In this document: in pieces, positions 1 to 64,000 of the stretch
How the letters are laid out: each line of letters opens with the position of its first letter
Numbering within the stretch: the first letter of the stretch is position 1
Sequence record: MW272540.1
Direction: 5' to 3' (one strand)
DNA: 64,000 bases
Translations under genes and position numbers: made by a program
The notes under the pieces: generated by a model
Databases searched by the model: none
The model's input: only the letters and a program-made list of their open reading frames with translations
What the model was told of the DNA's origin: nothing

Positions 1-2
1 GG

Positions 3-650
3 GTCGTCCTTACTATTGGCATGATACGCTTTTCCTGTTTGGACGTCAACTATCCAAATCCGCTTTTTGGCAGCTTCACTGTATCTGGATTTTGCTTCTT
101 CCGACCGAATTTTTCCAGTATTTCCCATACTTATCTTTTTTGTCCACTCATCTTTTTCATCGTCAGACATTTTATAATAGCATGGCTTACCGTACATAGG
201 ATTGTTTTCTCCGGATTGGTCAACCCCATTCCTCTTCCTACCTTCTTTAACAGCAGACTTAAATTTATCGTCCATTTTCATTCCACTATTCCAAGTTTTA
301 TATCCGGATTTATATTTCTCTTTCATTATTTTACTGAGTTTTTTATTCAGTTCATCTTGAGAAATAACATTCTTGAATCCACCACGACCACCCAAACGGA
401 TATTATATGTGTCTTCTCTCAGTAAGAACTCTTTGTTAACAACCAATTTCTCTTTTTGATACATTTCATCCTCAGATGAAAAATATTCAATTATAGTAGT
501 TTTAAAATTCTCTTTGCCATAAAATTTAATAGCATTAAGAAGTCTTTTACCAGACCCAAAATACCCATCATCTAAATTTTTTGTCGAATGGACTCCAACA
601 TAGATCATACCATTCAATAAATTTTTCGTTTCGTACATGTAATATATCAT
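3..650 (-). CDS. GIY-YIG (Seg-like) homing endonuclease, 3'-truncated by the window edge
   Basis: Not in the ORF track. Manual translation from ATG 650: MIYYMYETKNLLNGMIYVGVHSTKNLDDGYFGSGKRLLNAIKFYGKENF...YNIRLGG, the Seg-type YxY..YVG..GSG..YN catalytic domain, followed by NUMOD3-like motifs (GENNPMYGK, GKIRSEEAK). SD GGGAG upstream. Confidence 0.9.
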   Translation of the reverse strand, partial: MIYYMYETKNLLNGMIYVGVHSTKNLDDGYFGSGKRLLNAIKFYGKENFKTTIIEYFSSEDEMYQKEKLVVNKEFLLREDTYNIRLGGRGGFKNVISQDELNKKLSKIMKEKYKSGYKTWNSGMKMDDKFKSAVKEGRKRNGVDQSGENNPMYGKPCYYKMSDDEKDEWTKKISMGNTGKIRSEEAKSRYSEAAKKRIWIVDVQTGKAYHANSKDD

Positions 651-691
651 TTAAAAGTCTCCCATTTTTATTATTTAGGGAGACTTTTAAA
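650..691 (-). promoter_or_regulatory. RBS-sequestering hairpin with a late promoter (CTAAATA) in the loop
   Basis: Perfect 14-bp inverted repeat 650-663/678-691. On the mRNA the 3' arm holds GGGAG and the A of AUG; CTAAATA lies at 678-672. Confidence 0.85.
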
Positions 692-704
692 CTATGGGAG
701 ATTT

Positions 705-1616
705 CTAAAAATCACCACTTTGAACCTGCCAGCATTCCAATCCAAGAGATCTCCATTCGGCAACCACGCTATTGCGGTCATCAACACAGAAACAGACATT
801 AAAACGTGGTGCGATATCACGCCAGAAGATTTCCTCTTTGATGATGTTATCAGGACGCTGATCGCCTTTCTCACGTTGGAAGTGGGCATCGTTAGGGATC
901 CCATGCTTATCATACCATGCGGCAGTTTCTTCCATACAAACGCCATCACGACCGGAAACGTTGATGATCAGATAGCCTTTCTCTTTCAGGAGTTTTGCCA
1001 GCATAACCACGTTTTCGCGGGGGGTATCTTCACCAACCTTTGACCAGTCGAAAGCGTTGCGGTCGTTCTTTTCTGCGAGAGTCCCATCAGTATCAAAGAT
1101 AACTGCTTTGGGGAGAGACTGATCCGGTTCGTATTGCTTCTTGGTTGTTTCTTCACAAACCCGGTCAGATGGGTTACGGCGTTCAAATTGTTCATTGAAT
1201 TGAGCAATCATACGATTAAGAACCACGTCACCAACCGCCCAACCACCACGAGTTTTATCACGGCGTTTGAGTTCTTCTTCGGACACCGGGAACCAAATAA
1301 AAACAACTTCGTATCCAATCTTTTCCAGATCGTTAACAAGAACACCACGGAGATGTTCATTCAGATTGGTATCTGAGATGATAACGTTTTTACCGGCTTC
1401 TGCTGCTGCTTTAACCTTACCACGGTTAACCTCAGTCACCAGAGTTTCACGGTCCTTCCCGAAGTTATACGACTTCCAGTTTTTGATTTGGAACAGACTG
1501 CGCCGGGTATCATCACGGTTCACGTTTACCGTTTTACCTTGAGACGTTTTTACCATTGCTTCGGCAAAGGTACTTTTGCCGCTCGAACTTGCACCAATAG
1601 TGATATATGCGTACAT
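705..1616 (-). CDS. pseT: polynucleotide 5'-kinase/3'-phosphatase
   Basis: N-terminal P-loop GASSSGKST, NRDDTR and SDTNL motifs; C-terminal HAD DTDGT, SGRDG and VDDR motifs. Confidence 0.95.
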   Translation of the reverse strand: MYAYITIGASSSGKSTFAEAMVKTSQGKTVNVNRDDTRRSLFQIKNWKSYNFGKDRETLVTEVNRGKVKAAAEAGKNVIISDTNLNEHLRGVLVNDLEKIGYEVVFIWFPVSEEELKRRDKTRGGWAVGDVVLNRMIAQFNEQFERRNPSDRVCEETTKKQYEPDQSLPKAVIFDTDGTLAEKNDRNAFDWSKVGEDTPRENVVMLAKLLKEKGYLIINVSGRDGVCMEETAAWYDKHGIPNDAHFQREKGDQRPDNIIKEEIFWRDIAPRFNVCFCVDDRNSVVAEWRSLGLECWQVQSGDF

Positions 1617-1625
1617 AGTATTTCC

Positions 1626-2102
1626 TTATTTGAATCGTTGTTTAAGATTTCTAATAGTATTGTCATACTTTTCTTTGTAAGAGTCAATACAATTTTGTTC
1701 GGTTCCCAAACTTTTCTGCATGACGTTAAACATCGATCTGTGATGTTCTTCTATCTCACTATAAGCTTCAGAGAAATATTTTTTAAGGTCTTGGTCTTTG
1801 CTTAATTGAGTTTTCAAATACTTAAAAGAAAATTCCAGATAAGCACCAAATACGCCCATGACACCAGCAAGGTAAGGATATTTGATATTTTTCATGAACA
1901 AAGAACAAACCATCATATCTTTATATGATTGTCTGAGTTCAGAAAGCAGTGGGTTAGAGAAACTATATACTGTTTCACATGCGGAGATCCACCGCAGTTC
2001 TTCTTTTTGTTTAGTAGTTGGACCAACCATAACCGACGGCGGATAAACCGAAGTAGTTTTACAAAAATTTTCAAATACTGGGTCTGTAAATTCTTTAATC
2101 AT
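1626..2102 (-). CDS. hypothetical protein
   Basis: 158-aa ORF tightly packed upstream of pseT, with SD. Confidence 0.7.
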   Translation of the reverse strand: MIKEFTDPVFENFCKTTSVYPPSVMVGPTTKQKEELRWISACETVYSFSNPLLSELRQSYKDMMVCSLFMKNIKYPYLAGVMGVFGAYLEFSFKYLKTQLSKDQDLKKYFSEAYSEIEEHHRSMFNVMQKSLGTEQNCIDSYKEKYDNTIRNLKQRFK

Positions 2103-2119
2103 AAGTTCCTCAATATTGT

Positions 2120-2413
2120 TCAGCTAATGACACCAATTTTAACGACTTCATATTCTTGGAGTTCTTCGAACCCTTTCCCTTTTTTGTGATATTCACTCAG
2201 TTCCGGGTCGGATGGTTCTGAATTATACCAAGGGGTGTCATGCTCACCGGAAAGAACACGTTCCAGAAATCCAACACGATTGGTGATAAAAGGAATAAAG
2301 CAATTAAGCTCAAAACAAGCTTGAACATCGTTCTGAAATTCTCCTTCAGACCCAACAGTATGGATCCCAACGAAAACCCCTTCAGTACCTTTTTTACGAA
2401 GTGCATAAAACAT
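2120..2413 (-). CDS. hypothetical protein
   Basis: Start moved to ATG 2413 (MFYAL), which has a GGAG SD and removes the overlap with the upstream gene. Confidence 0.65.
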   Translation of the reverse strand: MFYALRKKGTEGVFVGIHTVGSEGEFQNDVQACFELNCFIPFITNRVGFLERVLSGEHDTPWYNSEPSDPELSEYHKKGKGFEELQEYEVVKIGVIS

Positions 2414-2415
2414 AA

Positions 2416-2661
2416 TTATTCTCCCAATACCTTTTCGAAGTTTTTTAACAAATCCGATATCCAACAAGGTTTAATGTCATTATGATAAACGGTTTTCATA
2501 TAATTAGCAATAGCCTTCTGGCGCTTTTCGCTATTGGTATGTTTGTTCCAAAGCAGGATACATTCACCAAGACAGACCATCTCACGTTTGGTAAGTTTTT
2601 TAGAACAGACCAGTTCATAAAAAGCATCATTAACTTTATTTGCATCAATCTGTTTCGACAT
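2416..2661 (-). CDS. hypothetical protein
   Basis: 81-aa ORF in operon packing. Confidence 0.6.
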   Translation of the reverse strand: MSKQIDANKVNDAFYELVCSKKLTKREMVCLGECILLWNKHTNSEKRQKAIANYMKTVYHNDIKPCWISDLLKNFEKVLGE

Positions 2662-2716
2662 GTTTGATCTCGTTTTTAATTATGTATCGGATCCGTTCTG
2701 CTATTGCTAGAACTTC

Positions 2717-2848
2717 TCAATATACAACTTTACGACATTGAATCCATTCACTATGGCATTTTTTGAATTCTAACGGGTCACGAAGATATAATTTAGCCAT
2801 TTCTTGACAGTGACTTTCTGTTTCTTCGTTCTTAAATGGTTTGACCAT
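2717..2848 (-). CDS. small hypothetical protein (43 aa)
   Basis: Manual translation MVKPFKNEETESHCQEMAKLYLRDPLEFKKCHSEWIQCRKVVY; GAGG SD; fills a gap in the operon. Confidence 0.5.
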   Translation of the reverse strand: MVKPFKNEETESHCQEMAKLYLRDPLEFKKCHSEWIQCRKVVY

Positions 2849-2851
2849 GAT

Positions 2852-3109
2852 TTACCTCAGTTGAGAATCTTTACTTCCACGACGATTATAAAGACTGGGT
2901 TGTTTCTTGTCAAGGAAAGATTGACAAGAAATGCAATAATGTACCACCAACGCCATACGTCTTTTTTCGGGAATTCGATCCCCACATTCTCGACAATGTG
3001 TAGAAGATACACCATGGAATAAATTGGATCTGGCAAAATCTACCCCGTTATCAACGGTTGCCTTTATTGTGTCTTGAAAATTGTCACAACCACCAAATCC
3101 AACAGCCAC
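2852..3109 (-). CDS. DksA/TraR-family C4 zinc-finger protein (YbiI-like)
   Basis: CRECGDRIPEKRR...YCISCQ zinc finger; the C-terminus YNRRGSKDSQLR matches E. coli YbiI as recalled. Confidence 0.88.
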   Translation of the reverse strand: MAVGFGGCDNFQDTIKATVDNGVDFARSNLFHGVSSTHCRECGDRIPEKRRMALVVHYCISCQSFLDKKQPSLYNRRGSKDSQLR

Positions 3110-3112
3110 GAT

Positions 3113-3316
3113 TTATTCCTCATCATACAATGGAGAATCAATGATACCAGATTCATATCCCAAAATATAGCTATATGCAGTAGATGCGTCAACAAAACAA
3201 CCTAACAATAATTTCTTTTTGTTTACTAACCTGATCTGGTCATTAAACAATACAATTTCAACCTCATATTTTTTACATTTTTCTTGTAAAGACAGATAAT
3301 CAAATATTTCCTTCAT
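3113..3316 (-). CDS. hypothetical protein
   Basis: 67-aa ORF, AAGG SD, operon packing. Confidence 0.6.
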   Translation of the reverse strand: MKEIFDYLSLQEKCKKYEVEIVLFNDQIRLVNKKKLLLGCFVDASTAYSYILGYESGIIDSPLYDEE

Positions 3317-3325
3317 ACAATTTCC

Positions 3326-3577
3326 TTAATATTGTTCGACGATAAATTTAGGAACCATCACACGATAGGTTTCAAAATCTTCTAGCGTAGCATCTCGAAT
3401 GACCTTTCCAAAAATATGAGTTGGGTCCTCAGACAAGAACGGGTATCCGCGAGAGATCATCCCTCGCAAAATTCCAATGGTGTTTTGGTCTTCTTCATAA
3501 ATATAACCAAGTGCATATTCGTTAACAACTACATAACGAACCTTTCGAATCCCGTTATCATCGTACCACCGACCCAT
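3326..3577 (-). CDS. hypothetical protein
   Basis: 83-aa ORF with GAGG SD. Confidence 0.65.
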   Translation of the reverse strand: MGRWYDDNGIRKVRYVVVNEYALGYIYEEDQNTIGILRGMISRGYPFLSEDPTHIFGKVIRDATLEDFETYRVMVPKFIVEQY

Positions 3578-3579
3578 TT

Positions 3580-3840
3580 TTACTTTACCTCTTCCAGAAC
3601 ATCATCAAGCCAATCGAAATAATCTAGGTCACCATCGAAGGAAGACGAAACATTATCAGGATATGCGAGAATATAATCTCCGGAATGGTTTACGATTCCG
3701 TCAACCCAACTAAGGCCCGAGAACCAAGCCGCATCATGACCAACACCGGTTAGTGTGATTACATGACCGAAGCAATCGCCGTGCTCTTTTGCTACTTCAC
3801 CTACAATCCGAAAATTCTTACCAACTGAATATTTTTCCAT
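3580..3840 (-). CDS. hypothetical protein
   Basis: 86-aa ORF with GAGG SD. Confidence 0.65.
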   Translation of the reverse strand: MEKYSVGKNFRIVGEVAKEHGDCFGHVITLTGVGHDAAWFSGLSWVDGIVNHSGDYILAYPDNVSSSFDGDLDYFDWLDDVLEEVK

Positions 3841-3892
3841 TATATTTTCCTCTTTGTTTCTATTAATAATTTACAACATATTGAACAAGAGA

Positions 3893-4255
3893 TCAAACCA
3901 TTTCGTAATTTTTTTCGTAAGTTCCGATGTTGATACGAACGTAGTAACCAGAATCGAAATAGTCTGTCATCACATCACTTTTATCGTAGTTCTTGCTGTT
4001 CAGTGCAGCATAGACTTTAGCCATAACTTCGTTTACACGTTCATCCGTGGTGTTCTTCACACGATGCGAGAAGGAATCATAACCGTTTTTAGCAGCATCT
4101 TCACCGAAGATGGAGATGTCGAAATCGGCCTTCGAAATGGTCATGATGATCGTGGAATAGTTCTTGATAGCAAATGAAGCTTTCCAGTTTTTCGGAAGAA
4201 CCTTTTTCACTTCAACAACCAAGGCCGCTTTCAGCTCTTTGTTCATGTAAGCCAT
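3893..4255 (-). CDS. conserved phage early protein (SDxMTDYFD motif)
   Basis: Start moved to MAYMNK (ATG 4255) after AAGGA; directly downstream of a sigma70-like promoter. Confidence 0.7.
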   Translation of the reverse strand: MAYMNKELKAALVVEVKKVLPKNWKASFAIKNYSTIIMTISKADFDISIFGEDAAKNGYDSFSHRVKNTTDERVNEVMAKVYAALNSKNYDKSDVMTDYFDSGYYVRINIGTYEKNYEMV

Positions 4256-4288
4256 TTCTCTTTCCTTCTCTCTTGTTGGTACAGATGT

Positions 4289-4316
4289 ATAGTAACACAA
4301 TGACGACCAAACGCAA
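4289..4316 (-). promoter_or_regulatory. early sigma70-type promoter
   Basis: TTGCGT-16-TACTAT with extended -10 TG. Confidence 0.6.
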
Positions 4317-4320
4317 TAGG

Positions 4321-4503
4321 TTATGGATAAAAATATTCAAAGTTACCATACAAAGATTCGCCATCCGTATCATAACAGATCTTAACATAACAAGGGTAGG
4401 TGGACGGTTCCTGATAACCAACCACATCAAAGTTGATTTTCGATTTTAGTTCCTTATCGTCATTTACCAAAACATAACCTAGCTTGGTGATATCTACATA
4501 CAT
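4321..4503 (-). CDS. hypothetical protein
   Basis: 60-aa ORF with AAGGA SD, directly behind a consensus promoter. Confidence 0.65.
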   Translation of the reverse strand: MYVDITKLGYVLVNDDKELKSKINFDVVGYQEPSTYPCYVKICYDTDGESLYGNFEYFYP

Positions 4504-4535
4504 AAAATATTCCTTTTGTTAATTTTTACTTTTAA

Positions 4536-4564
4536 AGTCTAAAATAAGTTTTTGATGATGTCAA
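4536..4564 (-). promoter_or_regulatory. early sigma70-type promoter
   Basis: TTGACA-17-TAGACT immediately after a terminator. Confidence 0.75.
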
Positions 4565-4567
4565 ACA

Positions 4568-4591
4568 AAAAATCGCCCGAAGGCGATTTTT
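4568..4591 (-). terminator. Rho-independent terminator with C(UUCG)G tetraloop
   Basis: AAAAATCGCC-TTCG-GGCGATTTTTT after the vs.1-like gene. Confidence 0.85.
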
Positions 4592-5099
4592 ATTTAATGC
4601 AATCACAGTTCCGAAGGAATCTAACGTTTTTGGCAACAGTTTCTACATAGGTCTTGTTAGACCCGTAACCTGCATTAAAACTCTCAACAACTTTTCTCCA
4701 ATTCCCACCACGAACTTTTTTCCAATAATCTAGCTCCATTAAAGCATAGTTGGCTGAAGATTCCATAGAATTGATCAACTCATTTCTCAACTTGATTCTA
4801 GACCTATAAGACATTTTAGAACCAGTCAACTGCTCAATTCTCTTAGTTGTGGATCTCAGGTTGTTTTGAAAAACACCATAATCACCACTTTTCTTATTAA
4901 TTAGGTTGACTCCGGCACGGCTTTCTGTCAGGGCAATAGCCGCCAAGGTCAGACCGTAACCAGATTCATTACCAAGCTCGTAAGCCCGTTGAATCGTGTA
5001 GATCTGATTTTCTGTCAACTCTTTATTTTCATATACCACTGCATTAGCAGTGAGCGAAGTAAGGGATAAAAGGACCCCAAAAAGTAAACCACTTTTCAT
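4590..5099 (-). CDS. vs.1: SLT-domain lytic transglycosylase-like protein with signal peptide (T4 Vs.1-like)
   Basis: Hydrophobic N-terminus ending TANA; AAIALTESRAG, DYGVFQ and SFNAG lysozyme-like motifs. Confidence 0.75.
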   Translation of the reverse strand: MKSGLLFGVLLSLTSLTANAVVYENKELTENQIYTIQRAYELGNESGYGLTLAAIALTESRAGVNLINKKSGDYGVFQNNLRSTTKRIEQLTGSKMSYRSRIKLRNELINSMESSANYALMELDYWKKVRGGNWRKVVESFNAGYGSNKTYVETVAKNVRFLRNCDCIK

Positions 5100-5160
5100 C
5101 TTCGAAAAATTCCTCTATTGGTGAATAAGTGGACTTCATAACTCAAAGAGCAAAAGCCCA

Positions 5161-5179
5161 AGGTCTATTATTTAGACCT
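5161..5179 (-). promoter_or_regulatory. late promoter CTAAATA within a 7-bp hairpin
   Basis: AGGTCTA-AATAA-TAGACCT on the minus strand; CTAAATA at 5175-5169. Confidence 0.55.
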
Positions 5180-5187
5180 ACCTAAAC

Positions 5188-5217
5188 AGAGTATCACAAA
5201 AACAACATCAAAGTAAA
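5188..5217 (-). promoter_or_regulatory. early promoter
   Basis: TTTACT-18-TACTCT with TG extension; the same -35 is seen at 22750 and 48705. Confidence 0.5.
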
Positions 5218-5222
5218 GGTAT

Positions 5223-5338
5223 TTTTAGTTTCACTTGCAATCAAACTATAAAGTTTCTATAAGTATTTATATAGAAGATCTATAATTAGAAAAACGATGA
5301 GCGAAGCGAATCCGCGTAGCGTGACTCACTTCGTTCGT
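5223..5338. repeat. dispersed non-coding element, copy 1 (AT-rich core 5223-5287 plus GC-rich module 5294-5338)
   Basis: The core matches 48769-48833 at 59 of 65 nt; 5323-5338 is the exact reverse complement of 48726-48741. Confidence 0.9.
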
Positions 5339-5372
5339 CATTTAAGGGGTCTAGAATGCTCTATAACGAATT

Positions 5373-5708
5373 CTATATTAGGATAGTACAATCCATAAGG
5401 TATGTCATATGAACGATTAATGTAGCCCCTTCAAGGTGGTATCCTTTGACGTATATATCTGATACTTGGTCTTCATATTGTTCGCTAACAAGACTTTCAA
5501 TAATTGAAAACGTGCCAATTATACTTTCTTTTACTAGGTCGATCTCTTCATCAGACAAAAGGAAGTGTAATTCTTCACAATACATCTTTGCTTTTTGGCC
5601 TTGTGTCCCATTAGTTACGCTGTTTGTGCATGGGTTAATATAGAATTCCGTGGAACCGACCAAATGCACAACAGTTTCATTAAACTGATCAATAACCATG
5701 AGAACCAC
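5373..5708 (-). CDS. hypothetical protein
   Basis: 111-aa ORF, overlapping start with a GGAG-like SD. Confidence 0.65.
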   Translation of the reverse strand: MVLMVIDQFNETVVHLVGSTEFYINPCTNSVTNGTQGQKAKMYCEELHFLLSDEEIDLVKESIIGTFSIIESLVSEQYEDQVSDIYVKGYHLEGATLIVHMTYLMDCTILI

Positions 5709-5976
5709 CTACAAAATTTTCTACCCGGATTTCATTGTAATCCAGTTTTGCAATAACACAACCACAAGATTCACAATTAGACAGTTCTTCCATGAGTGAA
5801 TCTTTGTCTTTAGACGATCTTACCAAAGAATCAGCCTCATCTTCGCTAAGACGGAGAACGATAACAACTCCATCACTAACAGACGACAGGGTGTTAATTA
5901 CATCGATATTACTTGGTGGGATTACTTCCCAACCAGAAAAATCATAGTTCTTATTCAGTAAAATTTTAAGAAGCAT
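5689..5976 (-). CDS. hypothetical protein
   Basis: 95-aa ORF, operon packing. Confidence 0.65.
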   Translation of the reverse strand: MLLKILLNKNYDFSGWEVIPPSNIDVINTLSSVSDGVVIVLRLSEDEADSLVRSSKDKDSLMEELSNCESCGCVIAKLDYNEIRVENFVGGSHGY

Positions 5977-5979
5977 ATT

Positions 5980-6489
5980 TTATTCCCCAGTCATAGTTGC
6001 AACTTGTTCGATTACGCTGGCTGCCTTTTCGATAGACAGACCGGAAATGATGCAGTTGTTTTCTCGCCCAGTCTCATATTTAACTTTCATACCGGTATGT
6101 TTTGAAACTTGTTCCCCATTCATATCTGGATGGTGGAATCGAACGATAACATCAGAATCCAGAGTTCGACCCAATACGATATAAAAATGGATATCTTTAT
6201 ATTTTACGTTCGGCATTGTTTTGTTTTTAAATACTTCCGCATCTGGTAGTTCTACCTTCAGAATATCGATGGCCGCAGGAACCAGTTCATTGAGTTCTGC
6301 TTCTCGTTGTTCTTTCTTGAGTTGCCGTTCGAATTTTTTCAAGCGATTTTCTACATCGATTTTAAGGTCATAGATAGATCCAAGCTCGGTCCCACTCGGT
6401 TTGTGGATGAACATACCATCTAGTTTCATGGTGACTTCTGACTGATTCCAACCGTATGCTTTACAAAAATCCGATAGTGTATGACTCAT
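5980..6489 (-). CDS. hypothetical protein
   Basis: 169-aa ORF with GAGG SD. Confidence 0.75.
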   Translation of the reverse strand: MSHTLSDFCKAYGWNQSEVTMKLDGMFIHKPSGTELGSIYDLKIDVENRLKKFERQLKKEQREAELNELVPAAIDILKVELPDAEVFKNKTMPNVKYKDIHFYIVLGRTLDSDVIVRFHHPDMNGEQVSKHTGMKVKYETGRENNCIISGLSIEKAASVIEQVATMTGE

Positions 6490-6523
6490 ATTTTATCCTC
6501 TGTGTTTTTATATAAACAGTCTA

Positions 6524-6901
6524 TCAAACCAAATCGCTGTTGGTCAACTCATTTTTAGACAATTCAACAATAATTTTTACTGGAATTGTGACCGTGTATA
6601 CAGATTTTTTATCGGGGTCTTCTGATGACTTTTTAAAATCTATGTCAAATCCATTCTGTTCGAATTTTCCAAAAATGCTGGTGTATACTGAATCTTGAAT
6701 ACTCTCAGGACATTTGGAAATTTCATTAATAAAATCGTTAACGTAGTTAGTTGTAAACGTTGTAGATGTTTTTCTGTTACGGATCATACCATCCGTAATA
6801 CATTCGTAAATCGTATTTACAGTTTTTGTGATCTCTTGATTGCTTTTTGTCAAAATTTCTTTTGCAATATATGATGCGTTTACTTTATCCATTTTCAACA
6901 T
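6524..6901 (-). CDS. hypothetical protein
   Basis: 125-aa ORF with AAGGA SD. Confidence 0.7.
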   Translation of the reverse strand: MLKMDKVNASYIAKEILTKSNQEITKTVNTIYECITDGMIRNRKTSTTFTTNYVNDFINEISKCPESIQDSVYTSIFGKFEQNGFDIDFKKSSEDPDKKSVYTVTIPVKIIVELSKNELTNSDLV

Positions 6902-6904
6902 CCT

Positions 6905-7222
6905 TTATAAAATTAACAGGTCGTGTATTTTGATTTCACCAAATTCAACTTCGATGTTATCTTCTGCGTCGGGCCACCCAGATGAAGTTCGTACCCAAGC
7001 CCATTTGTGGGGTATGGAGATTATAACTAAAACCTCCTTGTTTTTCATCTCATCTGTATAAATTTCTTTCAAAATCTCTTCTGCAAACTCATCACTGTAA
7101 TTTTGAAAGTCTTCTACAGCACAACCGTGGTTTGTGTATTCTTTGGTGTCAAATGTCATAGTGACCTCAAAGTCATCTAAAACACCATCTCCGATATATA
7201 ATGTCATTTTGCTATAAATCAT
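6905..7222 (-). CDS. hypothetical acidic protein
   Basis: 105-aa ORF, operon packing. Confidence 0.7.
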   Translation of the reverse strand: MIYSKMTLYIGDGVLDDFEVTMTFDTKEYTNHGCAVEDFQNYSDEFAEEILKEIYTDEMKNKEVLVIISIPHKWAWVRTSSGWPDAEDNIEVEFGEIKIHDLLIL

Positions 7223-7223
7223 T

Positions 7224-7922
7224 TCAAAGACCTTTTCCTAAAAACCATGTCTGACACAATTTGAATTGGTTGATAACGTGAGCATAGGACCCTTTACCTG
7301 TGTAGGAATAGAAGAATCTGTCTTCTGTCACACTCCCGTATTTGGAAATCAGAGACTCCCAAAGTGCAATCGCCTTTTTCGTTGGCTTGTACTTCATATA
7401 AGCACCACTTGGTGCCTTTACTTCGGTATTATTTTTTGCAAACTTCAAAATCTGATCAGTAACCAGATGTTTGTATGCAGATGGTACGTCATCCATCACA
7501 TCAAGAGTTCGACCACTACCAACTTTACATACCCGCAGTGTGTGATAAGTTGCACCTTTACAACCAAGAGACATAGCAATTTTTCGCCAAGTATTATCGT
7601 GTCCTGATTTATCACGATTAACATAATCTACAAGGTGAGCGATTTCGTGAGGGATTGTTTCATTGTAGATATGCTCCCATGCTCTTTCACAAGAAACCAT
7701 CAGATCGAGGTTGATCTTGATATAATATTCTTTGGAAGATTGCAATATACCATTAACAACATTCATTTTGGACCGGTATCCGGCTCGGCCTGCTGACCTA
7801 CCTTTACAGGTGGAAAACTTGTATTTGAACCCTTCCATCTGTGGGTAGATTTTTATGGCCTGCTCCATTACTACATTAATGCGGTCCAAAACAAGCTTTT
7901 CTGCAATGGCCTTCAAATTCAT
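7224..7922 (-). CDS. SprT-like zinc metalloprotease
   Basis: GRSAGRA, YIKINLDL, ETIPHEIAHL (HEXXH) and GHDNTWRKIA motifs. Confidence 0.88.
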   Translation of the reverse strand: MNLKAIAEKLVLDRINVVMEQAIKIYPQMEGFKYKFSTCKGRSAGRAGYRSKMNVVNGILQSSKEYYIKINLDLMVSCERAWEHIYNETIPHEIAHLVDYVNRDKSGHDNTWRKIAMSLGCKGATYHTLRVCKVGSGRTLDVMDDVPSAYKHLVTDQILKFAKNNTEVKAPSGAYMKYKPTKKAIALWESLISKYGSVTEDRFFYSYTGKGSYAHVINQFKLCQTWFLGKGL

Positions 7923-7986
7923 AATTTCTCTCCATATCTCTTAGTCAACACAGACGTCATAACACAGAGAGAAATCAATGCAAGCA

Positions 7987-8619
7987 CTATTTTTTATAAA
8001 TTTGAAAACTTGGTTGGCGACATTCGCTTTCTTCGTCTCGGGTTTCGTTAGAGATAATGATTGAGACTACACCGTCCCTAGGGTAACCTTTAAAAGCCTT
8101 TACCCGCCCATGACAAAGCTCGCTACCAGACCCATATCTGGTATTGATGTACAACACAAGATCCCCGATTTCTATAGAACGACCGTCGATGTCTTTTGCA
8201 GAGAGTTCCATCGATTCACGTTCTTTCTTAGGGTCATACCGAACTAGAACTTCTTCAATTTTTTCACCTTCATCCGGTATAATAACATAACAGGATTTTG
8301 ACATTAAAGTAAATTTAGGATTATTTTTCTTACCTACCCATTTTAGACGACCATTAACGTAATATTTTGAATTATATGACGTTTCTCTAGAATATGTCCT
8401 CCAATATAGAGTTTTGTGATTATCAAATTCCCCATCAGCTGGTATGAATTTTGCAACACTACCCGTATAATCCCCACTAGTTACATAAATGTAACAATAT
8501 CCATGTTGTTTTATGTGTTCAACAACCCTGACCATGTTTATATATTCTTCACTTTCCAAAAGTGATGACTCTTTTCCTAAAAATGAACCATATACTCCAA
8601 ACTTCGTTATCTTTTCCAT
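7987..8619 (-). CDS. hypothetical protein
   Basis: 210-aa ORF, coupled to the upstream stop. Confidence 0.75.
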   Translation of the reverse strand: MEKITKFGVYGSFLGKESSLLESEEYINMVRVVEHIKQHGYCYIYVTSGDYTGSVAKFIPADGEFDNHKTLYWRTYSRETSYNSKYYVNGRLKWVGKKNNPKFTLMSKSCYVIIPDEGEKIEEVLVRYDPKKERESMELSAKDIDGRSIEIGDLVLYINTRYGSGSELCHGRVKAFKGYPRDGVVSIIISNETRDEESECRQPSFQIYKK

Positions 8620-8954
8620 TACATAGTTACCTTTTCGATTACATCGAAAAATTCAGCATCGTTTGGAATCACCAATGAAATTTCGGGTTCTTCTGTATCA
8701 AAACATTGATATACCGGGTCGAAATAAAAGTCCCAGATCTGATCTGTTGGTCCAAAAAAGAGGGTATATGGATCTTTCTCTTTTTGTGTGTTGCTACTGA
8801 AAGTGATTGTGATATTACACTTTTCGTAGTCTGTGTTTTTGATATCATTCATAACTTCAGTATAATAATCAATCGCATTGTATATAGATTGGATATGATC
8901 CAGTTTGTGTTGTTCAGATTTATATTTCAGAACTAACTTATGACGTCGCATCAT
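8619..8954 (-). CDS. hypothetical protein
   Basis: 111-aa ORF, ATGA overlap. Confidence 0.7.
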   Translation of the reverse strand: MMRRHKLVLKYKSEQHKLDHIQSIYNAIDYYTEVMNDIKNTDYEKCNITITFSSNTQKEKDPYTLFFGPTDQIWDFYFDPVYQCFDTEEPEISLVIPNDAEFFDVIEKVTM

Positions 8955-9226
8955 TTTTTAAATCCCAATTCTTTTATGTATTGATCCTTGACGTATTTGT
9001 CGAGGGTTTCATGATCGATACCATGCATAAATTGCTCTAATGATCCTGTAGAAAATATAACAAGATTATCAATAAAATGCAATGTATCTTGGAAATTCTT
9101 GTAAAGTTGACCTTTCGCCAAGCTTACAATGAATTTTGATAAATTTTCTATATCCGGTTCCATGTTGTGGATATAAATTTGCACAACCCTTCGGGATTGT
9201 GCTTTGTTTAATCGAAAATCACTCAT
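8951..9226 (-). CDS. hypothetical protein
   Basis: 91-aa ORF with overlapping junctions. Confidence 0.65.
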   Translation of the reverse strand: MSDFRLNKAQSRRVVQIYIHNMEPDIENLSKFIVSLAKGQLYKNFQDTLHFIDNLVIFSTGSLEQFMHGIDHETLDKYVKDQYIKELGFKK

Positions 9227-9458
9227 TTGGAATATATCCGAGTTCGTCTAGCATTTTACATGCACTATATATTGTTAGCATATAAAATGCAACTTCAACC
9301 GGGATACCATGAACAGTTGTTTTATAAACAACGTCTTTTAGCATACCGGGAAGATTGTTATCATAGATATCTTTTAGCGGGTCTTCCAAATGTCTGACTT
9401 GTGGATTAGCAGCCTTATATACGATATTTGTGATGTTCGCAACTTCAGTCCATTTCAT
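9219..9458 (-). CDS. hypothetical protein
   Basis: 79-aa ORF, operon packing. Confidence 0.65.
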   Translation of the reverse strand: MKWTEVANITNIVYKAANPQVRHLEDPLKDIYDNNLPGMLKDVVYKTTVHGIPVEVAFYMLTIYSACKMLDELGYIPNE

Positions 9459-9629
9459 TTAAATCATCTCCAAATCTGCATCATGATGGATCTCTACGGG
9501 TTTATCGCAAAAATCACAAGTCGTCTTTCTTCCTCGTGGGTCCACAAACCAACCGTCAATTTCTTTTTTGCAATGTGGGCATACCACATAAATACCAGAT
9601 AATCTTACACCAACTTCAGTTACTTTCAT
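9459..9629 (-). CDS. small zinc-ribbon protein (56 aa)
   Basis: Manual translation MKVTEVGVRLSGIYVVCPHCKKEIDGWFVDPRGRKTTCDFCDKPVEIHHDADLEMI; exactly fills the gap between neighbours. Confidence 0.7.
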   Translation of the reverse strand: MKVTEVGVRLSGIYVVCPHCKKEIDGWFVDPRGRKTTCDFCDKPVEIHHDADLEMI

Positions 9630-9910
9630 TTTGTAAATCCAAATTTAGCTATTTCATTAACCAGTCTATTGTGAAATTCTTTAAAATTAACAGAATCTCC
9701 ATACGTAGGCCACTCACATTCTAAGAAAAATCTAGCCAACACGTTTAGTGTTTCTTCCCGTTCAATTGTATCCATTCCCCACTTTTCAATACCATCCAAT
9801 AGATCAAAATTTTTCCGATAGATTATTTCAACCTTATCAACCGGAATAGATATACCCGCATATTTCTGTAAAGTATCAGAAATTTTTTGATAAATTTTCA
9901 TTTTATACAA
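9626..9910 (-). CDS. hypothetical protein
   Basis: 94-aa ORF with overlapping junctions. Confidence 0.65.
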   Translation of the reverse strand: MYKMKIYQKISDTLQKYAGISIPVDKVEIIYRKNFDLLDGIEKWGMDTIEREETLNVLARFFLECEWPTYGDSVNFKEFHNRLVNEIAKFGFTK

Positions 9911-10484
9911 ACCCCTTTAATGTTTCAACCATAGCATACCCATGCCAAGTTACTTCTGCAAGCTCTTTTTCATACTTTTTGATATTTTCTTTGGTAAACC
10001 AATACTCGTTTCTGTCCTTCTCTAACACGTTCACCCCGACATTTTCAAGCCGTTCAAAATAGGTTTTACAACAGAATGGAATGAACCCACGTTTCAACCA
10101 CACAACCCGACCATCCATAATCGCAGAAGTGAAAACTTTTTTAATTCTCAGTTCTTCACAAATTGCAACAGAACAGGCTAACATCTCGTTAACCAATCCT
10201 TTACCTTTAAACTCATCACTGAGTACAAAGGTATCATGTTCATAATACCCAGTATGAAGGTTGATACAACGGATCATACTGAGTTTACCAACACAGGACA
10301 AAGAAAATTCGTAGCTAGATCCTTCCTCTTTAGTGACAAGAAGTTCCATACGATGGCCCATCTCTGTACCAGAAATTTCTATGGCTTTTGCCGCGAATTT
10401 CATAAAATGCTTGACAATTATGTTAACCATCTTGCATGGAACAAAGCCGTTTTCGTCATCATAGTTTTCGTATGCAACTTTCAT
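9903..10484 (-). CDS. probable GNAT-family acetyltransferase
   Basis: FVLSDEFKGKGLVNEML resembles GNAT motif A; KVFTSAIMDGRVVWLKRGF resembles motif B. Confidence 0.6.
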   Translation of the reverse strand: MKVAYENYDDENGFVPCKMVNIIVKHFMKFAAKAIEISGTEMGHRMELLVTKEEGSSYEFSLSCVGKLSMIRCINLHTGYYEHDTFVLSDEFKGKGLVNEMLACSVAICEELRIKKVFTSAIMDGRVVWLKRGFIPFCCKTYFERLENVGVNVLEKDRNEYWFTKENIKKYEKELAEVTWHGYAMVETLKGFV

Positions 10485-10538
10485 CGTACTACCTCGGAAA
10501 AGTTTATATCCATAATTCTACACGACTTGTTTTGAAAG

Positions 10539-10829
10539 TCAACTATAATCGAACAAAAATTCTTTTACTTCGTCAGGTTTGAAAACCAAATCACCTTCAG
10601 TTTGAAAATACCAGTTGTTTGCATGACCTTGTTCCCAGTTCAAGGTAACAAGAAACACATCTTTATAACATGGTGCAGAACCCGATTCTTTGGTTCGGAT
10701 CACCAATTGTGCGTCGTATTCCATGTAAATGGATTCACACATGTATTCTCGAAAAGGTTTCCATCCCAGAGAATCGTAATATTCGTTCATATCCATGGTC
10801 ATTCCTCTTCTTCTGTACAGTATTCGCAT
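10539..10829 (-). CDS. hypothetical protein
   Basis: ORF; the true start is probably MTMDM near 10802. Confidence 0.6.
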   Translation of the reverse strand: MRILYRRRGMTMDMNEYYDSLGWKPFREYMCESIYMEYDAQLVIRTKESGSAPCYKDVFLVTLNWEQGHANNWYFQTEGDLVFKPDEVKEFLFDYS

Positions 10830-10912
10830 ACATCATCGATACCCCCATCAAGGGCACCACCACATTCTGGACAAAAACACACTGGTTGATAAATGATATC
10901 GATGATTTCCAT
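10799..10912 (-). CDS. small zinc-finger protein (37 aa)
   Basis: Manual translation MEIIDIIYQPVCFCPECGGALDGGIDDVCEYCTEEEE; GAGG SD. Confidence 0.6.
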   Translation of the reverse strand: MEIIDIIYQPVCFCPECGGALDGGIDDVCEYCTEEEE

Positions 10913-10914
10913 AA

Positions 10915-11211
10915 TTATTTCCTCATTGACATAATTAGTTCGATTATCACTCGTTCACCGTCAGCTTGCTTGATCAGATTATCCGCTTGCCAACGATAAC
11001 TTGATTCCGTATCTACACAACGAGAATACACTTTAGAAAGCCATTGGTCAATACCTTTCTTGTAAGTTTTTTCGTAGTCGTTACATTGACCTAGTTCTAT
11101 GAAATTTCCATCAATTTCTGTGACCAAGTGGTATCGTCCACAATAGACCACTGAGAAGCACCCGAGTTGGTCTATTGGTTTTGAGTGGTCCATATGCTGA
11201 TAAATCTTCAT
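10915..11211 (-). CDS. hypothetical protein
   Basis: 98-aa ORF, ATGA overlap. Confidence 0.65.
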   Translation of the reverse strand: MKIYQHMDHSKPIDQLGCFSVVYCGRYHLVTEIDGNFIELGQCNDYEKTYKKGIDQWLSKVYSRCVDTESSYRWQADNLIKQADGERVIIELIMSMRK

Positions 11212-11507
11212 TCTTCGATAACCTCACAACACACGCGACCCTCGTTGATATCTTCTGGTATAAAAAGGTTCATTCCAGCACCGTAATATTTCCCATTAAA
11301 TTTTGTCCTTATCATCCCATCGGAATATGAATAGGTTTCAAGTTTTTTATCCGACTCGAAATCGTATTTCACACCAACACGGATATCTTGAAGGTAAGGA
11401 ATGATAATTTTACATGATTCCAATTCTTCCTCATCAATAAACCGAATCATTTCTGCTTTTTGTTCTTCTGATGCAAACCAGATTTTATAACTAAACATAT
11501 CTACCAT
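11208..11507 (-). CDS. hypothetical protein
   Basis: 99-aa ORF with AAGGA SD. Confidence 0.65.
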   Translation of the reverse strand: MVDMFSYKIWFASEEQKAEMIRFIDEEELESCKIIIPYLQDIRVGVKYDFESDKKLETYSYSDGMIRTKFNGKYYGAGMNLFIPEDINEGRVCCEVIEE

Positions 11508-11524
11508 ATTAATTCCTTAAAACG

Positions 11525-11548
11525 AAAAGGGAACCCCGAAGGATTCCC
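11525..11548 (-). terminator. Rho-independent terminator (UUCG loop)
   Basis: GGGAATCC-TTCG-GGGTTCCC-TTTT. Confidence 0.85.
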
Positions 11549-11557
11549 GTAACTTCA

Positions 11558-12514
11558 TTATACTTCTCTAGCATTAGTCAATAGGTTTTGTGACTTTTGA
11601 CGAGAGATTTGGTTTTTACGACCACGCCAATGTTTACCACAATCTGTACATTTGTACTGTTTGAATTTACTGACTTCAGTATATGCAAATCCAGCATCTT
11701 CAAATTCATGACTACCACAAGTACATGTGAATTTATCCGAATCTGTATACAGGGAGAAATTCGGGAGACGGTCAGACCAAGGAGCCAATTTAATATACAG
11801 CTCTTGAAGGGAAACAATATCATCAATATTGTAATCTTTCATTTCATCCCATGCTTCAATATTCCCAGCCATACATTCCTTCCAAAGCTCGAAACCGGGG
11901 AATTTATTATGTTTCGATTTTTTGGTTTCTGTGCATAGTTGGTCTGTCATATATTCAAGCTTACGAGATGTAAACCCAAATGTGCGTTTTGCGATCTCCA
12001 TCGTATCGATGTGTCTGATACCAGAGAATGGTTTCATACCATGGATAATCATACGAGCGCGAATTTTTGGTACGTCGAACCGACGACCGTTTTGATGGAT
12101 AACAATATCGGCTTCGTCAAGAAGTTCCCAAAGAACTTTAAGCATATTGGAATCATCGGTAATATCGTTTTCAGCTCTCTGATCCATATAAATGATATCT
12201 TCACTATCAAACCATTTTGCAGCAAAACTAAGCAAATGCCAATCTTGTTGAATTTGATTCAGACCTACGTTTTCTTTGAAAAGTCGCCATACGTTTGCGA
12301 GAATTGGTGCAGTTTCAATATCAAGAAGCAATACACGAGGACCCGTTTTGAGGTCGTCGATAATATCGTTTTCCTTCATATATCGTTCATAGTAATAATT
12401 TACAGAAGATTTAGAGATACCTAGAGCCTTGGCAATAGACCGTGATCCCATCTTCTTATTTTCCTTCATGTCAACAATTTGACCAATCAGGCTGTTATAA
12501 TTCTTAACGGACAT
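11558..12514 (-). CDS. RNase H-fold DEDD 3'-5' exonuclease with N-terminal HTH and C-terminal zinc ribbon
   Basis: LDIET, NGRRFD, HIDT and YNIDD motifs; SRSIAKALGISKSSV HTH; CTCGS...CTDCG. Confidence 0.8.
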   Translation of the reverse strand: MSVKNYNSLIGQIVDMKENKKMGSRSIAKALGISKSSVNYYYERYMKENDIIDDLKTGPRVLLLDIETAPILANVWRLFKENVGLNQIQQDWHLLSFAAKWFDSEDIIYMDQRAENDITDDSNMLKVLWELLDEADIVIHQNGRRFDVPKIRARMIIHGMKPFSGIRHIDTMEIAKRTFGFTSRKLEYMTDQLCTETKKSKHNKFPGFELWKECMAGNIEAWDEMKDYNIDDIVSLQELYIKLAPWSDRLPNFSLYTDSDKFTCTCGSHEFEDAGFAYTEVSKFKQYKCTDCGKHWRGRKNQISRQKSQNLLTNAREV

Positions 12515-12623
12515 TCTTTATACCTTTCTTTTTGAATATGTATCATTATAACATAATGTCCTCATGTTCTGTATAATATAAAGGGGTTGAATACTCAACC
12601 CCACATCTCATTTACAACTATAT

Positions 12624-13868
12624 TTACCAGCAATTCCTTTGGTTAAACTCATGGCTGACATCTTCAATAACTTCGTATTTCCAAGTACGAAGTTTGGCAT
12701 GGTCATATCCATGAGGAATAGCAACTACGTGTTCAGGATTAACCTTACACAGAATAACCCGGTCATGTGGGCAATGGGAGTAATTCGGGATATAACTCTT
12801 AGCTGCCACATGGTAACCACTGGAACACTCATTATTTCGGTCTGGGTCTACTTCAAAAGGTAACATTTCTGGAACCGAACCGATTGAGTTATCTACACTC
12901 TTTGTATAGATATCCAAATAATCGTTGGTAACCCGCTTGTATGCAAGGAAGTGCCCGTCTTCGGTGATCTTGATGTCGTTATGCTTCAGGAAGTCGAAAA
13001 GCTCATATACGGCTTCACGGCGAGGATTACGAACAAGGTTCTTCAGGAATTCAACCAAAGTAGAAACATCTTGACCGGCTTTCCAAGACTCTATAATTCT
13101 ACGGGTCATATTGGTGTCCAGAACAACATCTTTATATGTCAGGATGTTACCCTCGATCTTGATATCCCCATTTACATAGTTTTCAATTGCTCGTTTGACG
13201 GAAATTAAACCAACCGCTTTTTCTACATCATTTTCATAAATCAGAACATTCCGAGCTTCTTCGAATTTAGGATGGCTAGAATCTGCTGTATAAGCTTCCC
13301 CATCGACATAGCAGTTAATGAACGAATGACCACAGTTCCAAGAACTCACGACTTCTTTTTTCGGTGGTTCAACTACAATTTCAATTTCGACATATTCGGT
13401 CGGAGTTTCTTTCACAAGAACAGAAGCAACCGCCTTTTCGTGTTTTTTCTGGATACCCTTATGACGTCGAACTACATCACCAACCGTGGAACGGGGAATA
13501 CCGGTTTGTCGAGAAATCTCATTTTGACTAAGACCGGATTCGTGGAGACGAATGATTTTTTGATCTCGGGTTTCTTCAACCGGTTTATTTTCAGCGAAAT
13601 CAAAATTTGCCGCATAGAAAATATCAATAAGTTTAGCCGGGGTTATTTCTAGAAGTTCATCAGAAACAGATTGGAACAGCTTTATATCTGGAATATCGAA
13701 ATCAAATTCCTCTTCTAGGATCATAACCAGTTCGATCACATCAAGTTCATCCAAACCAAGATCACCAAATGTGTCTGTAGGTTGAATAACATCTCGTTTT
13801 GTGAATCCAAATTCTTCAATCAATGCTTTATGAAACACTTCTGAAATATTTTCTTTCGTAATAATCAT
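12624..13868 (-). CDS. rIIB: rIIB protein with N-terminal acyl-carrier-protein-like domain
   Basis: The C-terminal ~310 aa carry the rIIB HTH and LFDFLKHNDIKITEDGHFLAYK, CSSGYHV and KLRTWKYEV motifs. The N-terminus DLGLDELDVIELVMILEEEFDFDIPD is ACP-like. Start MIITK follows GAGG. Confidence 0.92.
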   Translation of the reverse strand: MIITKENISEVFHKALIEEFGFTKRDVIQPTDTFGDLGLDELDVIELVMILEEEFDFDIPDIKLFQSVSDELLEITPAKLIDIFYAANFDFAENKPVEETRDQKIIRLHESGLSQNEISRQTGIPRSTVGDVVRRHKGIQKKHEKAVASVLVKETPTEYVEIEIVVEPPKKEVVSSWNCGHSFINCYVDGEAYTADSSHPKFEEARNVLIYENDVEKAVGLISVKRAIENYVNGDIKIEGNILTYKDVVLDTNMTRRIIESWKAGQDVSTLVEFLKNLVRNPRREAVYELFDFLKHNDIKITEDGHFLAYKRVTNDYLDIYTKSVDNSIGSVPEMLPFEVDPDRNNECSSGYHVAAKSYIPNYSHCPHDRVILCKVNPEHVVAIPHGYDHAKLRTWKYEVIEDVSHEFNQRNCW

Positions 13869-13876
13869 TTTAATCC

Positions 13877-16159
13877 TCATTTGGATTGGGGGAAATCATC
13901 CCCCAACACATTTTTGTTAATTTCATCTTTCAGAACACCATCAATTGTAATATAGCTGAAATTTCTAGTTTTAGTAGTCATTAGAGTATATGCCATAATG
14001 TGGTCTTTCTTAAGTTTTTCTGTGAAATCTGTAATTTTTTGGGTTTGTTCCAACTTGACCTCAGAAACAATATTCCCATATTTTCCCATGTAGTCAGCAG
14101 GTAGGATAGTCTCACAATATCTAAACAGGCGGTCAAGGTAACCATCCCAATCTTTTTTAAGACTCAGTTTGAAATGGCTAATAATCTCTTCTGTATAATT
14201 ATGTAGTGTTAAGTCATTAATGAAATAACCTACTTTATCTTTCGAGAATTGTTTTTCCAATTCACTTTGCATGATTTTGGAAATATCAGATTTATCCAAT
14301 CTCTTCAGATTTTTATTCTTTTCGGCTTGTTTAGTATGTACCTTATTGAGTTTGAAAACATTCTCTTTAAGGATATCACTAACCATTGCCAAAATGTAAT
14401 CTTCTACTTGAAGATTCATTTGTGTTTCGTCTGAGTCAACAACGTGTCCGTGGATCATACCCACATAATATCCAGAAAGGTCCTTGATGTCTTTTGAAAC
14501 ACAATAAATCTCTTGGATCCCGGTGTTTGGAGAATGGTATTTTACGTTGGGTTTACCTGCTCGGCTTTCTACTGGATTGTTTTTTCGCCATTCTTTTCGC
14601 CGTTCTGATTGAAGTTCCTTTTCGCGAGCAATGATATCCGGTCCATACTTTTCCCAAACCTTATTTGCATCAACAACTTCGATGTCATCTTTGTGATATC
14701 GTTTTGCGATCTCAACAAAGACGTCTTTAACGATTTTGGAAATCCTCTTATTATAATGGTTAGTATTGAAAACAATCATAGAGCCATTATTAATGTAACC
14801 TTCTTCGTGAAGCTTCTTAAGCTTTTTTCTGTACCCACGTTCATCGGTATCAATTAATACCATCGCAGCATTCAAACGGAATTGGTTATATCTCGGGTCA
14901 ACAAAAGAATCCACCACATAAGTATAAGCATCCGAAGAATACCGACTTGTATGATAAGAACGTTTTCGGTTGTAGATCCTACCGTTGGTTGTCCCCATTC
15001 CTGATGTGCGATAGGTAGTGATATCTTTATTTTTTGGATCATCCTTAACAAGGGAAATATACCTCAACCAAGGACTCGAAAGTTCAAAGGAATTATAGAA
15101 CTTTTCCCAATCCCTCAACGATTTACCGTTGTGGAAAATATCATTACAGATTTTGCTGAAAATAGAATTACCCTGCTCAAGTTTTTTGATTGCATTAATC
15201 TTAGCTCTTGCGTCTTTTTGACCTTCAATCGCTTGATCTACCATCTTAATAACTTGGTCGTTATACGTCTGGAAATACGACTTCAAGGTTTCCATAGTAT
15301 GTTTATCTAGGCTCAACTCTTCCCGGTTTGGAAGCATATTAACGGAACCCATCGGAAAATCTATGAATCGTTTCGCATTAGCCGGGAAAAATATTTCCGC
15401 CAGTGTATTTTCGAATACGTCTCGTGGGATCTCATAAGGAACACCACCCATCACCGCATACACACCAGATTTGTATAGTTCTGGTGAAGAACAATCGTTA
15501 TTCTCCCAATCTTTATAATTCAAAAGATCGATAGACATCCCTTTATATTTCGGGTAATAACCGTTCTTATCAAATGTGAAGTACACATACTGACTTTCTT
15601 TGATGAAGGTTGGAATATCATCTTCTTTAACCGGAATGACGATTTCAACGCCTGTAGGCTCGTCTGAGGGGCCTTCGAACACAGGAACACAGTTTGGTTC
15701 ACCGTCGTTCATATAAATGCTATAAACGGTTTTGGTGCCGTTAAAATAGGACGTTACGGTAAAGTTTGTAGTGTAGCAAAACGGACTTTTCGAACCTAGA
15801 CCAAATGCCCCGATAAAATCGTCTGATTGGTCTTTAGACGAAGCAAAATAAGTTGCGAAAAGTCGAAAAATATTTTCTTTATCAAGACCAATCCCGTAAT
15901 CTCGAAGTTTCCATTGGAGATCCAGAATAGAAGGGAGAGTAACATCAAAATATTTTGGTGGACTGCCGCCTGCTAGTTCCAAGGCTTTATGACCATCGAT
16001 AGCGTTACAGCTCAACTCACGAATAAAAGCACGGATCTTATACTTATACAACCCAGAAGAAAGAATTGTATAAGCTTTCTTGTTAAATTCCATCCCATAG
16101 GTACGCCCTTCTTCCGTAGTCGAGCTATGGACCGGGGAGTGATGTTCAACCATTTTCAT
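13877..16159 (-). CDS. rIIA: rIIA protein
   Basis: GHKL ATPase motifs IRELSCNAIDG, DYGIGL, ASSK, IGAFGLGSKS; PNREEL; adjacent to rIIB. Confidence 0.95.
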   Translation of the reverse strand: MKMVEHHSPVHSSTTEEGRTYGMEFNKKAYTILSSGLYKYKIRAFIRELSCNAIDGHKALELAGGSPPKYFDVTLPSILDLQWKLRDYGIGLDKENIFRLFATYFASSKDQSDDFIGAFGLGSKSPFCYTTNFTVTSYFNGTKTVYSIYMNDGEPNCVPVFEGPSDEPTGVEIVIPVKEDDIPTFIKESQYVYFTFDKNGYYPKYKGMSIDLLNYKDWENNDCSSPELYKSGVYAVMGGVPYEIPRDVFENTLAEIFFPANAKRFIDFPMGSVNMLPNREELSLDKHTMETLKSYFQTYNDQVIKMVDQAIEGQKDARAKINAIKKLEQGNSIFSKICNDIFHNGKSLRDWEKFYNSFELSSPWLRYISLVKDDPKNKDITTYRTSGMGTTNGRIYNRKRSYHTSRYSSDAYTYVVDSFVDPRYNQFRLNAAMVLIDTDERGYRKKLKKLHEEGYINNGSMIVFNTNHYNKRISKIVKDVFVEIAKRYHKDDIEVVDANKVWEKYGPDIIAREKELQSERRKEWRKNNPVESRAGKPNVKYHSPNTGIQEIYCVSKDIKDLSGYYVGMIHGHVVDSDETQMNLQVEDYILAMVSDILKENVFKLNKVHTKQAEKNKNLKRLDKSDISKIMQSELEKQFSKDKVGYFINDLTLHNYTEEIISHFKLSLKKDWDGYLDRLFRYCETILPADYMGKYGNIVSEVKLEQTQKITDFTEKLKKDHIMAYTLMTTKTRNFSYITIDGVLKDEINKNVLGDDFPQSK

Positions 16160-16183
16160 TATTACAAATTCCTCATAAATTTA

Positions 16184-16456
16184 TTAGACAACAGACAAAA
16201 ATTGCTCAACTTCATCAGCAGAGAAGTGATAGATAAGACCATCGATTTCTTGTGGTTCACCATCGATAGAAATAACAAATTCGGTTCCAGTATCCCAAAT
16301 ATCCGCACTTACCAAATAAAAAGTATCAATACCTTCTTTATCTAGAAAATCCACGACTTTTTTATTTCCCAAATCACCAGATTCTAGAATTTCACCATAA
16401 TTGATGAATTCTTGCTTATGATTTTCGCTTTTGAATCGAAACCGCATATTATGCAT
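16184..16456 (-). CDS. hypothetical protein
   Basis: 90-aa ORF with GGAG SD. Confidence 0.65.
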   Translation of the reverse strand: MHNMRFRFKSENHKQEFINYGEILESGDLGNKKVVDFLDKEGIDTFYLVSADIWDTGTEFVISIDGEPQEIDGLIYHFSADEVEQFLSVV

Positions 16457-16457
16457 T

Positions 16458-16790
16458 TTATTTCTCCATTTCGTGGTCTAGATAAAGGTCTAGCCATTCA
16501 TTAGCCAGATCGTCAAGGTTTGGATTATCATAACCTAAAATCAATTTCCAATCAACCGTTTTTTGGTTTATAGATTTTTCATTTTTGATTGCTTCGTGTA
16601 GCTTCGTAATCTCGATTAGAACTTCATCAATCTGTTCAATATCGTTTTCTTCACAAAACGTCTTCCATTCTTGGATTTGAAGCCCATACCAAGAGTATAG
16701 CTTATCACGAATAAACCAAACTGGTTTCTTTTTTCCGATGGATACAGTGTGGCTCACTTTTTTTGATAAGTCAGATAGATTAGATCTCAT
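16458..16790 (-). CDS. hypothetical protein
   Basis: Start moved to MRSNL (16790) to avoid overlapping the topoisomerase gene. Confidence 0.65.
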   Translation of the reverse strand: MRSNLSDLSKKVSHTVSIGKKKPVWFIRDKLYSWYGLQIQEWKTFCEENDIEQIDEVLIEITKLHEAIKNEKSINQKTVDWKLILGYDNPNLDDLANEWLDLYLDHEMEK

Positions 16791-16842
16791 ATTTTCACCA
16801 TTATACGATATTGGGGTTAACAATGTCAACCCCTTCAATATA

Positions 16843-18849
16843 TTACTCTTCGTCTTCCATCCAATCTTTTCTGAGGGAAGAGAGTTTACCAAAGAACATT
16901 TCTAGGGATTCATCCGACTTCGTATCTACGTCAATCACCTCAAGATATGGGTCTCGAATACACTTCTTGTAATCTTCCAGCTTTAGCTGACCCAAACCCT
17001 TAATGTGTTTATGTACCCAACCCTTTCCAACGAATTTTTTGTTGTTGAATTCGTTGGTATCATAACACCATACGGTTTCTTTACCTTTAGTGCTGATATA
17101 CTCAGGTGTACGACATACCAACAATCGACCTTGATCGATGAAATGTTTCCAATACTTGTGGAACAGAGAAATTATCAATGGACTGATATGACCTCGACCA
17201 TCCGGATCCGCATCCACAAGAATCGCGACATAATCATAATTTGCAGATGTGTTTCGTCTAACCCCTGATTGCTTCCGATACTGCTTAACATTCGGACTCA
17301 TTTCACGAACCCACTCAACCCCGGAGATTAAGTCCCTTGCTTGTTTCCAAACCCCATTTACAAGAACCTCGTCGTTTTCAGCAACAACTAAATCCCCGTT
17401 TCGATAAAAGTCTCCCGGTGGTTGTTCTTTGCTTTCATCAAGGGGCATACCCATGATCGAAACAATCTCCGAGATTTCTTTATTCTTCATCACCTTGGCT
17501 ATATTGTCCTGTTTATGAACAGACAACAGTTTACCACGAAGTGGGAACCCGCCTTGTGTATCTTTATCTCGACTAGATGCAAAAAATCCAATTGCGGAAT
17601 CACCTTCTGTCAAGAACAGAGTTGTTTCAAAACCCTTTTTACCATATTTGTTTGCTGCAACATGCTTTGGTACGTTAGAAGATAATGCCTTCTTTTGTGC
17701 CTTTGTTGCAAGTGCTTTTTCGATAGCATCACGTTTGGCAATTGCACTCTGTACAATTGGCATGATTACCGATTCGTTAGAGATAACCTTTTTGGCTAAT
17801 GACTTGAAGTCAATATCACAATGGTCCTTGATTTGACCGTTTGAGTTACTAAGTCTTTCTTTAGTCTGCCCATCGAATTTCGCACCAACGAAATTACGTA
17901 GAGAGATAAAAATCAAGGTATTTTCTTTAATACGAGCCTTGTTAATTTCGACTTTAAATTTTCTCTTGATCATAGGTGTTAGTTCATCACACAACCCGTT
18001 GATCAGATATTCAACATGGTTCCCACCTTGTTTAGTGTGGACACCGTTCACATAGCTTAGTTGTCTGAATTCGTCAGAAGTTCCGATAAAGAAAGAACAA
18101 TTATCATTTTCAAAAACGATAGGGTCCCCGAAATCTGAAGAGAACTTTTTGAGCTTTGATTCTACACGTTTTTTGTTAAATGTAAACTTTACTTGTGGAA
18201 ATAAAACAGACAGGATTTCCACACGAGAACGGATAACGTCTATTAGATCATCACAGATGTTAAAAACGCCAAACTTCCCGATCAGATCTGGTATAAATTC
18301 AACTGTTGTACCCTGTTTCCCGCCTTTTGTTGTCGAATAGTCTTGATTTTCTGCGTTTTGGGTGCAATAGATTGTTACTGTGTTTTTCCCGTCGCATGTG
18401 GACGCACGAAACATAGTCGAATATAGGTTTGTAAGTACAGACCCAACACCATTTTTACCAATCCCTTTTCTTTCTTTATCGAAGTTGCCACCGGATCGGG
18501 CGCGAGTATAACAAGCCAATGGGTAAGGGATAATCTCACCTTCTGGGGTTTCCACATCATACTGAGGGATCCCACGACCGTTATCCGCGATGGTGATGCG
18601 ATTTTCTTGATCGTCGATTGATACATCAATTTTATTTGCAAATTTAAAATCAGTGCGGATTGCTTCATCTACAGAGTTATCAATAATTTCATCGATAATC
18701 TTTGCCATACCGGGAATATATCTTTTTTCTACGAATGTACCGTTATCCAAGACGACATGTGTCTCTTCAGATACAGACCCAATATACATATCTTCGTTCA
18801 TAAAGATATGTTCATAATCTGATAGAATTTTACCTTCTTGTTCCTTCAT
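16843..18849 (-). CDS. 39: DNA topoisomerase II large subunit (uninterrupted gp39+gp60)
   Basis: EIIDNSVDE, DNGRGIP, GKNGVG, LTEGDSA, PLRGK, DADPDG and KGLG in one frame. Confidence 0.95.
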   Translation of the reverse strand: MKEQEGKILSDYEHIFMNEDMYIGSVSEETHVVLDNGTFVEKRYIPGMAKIIDEIIDNSVDEAIRTDFKFANKIDVSIDDQENRITIADNGRGIPQYDVETPEGEIIPYPLACYTRARSGGNFDKERKGIGKNGVGSVLTNLYSTMFRASTCDGKNTVTIYCTQNAENQDYSTTKGGKQGTTVEFIPDLIGKFGVFNICDDLIDVIRSRVEILSVLFPQVKFTFNKKRVESKLKKFSSDFGDPIVFENDNCSFFIGTSDEFRQLSYVNGVHTKQGGNHVEYLINGLCDELTPMIKRKFKVEINKARIKENTLIFISLRNFVGAKFDGQTKERLSNSNGQIKDHCDIDFKSLAKKVISNESVIMPIVQSAIAKRDAIEKALATKAQKKALSSNVPKHVAANKYGKKGFETTLFLTEGDSAIGFFASSRDKDTQGGFPLRGKLLSVHKQDNIAKVMKNKEISEIVSIMGMPLDESKEQPPGDFYRNGDLVVAENDEVLVNGVWKQARDLISGVEWVREMSPNVKQYRKQSGVRRNTSANYDYVAILVDADPDGRGHISPLIISLFHKYWKHFIDQGRLLVCRTPEYISTKGKETVWCYDTNEFNNKKFVGKGWVHKHIKGLGQLKLEDYKKCIRDPYLEVIDVDTKSDESLEMFFGKLSSLRKDWMEDEE

Positions 18850-18855
18850 TTTACC

Positions 18856-19206
18856 TCACTTTAAAAAACCATAACGTTTCAGGATCTCTACTGACTTTTC
18901 GTCATCGAGAGAAACGGAGTTATATCGATTATTTATATTCAACTCTTTGTACATAGTATAATTGATTTCCGGAGGAACATGGATATAGTTTGTCAAAAAG
19001 AATGCTGGTTCGTAATCGGCTTCGTAGCAGATGTAAGATTGGTTTTCAATAAATTTCAGATCGACCAACTTATATGATCCGCAAATATCACCATTGATAC
19101 TTTTTGTACTTACCCAAAACATTCGAGCCGAGCAGTATGGTTTTTCTTTTAGGCGGTCTTTTGCGACCTCTACCAGTTCTGGCCTGTGTTGATGTTCAAA
19201 ATTCAT
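18856..19206 (-). CDS. hypothetical protein
   Basis: 116-aa ORF with GAGG SD. Confidence 0.7.
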   Translation of the reverse strand: MNFEHQHRPELVEVAKDRLKEKPYCSARMFWVSTKSINGDICGSYKLVDLKFIENQSYICYEADYEPAFFLTNYIHVPPEINYTMYKELNINNRYNSVSLDDEKSVEILKRYGFLK

Positions 19207-19242
19207 GTGTGTTCCTCAATAAAGAAAGGGGATAGTCTCCCC

Positions 19243-19617
19243 TTAAATTTTTTCGAGATAATAACTAGAAGTATCTTTTGATTGGTCTTCTACCTTTGTT
19301 GCAATGTAAAACGCCTGACGGCTACCATCTGCAACTATATAATATCGGTATACAATGTATTGATTGTATACATTTTTGGTATAGAAATAATCGTCACCAA
19401 TGATATATTCAAAGAATTCCTTTGTTAGATGAGATCCAATTATCACAGGTAGTTCAACATTAAGGTTACCGTTACCGGTCCCGCTGGATACCCTGACACG
19501 ACACGAATTTTCTATGGATGGTCTCACGAACCAACTATCTTTATTGAAATCAAATGGGTTTTCTGGTGATATTGGGAAATGTTTAATCGCCCATTCTTTA
19601 GCAATTTCTCTATGCAT
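19243..19617 (-). CDS. hypothetical protein
   Basis: 124-aa ORF, TAATG coupling. Confidence 0.7.
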   Translation of the reverse strand: MHREIAKEWAIKHFPISPENPFDFNKDSWFVRPSIENSCRVRVSSGTGNGNLNVELPVIIGSHLTKEFFEYIIGDDYFYTKNVYNQYIVYRYYIVADGSRQAFYIATKVEDQSKDTSSYYLEKI

Positions 19618-19790
19618 TATTCCACCTTGGAGTATACAACAACCCCATCATATTGTTCATATTGACAAACCAAGGATCCGTCTTTGTAGAAAGACATGAT
19701 GTGACCATCTGCATCATAAGAAGTTTTGGATTCCACACCATCAGCATAAGCCAGTTCTTCGAATTCTTCTTTAGTGATATCTACCATCAT
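19617..19790 (-). CDS. hypothetical protein
   Basis: Start moved to MMVDIT after GAGG. Confidence 0.6.
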   Translation of the reverse strand: MMVDITKEEFEELAYADGVESKTSYDADGHIMSFYKDGSLVCQYEQYDGVVVYSKVE

Positions 19791-19794
19791 TTTA

Positions 19795-20457
19795 TCATCC
19801 TCTTTGTGAATTTGGGTCAACATCCGTTGGGATTGGTTCTAACCCATACGAATATCGTTTTGAGTACAGCAACATCATAACATCCCTTGCTGCATCATGC
19901 AATGAATTATGTTTTGTGAACCCCGGTAAACTACCTACCGGGAGCGGGCAATAAGTCACATCCCGAGATAGGTTAGATTCTATCGCAGTCCTAACTTCAC
20001 GGAAATTGTTAAACATCACTGGCATGTTATCAGTTACTTCGTCATCTTTCAAGTGATAAACGCAACTAAACCAACTACGTAGCCAAACGACATCCATTTC
20101 ACCACGAGTCCAGATATGAGATTTCTTAAATTTAACACCGGTATCTAGGAAGAACTGTCTCAACTCTTCGGCGGATTCGTACAAAGACTTATCCTCAGAT
20201 GAGGGTTTTAGGAGAAGTTTAGCAGCATCCCCCTGTTTTTTCCACCACGCCAGCGTACTCTGGCTATATGTTCTACCAAGATATTTTTGCGACTTGATGT
20301 TAAATTTAAACTTTTTACCACATGCAACTAATTCATTAAAATTTGGAGTATTACTTGGATCCATTATAAACGGAATTATAGAAAATTCAACAAGAATCGC
20401 ATTTTCAACTGTATTCAATGATTCGAAGTCGATTAGGTAATCTGTTATCGGGTCCAT
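19795..20457 (-). CDS. dexA: exonuclease A
   Basis: IDFES, KFNIKSQK, STLAWWKKQ, WTRG and HNSLHDAARD match T4 DexA. Confidence 0.9.
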   Translation of the reverse strand: MDPITDYLIDFESLNTVENAILVEFSIIPFIMDPSNTPNFNELVACGKKFKFNIKSQKYLGRTYSQSTLAWWKKQGDAAKLLLKPSSEDKSLYESAEELRQFFLDTGVKFKKSHIWTRGEMDVVWLRSWFSCVYHLKDDEVTDNMPVMFNNFREVRTAIESNLSRDVTYCPLPVGSLPGFTKHNSLHDAARDVMMLLYSKRYSYGLEPIPTDVDPNSQRG

Positions 20458-20948
20458 TACGCTGTCCCCGAAGATCCAATCCCAGCATCACCACGAGAAG
20501 TAACATTTTCAAACTGTTCAACACGATTAAATTTCAGTTGGTTGAATACCGGGATGAACACCATTTGACAGAACCGTTCCCCTGCTGGGATATGAAGAAC
20601 CTTATTGAAACTAATGGGGTCTTGTTCGTTTACGTAATGTTCATTTCGAACCTTAACCATGATTTCACCTTGATAGTTTCCATCAATCAGACCCACGGTG
20701 TTAGCCAACCGAGTATAAAATTTGAAACCAAGACCAGAACGAGGGAGGACCATGGCAGCAATACCAAGACCCGGAACACCAGTATCAAATTGGCTCATAT
20801 CAAATCGCATACCAGTATTGACAACAATTTCTTCACCGGGTTTCAACATAATTGGTTCTGGTGTTCGCAAGTCAATTGCCGCATCACCGTCGCGTTGAAA
20901 ATCTGGCATCACATCATATTCGAAACCACTAATAAAATTCATTTGCAT
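20457..20948 (-). CDS. dut: trimeric dUTPase
   Basis: All five motifs: AAIDL, RSGLG, GLIDGNYQGE, GERFCQ, RGDAGIGSSG. Start moved to 20948. Confidence 0.93.
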   Translation of the reverse strand: MQMNFISGFEYDVMPDFQRDGDAAIDLRTPEPIMLKPGEEIVVNTGMRFDMSQFDTGVPGLGIAAMVLPRSGLGFKFYTRLANTVGLIDGNYQGEIMVKVRNEHYVNEQDPISFNKVLHIPAGERFCQMVFIPVFNQLKFNRVEQFENVTSRGDAGIGSSGTA

Positions 20949-20949
20949 T

Positions 20950-21336
20950 TCATACCTCATTTTTAATTTTATCTGCCAAGAATTTGGCAAGTTCTTTCCT
21001 AGCCTGACCATAAAAGCCTTGATACATATCATCAATTTCGTCATATGCGATATATGGGCAGCTAGTAGAAATACCATCGTTATATGGTACTGGGTACAGA
21101 TCATTTCCAGAAAACAATTCCCATTCTACCCAATATCGTTTAAATACGTCGGATATGTCATCTTCATATCCACGGATATACCTTTCGTCAATACAAAATT
21201 TCCAATCTTGGTTACAAAGACCAATCTCCTGACACCACCATTCTGGAAAAATACCATTGGATACATTTTCCAGAATTTCCGAAACTTTCATCCCATAATC
21301 TTTTTCGTAATCATCTTGTTCATCATACATTCTCAT
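20950..21336 (-). CDS. hypothetical protein, paralog of 21323-21643
   Basis: Shares IGLCNQxW, WxxFSG..YPV and YG..RK.LA.FLA.K motifs with its neighbour. Confidence 0.75.
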   Translation of the reverse strand: MRMYDEQDDYEKDYGMKVSEILENVSNGIFPEWWCQEIGLCNQDWKFCIDERYIRGYEDDISDVFKRYWVEWELFSGNDLYPVPYNDGISTSCPYIAYDEIDDMYQGFYGQARKELAKFLADKIKNEV

Positions 21337-21643
21337 TTTCCTTCAACTTCTTGGCTAGGAATCCGGCTAGACGCTTACGAGATTCGCCATACATACCGGT
21401 ATATTTGCTTCGATTGGAATGATAAGCACCCCTAGCACAACCATCTTCATCATCAACGGGATAATCTTCAAACCCACTAAATTCATCCCATTGATGAAAA
21501 TAAAAATAGAAAATTTCTTTTACTTTATGATATTCGATACCACACATGAAATACCAGTTTTGGTTACAAAGACCAATATCTTTAGCCCAAACTGATGGGA
21601 ATTCCCCTTGGCTTACCATTTCAAGAACTTCATAAACTTTCAT
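21323..21643 (-). CDS. hypothetical protein, paralog of 20950-21336
   Basis: Same shared motifs as the adjacent paralog. Confidence 0.75.
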   Translation of the reverse strand: MKVYEVLEMVSQGEFPSVWAKDIGLCNQNWYFMCGIEYHKVKEIFYFYFHQWDEFSGFEDYPVDDEDGCARGAYHSNRSKYTGMYGESRKRLAGFLAKKLKENENV

Positions 21644-22704
21644 TATTTTAACCTCTTATGTCCATATTTTCGCCATTTACTTAATGCATCAACCGCTCGT
21701 ATTCCACTATATGTGTTTTCTCTAATAAATTCCATTATTTCGTCAACGGTTGCACCTTCGTCTTTGATCATATCATTGATATCCTTTGAAGTCCAAGGAC
21801 AATCAATCCATATGACGATTTTTTCGGATGCGTTTATCAGTTTTTCCATTCTCTTTATTGTATCATAAGATCTAGGTTCGTTGTCAAGTACCCATACCCG
21901 ATTATTTTCAAATGGAGAGTCTTCTAATGCCATAGAACCACCCACAATAGCACAAGCGTTTGGGATAAACACACTATCAATAGGACCTTCTAACATATAC
22001 ACGGTTTTTGATTCGTCAACCCGTTCCATTCCATAAACCTTTGACGCATCATCATCTGCCTTGATGGTCAGATATCGTTGACTTTTTTCAACGTTGGTCA
22101 ATGCCCGTCCTTGAATAGAAGAATATGTACCATCTTTATTATAAATAGGTATTACCAACCGATATTCTTTTTTGTCATCGTATTTATAAGTTTCTGGTTT
22201 AATATTATTTGCTAACTTCTTCCATTCATCAGTAAAAAAGAAAAGTTTGTGTTTGTCTTTCGGGATCTTGCGACGATTTACCCAACCAATAACCGGGTGT
22301 GTTTCTGGCAGATCTGCAAGACAAATGGAATATGGTATTTCATTTTTCTTAATCTGTTCTTTCTTTACTTCTTTTTTCTTTTCTTGGTAAACAGGTTCCC
22401 AAGAATCCTCTTTGTTTGCATATTTTTCTTTAGCAAACTCTCTATACATTTCCGGTTCGTATTCGTATAGGTAATTTGTCAGTTTCATGTTTCTGCCGCA
22501 GTTATAGCAGCCAAATCGAACATGACCCTCTGATTCATAAAACCAACCACGAGTTTTGTGATATTGTGTTGCACTATCACCACATATAGGACACCGGAAG
22601 TTATATTTAACTTCAACACCGCGAGAGTGGTCGGTTGTTAGTTCCATCCTATAAGAGAGCATGGTTGCAAACTGTCTCTCGATTATAATTTGGTTAATCA
22701 TCAT
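21643..22704 (-). CDS. 61: DNA primase
   Basis: FRCPICGDS..GCYNC zinc finger, RLVIPIY, QGRAL, EGPIDS, DNEP and KDIND. Confidence 0.96.
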   Translation of the reverse strand: MMINQIIIERQFATMLSYRMELTTDHSRGVEVKYNFRCPICGDSATQYHKTRGWFYESEGHVRFGCYNCGRNMKLTNYLYEYEPEMYREFAKEKYANKEDSWEPVYQEKKKEVKKEQIKKNEIPYSICLADLPETHPVIGWVNRRKIPKDKHKLFFFTDEWKKLANNIKPETYKYDDKKEYRLVIPIYNKDGTYSSIQGRALTNVEKSQRYLTIKADDDASKVYGMERVDESKTVYMLEGPIDSVFIPNACAIVGGSMALEDSPFENNRVWVLDNEPRSYDTIKRMEKLINASEKIVIWIDCPWTSKDINDMIKDEGATVDEIMEFIRENTYSGIRAVDALSKWRKYGHKRLK

Positions 22705-22725
22705 GTTGTGTATACCTCTGGAAAG

Positions 22726-22755
22726 ATTATATCACACCTATTTGGAAAAAGTAAA
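22726..22755 (-). promoter_or_regulatory. early promoter for primase
   Basis: TTTACT-18-TATAAT with TG extension. Confidence 0.7.
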
Positions 22756-22775
22756 GCCCCTTTCGGGGCTTTTTT
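22753..22775 (-). terminator. Rho-independent terminator after 61.1
   Basis: AAAGCCCC-GAAA-GGGGCTTT hairpin on the minus strand. Confidence 0.75.
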
Positions 22776-23223
22776 AAGACTTCAAAGTCTTTTCTATTTT
22801 ACGTCTTTTCTTAACACCTAACGAAGCAGGACCTTTATCTACAATATCACCAGACTTGACACCAGAAGCAATATTAGTTGGATCGCCATCTGCATCCCCA
22901 GCTACCATTGCTTCATATAAAGCCTCTATAGACTGCTCTGGCTGTCCGTAGCGTTCGGTAAGGGCATTGTATCCCGCCTTAGCCGCAAACAGATTAGCGG
23001 CTGTCTGACCACCGTATTTTTGCAATCCCTGTTTTAGTGTCCGGATTGTAGAATGAAAAGATGTATAAGCAGACTTTTCCCTAACTGTATCGGGTCGTTT
23101 GATGAGGTTACCTTGATCGTCAATTAGCCCCAATTTACAAGCTTCCCAATTCCTGAAGGGTTTTCTTATTAAGTCTATCATACGTGCAGCGTATACCGCA
23201 TCCATAACCCTTTTGATTGACAT
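22774..23223 (-). CDS. 61.1: gp61.1-like conserved protein
   Basis: KPFRNWEACKLGLIDDQGN and C-terminal IASGVKSGDIVDKGP; position between 41 and 61; late promoter at 23266-23260. Confidence 0.8.
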   Translation of the reverse strand: MSIKRVMDAVYAARMIDLIRKPFRNWEACKLGLIDDQGNLIKRPDTVREKSAYTSFHSTIRTLKQGLQKYGGQTAANLFAAKAGYNALTERYGQPEQSIEALYEAMVAGDADGDPTNIASGVKSGDIVDKGPASLGVKKRRKIEKTLKS

Positions 23224-23262
23224 ATATTTTTCCTTTTAAAAAGGGGATTACCCCCTATTTAT

Positions 23263-24831
23263 TTAGTCATCCCAAGGTGCAGAATCTTCATCGATCATCC
23301 CGGCGATATCTTCGTTAAAATCGATTTGGACCTTACTTAGATTGCGTTTGAACAGAACCGGTCCCAGTGGTTTGGTATCGATAATGTCGGCGATTTCTGG
23401 CTCTATTTCAACAGCCACCGAAGTCACATCATCACCCTTACGAACAACGATAGAGTCGGCGCTAATATCCGAGCGTTCTTCTAGATCTTTTCTCTCGTAA
23501 ACAACCGTATATGGTGCAGTATCATCAAGATCTGACCAACGCATTTTACCCTTTTCAACCACCATACAGAATTTGTTATGGGTGTTGATATCACCATATC
23601 GGGACTTCAATTGTTTGAACAATTGCTGACCAAGGGAGATAAGGTCTTCGTCTTCGGAAATCGCCAATACGAAATCGCAACCATGAAGGAGAGCATACGA
23701 ATCTGCAATGTCGGCTTTGTCAATTTCAAGACTACCAGATGACCCACGGTTTGTTTGAGCACCGGACCACGCAACGATTTTCTTTTCAATTGCCAAACCA
23801 CGGACTTCCTCGGAAATCGCTTTGATGAAGGAATATGAATTGTCAGAAAACTTCATCCGAGACGAAGCCATGATACCAAGATAGTCTACCATGATAACAT
23901 CAGGTTTAAAACCCTTTTTCATCTCCAATTCATCCATCAGGTTTCTGATGTGATTTACGTTGGCTCCCGAAGTAGGAAATTGTTTAACAAACAATTTACC
24001 AAGTTTTTTGCCAAGAACCTTTTTATTAAAACGGTTCATGAACTCGGATTTTTGAACCAGACCACTATCCAGATCATCGAGAGAAATATCCATCAGGTTA
24101 GCGTCAATACGTTTACCTACGGTTTCTTCGCTCATCTCAAACGATACATATAGGACGTTAAGTCCGAGCTGCAAATATTCAGTTGCAAGGTGACACAAAC
24201 CGATAGACTTACCAACACCAGTACCGGCAAGAATAACGTTCAACGTACCCAGTTCGACCCCACCTTTCGTAATCCGGTTTAACATATGATTTAGGAAAGG
24301 GATCTTGTTTGTTTTCTTATTATAGGACTCCCAGCGATCTTCTGCTTGTGCCATATAATCATGACCAATGTCAAAAGTAAATCCAACTGACAAGGCAGTT
24401 TTCATAATTTCTGGAATAGCGCCGATATCCTTTATTTTCTTGTCTTGCTCGTCAAGGGGCTTAGAAAAGTTTTCTCTAATTTGAATACATTCGGAAATAG
24501 CGATATCCATAGCTCTTTCCTGACAGAACTTTTCTGTTTCCTCAACCAACCATTTAGGATCTTCCGGAATTTGTTCAATTCTGGAAATCAATACCTTACT
24601 TTGGTCATATTCTACCTGACTAATATTTTGTTTCTTTTCAATCATTACACCCAGCGCATTAACGGAAGGTGCTTTATTATGCTTTTTTGCATATTCATGG
24701 ATCATCTCGAATGCAATTCGATATGGACCCCTAGCAAAGTATTCAGGTTTCAAAAATGGATATACTTTACCAAAAAATTCGCTGTTATAGACCAGATTAT
24801 TAATAATGATCTGGGACATACTGACACTCAT
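23263..24831 (-). CDS. 41: replicative DNA helicase
   Basis: AGTGVGKS, SFEMSE, VDYLGI, GAQTNR and QLKSRYGD; start MSVSM after GAGG. Confidence 0.96.
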   Translation of the reverse strand: MSVSMSQIIINNLVYNSEFFGKVYPFLKPEYFARGPYRIAFEMIHEYAKKHNKAPSVNALGVMIEKKQNISQVEYDQSKVLISRIEQIPEDPKWLVEETEKFCQERAMDIAISECIQIRENFSKPLDEQDKKIKDIGAIPEIMKTALSVGFTFDIGHDYMAQAEDRWESYNKKTNKIPFLNHMLNRITKGGVELGTLNVILAGTGVGKSIGLCHLATEYLQLGLNVLYVSFEMSEETVGKRIDANLMDISLDDLDSGLVQKSEFMNRFNKKVLGKKLGKLFVKQFPTSGANVNHIRNLMDELEMKKGFKPDVIMVDYLGIMASSRMKFSDNSYSFIKAISEEVRGLAIEKKIVAWSGAQTNRGSSGSLEIDKADIADSYALLHGCDFVLAISEDEDLISLGQQLFKQLKSRYGDINTHNKFCMVVEKGKMRWSDLDDTAPYTVVYERKDLEERSDISADSIVVRKGDDVTSVAVEIEPEIADIIDTKPLGPVLFKRNLSKVQIDFNEDIAGMIDEDSAPWDD

Positions 24832-24855
24832 AAAAATCCTCTTATCTAACGAAAA

Positions 24856-24891
24856 CACCCACGTTTCAAATTTTGGTTCGGAACGTGGGTG
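24856..24891 (-). terminator. probable terminator between the Hint-like gene and 41
   Basis: 10-bp stem CACCCACGTT/AACGTGGGTG with a 16-nt loop, followed by TTTTCGTT. Confidence 0.55.
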
Positions 24892-24906
24892 ATACTTACT
24901 TACATT

Positions 24907-25425
24907 TTAACGTATTTTTGCAGGAACATGAAGTATACCGGTGTCGTTCAACACAAAAGGCTTGTCGTCCTTGGTCAAGATGTTCATCCAGAACTTCGCT
25001 TTATACTTTGGAGTTTTCTTAACACGAGTCATACGCCGCGTGATCTGACCGTCTGGCATAGCATAGTGAGACACCATTAACGCCTGTCTTTCACCAACGA
25101 AGTCATAGAAGCTTAGAACCATATGGTTCTCACAGCACAACCACGACTTTCCGTTTTCCATAGTGATTTCCCACACTTCCGGGTTAAACGGCTCGGTAAA
25201 TTCAGTGTCTACCATTCTGGTAATCTCTGCATATTCACCGGTTTTGGTTGATGGCAAAAGAACGGTATAACCATAGATAATTTGCATTACCTGATACATT
25301 GTCCAAGTAGTTGGGCGCATATCACCCCACATTTCAGGACAATAGAACGTTACTAGGGTATCTTCTGGAAACCCGTTAATATCATAACAGTCATTACGAT
25401 CACATTCTCTGGTTACTTCAGTCAT
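24907..25425 (-). CDS. free-standing Hint/intein-fold protein with degenerate splicing residues
   Basis: GFPEDTLVT (block A), VWEITMENGKSWLCCENHMVL (block B), MNILTKDDKPFVLNDTGILH (blocks F/G); start lies 2 nt after the gene 40 stop. Confidence 0.65.
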   Translation of the reverse strand: MTEVTRECDRNDCYDINGFPEDTLVTFYCPEMWGDMRPTTWTMYQVMQIIYGYTVLLPSTKTGEYAEITRMVDTEFTEPFNPEVWEITMENGKSWLCCENHMVLSFYDFVGERQALMVSHYAMPDGQITRRMTRVKKTPKYKAKFWMNILTKDDKPFVLNDTGILHVPAKIR

Positions 25426-25426
25426 T

Positions 25427-25711
25427 TTATTTCCTTTTGAAAATATCAAGGAATCGAATATACCAAGGTTTGGCTTCTTCGAAATTAAATTGAGCAATCA
25501 AGGCACGTTGAACATGTGGAAATAGAATTTCCTTCTCTTCCTCATGTGGTGTAGACCAATCAATATGCATTTTACCGTCATGAAATTGGACATCATGGAC
25601 ATAAGTTAGATAATGATCATCTCCAATACGAATAACCAACTCTTGGGTGACATTGCGCAATGCTTCCTTAATAATGTCTTTGTATTTATTTTCGTTATAC
25701 TCTTCTTCCAT
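25427..25711 (-). CDS. 40: head vertex assembly chaperone
   Basis: IKEALRNVTQELVI, HLTYV-like segment, FPHVQRALIAQ; position between uvsX and 41; late promoter at 25751-25745. Confidence 0.85.
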   Translation of the reverse strand: MEEEYNENKYKDIIKEALRNVTQELVIRIGDDHYLTYVHDVQFHDGKMHIDWSTPHEEEKEILFPHVQRALIAQFNFEEAKPWYIRFLDIFKRK

Positions 25712-25747
25712 AACACATCTCAGAAGAGGTGGTTTCCCACCTCATAT

Positions 25748-26164
25748 TTAGGGGATGATATTAAATTTAGTTCTATTTGTGTATACAACCGGTGCGACAA
25801 TCTCATCAAAGTCGGTTTGGTGCTGAAACCCATCTTGAACTAGAAGATGACTATAACCCCGTCCCCTTAGATCCATTGGGTGTTTCACCACAATAAAACG
25901 AGACATATTTTGCAATTTCATGGATTTTACACAGTCTTGAATAATTTTATTATCGAATACCTCATTTAATTTTTTAATTTGGTATTTGATCTCATCAAAT
26001 ATTCGACCTCGGTTAGGTTCCATTATAATTACAGTCTTAAACTCACCAAAATATGCGTCATAAACTGCTTTGGTTGTTGGGTCATCAAAAAATCCAAAAT
26101 GAGTTAGATAGTATCCGTAGTCGTCACGAAGGTGTATGAACAGCTGTATTTCTTCTTCAGTCAT
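25748..26164 (-). CDS. hypothetical protein inserted between uvsX and 40
   Basis: Start moved to MTEEE (26164). Confidence 0.7.
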   Translation of the reverse strand: MTEEEIQLFIHLRDDYGYYLTHFGFFDDPTTKAVYDAYFGEFKTVIIMEPNRGRIFDEIKYQIKKLNEVFDNKIIQDCVKSMKLQNMSRFIVVKHPMDLRGRGYSHLLVQDGFQHQTDFDEIVAPVVYTNRTKFNIIP

Positions 26165-26207
26165 TTTGTGTTCCAATAGGGGGTTCAAGCCCCCCATTTA
26201 TGGTTAA

Positions 26208-27317
26208 TTAGCCGAAAAGTTCTTCTACTTCGTCGAATACTTCTTGGGATACCTCAACCGATTTGAGTTTATACAATTCAGTACAAGCACGTTTAAATGG
26301 TTCGTGTGCAAACAGAGGTTTCCAGAACTCAAGAGAATTTGTTTCCACCTCAGTCCATTTCGGTTCATCTTCAGAGATGATACTAAGTTCCCCGGTTTCT
26401 TCGTCCAATAGGTATCTCTGGAAGCGGGCATTTTGTGGTTTATCAACAAACCCAAGGTCCAGCGCCAGTTCCAACATACCAGAGTATGTATTAATACCAC
26501 CTTCGAACGTAACTTGCAAGGGGAGCTTCGATTTTTCCTTGATATAACGACTCTTCTCGGCGTTCATGATGAAATTATAACCAAGAAGCTCTTTACCATC
26601 TTTCTCTTGTTGTTTACCAAGAATAATAACGGTATCAGCTGAATACATCGGACCAGTACCACCAGACATAACAGTTTTACTGAACATCTCTTGTGTTTCA
26701 TAGGTGTGGTTTACGGCAATACATGGAATATCGAGCACAGTCAGATATGGAGTAACCATACGGAAAAGACTCTTGATCTGTTTTGCTCGGGTCATATCTT
26801 GTGCAGATTTTTCTGATTTTGCATCTTCTAGTTCTTTCTTGGATGCGACGTTACCAATGGAATCAATAAAGATAATTACTTTATCGCCACGATTGATAGC
26901 TTCCAGCTTTTTAACAATGTCGAACTTAAGTTCTTCCACGTCAACAAACGGACAATGGACAACTCGGTTAATATCAACCCCCTGAGAGGTAAAATAGTCC
27001 GGGGTAGAACCAAACTCGTTATCGAAGAACAGACAAACCGCGTCTTTATACTTACGAAGATATGCAGATACCAACACCAAACTGAGATTTGATTTAAAGT
27101 GTTTCGATGGACCAGCAATACAGGTTAAACCGGGTTTTAGACCGCCGTCAAGATAACCAGACAACATCAGGTTAATAATGGGAACCCGAGTTCGAATCAC
27201 ATCTTTATCATTAAAGAATGTACTCTCTTTTAACATAGAACTCATTTTGTTAGATGAAGTTCCTACAAGACGTTCCAGAAGTGCACCAGTATTAGCAGTT
27301 TTTGCTTTTTTTGCCAT
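26208..27317 (-). CDS. uvsX: RecA-like recombinase
   Basis: AGPSKHFKS, DNEFG, IDSIGN, AVNHTY and MSGGTG. Confidence 0.97.
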   Translation of the reverse strand: MAKKAKTANTGALLERLVGTSSNKMSSMLKESTFFNDKDVIRTRVPIINLMLSGYLDGGLKPGLTCIAGPSKHFKSNLSLVLVSAYLRKYKDAVCLFFDNEFGSTPDYFTSQGVDINRVVHCPFVDVEELKFDIVKKLEAINRGDKVIIFIDSIGNVASKKELEDAKSEKSAQDMTRAKQIKSLFRMVTPYLTVLDIPCIAVNHTYETQEMFSKTVMSGGTGPMYSADTVIILGKQQEKDGKELLGYNFIMNAEKSRYIKEKSKLPLQVTFEGGINTYSGMLELALDLGFVDKPQNARFQRYLLDEETGELSIISEDEPKWTEVETNSLEFWKPLFAHEPFKRACTELYKLKSVEVSQEVFDEVEELFG

Positions 27318-27385
27318 TTTATTTTTCCTTTAAGTTATCTTATGTGGGTATTATATCATTTTTACAATACCCACTTAATTTTGAA

Positions 27386-28558
27386 TTAGAAGTCGAACAA
27401 GTCTTCAAGAGAAGTAGTTTTTTCTTGAGTCCAACAAACAGCGTCACAAATAGCCTGTAACGGTTTTTGGAAGTGCTTGCAATACATCCCTACGAAATCA
27501 ATATCCTTTTCTGGAATTATCCCAAAATCTTCAGGAATTTTATCACCAGAAGGCCACGCGATTGTTTCGATGTGGAATTTATTAGGAACCTTCAACATCG
27601 CATACTGGATTTTTTCACCAGAACGGATCGGGTCCACATAACTTCCTTTTTCTGTCAGGTCATGGCAAATCTTGTTGTAGTTGATCGCAGCTCTAACGTG
27701 ACCGGGACAACCACTAACAGGAGTAAAGTTTTCATGATTCTTTTCGATGTTATTGGCACTACTTACTTGTGCAATACGTCTATAATCCTGCTTACTGTAC
27801 TCGTCACGGACTTTCTCAACATGGTTGTGTAGGTCGGTCTCGGTCTGTGTCAGGATGATGTCTATGGCGGTTTCAAGCTGTTCTGACGCGAATGGTGGTG
27901 TGCTACTACGTCTAGTTTCGATACCCATGATCTTGAGCTTAGGAACCACATTACCATGTTCGTCAATTTTTCTCTTACCTTCGTTATCCCAAACAGAAAG
28001 AGCATATCGCTTTTTCTTAGTCCAGAATCCACGAGTTGCGATTACTTCTCGGTCCATAAACAGTTTATGATCGAAATAGTTCATATAGTCTTTCAATTCT
28101 CTATATGACGCATCAATATAAGGTTCTACTTTTTCTTTTGCGAAACGATCTAGCAAATCAACCCATTCAATAACTGGAACATCACCGATTTCAACCCCAC
28201 GCTTTTTAGCTAGAAGTTTTACAATCCCATCGGCTCGAACATATTGTGAGTCAGTATCACAATATACAACATAATCGATTCCACTTGTCCCACACAACTT
28301 ATTGAAATACTCATTGGTCTTTCTGGAAATCCATTTAATTGCAAGTTGTCCACCCATGGTAATAGATTCCGCCATTCTGAGGTCATAATATCTACCTACC
28401 GGGTGACCCAAAGAACCATAAAGTGAGTTAATCAATACCTTTTTTGCTTGTTGGGTGACGTTACACACCTTTTCGTATTTTCTACAATCTGAAATGAGCT
28501 GCTTTAGCTCATCATCAGACATATTATGAAGTTGTTCATCAGTATAATCTAGATTCAT
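27386..28558 (-). CDS. 43B: DNA polymerase, C-terminal subunit (gp43B)
   Basis: KVLINSLYG (motif B), YCDTDS (motif C), KKRYAL, GIETRRSSTP. Confidence 0.95.
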   Translation of the reverse strand: MNLDYTDEQLHNMSDDELKQLISDCRKYEKVCNVTQQAKKVLINSLYGSLGHPVGRYYDLRMAESITMGGQLAIKWISRKTNEYFNKLCGTSGIDYVVYCDTDSQYVRADGIVKLLAKKRGVEIGDVPVIEWVDLLDRFAKEKVEPYIDASYRELKDYMNYFDHKLFMDREVIATRGFWTKKKRYALSVWDNEGKRKIDEHGNVVPKLKIMGIETRRSSTPPFASEQLETAIDIILTQTETDLHNHVEKVRDEYSKQDYRRIAQVSSANNIEKNHENFTPVSGCPGHVRAAINYNKICHDLTEKGSYVDPIRSGEKIQYAMLKVPNKFHIETIAWPSGDKIPEDFGIIPEKDIDFVGMYCKHFQKPLQAICDAVCWTQEKTTSLEDLFDF

Positions 28559-28827
28559 CGACGCGCACTCACTTCTATATCGTTAATAATAAAATCCATA
28601 CTATTACAATCCATATCATAATAAGGATTTGAACCATTCTCGATAATGGTATTTTTTCTGTGATTTAGAAAATCTTTCATCCGTTGGATTGTTGCTTGGC
28701 TAACAGGCTGAAATAAAAACATCGCTTTGAATTCTTCTAAATCATATTTTTTATCCGTGTCGTTCTGCAAGGATACGTGCGGCTCGTGTAGCAAGTGCAT
28801 CAGCTTTAAACTCCTCTTTTTTGGCAT
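28555..28827 (-). CDS. small ORF in the 43A/43B intercistronic region; start uncertain (ATG 28722 would give 55 aa)
   Basis: Open frame ending in an ATGA overlap with the 43B start; its 5' part overlaps the end of 43A. Confidence 0.4.
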   Translation of the reverse strand: MPKKRSLKLMHLLHEPHVSLQNDTDKKYDLEEFKAMFLFQPVSQATIQRMKDFLNHRKNTIIENGSNPYYDMDCNSMDFIINDIEVSARR

Positions 28828-30268
28828 CTTTACGTTGCAAGAATACTTTTTCTACTTCAATCGGAAGAAAACCGCGCTTCGCGTTGTCGTATCGAACACC
28901 GTTTGCTGCAACAGAATATTTTCCTTCGTGTGGTACTTCATATTGTTTGGTAACTAAACCCATACCCTCAATATCTGGAACCATACGGTCTTTAACTAGA
29001 ATTTTTGGGAAATCTAATTGGTCAACCAAAGTCTCAGGAGAAATATTCTCAGACATGATGATGTGTGGATACAGAGAAGTTAAGTCAAAAGACAACAACC
29101 ACTCATACAAGCCGGGTTTTGGTTCTTTAACAAACGCACCCGCAAACTTAGACCGTTGGGCATGTTTGTTTTCTGGAATAATTACGTGTTCTGCCAACAG
29201 GCTATTATAAATAATAGCGTCCCATGTTTTTAGTGGGCTGAATACGTCAGGTGCGTTTATTCCCGCATAATACGAAACTGATGCAATCAGGAAGATCAAA
29301 CTTAGCCGTTCTTCCAACTTCTTGATAATTTCAACGTCTCGGATCGCATAGTCAATATAAGTTTGTGGGTCTTTCGTGGCAAACATCAAATATGTTTTAT
29401 ATGGCATTTCCACTTTATTAATACCCAGCTCACATTCCGCGATTGTATCCAACTTATAGTTTGGTCTGGTTGTGAATGTAAATTTCTTATATGCAGCCAT
29501 GAAATCAACACAGTTAACACCCTGAATGACATAAGTAACCACATCATCATCGTTGTCGTCTTTTGATATAACCTGTGTGGTCTCTCCAAACGGTGAAAGT
29601 TTATGGATAAATCTCTCACCAAGCACCTTTTTAATACGACCAATCACATAAGGAATATCAAAGAATTCACTATTCCAACCGCTTAGATAATGCGGTGTGT
29701 TGGTAACAAAAAATTGCAAGAACTTAACCAAAACGTCTTTTTCGGATTCACACTTGATATATTCAACGTCATGTAGAACTTTACCATCAATGATTGATTT
29801 TTCTACATCCCATTCGCGAGTTGTCCAGATATAGTATTTCTTTTTCTTTGTACTATAGATCTGAATTGTATCAATTTCATATTCATGTTCTATTGCATGT
29901 GGGAAAGGTCCATCGGTTGGGACCTCGATATCCAAAAACATGATATCAAGCATAGTGTAATCATAAACAGAATTAGCCCCATAAGTATCAGAAATATACT
30001 GGAATGTATAATTGTCCATTCCCAATACTTCTTTACCCATAGACTGCATCTCTTTAAACCATTTTCTAGCTTCTCCAATAGAATCTAGTGATTTGGGAAG
30101 ACACCGACGACCATAGATGTCTCGATATGGAGTTTCAATGTGATCACCAACGTGGCGATATAGGGTTGGAGCGAACCTAACTTTACGAATCTGGTCTTGT
30201 CCAGCATCGTTAAAATATCGGTCATAGATGGTGTTTCCATCCATCCAAACGCTTGTATAAAAATTCAT
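28751..30268 (-). CDS. 43A: DNA polymerase, N-terminal subunit (gp43A)
   Basis: Exonuclease motifs LDIEV, GWNSEFFD and YAIRD; polymerase motif A SFDLTSLYP; start MNFYT after AGGAG. Confidence 0.95.
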   Translation of the reverse strand: MNFYTSVWMDGNTIYDRYFNDAGQDQIRKVRFAPTLYRHVGDHIETPYRDIYGRRCLPKSLDSIGEARKWFKEMQSMGKEVLGMDNYTFQYISDTYGANSVYDYTMLDIMFLDIEVPTDGPFPHAIEHEYEIDTIQIYSTKKKKYYIWTTREWDVEKSIIDGKVLHDVEYIKCESEKDVLVKFLQFFVTNTPHYLSGWNSEFFDIPYVIGRIKKVLGERFIHKLSPFGETTQVISKDDNDDDVVTYVIQGVNCVDFMAAYKKFTFTTRPNYKLDTIAECELGINKVEMPYKTYLMFATKDPQTYIDYAIRDVEIIKKLEERLSLIFLIASVSYYAGINAPDVFSPLKTWDAIIYNSLLAEHVIIPENKHAQRSKFAGAFVKEPKPGLYEWLLSFDLTSLYPHIIMSENISPETLVDQLDFPKILVKDRMVPDIEGMGLVTKQYEVPHEGKYSVAANGVRYDNAKRGFLPIEVEKVFLQRKDAKKEEFKADALATRAARILAERHG

Positions 30269-30286
30269 CTTATCTCCTGATAAAAA

Positions 30287-30309
30287 TTGAGGATCCGATG
30301 GATCCTCAA
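30287..30309 (-). promoter_or_regulatory. hairpin just 5' of the 43A SD (candidate gp43 translational operator or terminator)
   Basis: TTGAGGATCC-ATC-GGATCCTCAA, then TTTTTATC-AGGAG-ATAAG-ATG. Confidence 0.65.
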
Positions 30310-30336
30310 AAAATGATAACACGTCTAACCAATCTA

Positions 30337-30702
30337 CTAGATATTTTTATTGAAGATGTATTTACTCTTCAATGTCCAATATTGACGGTCTTTGTGTGGA
30401 ATGACATGGAACTCATAACGCTTCGGCGGTTCGATCAAGTCTATAACAGTACACAGACCCCATGACTCAAGAAGGGAAACGATGTCATCTCTACGGTCTA
30501 TGTCTTCTTGTGAAATAACTACGTCTCTACCATCCCGGCGTAACAGTTCTTTGAAGTGGGCAATATAATAAAAGCCATTTTTCTGAATGATGTGGCAACT
30601 CTGCCACATATGTTTCGTTTCTCGATTTGCGATACCAATCCGGGTCAAAGTTTCACGGATCATCAAAAAGTCTTCAGTTTCTTCAATACCAATTCTAATC
30701 AT
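30337..30702 (-). CDS. regA: translational repressor
   Basis: FLMIRETLTRIGIAN, QSCHIIQK, YIAHFKELL. Confidence 0.96.
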   Translation of the reverse strand: MIRIGIEETEDFLMIRETLTRIGIANRETKHMWQSCHIIQKNGFYYIAHFKELLRRDGRDVVISQEDIDRRDDIVSLLESWGLCTVIDLIEPPKRYEFHVIPHKDRQYWTLKSKYIFNKNI

Positions 30703-30708
30703 ATAATT

Positions 30709-31293
30709 TTACCATTTAGATGCGACTTTGTAAAGCCGTGCTTTTTCTGATTTATTAGGAAGGAAGCTAAGAAATTCACAGTCTGGTGAATTTATCATAC
30801 ACTTCATTTCTTTTTTAACTTGGTTAAGTTCTTTTTCGTCATGCAGCTCTATAAATTCAGAGGCTTTCTTGTCGGATACGTTATAATGGCGAGCCAATAC
30901 TTTTACAATCAATTGATGGTCGTAATCACATTCCTGATTAATAGGCTTAACGAAAGGTAATTTGCATTTTGTAATTGTATGATACAAATAATCATAATGC
31001 ATTTGATCGGTTATATTACCAGCCCACATATTCAACTCAGAAGCGTATCCATTCATAGTTGGGTGATATGACAAAGCCCTATTAATGCTATATTGGTCGT
31101 AACTGGAAAATTCAAGGACGTTTTTATATCCAGTTTTCTCAGTTACATTTTTGATTATTTTATATAGGGCTTTTTCTTCGTCTTCCTTGAATTCTTTGCT
31201 AAGTTCTTTAACGCGAGCCCAATCTTTTGCATCCCAAGCTAGACGATGTTCATTTGGGGTTTCTAAACCTAGAAATTCAAGACTCATTTCCAA
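30709..31293 (-). CDS. 62: clamp loader small subunit
   Basis: Position between 44 and regA; QYSINRALS, ELN, QMHYDYL. Confidence 0.88.
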   Translation of the reverse strand: MEMSLEFLGLETPNEHRLAWDAKDWARVKELSKEFKEDEEKALYKIIKNVTEKTGYKNVLEFSSYDQYSINRALSYHPTMNGYASELNMWAGNITDQMHYDYLYHTITKCKLPFVKPINQECDYDHQLIVKVLARHYNVSDKKASEFIELHDEKELNQVKKEMKCMINSPDCEFLSFLPNKSEKARLYKVASKW

Positions 31294-32264
31294 TTAACCT
31301 CACATGCCAGATCAGAAAGCATATCCATCATATGGATTTCCAAATTCGGGACCTCATTAACATATTTCTGGTTTTCTGCAAGGATCTTGATCATCATTCG
31401 ATAAGATTGACCGTGTACAAGGGGCTGTGCCCGTTCATAAAACGCATTAATAAAGGATGAATAATCAGAACATAGATTCGGGACCATCATACGAATTTCA
31501 ACCAGTTTCTTGGCTTTGATAAGCTCGAATAAGTGTTCCATTTCACGAGTGGACCGCATAGAGGAAGATAGAACACCCTCATCGATATAGCCACACGAGC
31601 CATATTTGTCCATCTCAGTGATCACACTGCGAATATTCGGGAAGTTCTTTTTAACAAGGGTAGCAATCGCTCGCTTGTCTTTAACTTCAATACCTTCAGC
31701 CTCACAAATCGCCAAACAACGAACGATAGCTTCTTTCATCATCCGAGCTTCGTCGGCTTTAGCCAACTCCGGTGTATCTTCTACAATTACCCCAAATTCA
31801 AATACCCGGAAACGAGATTTAACAGCGGAAGGAATAACTTCGGCGTTGTTACAAGTCATAATGATAGAACAGTTATCACCGTATGCTTCCATCCAACTAC
31901 GCAACTCTTCATGAACAGCTCGCATATTTTGGTTATCACCTTCGTCAATAATAATAACCTTACCACCTTTTTTACGAGTCGCAGTATTCGCAAAATCGGT
32001 CATGCTGGTTCTTAGGTCATTAATACGAAGTTGTCCACCAGTAATAAACATCATTTCCGCATCTACATCATTAGCTAGAGCCATAGCGGTTGTTGTTTTG
32101 CCTGTACCCGGAGACTTTGAACAAAGCAACATGTGGGGGATCTTGCCTTTTTTGATGATCCCGTTAAATCGTTCGATATCATGGCGAGGGAGGATACATT
32201 CTGAAATGGATTGTGGACGGTATTTCATTTCAATCATGTGGTGGGTATTATCAATAGACAACAT
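31284..32264 (-). CDS. 44: clamp loader large subunit
   Basis: KYRPQSISECIL, SPGTGKTT, IIDEGD, SRF. Confidence 0.96.
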   Translation of the reverse strand: MLSIDNTHHMIEMKYRPQSISECILPRHDIERFNGIIKKGKIPHMLLCSKSPGTGKTTTAMALANDVDAEMMFITGGQLRINDLRTSMTDFANTATRKKGGKVIIIDEGDNQNMRAVHEELRSWMEAYGDNCSIIMTCNNAEVIPSAVKSRFRVFEFGVIVEDTPELAKADEARMMKEAIVRCLAICEAEGIEVKDKRAIATLVKKNFPNIRSVITEMDKYGSCGYIDEGVLSSSMRSTREMEHLFELIKAKKLVEIRMMVPNLCSDYSSFINAFYERAQPLVHGQSYRMMIKILAENQKYVNEVPNLEIHMMDMLSDLACEVNWK

Positions 32265-32291
32265 ATTTTATATTCCTCAAAAATTCTTTTA

Positions 32292-32603
32292 TTATTTCAT
32301 GTTAGAAAAATATTCATCTCTATTGTCTATTATATCTTGTGATAACGGACAATTTGAATATTCTTCGTCAAAATCTACATAACCAGACCATTTTCCGTTT
32401 ATGTATAAACAGTATTCCACAACCGGAGCACACCATGTTATATCAATAAGAGATTCATCAACATCAATTCTATTTGATATCAATTTCCTCACCCTATCGA
32501 TATTATGTTTTGGTTCTGGTCCTGCATAATCCCAATGATAATCATCACAATCCCCATTACTTTCGTAATGGGAATCGATTTCTTCCAAAGTTAATTTAGA
32601 CAT
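32292..32603 (-). CDS. hypothetical acidic protein between 45 and 44
   Basis: Start MSKLT is coupled to the 45 stop (TAATG). Confidence 0.65.
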   Translation of the reverse strand: MSKLTLEEIDSHYESNGDCDDYHWDYAGPEPKHNIDRVRKLISNRIDVDESLIDITWCAPVVEYCLYINGKWSGYVDFDEEYSNCPLSQDIIDNRDEYFSNMK

Positions 32604-33295
32604 TAGGAAATGGTAGATGCTTTGTTCATAGAAATCACATAAGTGACTTTTGGACACTTGAATTGTGCAGCACCTTGAATACAAGACACTTCAGTATCAC
32701 CATCAAGATATGCCAAGTGTTTCATATCAAAACGCATATCAAAATCACCAGAATATTGAGTATCACCGATCACAATATCAAACTGATTGCTCTCTTGGTC
32801 AGATACACCACCGGATTTATCAACGTAGAACAAACGAGCGACGATCTTACCGTCTTCTTTGATGAACTTGAGCATATTCAGCTTAAGCGTCGAACTCATT
32901 GCCTGAAGGCGGGATACGTCGTCTGAGTTCAGATTAAAAGATACTTTCGCCGGAGGAAATACGATTGGCTTTTTCGGATATACAATCTTGCTTTCCGGGC
33001 TCATGATCAGAGTTGCTTTAGCACCAGACTCATGTTTAAGATTCAGTTTCAGATCTTCATCACCTTCTGCAACGGACATTTCGACTTCACCTTTGAAGTT
33101 GTTCAAAACCCCTAGCATTTGATCCATCGCATACAGACAAATTTTTTCTTCAAATACATCTTCAACAATTGCCTCTGCATAGATATTACCGTCAGCGGTT
33201 CGGGTATTGATATAATTACCCGGCATGATTCGAATGGATGGGTTAATAGAAGAAAACAGCTTCAGGATATCGATAGTGGACTTATTAATTTTCAT
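32603..33295 (-). CDS. 45: sliding clamp
   Basis: MKINKSTIDILKLFSSINPSI, YAEA, IVYPKKPIVFP. Confidence 0.95.
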   Translation of the reverse strand: MKINKSTIDILKLFSSINPSIRIMPGNYINTRTADGNIYAEAIVEDVFEEKICLYAMDQMLGVLNNFKGEVEMSVAEGDEDLKLNLKHESGAKATLIMSPESKIVYPKKPIVFPPAKVSFNLNSDDVSRLQAMSSTLKLNMLKFIKEDGKIVARLFYVDKSGGVSDQESNQFDIVIGDTQYSGDFDMRFDMKHLAYLDGDTEVSCIQGAAQFKCPKVTYVISMNKASTIS

Positions 33296-33319
33296 TTACA
33301 ACATTACCTTTTAGTCAGA

Positions 33320-33511
33320 TTAGAATTTTTGAAATGCTTCCCAATACTCATGGGTTCCATTTAGTATTTTTGACAACTCCAGCGGTTCGAAACGGTCTTG
33401 TAATACTTCCATAGTTACAACCATTTCAATGGGGTTATCGGATACTTTATTTGTTAGGACCCAGAGGTTTTGAGCCTCTGGGTAAACTTCGTGTAGATTA
33501 TCAAACATCAA
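33320..33511 (-). CDS. 45.2: gp45.2-like protein
   Basis: FDNLHEVYPE..NLW at the expected position downstream of 46. Confidence 0.7.
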   Translation of the reverse strand: MMFDNLHEVYPEAQNLWVLTNKVSDNPIEMVVTMEVLQDRFEPLELSKILNGTHEYWEAFQKF

Positions 33512-35850
33512 TCTCTTTCCATTACTGTGAAACGACCTTTCTTAGTCATTTTAATATGACTTGTGAAGCTATCGTCCCTATTTTCGACTCGGTGAGAAAT
33601 GATGAAGGTATTACCACCAATTTCAGCAAGAAGTCTATTCACAGCATATACACCCTCAGAATCCATACCACCATCGAAAATCTCATCGAGAATTAACATG
33701 GAAATCTTAGTACCGGAAACTATAGATGCGATATAACGCCATGTGAAAAGAAGTGCAATATTAATTCGTGCCTTTTCACCTTGAGAGAAGGACATATAAC
33801 TAAATTCTTCTCTACCCCTTGATTTAATGGATTCTTCAAACGAATCATCGAGAGAGAATACATAATCCGCACCAGTAATAGAGAGATATTCATTAATTTT
33901 CTTGTTGAAAAGTGGAATATATTTCTTAACGATATTGGCTTTAATACCGTCGTCCTTCAACATATCTTTAATTATACCACGGCAATACTTTTCGTTGAAC
34001 AATTCTTCTCGATCTTTGCCTTTAGAAATAAGCAACTCCGAAACCTCGGTCAGTCTTTCCGAGACAAATTGCTTCTCTTTAAGCTTGTCAACTTCGAGCT
34101 TCATAGATTTCGCAATTTCTGCGTTATCTTTTGCACTATTTTCAAGATTTTGTATTGTCTGTTCCAGATTATACTTGGTTTTATTGAAAGAATCAACTAA
34201 TTCTACATATTCTTTCTTTGCAACTTCGATTTCCTTATCTAGATCTAACTCAATACGGTCTAGTTTCATTTGGCTATCATTAAGATCCCGTTCCTTGCTA
34301 AGAAGTGAACTAGCCTTTTCGGTTTCCAAAGAAATAACCTTGCGTTGGGTTTCCCCTGAAATAGATTCCAAGCGGGTTTTCGCTTGTGTAATTTTGGTTT
34401 GAAGCTCGATAGTCTCTTGGGATGCTTTCATATTAGCATCAGAGATTTCATCCAATTTAGACTTTTCAAATTGAGATTTCTTCTCGTTATATTCTTTTTC
34501 CAAACTCTGATACAACTCAACAGACTTCTTCGCTTCTGTGAATTTATCATCTCGGGTTTTTTCCAGATCGATTTTCTTAGACTCATATTCAGCCAGCTGT
34601 TTTTTCGCCGCTTCTAATTGAGACTTAGTTTCTTCGATGTGTGGGTGACCCTCTGATACATTCGCCTGACATGTAGGACAAACACCATCAGCAAAATTGG
34701 AAAGAATTGAAGTCTTCTCACGGATGATGTATTTTTTCTCTGCTATATCACCATCTAATTTTGAAATTTGTTGGTTGATCTCGGTTGGGTCAAAGTGAAT
34801 CCGATTATCTTCTGGTGGAAGTTCTTCAAACACACGACTTTCGATTTTAGAAATCAATTCATCAAGTTCTGATTTTACGTTCTGGTACTTGGATTCGAGA
34901 TCTTTAATTTCTGAAATATACGAAGATTCGTCAACTACCTCATTTTTAGCAGCATCAATCCGTTGGTCGAAATCTTTATTGATTTCTTCTATTTCACTAG
35001 ACAGTCTAATAATACGGGCTTGTAGATCAATTTTACCCACGGAATATTTTTGTTGAATATTACTAACAATAGATTCAACAACACTCTCATCTGGTTTATT
35101 TTTCAGATGAGTTTCCAGTTCGGTTTGTTTTGATTCGATTTCATCCTTATAACCTTTTACTTTAGCTACGATATTTCGGATCTGGTTACTTTGGGATTCA
35201 ATCATTTCGTCATTCTGACGCTTTTGGTCTTCGAGGGAACGTAGAATCGTGTTTCTTTCGTTCTCAATACCATTAACCTCAACATCCAGAAGGTCCATCT
35301 TGGTGTTAAGCTGCTTCAGAGCCGCTTGGTTGAGTTTGTTCATATCACCCAATACAGACAGTTGAAGAAGGTCTTCAACCATTGTACGACGGCTTTCAGG
35401 CTTCAATTCCATGAAGGGGGTATACCCAGCAGTACCAAGAACGATAAGTTGCTTAAACGACTCATGAGATACGTTTAGTACGTCTTCTTCTAGGATACGT
35501 TGATATTCGGTGGCAGAAGCGGCTTCGGCAATTGGTTCACCGTCAACGGTAACCTTAAAGATGTTAGGTTTGATTCCTCGTTCGATATGAACGACTCGAC
35601 CATCAATCGTAACCTCACCTTGTACATGAAGGGCTTTCTTGTTAATGGTATTAACAAGCTGTTCCTTTTTCAATTTCCGATAGGGTTTACCATAAAGGAG
35701 AAATGAAATAGCTTCAATCATAGTGGATTTACCGGCTCCATTACTCCCAGTGATAAGAGTCTTTGTGCTTTCATCCAACTGTACGCGAATTGGTGCAGCA
35801 CCAACAGACAGGATATTTTTGTATTCGATCCAATTAAATATAATATTCAT
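33508..35850 (-). CDS. 46: recombination endonuclease ATPase subunit (Rad50/SbcC-like)
   Basis: GSNGAGKST, CPTC hook, FSQGEK, LILDE. Confidence 0.95.
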   Translation of the reverse strand: MNIIFNWIEYKNILSVGAAPIRVQLDESTKTLITGSNGAGKSTMIEAISFLLYGKPYRKLKKEQLVNTINKKALHVQGEVTIDGRVVHIERGIKPNIFKVTVDGEPIAEAASATEYQRILEEDVLNVSHESFKQLIVLGTAGYTPFMELKPESRRTMVEDLLQLSVLGDMNKLNQAALKQLNTKMDLLDVEVNGIENERNTILRSLEDQKRQNDEMIESQSNQIRNIVAKVKGYKDEIESKQTELETHLKNKPDESVVESIVSNIQQKYSVGKIDLQARIIRLSSEIEEINKDFDQRIDAAKNEVVDESSYISEIKDLESKYQNVKSELDELISKIESRVFEELPPEDNRIHFDPTEINQQISKLDGDIAEKKYIIREKTSILSNFADGVCPTCQANVSEGHPHIEETKSQLEAAKKQLAEYESKKIDLEKTRDDKFTEAKKSVELYQSLEKEYNEKKSQFEKSKLDEISDANMKASQETIELQTKITQAKTRLESISGETQRKVISLETEKASSLLSKERDLNDSQMKLDRIELDLDKEIEVAKKEYVELVDSFNKTKYNLEQTIQNLENSAKDNAEIAKSMKLEVDKLKEKQFVSERLTEVSELLISKGKDREELFNEKYCRGIIKDMLKDDGIKANIVKKYIPLFNKKINEYLSITGADYVFSLDDSFEESIKSRGREEFSYMSFSQGEKARINIALLFTWRYIASIVSGTKISMLILDEIFDGGMDSEGVYAVNRLLAEIGGNTFIISHRVENRDDSFTSHIKMTKKGRFTVMERD

Positions 35851-36125
35851 TATTTTGTCATCTCTTCTAATTCATCACTCATATTAACAATAGAATCAAC
35901 CACGTATTTATAAAATACATAATCATTCAGATCAGGATACATTACCAATGGAAATTCTTTGTTTATTTTATATCCACGACGATTTACCTCACAAAAAACA
36001 CAAACGCGAATTGTGTATGGGGATTTGTCAATGTCTTTAATTTTTAATGTGTAATCATGATAAAAAGGAATTTTATTATCTACCATTTTACACAACTTCA
36101 CAAAATCAATATCTTCGATCTTCAT
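35850..36125 (-). CDS. hypothetical protein
   Basis: 91-aa ORF coupled at both ends. Confidence 0.65.
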   Translation of the reverse strand: MKIEDIDFVKLCKMVDNKIPFYHDYTLKIKDIDKSPYTIRVCVFCEVNRRGYKINKEFPLVMYPDLNDYVFYKYVVDSIVNMSDELEEMTK

Positions 36126-37150
36126 TAGCTTGCTTCCGTATAAAGAGAACTGGCAAGTTTTTGTGTCAATAATTTGTGTTCTTCGTCTAGGTCCATCTCT
36201 TCGATTGCTTCTCGGAAAAGTTGAAATACTTTTTTGACTTCGATTTCATCTCCTTCGTCGTCAGTTCCACCGACCTTAAAATCTTCAAGATTCTTTTGGG
36301 TTATGCGCTCACAAACCTTTTCCATCTCAGTCAGAAATTTATTGAGGTCTTTATCTTCTTTCTCAATAATCAACTGAACACATTTATTCTCAAATTTCGG
36401 AACATCCGTGAGATCTAAGTCGGAGTAATTTGCTTTAACATGCCACATATTTTTATTTGGGATAAATTCAACTTCTTCTGTGTCCGTATCAAACACATAG
36501 AATCCACGAATATCGTTACAATCGTTCATTGTAAGGGTGTATGGGCTACCCAAATATTGAACATTACCTTTCTTACTAGCGGTATGATAATGACCAGAAA
36601 AAGCGATTTTATAACCACTCAAAAAATCTTTATCTTCCCCACCCATAGACGGAATACCAGAATAAAAATCAAATCCCATCAGCTCCCAATGACCAATAGA
36701 ATATTCCGAATTACTTTCAGAGATAAACTTTCGGATCTGATCTTTATTCGATTTACATTCCCAAGGGATGATATCGAATAAAATAGAACCTAACGAAATA
36801 GTGGTTGGTTCATTATAAACCTTAAATAAAGGATCACTGAAAAAATTCTCATGAACTGAGTTTGGCATCACTTGGTTTTTAAAATGCATATCGTGATTAC
36901 CAACAAGAACATGGATCTTATCGAACACGGTTTCTAGATTTGGACGAACACTTTCCCGCATAAATCTAAGGGTTTCTTGTGTTACACCGGCTCGAACATC
37001 AAACCAGTCCCCAGACTGGATCATGACACTAATCCTATTTTTATCAGCATATTCGCACATCTGATTGATGAAATCAAGCTGAATATTCTGAACGTATTGA
37101 CTATCTTTTCCCTCTCCTAAATGGAGATCACCACACATAATAAATTTCAT
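36125..37150 (-). CDS. 47: recombination endonuclease nuclease subunit (Mre11/SbcD-like)
   Basis: GDLH, GDWFD, GNHD, GHWE, SGHYH. Confidence 0.96.
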   Translation of the reverse strand: MKFIMCGDLHLGEGKDSQYVQNIQLDFINQMCEYADKNRISVMIQSGDWFDVRAGVTQETLRFMRESVRPNLETVFDKIHVLVGNHDMHFKNQVMPNSVHENFFSDPLFKVYNEPTTISLGSILFDIIPWECKSNKDQIRKFISESNSEYSIGHWELMGFDFYSGIPSMGGEDKDFLSGYKIAFSGHYHTASKKGNVQYLGSPYTLTMNDCNDIRGFYVFDTDTEEVEFIPNKNMWHVKANYSDLDLTDVPKFENKCVQLIIEKEDKDLNKFLTEMEKVCERITQKNLEDFKVGGTDDEGDEIEVKKVFQLFREAIEEMDLDEEHKLLTQKLASSLYTEAS

Positions 37151-37164
37151 ATTTTACCTATATT

Positions 37165-37191
37165 AAAAAGCCCACCCTATGGGATGGGCTT
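37165..37191 (-). terminator. Rho-independent terminator
   Basis: AAGCCCATCCC-ATA-GGGTGGGCTTTTT on the minus strand. Confidence 0.75.
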
Positions 37192-37199
37192 GCGCTTCA

Positions 37200-37580
37200 T
37201 TAAATGTTACATACTGGGGTAGTTTTATCGGAAGTACGTGGAACCAAGAACGAATCTTGATCTTGTTTCGCAAACGCCTCTGCCAGAATAATATCGGTTC
37301 GTTCTTTCGAAGTCAACCACATAGCGTGTAGGGTTTCTTCGTCCAGTGGTTTTTGTTGACAAATAACACGAAGTTTGGTAATCGCGTATTTGTAACCTTC
37401 TTCATTACATGTTACCAGACAATCCCTAGCATGACTAGTGAGTCGAGAGATTTCTTTTTTGTTTTTATTGTAGTGTTTGGTAGCAAGTTTTTCAGCTTGT
37501 TGTTTTTGAAACTCGGTCAACTCAAACTGGCGTTGTTCTTCAAGCTCATCATTCATTTTCAATTCCTGTTGTTCAGTCAT
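37200..37580 (-). CDS. a-gt.4: a-gt.4-like conserved protein
   Basis: KLATKHYNKNKKEISRL..YKYAITKLR; position between 55 and 47. Confidence 0.7.
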   Translation of the reverse strand: MTEQQELKMNDELEEQRQFELTEFQKQQAEKLATKHYNKNKKEISRLTSHARDCLVTCNEEGYKYAITKLRVICQQKPLDEETLHAMWLTSKERTDIILAEAFAKQDQDSFLVPRTSDKTTPVCNI

Positions 37581-37797
37581 AATGTATATAATCTAACCTA
37601 TTGCTATTTTGATATGTAATTGTCTTAATTTTACCATACTTTAGATGTGGCTTTAAGTTTTTCGGGTTTTTATAATCGAAGTCGATAGGAAACCCGTTTG
37701 ACTTCATTTCAACCAATAAAATATATTCCAAGCCAGTCCAATCAAATCCACATGTTTCTAGCATGTCATAAAGATCAAGAGTTATCGATTTCATCAT
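37573..37797 (-). CDS. conserved hypothetical protein (a-gt.5 position)
   Basis: Start moved to MMKSI after GAGG; overlaps the end of 55. Confidence 0.55.
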   Translation of the reverse strand: MMKSITLDLYDMLETCGFDWTGLEYILLVEMKSNGFPIDFDYKNPKNLKPHLKYGKIKTITYQNSNRLDYIHYD

Positions 37798-38329
37798 CGG
37801 ATTCCTCTTCTTTATCATTTTCGTAATCGTACAGCCAATCTAATTTCCCTTCAACCTCTTCATCTTCTTCTTTGTCTTTTTTCTTTATTGACTCTTCATA
37901 AGAAGAAACCTTATTAACAAGGTCGAGATAGAAATCTGGATCAACCATTTCTGTCATATCACCATCTTCAGAATCATAAACACATTCAATGAAATATCGA
38001 TTTTTTGTCGCTTCTTTCTTTTTTTCTTTTCTGATTTCATCAAAGAAACATCTTGCCGCGATCATTGTAATATAAGAGTGTGCATTTTCATATTTTGTTT
38101 CATCGAACTTATGAATTTTTCTGATCAGGATTTCCAATGCTTCGGAAACCATATTTTCTTTCCATACATCGGTATATCTACGGAATCGATAATATTCGGT
38201 AAGTCCGTGGACGATGTTATATATCGCCAACCCTAAGCTATCTGACATTTTTTTGCTGGGGTCTTCTCTATCTTTTTTCCATTGCAAAATATCTGCAACT
38301 AGTTTTTTGTTGTCTACATATACGGTCAT
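37775..38329 (-). CDS. 55: late-transcription sigma factor
   Basis: YVDNKKL, IVHGL..YYRFRRYT, MVSEALE, NAHSYIT. Confidence 0.95.
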   Translation of the reverse strand: MTVYVDNKKLVADILQWKKDREDPSKKMSDSLGLAIYNIVHGLTEYYRFRRYTDVWKENMVSEALEILIRKIHKFDETKYENAHSYITMIAARCFFDEIRKEKKKEATKNRYFIECVYDSEDGDMTEMVDPDFYLDLVNKVSSYEESIKKKDKEEDEEVEGKLDWLYDYENDKEEESDDEIDNS

Positions 38330-38383
38330 TGTTCACCTCAATCTATATAACCCCATTATATCATAACGAGGTCACATACTGGA

Positions 38384-39832
38384 TTATCCCTTTCTTCTAT
38401 TATCGATCCATTCTCTGACAAGAATTATATCCTTTGGTTCCAAAATGGATAATTTACGACCTATTTGTTTTTGATAATAGGATAAAGCGGACTGTTCTTT
38501 TTTATCGAGAGAGAACATAGATTTGAAACTTTCTTTTCTAACCCTTGGAGTAGTTTCTTTCTTTCTTGGTTTTCTTTCTTTGATTGCGGTTATCATCAAA
38601 CTTTCGTCGATAATCGCATCTGGTAGGTACTTTGACTTAAGATAATCAGCGACTCTCATATCTGGCACAATCAACCGGACCGGTGCCATACTTTTATTGT
38701 CTCGGATCTCTGTTCGCAAACACAGCTGAAACGCAGGTTCTAGGTACTTTGATACCAGAAATGCATCCGTCAAACTGTCTACGTCCAACCCTTGGTTATA
38801 GCTAAGTGATCTCAATAGCTCCAATTGCCAAGGGCTTGGGTTGTATGAGAACAACGCAACGGCGGTACTAAAGTTCATATAGCTGTTCATACCATGTGGG
38901 TTATATGGTATCTTTGTTCCACCATTAAGGGGACCACGATATGAATTTGTCGTATATATATAATTAACAGGGCCAACGACGTTGTAAACAAGATCTTTCA
39001 CTTTGTTGTATACCGTTTCTCCCCCAATTTCTATATCCGAAGCATATCTAGACCAGTTACCATCATACACAGGAATTATTTCTATTCGATGTGTATTCCG
39101 ATAATTACGAAAATCAAGATTATTGACCAATGGACTTTCTATGAACTTCCAATTTGAATACTCTTTAAGAACAACCCCGGTAAACGTCTCTTGAAAATTA
39201 GCACAAGCAATTGTAATTTTTTTAAACAACCCCCAATTTTGGGTGCTCATATCCTCAACGAAATAAGCGCAATTGTCTTTTACAATTACCGGGATATCAA
39301 CAAGAAGTGCCTTAACCAAAGGGAATACGCTATTAGATACAACGTCTAGATTATGCAATCCATCCATTGCGATATCTTCTAGCGTTTTTCTATGTTCCTC
39401 TATAATGGTCATTCTTCCGTTTGGTGCGATATTACAATATCGCGATACCACATCAATATTAGTTTTAAACTGAACTTGACGAAGATCTACCATATCAGGT
39501 ACTTCATCAATATACAATTCGTGCCCCTCGAACATTTCGAAATATGGAAAGTTCATTAGTGCTGAGTGTGTAATAAAAATAACTCGATAATTTCCAATCG
39601 ACTCTTTGATCGATTCAAAAACAGATGCACGTTTTTTAATATTGTCTGTATCAAGAATAATAGCATCACCATAACCCAAAGTCATGGTGAAAAAATCATA
39701 TGATTGTTTTGATAACTGACAAGAGATAGAAGCAATGATAGTTGGTTTCTTGCTTCTACCTACGTGCTTCAAGATTGCTTTCGTTTTACCACTACCGGGG
39801 ACTGAGGTTAGAATCTCAACCGTTAATCCCAT
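38384..39832 (-). CDS. putative superfamily-2-like helicase/NTPase
   Basis: Walker A VPGSGKT at the N-terminus, FITH, Walker B LYIDEVP; basic C-terminal tail. Confidence 0.7.
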   Translation of the reverse strand: MGLTVEILTSVPGSGKTKAILKHVGRSKKPTIIASISCQLSKQSYDFFTMTLGYGDAIILDTDNIKKRASVFESIKESIGNYRVIFITHSALMNFPYFEMFEGHELYIDEVPDMVDLRQVQFKTNIDVVSRYCNIAPNGRMTIIEEHRKTLEDIAMDGLHNLDVVSNSVFPLVKALLVDIPVIVKDNCAYFVEDMSTQNWGLFKKITIACANFQETFTGVVLKEYSNWKFIESPLVNNLDFRNYRNTHRIEIIPVYDGNWSRYASDIEIGGETVYNKVKDLVYNVVGPVNYIYTTNSYRGPLNGGTKIPYNPHGMNSYMNFSTAVALFSYNPSPWQLELLRSLSYNQGLDVDSLTDAFLVSKYLEPAFQLCLRTEIRDNKSMAPVRLIVPDMRVADYLKSKYLPDAIIDESLMITAIKERKPRKKETTPRVRKESFKSMFSLDKKEQSALSYYQKQIGRKLSILEPKDIILVREWIDNRRKG

Positions 39833-40088
39833 TATCTACCCCAAAAATTGACGCATCATGACATTCAAGAATATACCCAACTGCGATTTCACGCAACTTA
39901 AGTTTATGGATATCCCCAATATGGCTAGTTACCTTTGCCATAGAGTCAACAATGATATCAAGGAATTTTGGGGTGACAATCTGATTATTATCTACCCTTG
40001 TTTGTACGCTATCCAGAATATGTTTTTTACATAGGTTCTGAATACTAATATAATTATCACGAGTTAGTTTCATTTTCATATTTCCCAT
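39816..40088 (-). CDS. hypothetical protein
   Basis: 90-aa ORF with overlapping junctions. Confidence 0.6.
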   Translation of the reverse strand: MGNMKMKLTRDNYISIQNLCKKHILDSVQTRVDNNQIVTPKFLDIIVDSMAKVTSHIGDIHKLKLREIAVGYILECHDASIFGVDNGING

Positions 40089-40653
40089 TTTTCATATTCT
40101 TTTCTACTAGATTCCAATATCGATAACCTAGTTTTCGAAGAGACTTATTATAATCTTCTTCGGTACACTTATTTCCATGTAACCGTTTTGCGTCCTTTAT
40201 CAGACGAATTTGAAAATCAGTAGTCGTTCGACACTCTATATACATCAACCCAGCAAAGCTAGGGATATCTTCAACTGTCAATAAACCATGAGGAACAATA
40301 TACCAGAAGTAATTTAAAAGTCTACCCTTTTCTAATGCTTCATACTTGGTCATTTCTTCGTAGATATAACCACGTTTTCCGTCCGGTTTTGGTGTTCGAA
40401 AACTAACCATTTTCTTAGCATCGTTCTTGAAATCGGCCCGACTTATTTTAATTTCAAACTCATCTCGGAATCCACTCTTTCTAAAAGCCAATAAGTCGGC
40501 TTCTAGGTCAGAAGTATAATAACAATTTGGAACTATTAGATCATATTTCTTCTGCATTGGGTAGTATGTTCCAAATGCACCACAAATCATAGATTCCGTT
40601 AACTTAGATTCTATTTCCGTATAGATCTCTTTTCTCTTTTTAATTATCGCCAT
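40057..40653 (-). CDS. MmcB-like PD-(D/E)xK nuclease
   Basis: EADLL..DEFEIKISRADFKND..NYFWYIVP..FAGLM. Confidence 0.7.
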   Translation of the reverse strand: MAIIKKRKEIYTEIESKLTESMICGAFGTYYPMQKKYDLIVPNCYYTSDLEADLLAFRKSGFRDEFEIKISRADFKNDAKKMVSFRTPKPDGKRGYIYEEMTKYEALEKGRLLNYFWYIVPHGLLTVEDIPSFAGLMYIECRTTTDFQIRLIKDAKRLHGNKCTEEDYNKSLRKLGYRYWNLVEKNMKNGKYENETNS

Positions 40654-40921
40654 ACAGTTCCTTAAATTGTTTTATTGATCCAATATAAGAACCATTTACA
40701 AATATTCTTGGAAAAGATGTTGGTCGATATGGTAATTTTGCTCTGTTTTTACATTCATCAAATTTATCCAATATATAATCAAAACCAATCGGATTATCTG
40801 ACTTTTTAAGAACGGGTATCAGTTCATACTGATACCCCTTTTCGATACAGAGTCTAATAGTGTCAATACAACCAGCACAATTTGCAACTTCTGGTGGTAT
40901 ACCATAGATCTCTACTTTCAT
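40640..40921 (-). CDS. nrdH: glutaredoxin (NrdH-like)
   Basis: KVEIYGIPPEVANCAGC, FPRIF; start moved to 40921. Confidence 0.8.
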   Translation of the reverse strand: MKVEIYGIPPEVANCAGCIDTIRLCIEKGYQYELIPVLKKSDNPIGFDYILDKFDECKNRAKLPYRPTSFPRIFVNGSYIGSIKQFKELYGDN

Positions 40922-41145
40922 AACTCTCCCCTCATAGCGAACCCCTTTTGTAAGGTCCCCCACCAAGATTCGAGTTTATCCCTTTCTTCAGATTCACCGG
41001 GATAATTTTCTTTATGGAAATCTATAATAGCCCGAAGTGTATTAAGATCTAACAAAGTAAATTTACGACCGTAGAAGTGACAATAGACAACATCGTAACT
41101 CAATCGGTCATAGTTAAATTTAGGAAGAGTAATTTCGGAATTCAT
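40918..41145 (-). CDS. hypothetical protein
   Basis: Start moved to MNSEI (41145). Confidence 0.55.
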   Translation of the reverse strand: MNSEITLPKFNYDRLSYDVVYCHFYGRKFTLLDLNTLRAIIDFHKENYPGESEERDKLESWWGTLQKGFAMRGEL

Positions 41146-41389
41146 CAAAGCCTCCGATAAGAGTTTCACCATCAAAAATTTGAGGCATAGTAAACCCAGT
41201 AAGCTCCAAACCAAGAGATTTACGACGCTCACCCAGCTCTTTTTTATTAGTTCTGGAAATCTCAGAAGTCCCTTCTTTCAGAATAGGTTTAAATTCAAAC
41301 TCAATACCGCGAGATTCCGCCAACATCTTGGCTTTAATGCATGGTTTGCATTTATAATTATCTGGGTCAAAACCATAAATCGTAATCAT
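41120..41389 (-). CDS. nrdC: thioredoxin/glutaredoxin
   Basis: IYGFD..CKPC, TMPQIF, IGGFD. Confidence 0.9.
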
Positions 41390-41772
41390 TTATTTTTTCC
41401 TTTTTGTTTTGGGTAAATCGATTCTGTAAATGTACGAGTAATAACGTCTTGTTGTTGCTCTCGGGTCAATGCATTAAATCGAACAGCATAACCAGAAACT
41501 CGAATAGTAAGTTGTGGATATTTTTCTGGATTTTGAATAGCATCTTCCAGTGTTTCTTTGTTAAGAACATTAACGTTTAGGTGTTGACCACCTTCAATTA
41601 CCGGGATGTGTTCCACATCAATTTCAACCAACAATTCTGCGGCATGTTTCTTAAATTCAACCACATCAAAAGATTGACCTTCTAGAGAGGGATTTTTCGC
41701 TACAGCAACTACACCGGTTACATCATCTTCAGTTAGAACAATAAATTCTTTATTGTACATGTAAGCTTTCAT
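41386..41772 (-). CDS. grcA: autonomous glycyl radical cofactor (GrcA / T4 Vs.6)
   Basis: [26 protein letters not shown]. Confidence 0.95.
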
Positions 41773-42242
41773 TTTAATTCCTTCAAATTGTAAATATTTT
41801 GGTTTGACGAACCCTTCCAAATCAAATTAGGATCTTTTAGTTCTTCTTCAAATCGACCATCGACCAAGACATCTATGTATTTCATTATACCACACATGGA
41901 CACATCTTTTGAAATCTCATCGAGGGTATAACCAGTCCACAACCAAATTGTTTTATTTGGGTACTTGTCTTTAAACCAAACAACAAACCGCAACACACCA
42001 CCACGGTTTTTGTGGAATAACGGGTCCCCACCAAGCAAGGATATACCATCTCGGTTAATCAATGAGTCTTCCATATCTTTTTCAACAAGTTTATAGATAT
42101 CCATATCCGACCCGTTATCATAATTCCAAGTGTGCTTAGAAAAACAACCCTTACACATATGATCACACCCAGAAAACCAAATGGAGGAACGAGTCCCCCA
42201 TCCATTTACTACATCTAAACTTTTATAATCCGCAATTTTCAT
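41769..42242 (-). CDS. nrdG: anaerobic RNR activase (radical SAM)
   Basis: [25 protein letters not shown]. Confidence 0.95.
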
Positions 42243-44081
42243 AGATGTTTTACCCTTCTCACCGATTCGTTATGTTTTCCATCGTTGAATGGTCTTTTTT
42301 CCACATCACCCAAATATCCACAAACCCGGCGACGAACGTCTAATTTATCACCATCGTGGTTCCCACAAGAAGGACACACATAACCTTTTGATGTCGGGTT
42401 CATCTCACCTTTATACCCACAATCAAAACACTGGTCGATTGGTGTATTTGTTCCATAATATGGAGTATGTTTATATGCAAAATCCCATACATCTTCTAGA
42501 GCTTTGAGATTATTTCTCATATTAGGGAATTCCCCATAAGAAATAAAACCACCTTTGGAGAAGGTAATAAAGTCTCGCTCAAACAAGATCTTATGATATG
42601 GATCTGTTTTATGCTCAACATCAAGGTGGAAAGAGTTGGTGTAATATCCTTTGTCATGGACTGAATGAATGTGATGTTTCTTATCCAATTTGACAAATCT
42701 TTCACACAGAGACTCACTAGGAGTACCGTACAAAGAGAATGCAAATCCGGTTTCTTTAGTCCATTCGTCTGTAATGTACTTCATTTTTCGTAAAACAGCA
42801 AGACAAAACTCTTGTTTTTCCTTGTTGTTAAAGATATGTGACGGATCGTTAAAATTAATGATCTCACTTACCTCATGTAGTCCGATATAACCACAAGACA
42901 CACTAGCTCTACCATTCTCAAACAGATGAAACACATCATCATCAGCGTTTAAACGAGCCACAGCCCCGTTCATGTACAGGATGGGGGCAACTGATGCCTT
43001 AACGCCTTTGAATCGCTCTATGCGAGAAATAAGTGCCTTCTTGACGATTTCCATCCGGTCGGAAAGACACGCCATGAATTTTTCTTTATCACCACCAACA
43101 TCAAGGGCAATTCTCGGTAGGTTTAGGGTAACAACCCCGGCGTTAAATCGTCCATCGTGTACCTCTTCACCAGCTTCATTTTTCCATGGGTTAAGGAAAG
43201 AACGACAACCCATCGGCGCTTTAAAACTGCCAGTAACTTGGACAACTTGGTCATAACTAACTATATCAGGATACATACGCTCGGATGAACATTTTAAAGC
43301 CAGTTGCTTAATGTCATAGAACGGATCTGACGATTTGAGATTATGACCATCTTTGAGAATAAAAATCAGTTTCGGGAATACCGGCGTTTCATGGTCATCA
43401 CCAAGACCATCCATACGAACACGAAGAATCATCTCTTGGATCAGTTTCGCCTCTGGTGAAGTCCCCAGACCAAAAGACAATGTGGTAAATGGGGTTTGAC
43501 CTTGTGACGTACTCAATGAGTTAATTTGGTACTCGATGGTTTGCATAGAGTCATATACGATTTTACGTAGAGTATTTTCGACGTATTCTTTTTTATTCGG
43601 GATTTTATAATGGATTGCTTCAGCACATAGACGGTTATAATCCATCTTAACGTACTCTTCCAATACCAAATCGATATTGGCAATTGTATTACCACCATAA
43701 ATGTGATTAGCAACTTGAGTGATAATCTGGGTAATAATATTTGCAGCAGTTTTAACGTTTTTTTGGTTTGCTAATTTTCGCATTAGACAAAGTGAATCCA
43801 TGATCGAACATGTCTTTGACATTAATCAACATACAATTAAAAAACGGGAGAAGTGGACTATAACCAAGATCGTGGAAATGGATAATACCATCTCGGTGCG
43901 CGTCCAAAATATCAGGGGATAAAAAAGTGCTTGCATATGCTTTGCTTACAGCACTAGCCAACGCATCTCGTTTTGTGGGGAAGATCTTCAGATCCTTATT
44001 AGCATTCTCTTTTGTTAATTCTGGGTCGGAATCACCAACAATGCTCATTACTTCTTTATAAAGATTCATATTACTTACCAT
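42239..44081 (-). CDS. nrdD: anaerobic ribonucleotide reductase, frameshifted in an A7 run at 43758-43764
   Basis: The N-part (ENANKD, HFHDL, NCML) and C-part (YGG, QTPF, FPKL, MGCRS, RRVCGYL) join as ...KPKNVKTAA... if one A is removed. Confidence 0.9.
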
Positions 44082-44131
44082 TTCAGTTTCTCCAAAGAAG
44101 AAAAGGAACCAAAATAGGTTCCTTTTCAATT

Positions 44132-45262
44132 TTATTCAAAGTCTAGGGTGGACAAAATTTCTGGTGTTAAGTCTGACTCTACAGCGGAGGTTAGATATGA
44201 ACTGATTTCAACCTCTTGCGGAGCCACCTGCACAGTTTCAGAATTAAGCCATTTAGTTACCCATGGGAGCGGATTCTTTCGCTTCTGGAAAGAACTAGGA
44301 AGACCGGCAGAACGCATACGGTTATCTGCGAGATATTCCACATACTCACAAAGTATACGAGTATTTAGCCCATTTAGAGACTTATCACCAAACAAATATT
44401 CTGCCCATTCCTTTTCTTGGGCTACAACTTCTTCGAAGATCTTTACTGCTTTATTTTCAAGTCTTTTCGCGATTTCAGCAAATTCAGGATCATCTTTCCC
44501 AGATTGCCATTGATTTAGAATTGTTTGGGTTGCCTTCAAATGAAGATTTTCATCTCGGGCAATAAATTTCATGATTTTTGCACTACCTTCCATTAGCCCG
44601 TTTTCGGCAAATGAAAAGTTACAAATAAAGCTCACATAGAAGCGGATAGCTTCAAGAGCATTGATAGTATGGACACAAAGATAAAGTGCTTCTTTGAGTT
44701 TTGTACGTTGTGCATTGATAATCGATTCATCCAAACCGATATATTGCATCGCCTCATACTTTTTGGTTTCCTCTAAAACAGAATCATAATATTTTGTAAT
44801 TGATTCCGCTCGTTTGATAATTTGGGGGGTTAACATTACCTGATCGAATACTTCAGTCGGGTTTGGATACACCGCCCGGATCATATGTGTATAAGAATCA
44901 GAGTGGATACATCCCTCAGTCATAGTCCACGCGGTGATGAAGTTTTCAAGAGTTACATCACTTACATGGGGAAGAAGTACCAAGTTCGGACCTCGACCTT
45001 GAATTGAGTCAAGGAGAGATTGAACAAATAGGTTTTGTGTATATACGTGTTTGGCATGTTCACTTAGTTTTGGAAATTGAATACCGTCGTTAGACATATC
45101 AACTTCCGTTGGTCGCCAGAAAAAAGACATTTGACGATCCATAAGGTCATAAAATTTTCGATGTTTCATAGTGTCGAAACGTTGTACGTTCGGTTCTTCA
45201 CCAAAAAACATATATTGGTTTGTGTGATCTACAATATTACGGTTAAAGACAGTGGAACTCAT
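44132..45262 (-). CDS. nrdB: aerobic ribonucleotide reductase beta subunit
   Basis: FFWRPTEVD, DSIQGR, IHSDSY, EAIRFY, RDENLH, APQEVEISSY; no intron. Confidence 0.97.
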   Translation of the reverse strand: MSSTVFNRNIVDHTNQYMFFGEEPNVQRFDTMKHRKFYDLMDRQMSFFWRPTEVDMSNDGIQFPKLSEHAKHVYTQNLFVQSLLDSIQGRGPNLVLLPHVSDVTLENFITAWTMTEGCIHSDSYTHMIRAVYPNPTEVFDQVMLTPQIIKRAESITKYYDSVLEETKKYEAMQYIGLDESIINAQRTKLKEALYLCVHTINALEAIRFYVSFICNFSFAENGLMEGSAKIMKFIARDENLHLKATQTILNQWQSGKDDPEFAEIAKRLENKAVKIFEEVVAQEKEWAEYLFGDKSLNGLNTRILCEYVEYLADNRMRSAGLPSSFQKRKNPLPWVTKWLNSETVQVAPQEVEISSYLTSAVESDLTPEILSTLDFE

Positions 45263-45304
45263 TACAAAATCCTAGATGAGTGGGGGTTTCCCCCCACAGG
45301 TTAA

Positions 45305-47563
45305 TTAGATAGAGCAGCCAGCACAATCGGCTTCTTTGACAAATTCAACATCAGCATCTGATGCGTCGCGAGTGTTATGGTAATAGAATGACTTAATACC
45401 ATACTTCTGAGCAAATACTAGGTCCCCCAGCATTACACTCATTGGCAGTTTCCCATTAGGATATTCAGTTGGGCTATAGTTTGTATTTACGCTAATTCCT
45501 TGGTCGAAGAACTTTTGGAATACCGCACAAATACTCAAATAACCTTTATTCCCACCATTACGAACCATGTTCCACAATGTTTCATATTCATCAGCTAAAA
45601 TATCAGCCTCTGGAACCAACATATTGAAAGCACCATCTTTAGACGCTTTTACAGAAAGAATTCCACGAACTGGTTCAATACCGTTGGTCGCATTCAGTAG
45701 TTGCGAACTACTCTCTGCTGGCATTTGAGCAGACAAGGTATCATTACGCATTCCATAAATTCGGACTTGTTTACGCAACCATTCCCAATCTTGTTTAAGA
45801 TTGTTATCAACCAGTTCATCTACATTTCGATTATACCAATCAATAGGGAGCTGCCCACGAGACCATTTGGTCCGGTCATGCCAGTTGCTTGCCCCACGCT
45901 CTTTAGCCAGTTCCATACTTGCTTGGATCAGGGAGAATTGCATAGCTTCGATATGTTCGTGTACAAGTTCCAAAGCTTTCGGATCATTGTAAGTAAGGAA
46001 ATTTTTAGCCAAGAAATATGCTAAGTTAACAACACCGATACCCAAAGCCCGACGATTTTTAGCCTTCTCGGCAGCTGGTACTGGATAATCTTGATAATCC
46101 AAAAGGTTATCCAGAGCACGAACCATAATACGAGCTAAACGCAAATAATCTTTGATCGATTTGATTTTCCCAAGGTTAAACGCGGAAAGTGTACAAAGTG
46201 CGATTTCTTCTTGAATATCACCCATAGGATACGTTGGAAGATTAATCTCTTTACATAAATTGCTCATCTTGATTTTTTCAAGATATGGAGTGTATTTATT
46301 CACGTTATCAACGAACATAATATAAATACGACCGGTAGAACTACGCTCGGTCATCAAAGCAGAGAACAAATCAGCTGCTTTAACACGTTTCTTACGGATC
46401 ACATGGTTCAATTCCAGAGCTTCATATCTTTTCCGGAATTTTGTATCGTCTGAATCATAAAAATCATCGTACAAACGACCACCATCAACGTCAGGGCTGA
46501 ACAGGGTGATATATCCGTTGTTTTTCAAACGTTCAAAAAACAGTTTGTTTATATGAACAGAATAGTCAAGGTGACGGATCCGGGTTTCTTCGGTTCCCTT
46601 ATTGTTTTTCAAAACCAACAGCTTTTCAACTTCCAGATGCCACATAGGATAGTTCATGGTAGCACTACCACCACGCACACCACCCTGAGAACAGCTTTTA
46701 ACTGAGGTTTGAAAGTGTTTCCAGAAAGGGATTACGCCAGTATGAACAACTTCACCAGAGCGGATTTTAGAGCCTTCAGCGCGTATCCTACCACCATTAA
46801 TACCAATACCAGCACGTTGGGAAATATATTTCATGATAGCTGAACTCGTTTTAGAAATAGATTCTAGACTATCACCGGATTCAATTTTCACACAAGAACT
46901 AAATTGTCTAGTTGGTGTACGAACACCAGCAAGGATCGGTGTTGGTAAAGAAAATTCGAATTTTGATACTGCATCGTAAAAATCTTTCACATATTCCAAA
47001 CGCTTTTCTTTGTCTTTCTCATCCTGATGTAGACACATAGAAATAAGCATATACGCAAATTGTGGGGTTTCAAAAATTTGTTTTGTGGAACGATCTTTCA
47101 CAAGATACTTTTCTTTAAGTTGCATCGCACCCGCATATGTAAATTCATAATCTCGGGTATGATCAATAAATTTATCGATTTTATCGATCTCTTCCATAGA
47201 ATATTTTTTAATAATATCCGGATCATATACGCCAATTGCAACCAGATTTACCACATGCTCATGTAGAGACGGCGGATCAAATTGGTTATATACCTCTTTA
47301 CGAAGAGAATACATAGTAGAACGACCGGCAACATATTGATAATCTGGCTCATCTACAGAGATCATATTGACGGCTGCTTTAATTACTTGATTTTGAATTT
47401 CTTTGGTTGACATACCATCTGTAATGGATGGTAGAGCAGCATCTAGAATACTTCTCGGGGAAGCTTCTAGTCCATCACATGCAAATTGAAGAACCTTCAG
47501 GATCTTATCCTCTGAGAATTCTTCTGTGATACCGCTAGATTTAACTACTTTAGTAATGTGCAT
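45305..47563 (-). CDS. nrdA: aerobic ribonucleotide reductase alpha subunit
   Basis: ATP-cone start VVKSSG, PTPILAG, FSSC, NLCKE, MPAESSSQ, SFYY, CAGCSI. Confidence 0.97.
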   Translation of the reverse strand: MHITKVVKSSGITEEFSEDKILKVLQFACDGLEASPRSILDAALPSITDGMSTKEIQNQVIKAAVNMISVDEPDYQYVAGRSTMYSLRKEVYNQFDPPSLHEHVVNLVAIGVYDPDIIKKYSMEEIDKIDKFIDHTRDYEFTYAGAMQLKEKYLVKDRSTKQIFETPQFAYMLISMCLHQDEKDKEKRLEYVKDFYDAVSKFEFSLPTPILAGVRTPTRQFSSCVKIESGDSLESISKTSSAIMKYISQRAGIGINGGRIRAEGSKIRSGEVVHTGVIPFWKHFQTSVKSCSQGGVRGGSATMNYPMWHLEVEKLLVLKNNKGTEETRIRHLDYSVHINKLFFERLKNNGYITLFSPDVDGGRLYDDFYDSDDTKFRKRYEALELNHVIRKKRVKAADLFSALMTERSSTGRIYIMFVDNVNKYTPYLEKIKMSNLCKEINLPTYPMGDIQEEIALCTLSAFNLGKIKSIKDYLRLARIMVRALDNLLDYQDYPVPAAEKAKNRRALGIGVVNLAYFLAKNFLTYNDPKALELVHEHIEAMQFSLIQASMELAKERGASNWHDRTKWSRGQLPIDWYNRNVDELVDNNLKQDWEWLRKQVRIYGMRNDTLSAQMPAESSSQLLNATNGIEPVRGILSVKASKDGAFNMLVPEADILADEYETLWNMVRNGGNKGYLSICAVFQKFFDQGISVNTNYSPTEYPNGKLPMSVMLGDLVFAQKYGIKSFYYHNTRDASDADVEFVKEADCAGCSI

Positions 47564-47602
47564 TATTTTCTCTCTTGTTTTTATCCATTATACCACAATA
47601 CC

Positions 47603-47609
47603 CTAAATA
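47603..47609 (+). promoter_or_regulatory. late promoter
   Basis: CTAAATA about 30 nt upstream of the + strand endonuclease start. Confidence 0.65.
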
Positions 47610-47637
47610 AATGTATATTTAGAATATTGAGGAAATT

Positions 47638-48537
47638 TTGATGAACTATGGACATTGGACTACTGATGAAAAATTCGATCCAAGGGATATTCTTGGATTT
47701 GTTTATATGATATACTTCTCCAACGGGAAAAAGTATATTGGTGCTAAACGAGTATGGAAAAACCTTAAACGTCCACCTGCCACATACAAGAGGCAAGGTA
47801 AAACAGAATTTATAGAATCTGATTGGAGAAGTTACCGATCCAGTTCTAACGAAGTCGTTGAGCTGGAAGCAGCCGGTATCGAAATAACCGAAATGCGTAT
47901 CTTGGCAACGTATGATTCGTGGGGTAAGGTTCTTCTTTGTGAAGCAATGCTTCAATTCTCTTTGAATGCATTGTCCTCTGATACATACCTAAACAAACAG
48001 ATCGAAGGTTTGTTCACATCTGCATGTTTTGATAAAAAAGTATATAATGACGTTGCCCGATGCGTAGCAATCGAGCAATACGACCCGACCACACCACAAG
48101 TAATCGTTTATCGCGGTGGTGATCGAAGTATCATATGTGATAAACCAACCGCCAAAGAGTATATCAGATCAGGGTGGTCTGTTGCTTCACTTCCTTCAAC
48201 ATATCAACGTAAAAGCTATCCAATGATACCATACACAATCAAGTGTAAGGATACTGGGGAAGAGATTACAATATGTGATTTCAAAAAGCAATATGAAGTT
48301 GCAAAAAAACTTGAATGTCCTGCTGGGGACCTAAGTCGCCTTAGAGCTGGTGAAATCCTTAACATTGGGACTTTCACCATGAAAGATGTTAGGTCCCCCC
48401 AAATGTGGGAGAAGGACGGACAATTTTATTACAATGCTGCGGACCTTAAAAATGCTGGGGTAGATAAAAAAGATTGTATCCATCACCCGGCAGAAGACCG
48501 AGAAGCATATAGGATCAGGCTTGCATTAGCAGTATAG
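47638..48537 (+). CDS. GIY-YIG (Seg-like) homing endonuclease
   Basis: GFVYMI..KKYIG, DWRSYRSSS, EAMLQF, YLN. Confidence 0.85.
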   Translation: MMNYGHWTTDEKFDPRDILGFVYMIYFSNGKKYIGAKRVWKNLKRPPATYKRQGKTEFIESDWRSYRSSSNEVVELEAAGIEITEMRILATYDSWGKVLLCEAMLQFSLNALSSDTYLNKQIEGLFTSACFDKKVYNDVARCVAIEQYDPTTPQVIVYRGGDRSIICDKPTAKEYIRSGWSVASLPSTYQRKSYPMIPYTIKCKDTGEEITICDFKKQYEVAKKLECPAGDLSRLRAGEILNIGTFTMKDVRSPQMWEKDGQFYYNAADLKNAGVDKKDCIHHPAEDREAYRIRLALAV

Positions 48538-48648
48538 CCAAGCACCAACACAGAAGACCCACTCATACCATAAAGTAATGAGTTGTGGGTTAGTCCGATA
48601 ACATGCTGGAACAAGATTGATTCGGATAGTTTTTTGTTCGGTTTTCAT
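48526..48648 (-). CDS. small protein (40 aa) with a hydrophobic C-terminus
   Basis: MKTEQKTIRINLVPACYRTNPQLITLWYEWVFCVGAWLYC; AAGGA SD and its own promoter. Confidence 0.5.
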   Translation of the reverse strand: MKTEQKTIRINLVPACYRTNPQLITLWYEWVFCVGAWLYC

Positions 48649-48681
48649 TTTGTATTCCTTTTAATGGTAGTTTCTAAGAGA

Positions 48682-48710
48682 ATCCTAACATAAGATTTAG
48701 ATCAAGTAAA
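48682..48710 (-). promoter_or_regulatory. early promoter
   Basis: TTTACT-17-TAGGAT with TG extension. Confidence 0.6.
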
Positions 48711-48725
48711 GATTTTTTAGGAAAC

Positions 48726-48833
48726 ACGAACGAAGTGAGTCGCCGGAGGCGGTTCGCTACGCTCACAATTTTAGTTTCACTTGTAATCAAACTATAAAAT
48801 CTCTATAAGTAATTTAATAGAAGATCTATAATT
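48726..48833. repeat. dispersed non-coding element, copy 2 (GC module 48726-48765 plus AT core 48769-48833)
   Basis: Matches copy 1 at 5223-5338, with the GC module inverted and on the other side of the core. Confidence 0.9.
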
Positions 48834-48863
48834 TGATTTCATATGATACTATTATAAGGACAG

Positions 48864-48892
48864 AAAAGCCTACCCTTTTGGGTAGGCTTTTT
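48864..48892 (-). terminator. Rho-independent terminator after gene 35
   Basis: AAAAGCCTACCC-AAAA-GGGTAGGCTTTT on the minus strand. Confidence 0.85.
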
Positions 48893-48895
48893 CAT

Positions 48896-51800
48896 TTATA
48901 CTATCTTCCATAAGGTGTTTTGGAATTTCAAACCCACTTCACCGTTTGGTCTTATATCTATGACTTTATATTGACTTGATGGTTCAATCCATTTATCCAC
49001 ATCTGGGTCTTTAGCTATAACATAGTTACCAGATCCAATTGCAGCATATTTAGTTTGAACAATACCATCAATATTTAGTTGTATTTCCAATTCGGTGTAA
49101 GGAGTTATTTTCCCTTCAAATTCGATGATCATACTATAAGAAGAACCACCACTTACAATTTTGGAGATTTTATTATCGTAGATATAAACGTCATCTTTGA
49201 GTCTGCCGTTTCCAGCCACATCACCAATTGAAGAATCCCAACCAACTACGCCACCACCAGTTTTCAATAAAACGGATCGCAATTTCTTACGGAAAGTTAA
49301 GCTGTTCTGTATAATATTGTTGGATGGTATGACATAACCATTATCAGCTAGTTTATATACACGCGAACTTGAAACCATATTAGAACTTTCAATCATATCA
49401 ACTTGTCTAACAACAGATGCGTTATTTCTCAAACACATATTTGATGATATACCATCAACGTGATTATATGTAGAGTTATTAACAACACCATTTGTTTTAA
49501 TAGATAGGTTAGGAAAATTATATTGAATATCAACATCAAATTCTTTACCAGCAACAAAACCATGGTTTACAGTAATGTTACTAATTGTAGTTCCGCGATT
49601 TTTTACAACGAATTGTAATGTTGTTCCTAATAGGGTAACGAATATTCCATGGGTTTTATCTGTATTATCCAAATAATAACCAACAGTAAAGTTATCACCC
49701 AAAAATCTTAATCTCCACGATTCTTTTTGTGGCATCCATGCAGGTAAGATATTTAGATAGTTGTTATTCGCTAAATTTGGAACCCAAGAACTCATAGTAT
49801 TACCAATCATTTGAGGTTCTTCAAATTCTTGGAAGAAATAGTTAGATGTAGCAACGTCAGTCCCCATCGCATCGGTCTTTGTTGTATACACTACCAAACT
49901 ACGTATTGTTACGATATCACCGTTTCTGGCATTTGGCACACATACATACAGACCTGAATCATGAGTCGATTCTGTGTGGTTTTGATACAATACACCCTTA
50001 TATCTTCCAGTCGGAAGGGATTTCATAATACTACCAACACCAACGGTTGTACCATATACATCCTTTAAATATAGTGGTCGTGGACAATCTATATCATATT
50101 CTATACGGAATCTACCCCTTGGCGGTAAATTTAAATTGAATGTCATCCCACCTTCGGAAACGTCTTTGATAAATTTAAATCGGTTGTTACTTAAAACCTG
50201 AATAGGCTGGTTTAATTCATCTGACATTTTCCATTTTGATAGATCAACTGTATCATATACCAATACCTTAGAACCGTTTTGATCTTCTATCCCAGTTGAA
50301 TAGTAGTTCAATCTAGATTCTGGGTTGTTTATATATGTTCTAGCATCGTTATCACCAACCATGGTAATATCCCATATATTACCATTCCAACACTCGGTTT
50401 TATTATATCTTCCACCAATAGTTCTAATAACAGAACCAACTTTTAATTCCAAAACAAGACTGTGAGGAACATACGGAGCCAACACACCCCCAGTATACGG
50501 TTTTCCATCCAGCTGCACAATAGAAAAATATTGACCTGATATATTCAATGTTCTTGTTTTTGTGAGATATATCCAACCACCTTGCAACTCTTGGGTATTT
50601 GTACTTCTTCCGTCAAACAAATACATGTTGAAATCTGTTAAATTAAGAGTGAAGTTCAGAGTTATATATCCATTTTTGTTTAAGGAATATAGTGGGGGAA
50701 TTTCTAAACAAGTACCACCATTGAAATTATATGTATATTTTTTGTTCTTCACCCATTCAATAACTGGTTTTTCGCTATTTATATCTGGGTCCGTATAACA
50801 ATCAACGTCGAATTTGAGGTTTGTCATATTACCGGAGGTAATCCAGTTTTTACCATCTAGTCTAAAGAAGAAAAGGTGTCTCGGTTGTAGATTTACAGCA
50901 GATTGTCTCTCTGCTATTACTTCGTATCTTTTATTCAACTCGATACCAGTATTCAAGACTGCACCGTTGTTTTCTACTATTGTAACCCAAGCTTTAGATC
51001 CGGCTTTCATCCCAGCAGGTATTAGTTGACTTCCCACACCACAATATAACCAACCACCACCCGCATCAGGTACTATATCCGAACCAGAATAATAGATACC
51101 ACTAGATGGGCTAGATCCTTTGATGAAATTAAGTTTCTCTGATTGTGAATACTCATAATATCTAGAGTTATTAGGAATTAGATAATCTTCATATTCTGAT
51201 GTGATAATATAACCATTCATTTCAGAACCAACTCTAATTTCTTGGAAAGTTCTTTTATCTAGATCTTCAATTACTTCAGTACCTATAAGAACACCATTTA
51301 CATAGAATTTGATATTTGGGCTATCTACTTCCAATTTATACAGATATTCTTTGTTGCAAGAGACGATACCATTTGATCTAATTGTTTTTCCTGCATAAGT
51401 CACTGTATGCCCCATACCAAGAGGGTCTGATTGTGTTGTCATACCAATAAATATTGTGTCATCAGAGCCAGAACCAATCCTATTTGCTGATACGTTGGTG
51501 TCGGTATATACCATTGAAATGGAATATGCAAACTTTCTACCAACAACAAGAAATGGGTCTTTTATATATTTTCCGTCGTTATATAAAAATTGAGGAAAAC
51601 TAACAGGTTCCAAATTCCCATACTCAAAAGCGGTGACGTTCTTCTCTTTAATGCTACCTACTATATCACCACCAGTCTCTACAGCATCCTCTGTGATGAA
51701 ACCCCACTGACCTATTGTCGCTTTACCATCTTTTTGTACATTAGGTTTTTTTCTAAAAATAGAAACAGATCTAACCCCAGTAGTTCCCACGTATTGCGAT

Positions 51801-52675
51801 TTGATAGGCCACGATGTTGCATAGACCATGATACGATCTATTCCATTAGGGACAACAAAATCATTGTATACAGAATCCCATTGACCAGATGTATCTAAAG
51901 AGCTTACATATCCGGATGTAACGGATGTAGTCCCGTTATATCCAATGTAATAAAATCTAACAGATTCCCCTGCCGCAGCGGCAAGATCATCTCTATATGT
52001 ATCTAAACTGAATCTTAATGTCTCACCCTGATTAACTATCAGTTCGGAAAGCAAAACTTTATTCAGATACATGTTTATTTCTGGTGTTGTAGTTTTGGAA
52101 TTCATATATTCTTTTTGGTCAGATACAATAGAATTACCATATCCAACTACACCGATATCTGCAAATGTATCAAAAACGACTTCAAGAGATACTTTAATAG
52201 CAGAACTAACGCCATATTGTTCAACCATAATCTTTTTCAGACCACAGTCATATATAGCTGCATATCTGGTATTTTGTGTTCCGGTTGTTGGGTCCCAATG
52301 ATTATTCCACCCAATACTACCGATTTTCTTAAAGTAGTTGTTTATTGTGGTAGTTGTTGCATTTTCACCATGTGATATCATCAAAATAATTCCAGATGTA
52401 ACCGAAGACATCCAACCTTCGAATCTATTCACATCTGTACTGTTTTTAAAATTAAAAACGTCTCGCATACCAACGCTGAGATCGTTATTTATACTAACGC
52501 ATTCGAGGCCATCAACCTCAACAGGGTTAATAGAAAATCCGTTAATAGCTAATATCTTTTTTTCTGTATTCGTTTTTGGTGAAATTTTTATCTGATTAAG
52601 ACCAGAGAAATTTTCGGAAAGTTTATTAGACTTAATCCCACCATTCGAAATACTTGATATAACAAGTTCGGCCAT
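48896..52675 (-). CDS. 35: long tail fibre hinge/connector protein with large C-terminal extension
   Basis: Follows gene 34; RYAAIYD..LEVVFDTFADIGVVGY resembles T4 gp35 SYAAFY..LDVVFDSLEDVGATGF; 1259 aa. Confidence 0.75.
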   Translation of the reverse strand: MAELVISSISNGGIKSNKLSENFSGLNQIKISPKTNTEKKILAINGFSINPVEVDGLECVSINNDLSVGMRDVFNFKNSTDVNRFEGWMSSVTSGIILMISHGENATTTTINNYFKKIGSIGWNNHWDPTTGTQNTRYAAIYDCGLKKIMVEQYGVSSAIKVSLEVVFDTFADIGVVGYGNSIVSDQKEYMNSKTTTPEINMYLNKVLLSELIVNQGETLRFSLDTYRDDLAAAAGESVRFYYIGYNGTTSVTSGYVSSLDTSGQWDSVYNDFVVPNGIDRIMVYATSWPIKSQYVGTTGVRSVSIFRKKPNVQKDGKATIGQWGFITEDAVETGGDIVGSIKEKNVTAFEYGNLEPVSFPQFLYNDGKYIKDPFLVVGRKFAYSISMVYTDTNVSANRIGSGSDDTIFIGMTTQSDPLGMGHTVTYAGKTIRSNGIVSCNKEYLYKLEVDSPNIKFYVNGVLIGTEVIEDLDKRTFQEIRVGSEMNGYIITSEYEDYLIPNNSRYYEYSQSEKLNFIKGSSPSSGIYYSGSDIVPDAGGGWLYCGVGSQLIPAGMKAGSKAWVTIVENNGAVLNTGIELNKRYEVIAERQSAVNLQPRHLFFFRLDGKNWITSGNMTNLKFDVDCYTDPDINSEKPVIEWVKNKKYTYNFNGGTCLEIPPLYSLNKNGYITLNFTLNLTDFNMYLFDGRSTNTQELQGGWIYLTKTRTLNISGQYFSIVQLDGKPYTGGVLAPYVPHSLVLELKVGSVIRTIGGRYNKTECWNGNIWDITMVGDNDARTYINNPESRLNYYSTGIEDQNGSKVLVYDTVDLSKWKMSDELNQPIQVLSNNRFKFIKDVSEGGMTFNLNLPPRGRFRIEYDIDCPRPLYLKDVYGTTVGVGSIMKSLPTGRYKGVLYQNHTESTHDSGLYVCVPNARNGDIVTIRSLVVYTTKTDAMGTDVATSNYFFQEFEEPQMIGNTMSSWVPNLANNNYLNILPAWMPQKESWRLRFLGDNFTVGYYLDNTDKTHGIFVTLLGTTLQFVVKNRGTTISNITVNHGFVAGKEFDVDIQYNFPNLSIKTNGVVNNSTYNHVDGISSNMCLRNNASVVRQVDMIESSNMVSSSRVYKLADNGYVIPSNNIIQNSLTFRKKLRSVLLKTGGGVVGWDSSIGDVAGNGRLKDDVYIYDNKISKIVSGGSSYSMIIEFEGKITPYTELEIQLNIDGIVQTKYAAIGSGNYVIAKDPDVDKWIEPSSQYKVIDIRPNGEVGLKFQNTLWKIV

Positions 52676-52691
52676 TATGCCCCCAAATTAA

Positions 52692-52715
52692 AAAGCCACC
52701 CCGTAGGATGGCTTT
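52692..52715 (-). terminator. hairpin/terminator between 34 and 35
   Basis: AAAGCCATCC-TACG-GGGTGGCTTTTT on the minus strand. Confidence 0.6.
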
Positions 52716-52719
52716 GTTA

Positions 52720-55700
52720 TTAACTAATCCAAACAAAGTCAACAGACTTGGTTACTGGGTTCGCTCTTATTTCTAAGAATTCCCCGTTACCAACTGCTAT
52801 CCTAAGTTTATTTACGGTTGTTGTTCCGTTGAAGTTTGCATCACCGTTTGTGGTTATTGCCTTACCAGAGTTGATGATCAATTCGCCAGTCATGGTATCA
52901 CCGCCTTTGAATACGCGAGACCCAGAAGTTGTATTTACATCATCAATCACAGCATCCAAGTAATCTTTTCTGATAGCATCATCCGGATCCATAGGTAAAG
53001 AACTACCTATTTTAACTTGTCCGTATACTTTCAAATTACCATTCGATTCGAATGACGATGTGTTAGCGGGAGACGCTACCCCGTTCGGACGAATAGTCAA
53101 TCCACCAAGTGAACCAATAGTCAAACTTTCGTTTAGAGCAATTGTGATACCACTCTTCGATGTGTTACCCATCCAAAGGTTTTGAATACCATTTCGTTTA
53201 AAATAAGTATCGTGAATGAAGGTTTTATTACCAGAAATAGTTTCTGCAATACTTCCTTCGGACCTAACATATCTCAACTCGGAATAACCGAATCTAACCA
53301 GCTCGTTATTTCCTGACGGGTCCTGACCACCGTTAGAAACTCTACCAGAAAATGATGTTGCAGTATCGTAGAACTGAGCAGCAATAACGCTAGAACCTAT
53401 TCTCTTCAAGGTAAATGGACTATTCAGACCACCACCAACCCCAGCATCCCAACCAGAACTATCAGTTGAGTTTGTGAAAGATATAATGGTGTTATGTGTA
53501 GAACTACCAGAATCATTAAGAATCAGTTTACATGTCCCTTTTGAAATAGTAACATCTTGCGAGAAGGTCATCGCACCTGTGATTGTTTGTGCTACGGTAC
53601 GACGAACCCAATCAGTAGATGGTATTCTATTTCCAGCGACTTCCATTGCGCTTGCGCTAACAGCAACGGCTTTCAGTGGCAGATAGTTAGCCAATGCAGT
53701 GTTAAGACCACGAGGTGAAACTAGAACATCTCCATGAGCATAACTAGATAAGGTTCTGGTGGAACCTAAAATATCGTTACCTTCAAACACAGAGTTAGCA
53801 GCACTACTATTTGTTAGAATAGCTGTGATACCTACACCATAACGGGTATCGGTCATTCTGTAACCAGTACCAGACCGGATCCCGGTGGTCATGGTAAGAG
53901 GTGTAACCGCCTTGGTGTTATTTGTACCTGTATCGACATCAGATTGAGTCGCAATATACAGAATACCAGTCTGTGTGGTTGAAGCTTGTCTCGCACTTAA
54001 TTTCTTAGGTGTGATTGCAACGTTATCAAGGGATGCCCCCGACATATCATTAGCTTCGATCTGGGTAGCCACTCGCAGGGAACCGCGCTGTATTTCCGTT
54101 GGAACCTGTATGTTGATAAGTTGACCATCCCAAATGTTTCCTTGAGAAGTCAAACCAGAATCGCTTGATACGGTGATACGGTCACGCGACAACCAGTTTC
54201 CGAATGTTTTAGGAGTAACAAACCATTTGTCATGAAGAATACCCGCATCAACTTCAAGTTGAGTAGCCGTTTCGGCTAGACCCCATCTGGTTTCAGTCGC
54301 CTGTCTATTCACCAGTCCTTTGATACTTACATGTACGTTATCTTCAGTTGGTGGTGTGTTGCTCAATACTTCAGTTGAGTTTGCAGCTCTTGACAACCCG
54401 GTAAGAGTTGCTGTAGCCTGTCTTCCTTCAAGTGTTGAAGCAGTCACAACCAATGCACCATTTGTGGTGTTGGCAGCCCCGGTATTTGCTTCCCCTTGTG
54501 TAGCCAAGAAAACCATCCCTTGGGAGTTTTCTGTTGCTACTTTTTCAAACAAGGTTTTCGGGGTGATAACCTTAATATGATCGTTAAAATCGTGAACCCC
54601 AGTACCAGCGGTTGTTCTGGTAGTCTGTTTGGTTCCACCAAAAGCAACGAGAGCAGACAAGCCGGTCATAGTTTCAGTTGCTACCCTACCATTTAATGTT
54701 TGTGGTGTGATAGCAATCTGAGCCCAGTTTTCACCAGTACCGGATTGTGCATTTGCTTGTGCTTGAGTCGCGACTTTAAGCAGACCTCTCATTGAAGTGG
54801 TCGCCAGACGGTCATTTAGTAAAAACGGGGTGATTATCACACCGGACCAAGCTTCGTCATTGAGGTTTCCGGTAGTTGCTTTTGATTCTGAGTTAGTGGA
54901 TAATCTCGCAATCCCACGACGAGTACCAGTAGCGGTTTTGTTTGCAAGTGTTTCTGATGTAACAAAATCCTCACAATCTGGATTCTGACCGGTTACAATG
55001 TCTTCTTTGTTCTTGTTTACGCTATCCTGTGACGCGATTGCAGCCATACCGTAAAAATCTCGGACGTTACGGTCCACCCGGTAAGGGATCTCGCTCATTG
55101 TGACAACTGCCCAAACATCCTTACCAGAACCTAGGGCATTTTTGAAGAATACGAATTCCCATTGCTCGCCACGGTTTTGAATATTAAATGATTGCGTTTT
55201 TGTCAGATGTGTATTAAGATCGGATAAAAGAGCACGATACGCACTAATTCTAGGATTGGTTAACGTATCTCCATCTGGCATGAAATAATCATTCGTGCTA
55301 GTTCCATCTACGTTCAATACTAAGGTGGATCCTTGTACCATATAACGTGTATCTACAAAGAAACTATCACCTTGTGCTGCATCCCTTGGGAATGTAACTG
55401 TAACGGTTGACGGGGTTTCTGTGTAGATCACAAGTTGGTCATTAGGTTCACCCTTGTATGTTGCAGTTTTTACGCTTTTCCATCTCGATTTACTGTCAGA
55501 GTCGAAAACTCTCCAAGCGTTTTGGTTTGCGTCAAATACAAACATACCCCAATCAGTAGAATCAAACATTGCGGTTTTAACTGGTGTACTTCCTACTGAT
55601 ACTATGATATTATGGGTACTATTGGAATGAACAGACACATACGTTTTTGTGACCGGGTTATTACCATCAAGGTCATATGTGCTAATTGTATCCCCATGTT

Positions 55701-56409
55701 TTGCGTATCTTGGTAGGGTAATGTTTATCCCACCAATGTACTGGGTTTCCCTTACAAGTTGGTCCCCGACAAAAGCCTTATAGTATCCACCAGATGGATA
55801 GCTACGGTTACTTATTATTTTTTTACGAACGTCCCCACGATATTCTATTTGAGGAATCCAATCGTTACCGTTCAAAATAAAATACACTGTTGAGTATGGA
55901 GCTGTTATCTTATAGATAGGCTCACCACCAATAGTTCTACCGTTTCCGGATACGTCAATTGTGTTGTCGTGTAGGTTTGTTCCGTTATCTCTGATAACGA
56001 TCATATCACCCTGCAAAGCAGACGTAGGCATGGTAAAACCGATATCTTGCCCAGATGATTGAACCACTACATGCTCACCAGCCAAAAGGTTGGTTTGAGC
56101 TGGTGCATTCGATGTAACCATTCTCCAACTTGGGTCAGTTCGAACTGGTTTCCATTTTGACTGAGTAAATGCTTCTGGGGTTGTGATATCAACCAAACAG
56201 ATATATATTCTGTTGTTGTATATTGCTGCAAAATCTTTTTCATACTTGCGGTTTGGATCGTACAGTTGGATGGTGTTTTTATCTATGAACGCCTGTACGT
56301 TCATACCGTCCAATGGATCTGTAAAGTCTGGATAACCAACGTTTACAAGTTGTTTACCAGCTGCATCTAAACCGTCTGTAACTCGCAATGGTATTCTATT
56401 ATCAGCCAT
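52720..56409 (-). CDS. 34: long tail fibre proximal subunit
   Basis: GLDAAG..VNVG, repeated G..xAT..E..xG....VTP units; start MADNR after GAGG; late promoter CTAAATA at 56453-56447. Confidence 0.93.
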   Translation of the reverse strand: MADNRIPLRVTDGLDAAGKQLVNVGYPDFTDPLDGMNVQAFIDKNTIQLYDPNRKYEKDFAAIYNNRIYICLVDITTPEAFTQSKWKPVRTDPSWRMVTSNAPAQTNLLAGEHVVVQSSGQDIGFTMPTSALQGDMIVIRDNGTNLHDNTIDVSGNGRTIGGEPIYKITAPYSTVYFILNGNDWIPQIEYRGDVRKKIISNRSYPSGGYYKAFVGDQLVRETQYIGGINITLPRYAKHGDTISTYDLDGNNPVTKTYVSVHSNSTHNIIVSVGSTPVKTAMFDSTDWGMFVFDANQNAWRVFDSDSKSRWKSVKTATYKGEPNDQLVIYTETPSTVTVTFPRDAAQGDSFFVDTRYMVQGSTLVLNVDGTSTNDYFMPDGDTLTNPRISAYRALLSDLNTHLTKTQSFNIQNRGEQWEFVFFKNALGSGKDVWAVVTMSEIPYRVDRNVRDFYGMAAIASQDSVNKNKEDIVTGQNPDCEDFVTSETLANKTATGTRRGIARLSTNSESKATTGNLNDEAWSGVIITPFLLNDRLATTSMRGLLKVATQAQANAQSGTGENWAQIAITPQTLNGRVATETMTGLSALVAFGGTKQTTRTTAGTGVHDFNDHIKVITPKTLFEKVATENSQGMVFLATQGEANTGAANTTNGALVVTASTLEGRQATATLTGLSRAANSTEVLSNTPPTEDNVHVSIKGLVNRQATETRWGLAETATQLEVDAGILHDKWFVTPKTFGNWLSRDRITVSSDSGLTSQGNIWDGQLINIQVPTEIQRGSLRVATQIEANDMSGASLDNVAITPKKLSARQASTTQTGILYIATQSDVDTGTNNTKAVTPLTMTTGIRSGTGYRMTDTRYGVGITAILTNSSAANSVFEGNDILGSTRTLSSYAHGDVLVSPRGLNTALANYLPLKAVAVSASAMEVAGNRIPSTDWVRRTVAQTITGAMTFSQDVTISKGTCKLILNDSGSSTHNTIISFTNSTDSSGWDAGVGGGLNSPFTLKRIGSSVIAAQFYDTATSFSGRVSNGGQDPSGNNELVRFGYSELRYVRSEGSIAETISGNKTFIHDTYFKRNGIQNLWMGNTSKSGITIALNESLTIGSLGGLTIRPNGVASPANTSSFESNGNLKVYGQVKIGSSLPMDPDDAIRKDYLDAVIDDVNTTSGSRVFKGGDTMTGELIINSGKAITTNGDANFNGTTTVNKLRIAVGNGEFLEIRANPVTKSVDFVWIS

Positions 56410-56464
56410 TGTAGTATCCTCGTTTATTAAAATAGTTCTCACAATGTATTTAGGGAGAAAACAA

Positions 56465-57388
56465 ATGTCATTGTCTCATTTAATGGAAGGGTTGCCAGAT
56501 ACCCATTTCATTGACTATAGCCAAATAGTAATATCCAATATTATGTATCATTTTGATGATGAAGATGCGATTTCACCAAAGATCGTTCGAAATATAATCA
56601 TCGATACAATCCGTTCTCATGTAATTAAAAACAAACAAGAATATCCAAATGTTGTTATCGGAGTTGATTCGAGTGAAGGATATTGGAGAAGTAAACTAGC
56701 TTATTATTACAAGAAAAACCGGATTGCCAAAAAAGAAGGGTCCGCTCGTGATTGGAACTCGATTTATTCTGCTATGAACGCAATCCGTCAGGAACTGATT
56801 GACCACCTTCCATATAAAACCATTTATGTACCGGGAGCGGAAGCAGATGATACCTTCGGTGTTCTGATAAAATACTTCAAAGAGCAAGACCCCGGTGTTA
56901 AAATACTAATAACCTCTGCTGATGGAGATTTCACGCAACTACAGAGGTTTTCTGGTGTGAAACAGTGGAATCCCATGCATAAGAAATGGGTTAAACCTGA
57001 ACATGGTAGCCCAGAACGGGATCTACTTTATAAAATCGTGAAAGGTGATGCGAAGGATGGTATTGCTAATATCTATTCTCCATCCGATATTCTTTATAAG
57101 AATAGTCTTCTTGAAAAAGAAGAACGAACCAAACAGAAATCAATTAGAAAAGAGTTGATTGCGTCTGTATTCGCAGCTAAAGACCCAAAAAGTTTATTCA
57201 CTGGTGAAGTTTTAGACCGATATAATGAAAATGAAAAACTTATCGATTTAAAATTAATTCCTGACGATTTAAGTGATAAGATCATACAAGAATATGAGAA
57301 TTTTAAACCTGCTCCACGTGGTCGTCTAACCAACTATTTTATCAAATCTGGTATGGTTGAAATGATCGGAAAAGAATCTGAATTTTAA
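56465..57388 (+). CDS. rnh: RNase H (5'-3' exonuclease, FEN family)
   Basis: IDYSQI, GYWRS..YYKKNR, GAEADD, SADGDFTQL, KGDAKDGIA. Confidence 0.95.
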   Translation: MSLSHLMEGLPDTHFIDYSQIVISNIMYHFDDEDAISPKIVRNIIIDTIRSHVIKNKQEYPNVVIGVDSSEGYWRSKLAYYYKKNRIAKKEGSARDWNSIYSAMNAIRQELIDHLPYKTIYVPGAEADDTFGVLIKYFKEQDPGVKILITSADGDFTQLQRFSGVKQWNPMHKKWVKPEHGSPERDLLYKIVKGDAKDGIANIYSPSDILYKNSLLEKEERTKQKSIRKELIASVFAAKDPKSLFTGEVLDRYNENEKLIDLKLIPDDLSDKIIQEYENFKPAPRGRLTNYFIKSGMVEMIGKESEF

Positions 57389-57393
57389 GGAAA

Positions 57394-57702
57394 ATGAAAA
57401 TGGCTAAGAAAGAAAAACCTGTATTTAATATCCACTCATCCAAAAAAGAGTTGGCACAACTAGTAAAGACCTGCTACGAACATATGAAGAAAATAGAGAT
57501 GGAACGTGAAGGTATCAAATCTGCTAAAGATGCTGCTAAGGCTATGGGTGTGGAAACGTGGAAATTTAATGATGTTCTGAAAATGTATGTGAATCAAAAC
57601 CGTGATGAAGTAGAACAAGAAAAAGAAGAGACTTTAGATCTTTTCGATGAGTTGTTTAGTAATGGATTCAAGGCATCCCCGGATAATGATGAGGATGAGT
57701 GA
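57394..57702 (+). CDS. dsbA: dsDNA-binding protein
   Basis: Position between rnh and 33; IEMEREGIK..AK..FNDVLKMY. Confidence 0.8.
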   Translation: MKMAKKEKPVFNIHSSKKELAQLVKTCYEHMKKIEMEREGIKSAKDAAKAMGVETWKFNDVLKMYVNQNRDEVEQEKEETLDLFDELFSNGFKASPDNDEDE

Positions 57703-57941
57703 TGGCTACAGAAATGGATAAGATTGAATTTAGCAAAAAAGTGGAAGAAGTAACCGAAAAACTAGGATCTAGTTTGGTTGAATCCTGCTTTATTGTCGCC
57801 GATGAAATGGGGGTCGAAGAAGAACATATCCCCGCACATATTCACCCAGTATTAAAAGAAAAGATCCGTATTGAGGCTATTTCTAATAGAACTCTTCGGG
57901 TTGAACAAGATAACAACCTAGATTTCCTATTCGACCAATGA
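57699..57941 (+). CDS. 33: late transcription co-activator
   Basis: SLVESC..IHPVLKEKIRIEAI..LR; acidic-hydrophobic tail LDFLF. Confidence 0.88.
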   Translation: MMATEMDKIEFSKKVEEVTEKLGSSLVESCFIVADEMGVEEEHIPAHIHPVLKEKIRIEAISNRTLRVEQDNNLDFLFDQ

Positions 57942-58603
57942 TTAAACTAATTCTCCCTCCAAAACCAAAAATGATGATTGATGGGAGAAGCTGTTATCGC
58001 CTTTATAGGTCTTTGAAGACCCAATTTTCAAACCCTAAATATAGGGTGATTAAAGGTGGTGAATGGAAACTCCTATCTACTACTGAAGCCACATTCAATA
58101 AAATGTCTCGTAAGTTCGTGTATGAGCGTCTAGCTAAAAAATACGACCTTGGTACTTTATGTGGTATAATGATAACTAACTTCTGCTCTAATCCCGATAT
58201 GTGGGGTGGTGATATTGGAAATGAAGACGCTCATGATCATTACTTAAGAACAATCGGAAAGTATGATAGAATGTCTTTAGTGTTCAAAAAAGAAGTTGAA
58301 GACTTATTGAGGAAATCAAAATCTAAAGGTATGTCCTTTCGTGATATGATATCCCCAAAAGATGGTCAACCTTGGTTATTTAAGTACGTTCAACAAGACG
58401 TAATAAGTTATGAAACTATGCTTCTATTGGATTCAATATTCAATTTCATTGATTCATACGACACATTGAATGATCATGTTTGGTCTAACGGTTATTCTAG
58501 CCGAATCAAAGCCTATCGGTTGATGGTTGAAATAGATAAATCAAAAGTAATGAAAAATTTCAAAAAAATAATCGAAGATTATAAAGAACTAAACAATATT
58601 TAA
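57938..58603 (+). CDS. 59: helicase loader
   Basis: MIKLILPP, FVYERLAKKY, WGGDI, ISYET..LDS. Confidence 0.92.
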   Translation: MIKLILPPKPKMMIDGRSCYRLYRSLKTQFSNPKYRVIKGGEWKLLSTTEATFNKMSRKFVYERLAKKYDLGTLCGIMITNFCSNPDMWGGDIGNEDAHDHYLRTIGKYDRMSLVFKKEVEDLLRKSKSKGMSFRDMISPKDGQPWLFKYVQQDVISYETMLLLDSIFNFIDSYDTLNDHVWSNGYSSRIKAYRLMVEIDKSKVMKNFKKIIEDYKELNNI

Positions 58604-58625
58604 AATATCTCAAAGGAAAAATAAA

Positions 58626-59579
58626 ATGTCTCTATTCGTTCGCCGTAAACAAGACCCGTCCCAACTGCAAGCCCAACTGGAAGCCGTTTCTGGTAGTGGT
58701 GGTTTTCAACAAGACCTCACTGAGTGGAAACTGACAGTTGATAAGAAAACCAAAGAAGGTTCCGCTGTAATTCGCTTCCTGCAACCCTCCGATCTGGAAG
58801 GTAAAGAAGAGTGGCCCACCTTTGTTAAAGTATCTTCTCACTTTGTTGAGCGTGGCGGTAAGTATTACGTTGAAAACTGTACCGGTGGTACTTTTAAGAA
58901 TTATGACGGTTGCCCTGTTTGTCAGTGGCGAGCTGCCCAAGGTTGGGACTGGAATAGTGAAGCTGATAAAGAAGCTGCTCGTAAATCTGGTACTGGTATC
59001 AACCATAACTATTGGGCAAACATCTTCGTTGTAAAAGACCCGGCGAACCCGGAAAACGAAGGTAAAGTATTCAAGTTCAAATTCGGTATTACCGTACTGA
59101 AGATGATTATGGCAGCCCAGAAGGGTGATGAAGAAGTTGGGGAAATGCCGGTCGTTGTTACCGATTTCGATAACGGTGCAAACTTCCTGATCCGTAGTAC
59201 CAAAAAGAGCGAAAAGCATGGTACTCTGGAAACTTCTAAATTCTTGGCACCTAGCCCTCTTCCGGGTCTGGAAACCGAAGAAGTTCAAAAAGCAATCGTT
59301 GAAGGTCTGCAAGATCTGCGTCCTCTGGTTGCCCCGGACCAATTCAAGCCCGTAGATGAGCTTCAGAAGAAATTCGATAAGATCATGGGTGTTCGTGGTA
59401 CTGCGGCTTCTTCTAAGAAAGCTAATGAAGAACTGGACGAGTTTGAAGCAGATATGCAGAAGTTTGAGGAAAAGGGTTCTCCGGAAACCAAAACCAAAGC
59501 TCCTGTTAAAGAAGAAGTCATTGAAACCTCTGTAGGTGGTGGTGATGACGATCTGGATGACCTGCTGGCTGGTCTGTAA
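58626..59579 (+). CDS. 32: single-stranded DNA-binding protein
   Basis: SAVIRFL, ENC..CPVC zinc site, YWANIFVVKDP, GANF; acidic tail DDDLDDLLAGL. Confidence 0.97.
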   Translation: MSLFVRRKQDPSQLQAQLEAVSGSGGFQQDLTEWKLTVDKKTKEGSAVIRFLQPSDLEGKEEWPTFVKVSSHFVERGGKYYVENCTGGTFKNYDGCPVCQWRAAQGWDWNSEADKEAARKSGTGINHNYWANIFVVKDPANPENEGKVFKFKFGITVLKMIMAAQKGDEEVGEMPVVVTDFDNGANFLIRSTKKSEKHGTLETSKFLAPSPLPGLETEEVQKAIVEGLQDLRPLVAPDQFKPVDELQKKFDKIMGVRGTAASSKKANEELDEFEADMQKFEEKGSPETKTKAPVKEEVIETSVGGGDDDLDDLLAGL

Positions 59580-59590
59580 TATAGAATCCA

Positions 59591-59620
59591 AAAGGGAGCC
59601 GAAAGGTTCCCTTTATTTTT
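59591..59620 (+). terminator. Rho-independent terminator
   Basis: AAAGGGAGCC-GAAA-GGTTCCCTTT-ATTTTT. Confidence 0.85.
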
Positions 59621-59621
59621 G

Positions 59622-59650
59622 TTGACTGACTAATAAAACTCATTTATAAT
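59622..59650 (+). promoter_or_regulatory. early sigma70-type promoter
   Basis: TTGACT-17-TATAAT. Confidence 0.85.
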
Positions 59651-59680
59651 ATCGAAACAAAACTACTATGAGGATTTTTT

Positions 59681-60310
59681 GTGAAGAATAAAAAGAAAGT
59701 GATTACTACGGATATCGACGGTTGTGTGGTTCAATGGCAATCTAACCTTGTGTTTTTTGCTGCTGAACATAACTTGCCAACTGATACGATCATCGATATG
59801 ATCTTGGATGAGAAATTTAGACCGATGCACGAGATCTTTGATTGCTCTCCTGCTTTTGGTGACCAACTACTTCAAAAGTATAATGAAAGCAAGTGGATCC
59901 GTGGTCTTAAGCCTTACGATGATGCACTAAAAATTATCAATGAATTAAAGGAAGAATTTGATTTTGTTGGCATTACCGCACTTGGAACTAAGTTTGAAGT
60001 TGCTGCTAATCGTATGTCAAATTTGAATGTTCTTTTTCCGGGGGCGTTTAGGGAAGTTCTGATCTGTAATCATAACGAGAGTAAAGAACAATTGTTCAAT
60101 CAAGCATATGAACACTATGGCGACCGGATTTGTATGTATATTGACGATCTGGATAAACATTGTTCTGTTGCTGAACGAGTATTCAACCAAGAACGGAATT
60201 TGAATATCCCTATTATTCGTATGGACCGTCGGATGGTTGACGTATATCCGAAGGGTCAGAATATGTATGCTATTGACCATTTCAGTGGAATTAAGGAATT
60301 TCTTAAATGA
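59681..60310 (+). CDS. 30.2: HAD-family hydrolase (gp30.2-like)
   Basis: TDIDG, ITALG, YIDDL; GTG start after GAGG; upstream of ligase. Confidence 0.85.
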   Translation: MKNKKKVITTDIDGCVVQWQSNLVFFAAEHNLPTDTIIDMILDEKFRPMHEIFDCSPAFGDQLLQKYNESKWIRGLKPYDDALKIINELKEEFDFVGITALGTKFEVAANRMSNLNVLFPGAFREVLICNHNESKEQLFNQAYEHYGDRICMYIDDLDKHCSVAERVFNQERNLNIPIIRMDRRMVDVYPKGQNMYAIDHFSGIKEFLK

Positions 60311-60690
60311 AAAAATGTTATGTGTTTGTTCATCGTGGTGTAAAAGGTAGTTATACTGGTATTCAGGCTTTACACGCTGCGGTTCGGTTGGTTAGTCAGA
60401 ATCAAGACCATCCAGATATTAAAGCGTGGGCAGATGAGTTTGAAACTGTCGTAATTCTTGACGGTGGGAATTCTAGCAATATGCGCACGATTTATAGCCT
60501 GTTGACATTTGCTGACAACCCGTCAGCAACATTCAGGGAAACCGACATGGATAATCTGGTTACTGCAATTGCATATGTTCCGTCAGAAGTTGAATATATG
60601 GATATTGAAAATATCAAACTAAATGGAATTGGTAATCTATCTAGTTCAATTGTTGATGTCATTGCAAATTCAAAAACACATAGAGGTTGA
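60307..60690 (+). CDS. PTH2-like (peptidyl-tRNA hydrolase fold) protein
   Basis: GIQALHAA, W...ETVVIL, FRETD..VTAIA pattern of phage PTH2-like proteins. Confidence 0.6.
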   Translation: MKKCYVFVHRGVKGSYTGIQALHAAVRLVSQNQDHPDIKAWADEFETVVILDGGNSSNMRTIYSLLTFADNPSATFRETDMDNLVTAIAYVPSEVEYMDIENIKLNGIGNLSSSIVDVIANSKTHRG

Positions 60691-60692
60691 TA

Positions 60693-62258
60693 ATGGGTAT
60701 TCTAGATATTCTAAACGAAATTAATAATGTTCGTGGTAGTGCAAAACTGGATGTTTTGAAATCCCATTCTGATAATGAGATTCTTTCTCGTGTGTGCCAA
60801 ATGACGTATAGTAAACAAATCACATTTGGTATTAGCAAAAAGACATTTCCAGTCGTATCGTCTCATACTGGGGAATGTAGCCTTGAAAAGGCATTAACTT
60901 TCATGATGGAAAAATTTGCAACTCGGGTCTTTACTGGTGGGGATGCGATCAACCGACTTTCTGAAATTCTAAGCGAATTGTCTGAATCGGATTCGGAAGT
61001 GGTTAAAAGGATCATGTTTGGGGATCTGGATGTTGGTATTAACGTATCCACTATTAATAAAGTTTGGGCTGGTCTTATCAAAGAACAACCCCAGATGTTG
61101 AGTAGTCCAGAGAACCCGAAACTCATTGAAAAAATCCTGAAGGGTGGAAACGCATTTGCTGAACTCAAAGCTGATGGAGCACGTGGATTTGGAGATGTTA
61201 CCGGGTTGTCTGATGAAGATGGGATCCATTTTTTCACCCGTAGTTCTAATGAGTATTTGTGTCTAGAACGCATTAAGAAAGCGATTGACCAAATGCAATG
61301 CGTTGGTTGGGTAATCGATGGGGAATTCGTTGTACGTGCCGAGGAAGCGCCAGAAATCGATGTTATGGCATCGCTCATGGGTGACATTGAAGAAGTAGAA
61401 CTCTCAAAGAGTGATAAATATAAAACCGTTTTTGACCGGGAAGCTGGTAACGGTATTATGAACAAATCTTTAAAGAACACGATTACCCCAGAAGAAGCTA
61501 ATCGGGTCGTATATCAAGTTTGGGATATCACCCCACGCGATGTATATTACGGACTTGCTCCCTGCCTAAGTCACATGACTCAAGAATATCGTCGAAACAT
61601 TCTTATTGACTTTTTGAGCCAGATCGATGATGATTGTATTCAGATAATCGATTCCACCCCAGTAAAAACACTGGAAGATGTGAGACGGGTATATCAAGGT
61701 TACGTGAAGGACGGATTCGAAGGGATCATCCTGAAAGATGGTAATTCTCTTTGGGAAGATAAGAGAAGTAAATCTTTTGTTAAATTCAAAGAAAAATACC
61801 CGTTTGATCTTGAGATTGTGGAAGTATACGAACACGATAAAGACCCTAACAAAGTTGGTGGGTTTGTAATGGTATCTGCTTGCGGGACTATCAAAACTCG
61901 TGGTGGTAGTGGTTTGACTGATACAACCACCATTAAGGTGTACGAAGGTAACTCAGGATGGAATCGCAACCAACATCTTTATGAACACCACAAAGATAAA
62001 GCAGGTAATTTCATCGAACTTCCTATCCCAATCGAAGACCGTGATGTTTTGGATCGAGAAAAGTTGATGAAAATGCACAAAGATGGTATGCTTGTTGGTA
62101 TGATTGTCGAATGCGAAGTAAACGCACCAACGACATCAAAAACAAGAAAAGCGGGGGAACCAGAGTTTAGTTTCTTCTTGCCTATCATCAAGAAATTGCG
62201 TTATGATAAAGACAAAGCAAATCGTTATGAAGACGTTTTTGTAATCGATGGGGAGTAA
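60693..62258 (+). CDS. 30: ATP-dependent DNA ligase
   Basis: PQML, ELKADGAR, IDGEF, WD, FEGIILK, VKFKE, FLP..R.DK. Confidence 0.96.
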   Translation: MGILDILNEINNVRGSAKLDVLKSHSDNEILSRVCQMTYSKQITFGISKKTFPVVSSHTGECSLEKALTFMMEKFATRVFTGGDAINRLSEILSELSESDSEVVKRIMFGDLDVGINVSTINKVWAGLIKEQPQMLSSPENPKLIEKILKGGNAFAELKADGARGFGDVTGLSDEDGIHFFTRSSNEYLCLERIKKAIDQMQCVGWVIDGEFVVRAEEAPEIDVMASLMGDIEEVELSKSDKYKTVFDREAGNGIMNKSLKNTITPEEANRVVYQVWDITPRDVYYGLAPCLSHMTQEYRRNILIDFLSQIDDDCIQIIDSTPVKTLEDVRRVYQGYVKDGFEGIILKDGNSLWEDKRSKSFVKFKEKYPFDLEIVEVYEHDKDPNKVGGFVMVSACGTIKTRGGSGLTDTTTIKVYEGNSGWNRNQHLYEHHKDKAGNFIELPIPIEDRDVLDREKLMKMHKDGMLVGMIVECEVNAPTTSKTRKAGEPEFSFFLPIIKKLRYDKDKANRYEDVFVIDGE

Positions 62259-62285
62259 TCCCCAATCAAATATGAGGAATATATT

Positions 62286-62477
62286 ATGGTAGTTGCATAC
62301 ATTACATACAAAGGTGTTGTAAAAGAAACCTCAGTGAATAACAGGGGTTTTGTAGATTTCGGTGTGGTGGGGGTTGACCCGTCACACCTGATCCATACAC
62401 CTACCAAATTCAACCCCAATACCTTCACAGATAAAGATGGAAACATTCTTTTTATTAATGTGAGGTCCAAAAAATAA
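62286..62477 (+). CDS. hypothetical protein
   Basis: 63-aa ORF with GAGG SD. Confidence 0.6.
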   Translation: MVVAYITYKGVVKETSVNNRGFVDFGVVGVDPSHLIHTPTKFNPNTFTDKDGNILFINVRSKK

Positions 62478-62487
62478 CGAGAGAACA

Positions 62488-63789
62488 ATGACAGAAGAAG
62501 TAACTTTAACACCAAGTCAACAACGTGTTATTGATTTTGTTATGAATGGAACCGGACACGTTACTGTGTCCGGACCTCCGGGTAGTGGTAAAACCTTCCT
62601 TGCAAAATATCTGATTGACGCGATTGGTGATTCCCTTGGTGTAACATTGGCAGCCCCAACACACCAAGCAAAGATCGTTCTATCTGAGATGTCTGGTATG
62701 GAAGCATGTACCATTCATAGCCTAATGAAAGTGCATCCAGAGACTCTAGAAGATATTCAAATATTCGACCAAAGTAAAATTCCAGACCTTAGTAAACTCA
62801 GATGGTTGTTTGTTGATGAGTGGTCAATGTATGACAAAAAACTCTTCCAAATAATCATGAAGTCAATCCCAGCGTTTACTCGTATTATTGCCTTTGGAGA
62901 TAAAGACCAAATCCAGCCAGTTTCACACGAACCGGGGGTTTTGAGTCCTTTCTATACAGACCCTAGATTTACCCAAATAGAAATGACTGATATTATGAGG
63001 CAGTCTTTGGATAATCCAATTATTCAAGTGGCAACCGATATCAGAGAAGGTGGTTGGATTCATCATAACTGGAATAAAGAAAATAAAACCGGGGTTTTTA
63101 AGGTCAAGAGTATATCAGAACTGGTAAATTCCTATCTTCGTGTTGTCAAAACACCTGAAGACCTTATTAATTATCGCTTCCTTGCTTATACAAATAAAGT
63201 AGTTGACAAGGTGAATGGTATTATCCGAAAACATGTATACAAAACAGATAAGCCCATTATCGAAGGTGAAAAATTAGTCCTTCAAGAACCAGTAATGGTT
63301 GAGCACGATGATGGTATTATTGAAACTATATACACCAACGGAGAAACTATCACAGTTAAAAGTATTGAAGTACGAAATGATACCGTTCATATCGATGGTA
63401 GTCCGGATTTCAATATCGAATGTGCTAGTATTTTAGCTCGTTCCGATTACTCTGGGATTGAACATAAGTTTTCTGTTTTTTATGGAAATGAGGCTAAAGA
63501 GGAATTCGACTTTAGAATTTCTGAGGCCGCTGGTGTGATTAAACAAATGCCTCGTGGTGTCTCACAAAGAAATGCGTGGGATTCGTTTTGGTGCGCTAAA
63601 AAGCGTTATATTGACGTTAAGTCTCTTGGGGCTTGTACGATACATAAAAGCCAAGGATCCACCGTTAAAGGCGTTTGGTTGGCCCTGCATGATATTAGCT
63701 ATGCAGACGATAGTCTCCAACAACAACTGTGTTATGTTGCAGTAACCAGACCTACCCAGTTTTGTCTATATTTCGATGGGTCTAAATGA
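62488..63789 (+). CDS. dda: Dda SF1B DNA helicase
   Basis: GPPGSGKT, AAPTHQA, VDEWSM, GDKDQI, TIHKSQGST, YVAVTR. Confidence 0.96.
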   Translation: MTEEVTLTPSQQRVIDFVMNGTGHVTVSGPPGSGKTFLAKYLIDAIGDSLGVTLAAPTHQAKIVLSEMSGMEACTIHSLMKVHPETLEDIQIFDQSKIPDLSKLRWLFVDEWSMYDKKLFQIIMKSIPAFTRIIAFGDKDQIQPVSHEPGVLSPFYTDPRFTQIEMTDIMRQSLDNPIIQVATDIREGGWIHHNWNKENKTGVFKVKSISELVNSYLRVVKTPEDLINYRFLAYTNKVVDKVNGIIRKHVYKTDKPIIEGEKLVLQEPVMVEHDDGIIETIYTNGETITVKSIEVRNDTVHIDGSPDFNIECASILARSDYSGIEHKFSVFYGNEAKEEFDFRISEAAGVIKQMPRGVSQRNAWDSFWCAKKRYIDVKSLGACTIHKSQGSTVKGVWLALHDISYADDSLQQQLCYVAVTRPTQFCLYFDGSK

Positions 63790-63804
63790 AGGGGGTTATT
63801 CCCC

Positions 63805-63811
63805 CTAAATA
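63805..63811 (+). promoter_or_regulatory. late promoter
   Basis: CTAAATA upstream of uvsY.-2. Confidence 0.65.
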
Positions 63812-63838
63812 CCTATATAATCCAAAAGAGGAAATATA

Positions 63839-64000
63839 ATGGAAAATTGTATTATTTGTAAACAACCGGTAAGTGATTACGACGCTGTGAAAACTCCACA
63901 TGGTACAGTTCACTCTGGTCCTTGTCTTAGTTATTACAATGACGCATCAAAGACAACTAATCTGAATGAATCAGACCTTGGAAAAGAGCTGGAAAAGGTG
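63839..64000 (+). CDS. uvsY.-2: UvsY.-2-like protein, partial
   Basis: MENCIICKQPV..TPHGTVHSGPC matches the T4 pattern CVVCK..GPVHPGPC; GAGG SD. Confidence 0.8.
   Translation, partial: MENCIICKQPVSDYDAVKTPHGTVHSGPCLSYYNDASKTTNLNESDLGKELEKV

Follow-up and report, generated by a model that had tools for sequence, protein, structure and literature searches.

The genome of Aeromonas phage ZPAH1, a T4-like Ishigurovirus, contains six copies of an intergenic cassette of ~110 bases, in which an AT-rich, promoter-like core is joined to a GC-rich cluster of mini-hairpins (the GC module). The cassette is an old, position-conserved, two-part intergenic unit of the Ishigurovirus and Ceceduovirus T4-like phages of Aeromonas. 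We document directly its anatomy, copy number, positional conservation, hairpin covariation and in-place inversions.

Distribution and anatomy of the cassette

In the ZPAH1 record (MW272540.1), the cassettes are located at about 16, 67, 111, 134, 177-178 and 209-210 kb. The window, the whole 64,000-nucleotide stretch analyzed here, holds the two that a first-pass annotation had described as copies 1 and 2 (record position = window position + 62000). That annotation overlooked that they are two members of a six-copy family, and that three of the six ZPAH1 copies have the GC module inverted with respect to the core. When the core is read forward, the module lies 3' of it in 5/6 copies. All six loci are occupied in phage CC2, and so are the five of them covered in phage 65; in total, 21 Aeromonas phage records match the cassette. 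The Aeh1 group has an analogous multicopy element.

We found no published description of the cassette family. Rfam at the gathering threshold gave no matches in the window or in 15 loci holding the 16-mer at 48726-48741, and sub-threshold matches were caused by the neighboring gp35 terminator. In exact scans of IMG/VR and metagenome contigs, 20-mer core patterns returned chance matches only and a 17-mer recovered CC2 and AS-zj. The 16-mer had 33 matches in the same scans (about the number expected by chance), roughly a third of them with complementary flanks.

The features of copy 1 and its surroundings are as follows.

4590-5099, minus strand: SLT transglycosylase gene
5168..5175, minus strand: CTAAATAA, matching the ZPAH1 late-promoter motif, upstream of the SLT transglycosylase gene
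5223..5290, plus strand: AT-rich core, copy 1
5296..5338, plus strand: GC module of copy 1 (H2, central hairpin, reverse complement of H1)
5296-5312, plus strand: H2 mini-hairpin
5313-5321, plus strand: central hairpin CGC-GTA-GCG
5323-5338, plus strand: reverse complement of H1

The core (~66 bp) consists of TTGCAA, a 17-nt spacer and TATAAG/T, an arrangement that is sigma-70-like, with a -10-like TATAAT at the 3' end. In copy 1 these elements are TTGCAA (5235-5240), TATAAG (5258-5263) after a 17-nt spacer, and TATAAT (5281-5286). Some 27 bp of ~80% A+T follow TATAAG. Four TATA motifs occur ~11 bp apart, along with an internal imperfect palindrome (5241-5261 / 5270-5290 in copy 1). TTGCAA-17-TATAAG is found in 5/6 ZPAH1 copies and is almost absent elsewhere in the genome. 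In phage 65 the spacer is 16 nt long and the equivalent sequence is GTGCAA-16-TATAAT. Across the core alignment, TATAA(G/T) is invariant and the -35-like hexamer keeps its TG and AA. No covariation within the core was seen by eye. Intact cores end in TATAAT, the sole two exceptions being TACAGT, which is compatible with TAnnnT. Identity of the core between the genera is 92-95%, compared with ~72% for nrd genes.

A sigma-70 consensus scan identified no promoter in the core, because TATAAG lacks the final T of a -10 element; the TATAAT at the 3' end has no -35 partner. A MotA-type middle promoter is not supported, as TGCTT is absent from every core. The opposite strand of the core was also rejected as a T4 late promoter (TATAAATA): ZPAH1 late genes are instead preceded by CCCTAAATAA, and TATAAATA is absent from the phage 65 cores. 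Upstream of the SLT transglycosylase gene, CTAAATAA is conserved in CC2, Aszh-1 and phage 65, and is the likelier candidate for the promoter of that gene. The first-pass annotation had suggested that the core might be an iteron block. Tandem Repeats Finder detected no tandem array in it at a score of at least 30, and what is present, copy 1 included, is just two imperfect direct units of ~19 nt, 23 nt apart and 74-80% identical, rather than an array.

The GC module is a GC-rich quasi-palindrome of ~42 bp made up of three adjacent mini-hairpins. H2 contains exact GCGAAGC or GCGTAGC, whereas H1 and the central hairpin have G-N-A triloops closed by C-G pairs. The mini-hairpins are set within G-TGA-(hairpin)-GAA-C and C-GAA-(hairpin)-TGA-G, so that tandem G·A pairs flank them, and each strand of the module has a single hairpin in which tandem G·A pairs accompany a G-N-A loop. 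In the three-hairpin model, seven pairs are changed on both sides and the covariation score is 0.351, compared with 0.180 in shuffles; none of 500 shuffles reached the observed score. One long hairpin is the minimum-energy fold on both strands. It is less well supported by covariation than the three mini-hairpins, and in the Ceceduovirus 209-kb copy it is a weak fold (z -0.65); it is a possible alternative conformation of the module. The earlier proposal of a strand-specific hairpin that would act on opposite strands at the two loci is weakened by this architecture: the two strands bear similar G·A/GNA mini-hairpins, so that inversion only exchanges one for the other.

The module was rejected as an intrinsic terminator, given that most copies lack a U tract. 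The only module flagged as a terminator was copy 1 on the minus strand, with a sub-stem of just 5 bp, and neither copy 2 nor the remaining copies have a T run after the module. The same hairpin cap also occurs in three unrelated viral contigs, ~45 nt downstream of consensus TTGACA-N17-TATAAT promoters.

Rearrangement at the copy-2 locus and elsewhere

The following features were identified at the copy-2 locus.

47641..48537, plus strand: SegE-like GIY-YIG homing endonuclease gene (PF19835, E 6e-29)
48682..48710, minus strand: promoter-like pair, TTTACT (48710 to 48705), 17-nt spacer, TAGGAT (48687 to 48682)
48726..48766, plus strand: GC module of copy 2 (H1, central hairpin, reverse complement of H2)
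48726-48741, plus strand: H1 mini-hairpin
48741-48751, plus strand: central hairpin CGCC-GGA-GGCG
48752-48766, plus strand: reverse complement of H2
48769..48836, plus strand: full-length AT-rich core, copy 2
48823..48851, minus strand: partial inverted core, left-half motif TAGTATCATATGAAATCAAA, then TTATAGATCT
48863..48892, both strands: two-way intrinsic terminator hairpin at the end of the gp35-like tail-fibre gene
48896-52675, minus strand: gp35-like tail-fibre gene

The sequence relationships reported previously between the two copies were reproduced. The 16-mer at 48726-48741 (ACGAACGAAGTGAGTC) and positions 5323-5338 are exact reverse complements, and with up to two mismatches these are its only two sites in the window, compared with 0.03 expected from shuffles. 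Positions 48753-48765 agree with the reverse complement of 5298-5310 at 12/13 positions. The core has the same orientation in both copies (5223-5290 and 48769-48836 form a 68-nt direct repeat of 90% identity), with the GC module to its right in copy 1 and to its left in copy 2. In copy 2 the core elements are TTGTAA (48781-48786), a 17-nt spacer, TATAAG (48804-48809) and TATAAT (48827-48832).

From these relationships it had been concluded that the copy-2 GC module was inverted and moved across the core, and comparison with related phages reverses this view. At this locus phage 65 and CC2 have the terminator first, followed by a forward core, the GC module and the small gene. Along the minus strand, on which the small gene lies, the ZPAH1 module is oriented as in phage 65 and CC2 and has kept its orientation relative to the flanking genes. 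It is the core that is flipped, being reversed relative to the same locus in both phages. The first-pass annotation also overlooked the partial inverted core, whose motif runs from 48851 to 48832 on the minus strand and which overlaps the 3' end of the full core. Together the full and partial cores form a quasi-palindrome with 35-nt arms (48772-48806 / 48817-48851) that are 74% complementary. The partial core is a remnant of the core in its ancestral orientation. The resident core of copy 2 appears to have been replaced by an inverted one that left part of the old core behind.

At two other loci it is the GC module that has been inverted in place: at the 134-kb locus, where the same locus was compared between phages, and at the 209-kb locus, where phage 65 differs from the others. 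The claim that core and module are separable is therefore upheld, with the core flipped at the copy-2 locus and the module at the 134-kb and 209-kb loci.

The arrangement at copy 2 is neither a simple duplication nor an assembly artefact, as had been argued. Short-read contigs do break within the repeat, as they might if repeats had been misjoined, but such a misjoin is extremely improbable. In the independent isolate Aswh_1, the copy-2 locus is present in one collinear piece (97.5%) and copy 1 is matched at 100%. Contigs from unrelated public runs cross the junction of the left flank and the GC module (in X1, X3 and X4), and those in X1 and X4 run from 48738 across the core into gp35, spanning the GC/core/gp35 junction. 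Furthermore, the partial inverted core and its flanks are unique sequence. A search of public runs for ZPAH1 RNA-seq returned none, only DNA runs and trace metatranscriptome contigs.

Cassettes within one genome are more alike than those that occupy one locus in different genomes, indicating concerted evolution. The ZPAH1 core type is nearer to that of CC2, which belongs to the other genus, than to that of phage 65, which belongs to the same genus. Parts of the cassette are deleted in some relatives; for example, the GC module is missing at some loci of Aszh-1, the records of which are unverified assemblies. Between gp54 and gp26, phage 65 carries two cores that point toward each other. We considered whether cassettes are mosaic boundaries by comparing Aszh-1 with AsSzw2, but identity was patchy throughout, with no clear link to the cassettes.

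The leftward promoter proposed at TTTACT, situated between the copy-2 GC module and a 40-codon gene (48526-48648), is a hexamer match only, although the TTTACT/TAGGAT pair is conserved at the locus (TTTACA/T-N17-TAnnAT is kept in phage 65 and CC2). The pattern has no coding-strand bias in the genome: within the minus-strand gene block, TTTAC[AT]-N16-18-TAnnnT occurs 7 times on the coding strand and 14 times on the other strand. Such sequences do not qualify as a general early promoter class in ZPAH1. TTGAC[AT]-N16-18-TAnnnT is biased to the coding strand (28 vs 6), many matches being inside genes. The SegE-like gene, ~190 bp from copy 2, is context outside the cassette.

Possible roles of the cassette

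The reading that we favor, tentatively and with something short of even confidence, is that the cassette is a promoter-like core that would fire into a structured leader, kin to the PeSL promoter/stem-loop cassettes. The core would be a promoter aimed at the GC module. Given that TATAAT is 4-13 nt upstream of the module, a transcript would start at or just before the hairpin cluster, which would form a very stable structured 5' leader of the RNA and would be a barrier or stabilizer for transcripts from either side. In this role the cassette would mark transcription-unit boundaries. The GC module would work in either orientation, and may tolerate flips because each strand begins with a similar G·A/GNA hairpin. 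Six dispersed copies with internal palindromes could provide a substrate for ectopic recombination or template switching, which may account for the homogenized copies, local deletions and in-place inversions. Copy 2 of ZPAH1 would be one such product, in which an inverted core took over most of the resident core.

Several observations are consistent with the promoter reading, among them the conservation of the core and of its hexamer positions, the covarying hairpins and the parallel in three viral contigs. The intrinsic terminator of the upstream gene adjoins the cassette at three loci, and in the ancestral arrangement the core is aimed at the next gene at 4/6 loci. The start codon comes just 22-38 nt after the GC module at the 16-kb and 134-kb loci, so that a separate promoter would have little room. 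A start codon directly follows the cassette at these two loci (with a Shine-Dalgarno sequence at 16 kb and no clear one at 134 kb), and not at the other four. Other observations count against a promoter. At the 67-kb and 177-kb loci the core aims into the 3' end of the previous gene, away from the next gene, and this direction is conserved across genera. In avDM6 a gene starts ~15 nt past the back of the core, and the convergent cores of phage 65 also count against it, as does the negative sigma-70 consensus scan. The 66 near-invariant bases, including AATCAAA in the spacer, far exceed what a promoter needs, and the even spacing of the cassettes and their nearness to strand-switch points are not predicted by a purely transcriptional role.

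These placement data bear on the main rival, which we regard as unlikely: that the six cassettes are near-identical R-loop replication origins of the T4 type. The core would supply a promoter and an AT-rich unwinding stretch, and the annealed transcript would prime the leading strand. The mini-hairpins, one to a strand, would hold the displaced strand in a structured, SSB-free state, aiding helicase or primase loading; the palindrome would be usable in either orientation, and origin-linked recombination would homogenize the copies and occasionally flip their parts. At ~100 bp, with a putative promoter and an A+T-rich downstream element, the cassette resembles minimal T4 oriF/oriG (PMC3016281). 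The six copies are more evenly spaced than random points (P 0.002-0.009), and all four points at which transcription switches strand have a copy within 1-7.6 kb (P about 0.004), as active T4 origins also lie near such switches (PMC3016281). These spacing statistics are, however, post hoc and derive from a single gene order that is common to the related genomes. At two loci, how the cassette is oriented relative to genes does not matter, as would suit an origin. The module hairpins resemble the GCGNAGC-type mini-hairpins that occur at priming sites of G4, St-1 and alpha3 and at ssiA of RSF1010, and that bind SSB poorly (PMC13037366). Homogenized copies fit the coincidence of T4 origins with recombination hot spots (PMC3016281). 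Nevertheless, no sequence motif is common to the T4 origins, so the group has no precedent for six identical ones, and the GC module is absent at some Aszh-1 loci, albeit in unverified assemblies. If this is true, T4-like phages would here have their first family of repeated origins defined by sequence. Doubtful too is the literal model of the first-pass annotation, an initiator-bound iteron core with a strand-specific hairpin in the style of an IncQ oriV, and this we consider highly improbable. The two ~19-nt direct units, hairpins on opposite strands like ssiA and ssiB, and the separable modules would fit it. Against it are the lack of a tandem array, the presence of one G·A/GNA hairpin on each strand, such that inversion leaves the hairpin strand unchanged, the flipping of the core rather than the hairpin module at copy 2, and the fact that no initiator gene is known.

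Quite unlikely, in our view, is a repeated palindromic element without a function of its own, REP- or MITE-like, kept by gene conversion and harmlessness, with flips and deletions as neutral rearrangements. Concerted evolution within the genome, the affinity of the ZPAH1 core to that of CC2, the deletions in relatives and the tolerance of both parts to inversion are as such a repeat would predict. Yet the same six loci are occupied in two genera, with no sign of recent movement, and the boundaries have neither terminal inverted repeats nor target-site duplications. Moreover, a functionless repeat does not explain why the core is 92-95% conserved when neighboring genes are at ~72%, why compensatory changes preserve the hairpins, or why placement in the genome is non-random. 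Conservation well beyond promoter needs would suit a site at which a DNA- or RNA-binding factor docks, whether encoded by the phage or a nucleoid protein of the host, but we judge this improbable. In one variant, the phased TATA motifs and the TTTCAnnTGnAATCAAA block would be a protein-binding array; alternatively, the AU-rich block and stable hairpins could be an RNA processing site in polycistronic transcripts. The ~11-bp interval would place the four TATA motifs on one helix face, and the AATCAAAnTATAA stretch of the core approximates the IHF consensus save for one key T, which we count for this explanation. The cassette would also work in either orientation relative to genes, and genes that begin directly past either of its ends suggest read-through transcripts. 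On the other hand, 66 conserved bases are more than RNase E-type sites require, and no candidate protein was identified.

Significance and comparison with known systems

T4-like phages are a main model for how transcription is controlled, origins fire and recombination shuffles genomes, and we know of no repeated, sequence-defined landmark with fixed genome positions in them. The cassette family would be such a compact landmark, either as a new promoter-plus-structured-leader type or as a repeated origin set. Natural variants of the same locus, in which either part is flipped, deleted or doubled, are ready-made module-swap mutants. The motif of tandem G·A pairs and a G-N-A hairpin recurs in unrelated phage contigs, and thus the lessons may apply more widely.

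A precedent for the promoter and structured-leader reading is the PeSL (promoter-early stem-loop) cassette of T4-like phages (Arbiol et al. 2010, PMC2839356; Comeau et al. 2014, PMC4122927). Both are composite intergenic elements with an AT-rich promoter-like stretch and a stem-loop, repeated at gene boundaries, and both are implicated in recombination and local rearrangement. In PeSLs, however, the stem-loop is upstream of the promoter, and the 3' end carries a Shine-Dalgarno sequence and start codon, whereas in the cassette the hairpins are downstream of the core at most loci; the PeSL order is found in ZPAH1 only if the 67-kb and 177-kb copies are read backward. PeSLs are numerous, loosely conserved and concentrated in hyperplastic regions, beside insertions and deletions, whereas the ZPAH1 cassette has six fixed loci and a near-invariant 66-bp core. 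Its stem-loop, unlike that of PeSLs, comprises three hairpins with GNA loops and tandem G·A pairs, arranged as a quasi-palindrome. No part of a PeSL is known to flip, but both parts of the ZPAH1-family cassette do.

The cassette shares with T4 oriF(uvsY) and oriG(34) a length of ~100 bp, a promoter (putative in the cassette) followed by an A+T-rich stretch, and a location near strand switches (PMC3016281). The T4 origins have MotA-dependent middle promoters and no shared sequence (PMC3016281), whereas the cassette occurs as six near-identical copies, lacks a TGCTT box at -30 and has an added hairpin module. The IncQ oriV of RSF1010 (as cited in PMC13037366) is similar in pairing an AT-rich, repeat-bearing block with a palindrome that has a priming-type mini-hairpin per strand, and in having separable modules. 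The cassette differs in that its core lacks a true iteron array, no initiator or dedicated primase is known for it, and it is present as six copies in a phage genome rather than as a plasmid origin. GCGNAGC mini-hairpins are extraordinarily stable (PMC13037366), and the exact form occurs within H2; those of the cassette, unlike GCGNAGC hairpins, form part of a larger conserved motif in which tandem G·A pairs flank them. REP, BIME and MITE elements are likewise short, GC-rich, imperfect palindromes that are intergenic and repeated in both orientations. The cassette is distinguished from these by its six copies only, at loci fixed across genera, by the absence of terminal inverted repeats and target duplications, and by the constant coupling of its palindrome to a conserved AT-rich block.

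Sequence context and integrity of the two copies

The window is identical to the Aeromonas phage ZPAH1 genome (MW272540.1, 230,916 bp; Straboviridae, Emmerichvirinae, Ishigurovirus), with record positions equal to window positions plus 62000. Both copies of the cassette, an intergenic unit of an AT-rich core and a GC-rich module, each lie between two minus-strand genes.

Features around copies 1 and 2 (window positions unless stated)
4590-5099 (-), SLT transglycosylase gene, on one side of copy 1
5223-5290, core of copy 1; 5296-5338, its GC module
5373-5699 (-), hypothetical gene, on the other side of copy 1
42239-44081 (-), nrdD (anaerobic ribonucleotide reductase large subunit), split in the annotation into two overlapping CDS (record 104239-105801 and 105752-106081)
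47641-48537 (+), SegE-like GIY-YIG homing endonuclease gene (PF19835, E 6e-29), annotated 'hypothetical protein'
48526-48648 (-), 40-codon gene, beside copy 2
48726-48766, GC module of copy 2; 48769-48836, its core
48896-52675 (-), gp35-like tail-fibre gene, its 3' end beside copy 2

The homing endonuclease gene (65p046 in phage 65) is located between nrdA and the 40-codon gene, on the strand opposite to its neighbours and about 190 bp from copy 2. The nrdD gene of phage 65 is a single gene of 1842 bp; in ZPAH1 the gene could truly be split, or the annotation could result from a frameshift or an error in sequencing. Near 55-56 kb (in window ~54000-57000) the sign of the GC skew switches where minus-strand genes (gp34) give way to plus-strand genes (RNase H onward), so that the skew here follows the direction of transcription.

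The first-pass annotation described 48726-48741 as the exact reverse complement of 5323-5338, with a neighbouring 13-mer agreeing at 12 of 13 positions, and both matches are as reported. No other site in the window resembles the 16-mer with two or fewer mismatches (shuffle expectation 0.03), and the 68-nt cores of the two copies form a direct repeat of 90% identity. Misassembly is excluded as the source of this arrangement. Aswh_1, an independent isolate, carries copy 2 in one piece (97.5%, collinear) and an identical copy 1, and contigs from unrelated public sequencing runs span both the left flank/GC module junction and the junction through GC module, core and gp35. Short-read contigs break within the repeat, and their loose ends correspond to flanks of other genomic copies (16, 134 and 177 kb in runs X1 and X3, 67 kb in X6). 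Over window positions 47900-49600, the related strains in runs X1 and X4 show 2/852 differences to the left of the cassette and 38/863 to the right, in the gp35 tail-fibre gene. Thus, divergence rises sharply at the cassette, although tail-fibre genes may be hypervariable regardless.

A six-copy family with independently inverted parts

In the complete ZPAH1 record, put together from pieces, we identified six units of core plus GC module. The GC module is inverted relative to the core in three of them, and copy 2 alone has it left of the core.

Arrangement of the six ZPAH1 cassettes, cores read forward (loci in kb of the record)
16, 67 and 178 kb: GC module right of core, orientation A (GTGAGCG...CGTTCGT)
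134 and 210 kb: GC module right of core, orientation B (ACGAACGAAGTGAGTC...GCTCAC)
111 kb (copy 2): GC module left of core, orientation B

The family occurs in 21 Aeromonas T4-like phage records, at 3-7 places per record. Comparisons covered CC2 and AS-zj (as IMG/VR loci), Aszh-1 and AsSzw2 (whole, unannotated genomes), phage 65 (positions 1-140 kb and the 227-kb locus), and one locus each of AP1 and avDM6. CC2 has all six loci occupied as in ZPAH1. Five of the six are occupied in phage 65, the 16-kb equivalent being outside the compared sequence.

Syntenic loci were oriented by the downstream gene and aligned pairwise. At the 111-kb locus, ZPAH1 and CC2 match plus/plus in the flanks and in the 5' arm of their GC modules, whereas the core aligns on the minus strand (63 nt, 87%, E 3e-14). 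The order in phage 65 and CC2 is gp35 terminator, forward core, GC module A, TTTACA-N17-TAnnAT and the small gene; in ZPAH1 it is terminator, reversed core, GC module A, TTTACT-N17-TAGGAT and the gene. Thus, the relative arrangement first described for copy 2 is correct, but it was the core that reversed, while the GC module, at first described as inverted and moved, kept its place. Part of the old core persists as a seventh left-half motif (TAGTATCATATGAAATCAAA; minus strand, 48851 to 48832), which meets the full core at a common TTATAGATCT, forming 35-nt inverted-repeat arms (48772-48806 / 48817-48851, 74% complementary by repeat finder). The ancestral orientation of this remnant indicates that most of the resident core was replaced by an inverted one. 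An imperfect inverted repeat of 21 nt, already present in the canonical core (5241-5261 / 5270-5290 in copy 1), offers microhomology for such an event.

At the 134-kb locus the opposite took place: the cores match plus/plus, and it is the GC module that aligns on the minus strand (B in ZPAH1; A in CC2, AsSzw2 and phage 65). The 210-kb locus is B in ZPAH1 and the Ceceduovirus phages and A in phage 65. These in-place inversions bear out the earlier suggestion of two parts that flip independently. At the gp54/gp26 locus of phage 65 (record 102151-102355), there are two complete cores in facing orientation, separated by about 70 bp, and between them two small mirrored hairpins (GGGC-TTT-GCCC and CGCC-AAA-GGCG) take the place of the usual GC module.

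Structure and relatives of the two parts

Alignment of 12 distinct GC modules resolves three parts: H2, G-TGA-[GC-GNA-GC]-GAA-C; a central GC hairpin with varying stems (CGCC/GGCG, CGC/GCG, CGGC/GCCG, CCC/GGG, AACGGC/GCCGTT); and the reverse complement of H1, H1 itself being C-GAA-[C-GAA-G]-TGA-G. Each strand therefore opens with one hairpin of tandem G·A pairs and a G-N-A triloop. Some central loops are G-N-A or GNRA on either strand (e.g., GGA, GTA, GAA, GCAA), others TTT, GCTA or GTTA. The H2 sequence includes GCGAAGC or GCGTAGC, a mini-hairpin motif of well-known, extreme stability that small phages have at their priming sites and RSF1010 has in ssiA (PMC13037366).

Fit of two folding models to the GC-module alignment
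Three mini-hairpins: 88.9% of cells paired; 7 two-sided pair changes; covariation 0.351 (shuffled 0.180); reached by 0/500 shuffles
One long hairpin: 89.1% of cells paired; 3 two-sided pair changes (2 in the central stem); covariation 0.209 (shuffled 0.153); reached by 7/500 shuffles

Covariation backs the mini-hairpins, with counts that are only indicative because the 12 sequences are related, whereas the energy model (-15 to -23 kcal/mol as RNA) favours the long hairpin for either strand. Thus, both folds may exist. Since the two strands of this quasi-palindrome carry similar hairpins, its inversion changes little, which fits the tolerated flips and weakens the proposal of a hairpin acting on opposite strands at the two loci.

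The consensus of 27 cores is tTAGTtTCA..TG.AATCAAA.TATAaA.TctCTATAAGTATtTatATAgAa.aTcTAtAaTTAga. Variation in the left half is confined to defined positions, and the right half is almost invariant within a genome type. The ZPAH1 core is of the Ceceduovirus type, not that of phage 65 and avDM6 of its own genus. Copies within a genome are more alike than same-locus copies of other genomes, which points to concerted evolution. The core includes a promoter-like pair, TTGCAA-17-TATAAG (16-nt spacer and TATAAT in phage 65). The TATAAT at the 3' end of the core has only two variants, both TACAGT, and lies 4-13 nt ahead of the GC module.

Aeh1-group phages have their own multicopy element, at 5-11 places in most and at 2 in the PX29/AsFcp group. 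The example that precedes the SLT gene (Aeh1, PX29, Ah1 and phiAS5 group; L057-L060, positions ~1180-1300) is an AT-rich block centred on TATAGATCT and containing a long inverted repeat with compensatory changes between phages (AAGACAAAATA/TATTTTGTCTT vs AGAAGAGAAGATA/TATCTTCTCTTCT); the block is flanked on both sides by GNA hairpins on opposite strands. The ZPAH1 16-mer (ACGAACGAAGTGAGTC) has 33 IMG/VR hits, roughly the chance estimate for a collection of unstated size. In unrelated contigs (e.g., L010, L013, L020, L023, L027, L029, L012, L022 and L026, among L008-L040) the exact 16-mer caps hairpins with variable complementary flanks. At least three flanking pairs surround it in 9 distinct contig families (about one expected), and in L012, L022 and L026 it lies about 45 nt downstream of a consensus sigma-70 promoter (TTGACA-N17-TATAAT). 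No Rfam family matches these loci.

Placement and candidate functions

The upstream gene's intrinsic terminator adjoins the cassette at the 111-, 134- and 178-kb loci, and at four loci the core was ancestrally directed towards the next gene. At 16 and 134 kb, 22-38 nt separate the GC module from the start codon. At 67 and 178 kb the core points backwards in every genome examined, and the downstream genes (SLT; baseplate hub gp26 homologue) have late-type motifs of their own in most genomes. In avDM6 a gene starts about 15 nt past the back of the core. The ZPAH1 late motif is CCCTAAATAA (core CTAAATA), not T4's TATAAATA, which has no strand bias in the ZPAH1 genome. CCCTAAATAA precedes gp23, gp22, gp20, gp19, gp24, gp48 and gp34 (window ~56410-56520 for gp34). 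MotA-box-like sequences (TGCTTnA-N10-14-TAnnnT) number 11 on the non-coding vs 1 on the coding strand of minus-strand gene blocks (record 1-118400 and 206000-230500), the reverse of the bias expected of middle promoters. The gene after the 134-kb cassette (record ~134471-134512, and homologues) lacks a clear Shine-Dalgarno sequence and has a weak DprA/Smf-like match (E 0.002, below the Pfam cutoff); a -10-like hexamer (TAGAAT or TATAAT) lies 6-7 nt upstream of its ATG, and the transcript may therefore lack a leader.

The spacing of the six copies is more even than that of randomly placed points (smallest gap, P 0.009; largest gap, P 0.004; spread, P 0.002). All four major transcription strand-switch points have a copy nearby, at distances of 1.1-7.6 kb (P about 0.004). 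Both tests are post hoc and concern one gene order, common to the relatives.

Tentatively, we read the core as a promoter-like unit that may fire into a structured leader and mark transcription-unit boundaries. A consensus scanner found no sigma-70 promoter in the core, and the conservation of AATCAAA and the 66-nt conserved length exceed what a promoter needs. The main rival is a T4-type R-loop replication origin (PMC3016281), which seems less likely to us; the cassette's size and layout also fit this reading, as do independence of gene orientation, mini-hairpins on opposite strands, concerted evolution and the placement statistics. A functionless repeated palindrome we hold to be decidedly unlikely, and a protein or RNA-processing site very doubtful. 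The iteron core of the first-pass annotation, taken literally, is highly improbable: two imperfect units of ~19 nt do occur 23 nt apart, but Tandem Repeats Finder detects no array, and they are equally describable as four TATA motifs ~11 bp apart.

The cassette has no Rfam match, and we found no published description in the open-access literature, reviews included. If the core is promoter-like, the closest relatives may be the PeSL (promoter-early stem-loop) cassettes of T4-like phages (PMC4122927, PMC2839356), from which this cassette differs in order, copy number, conservation and hairpin type.
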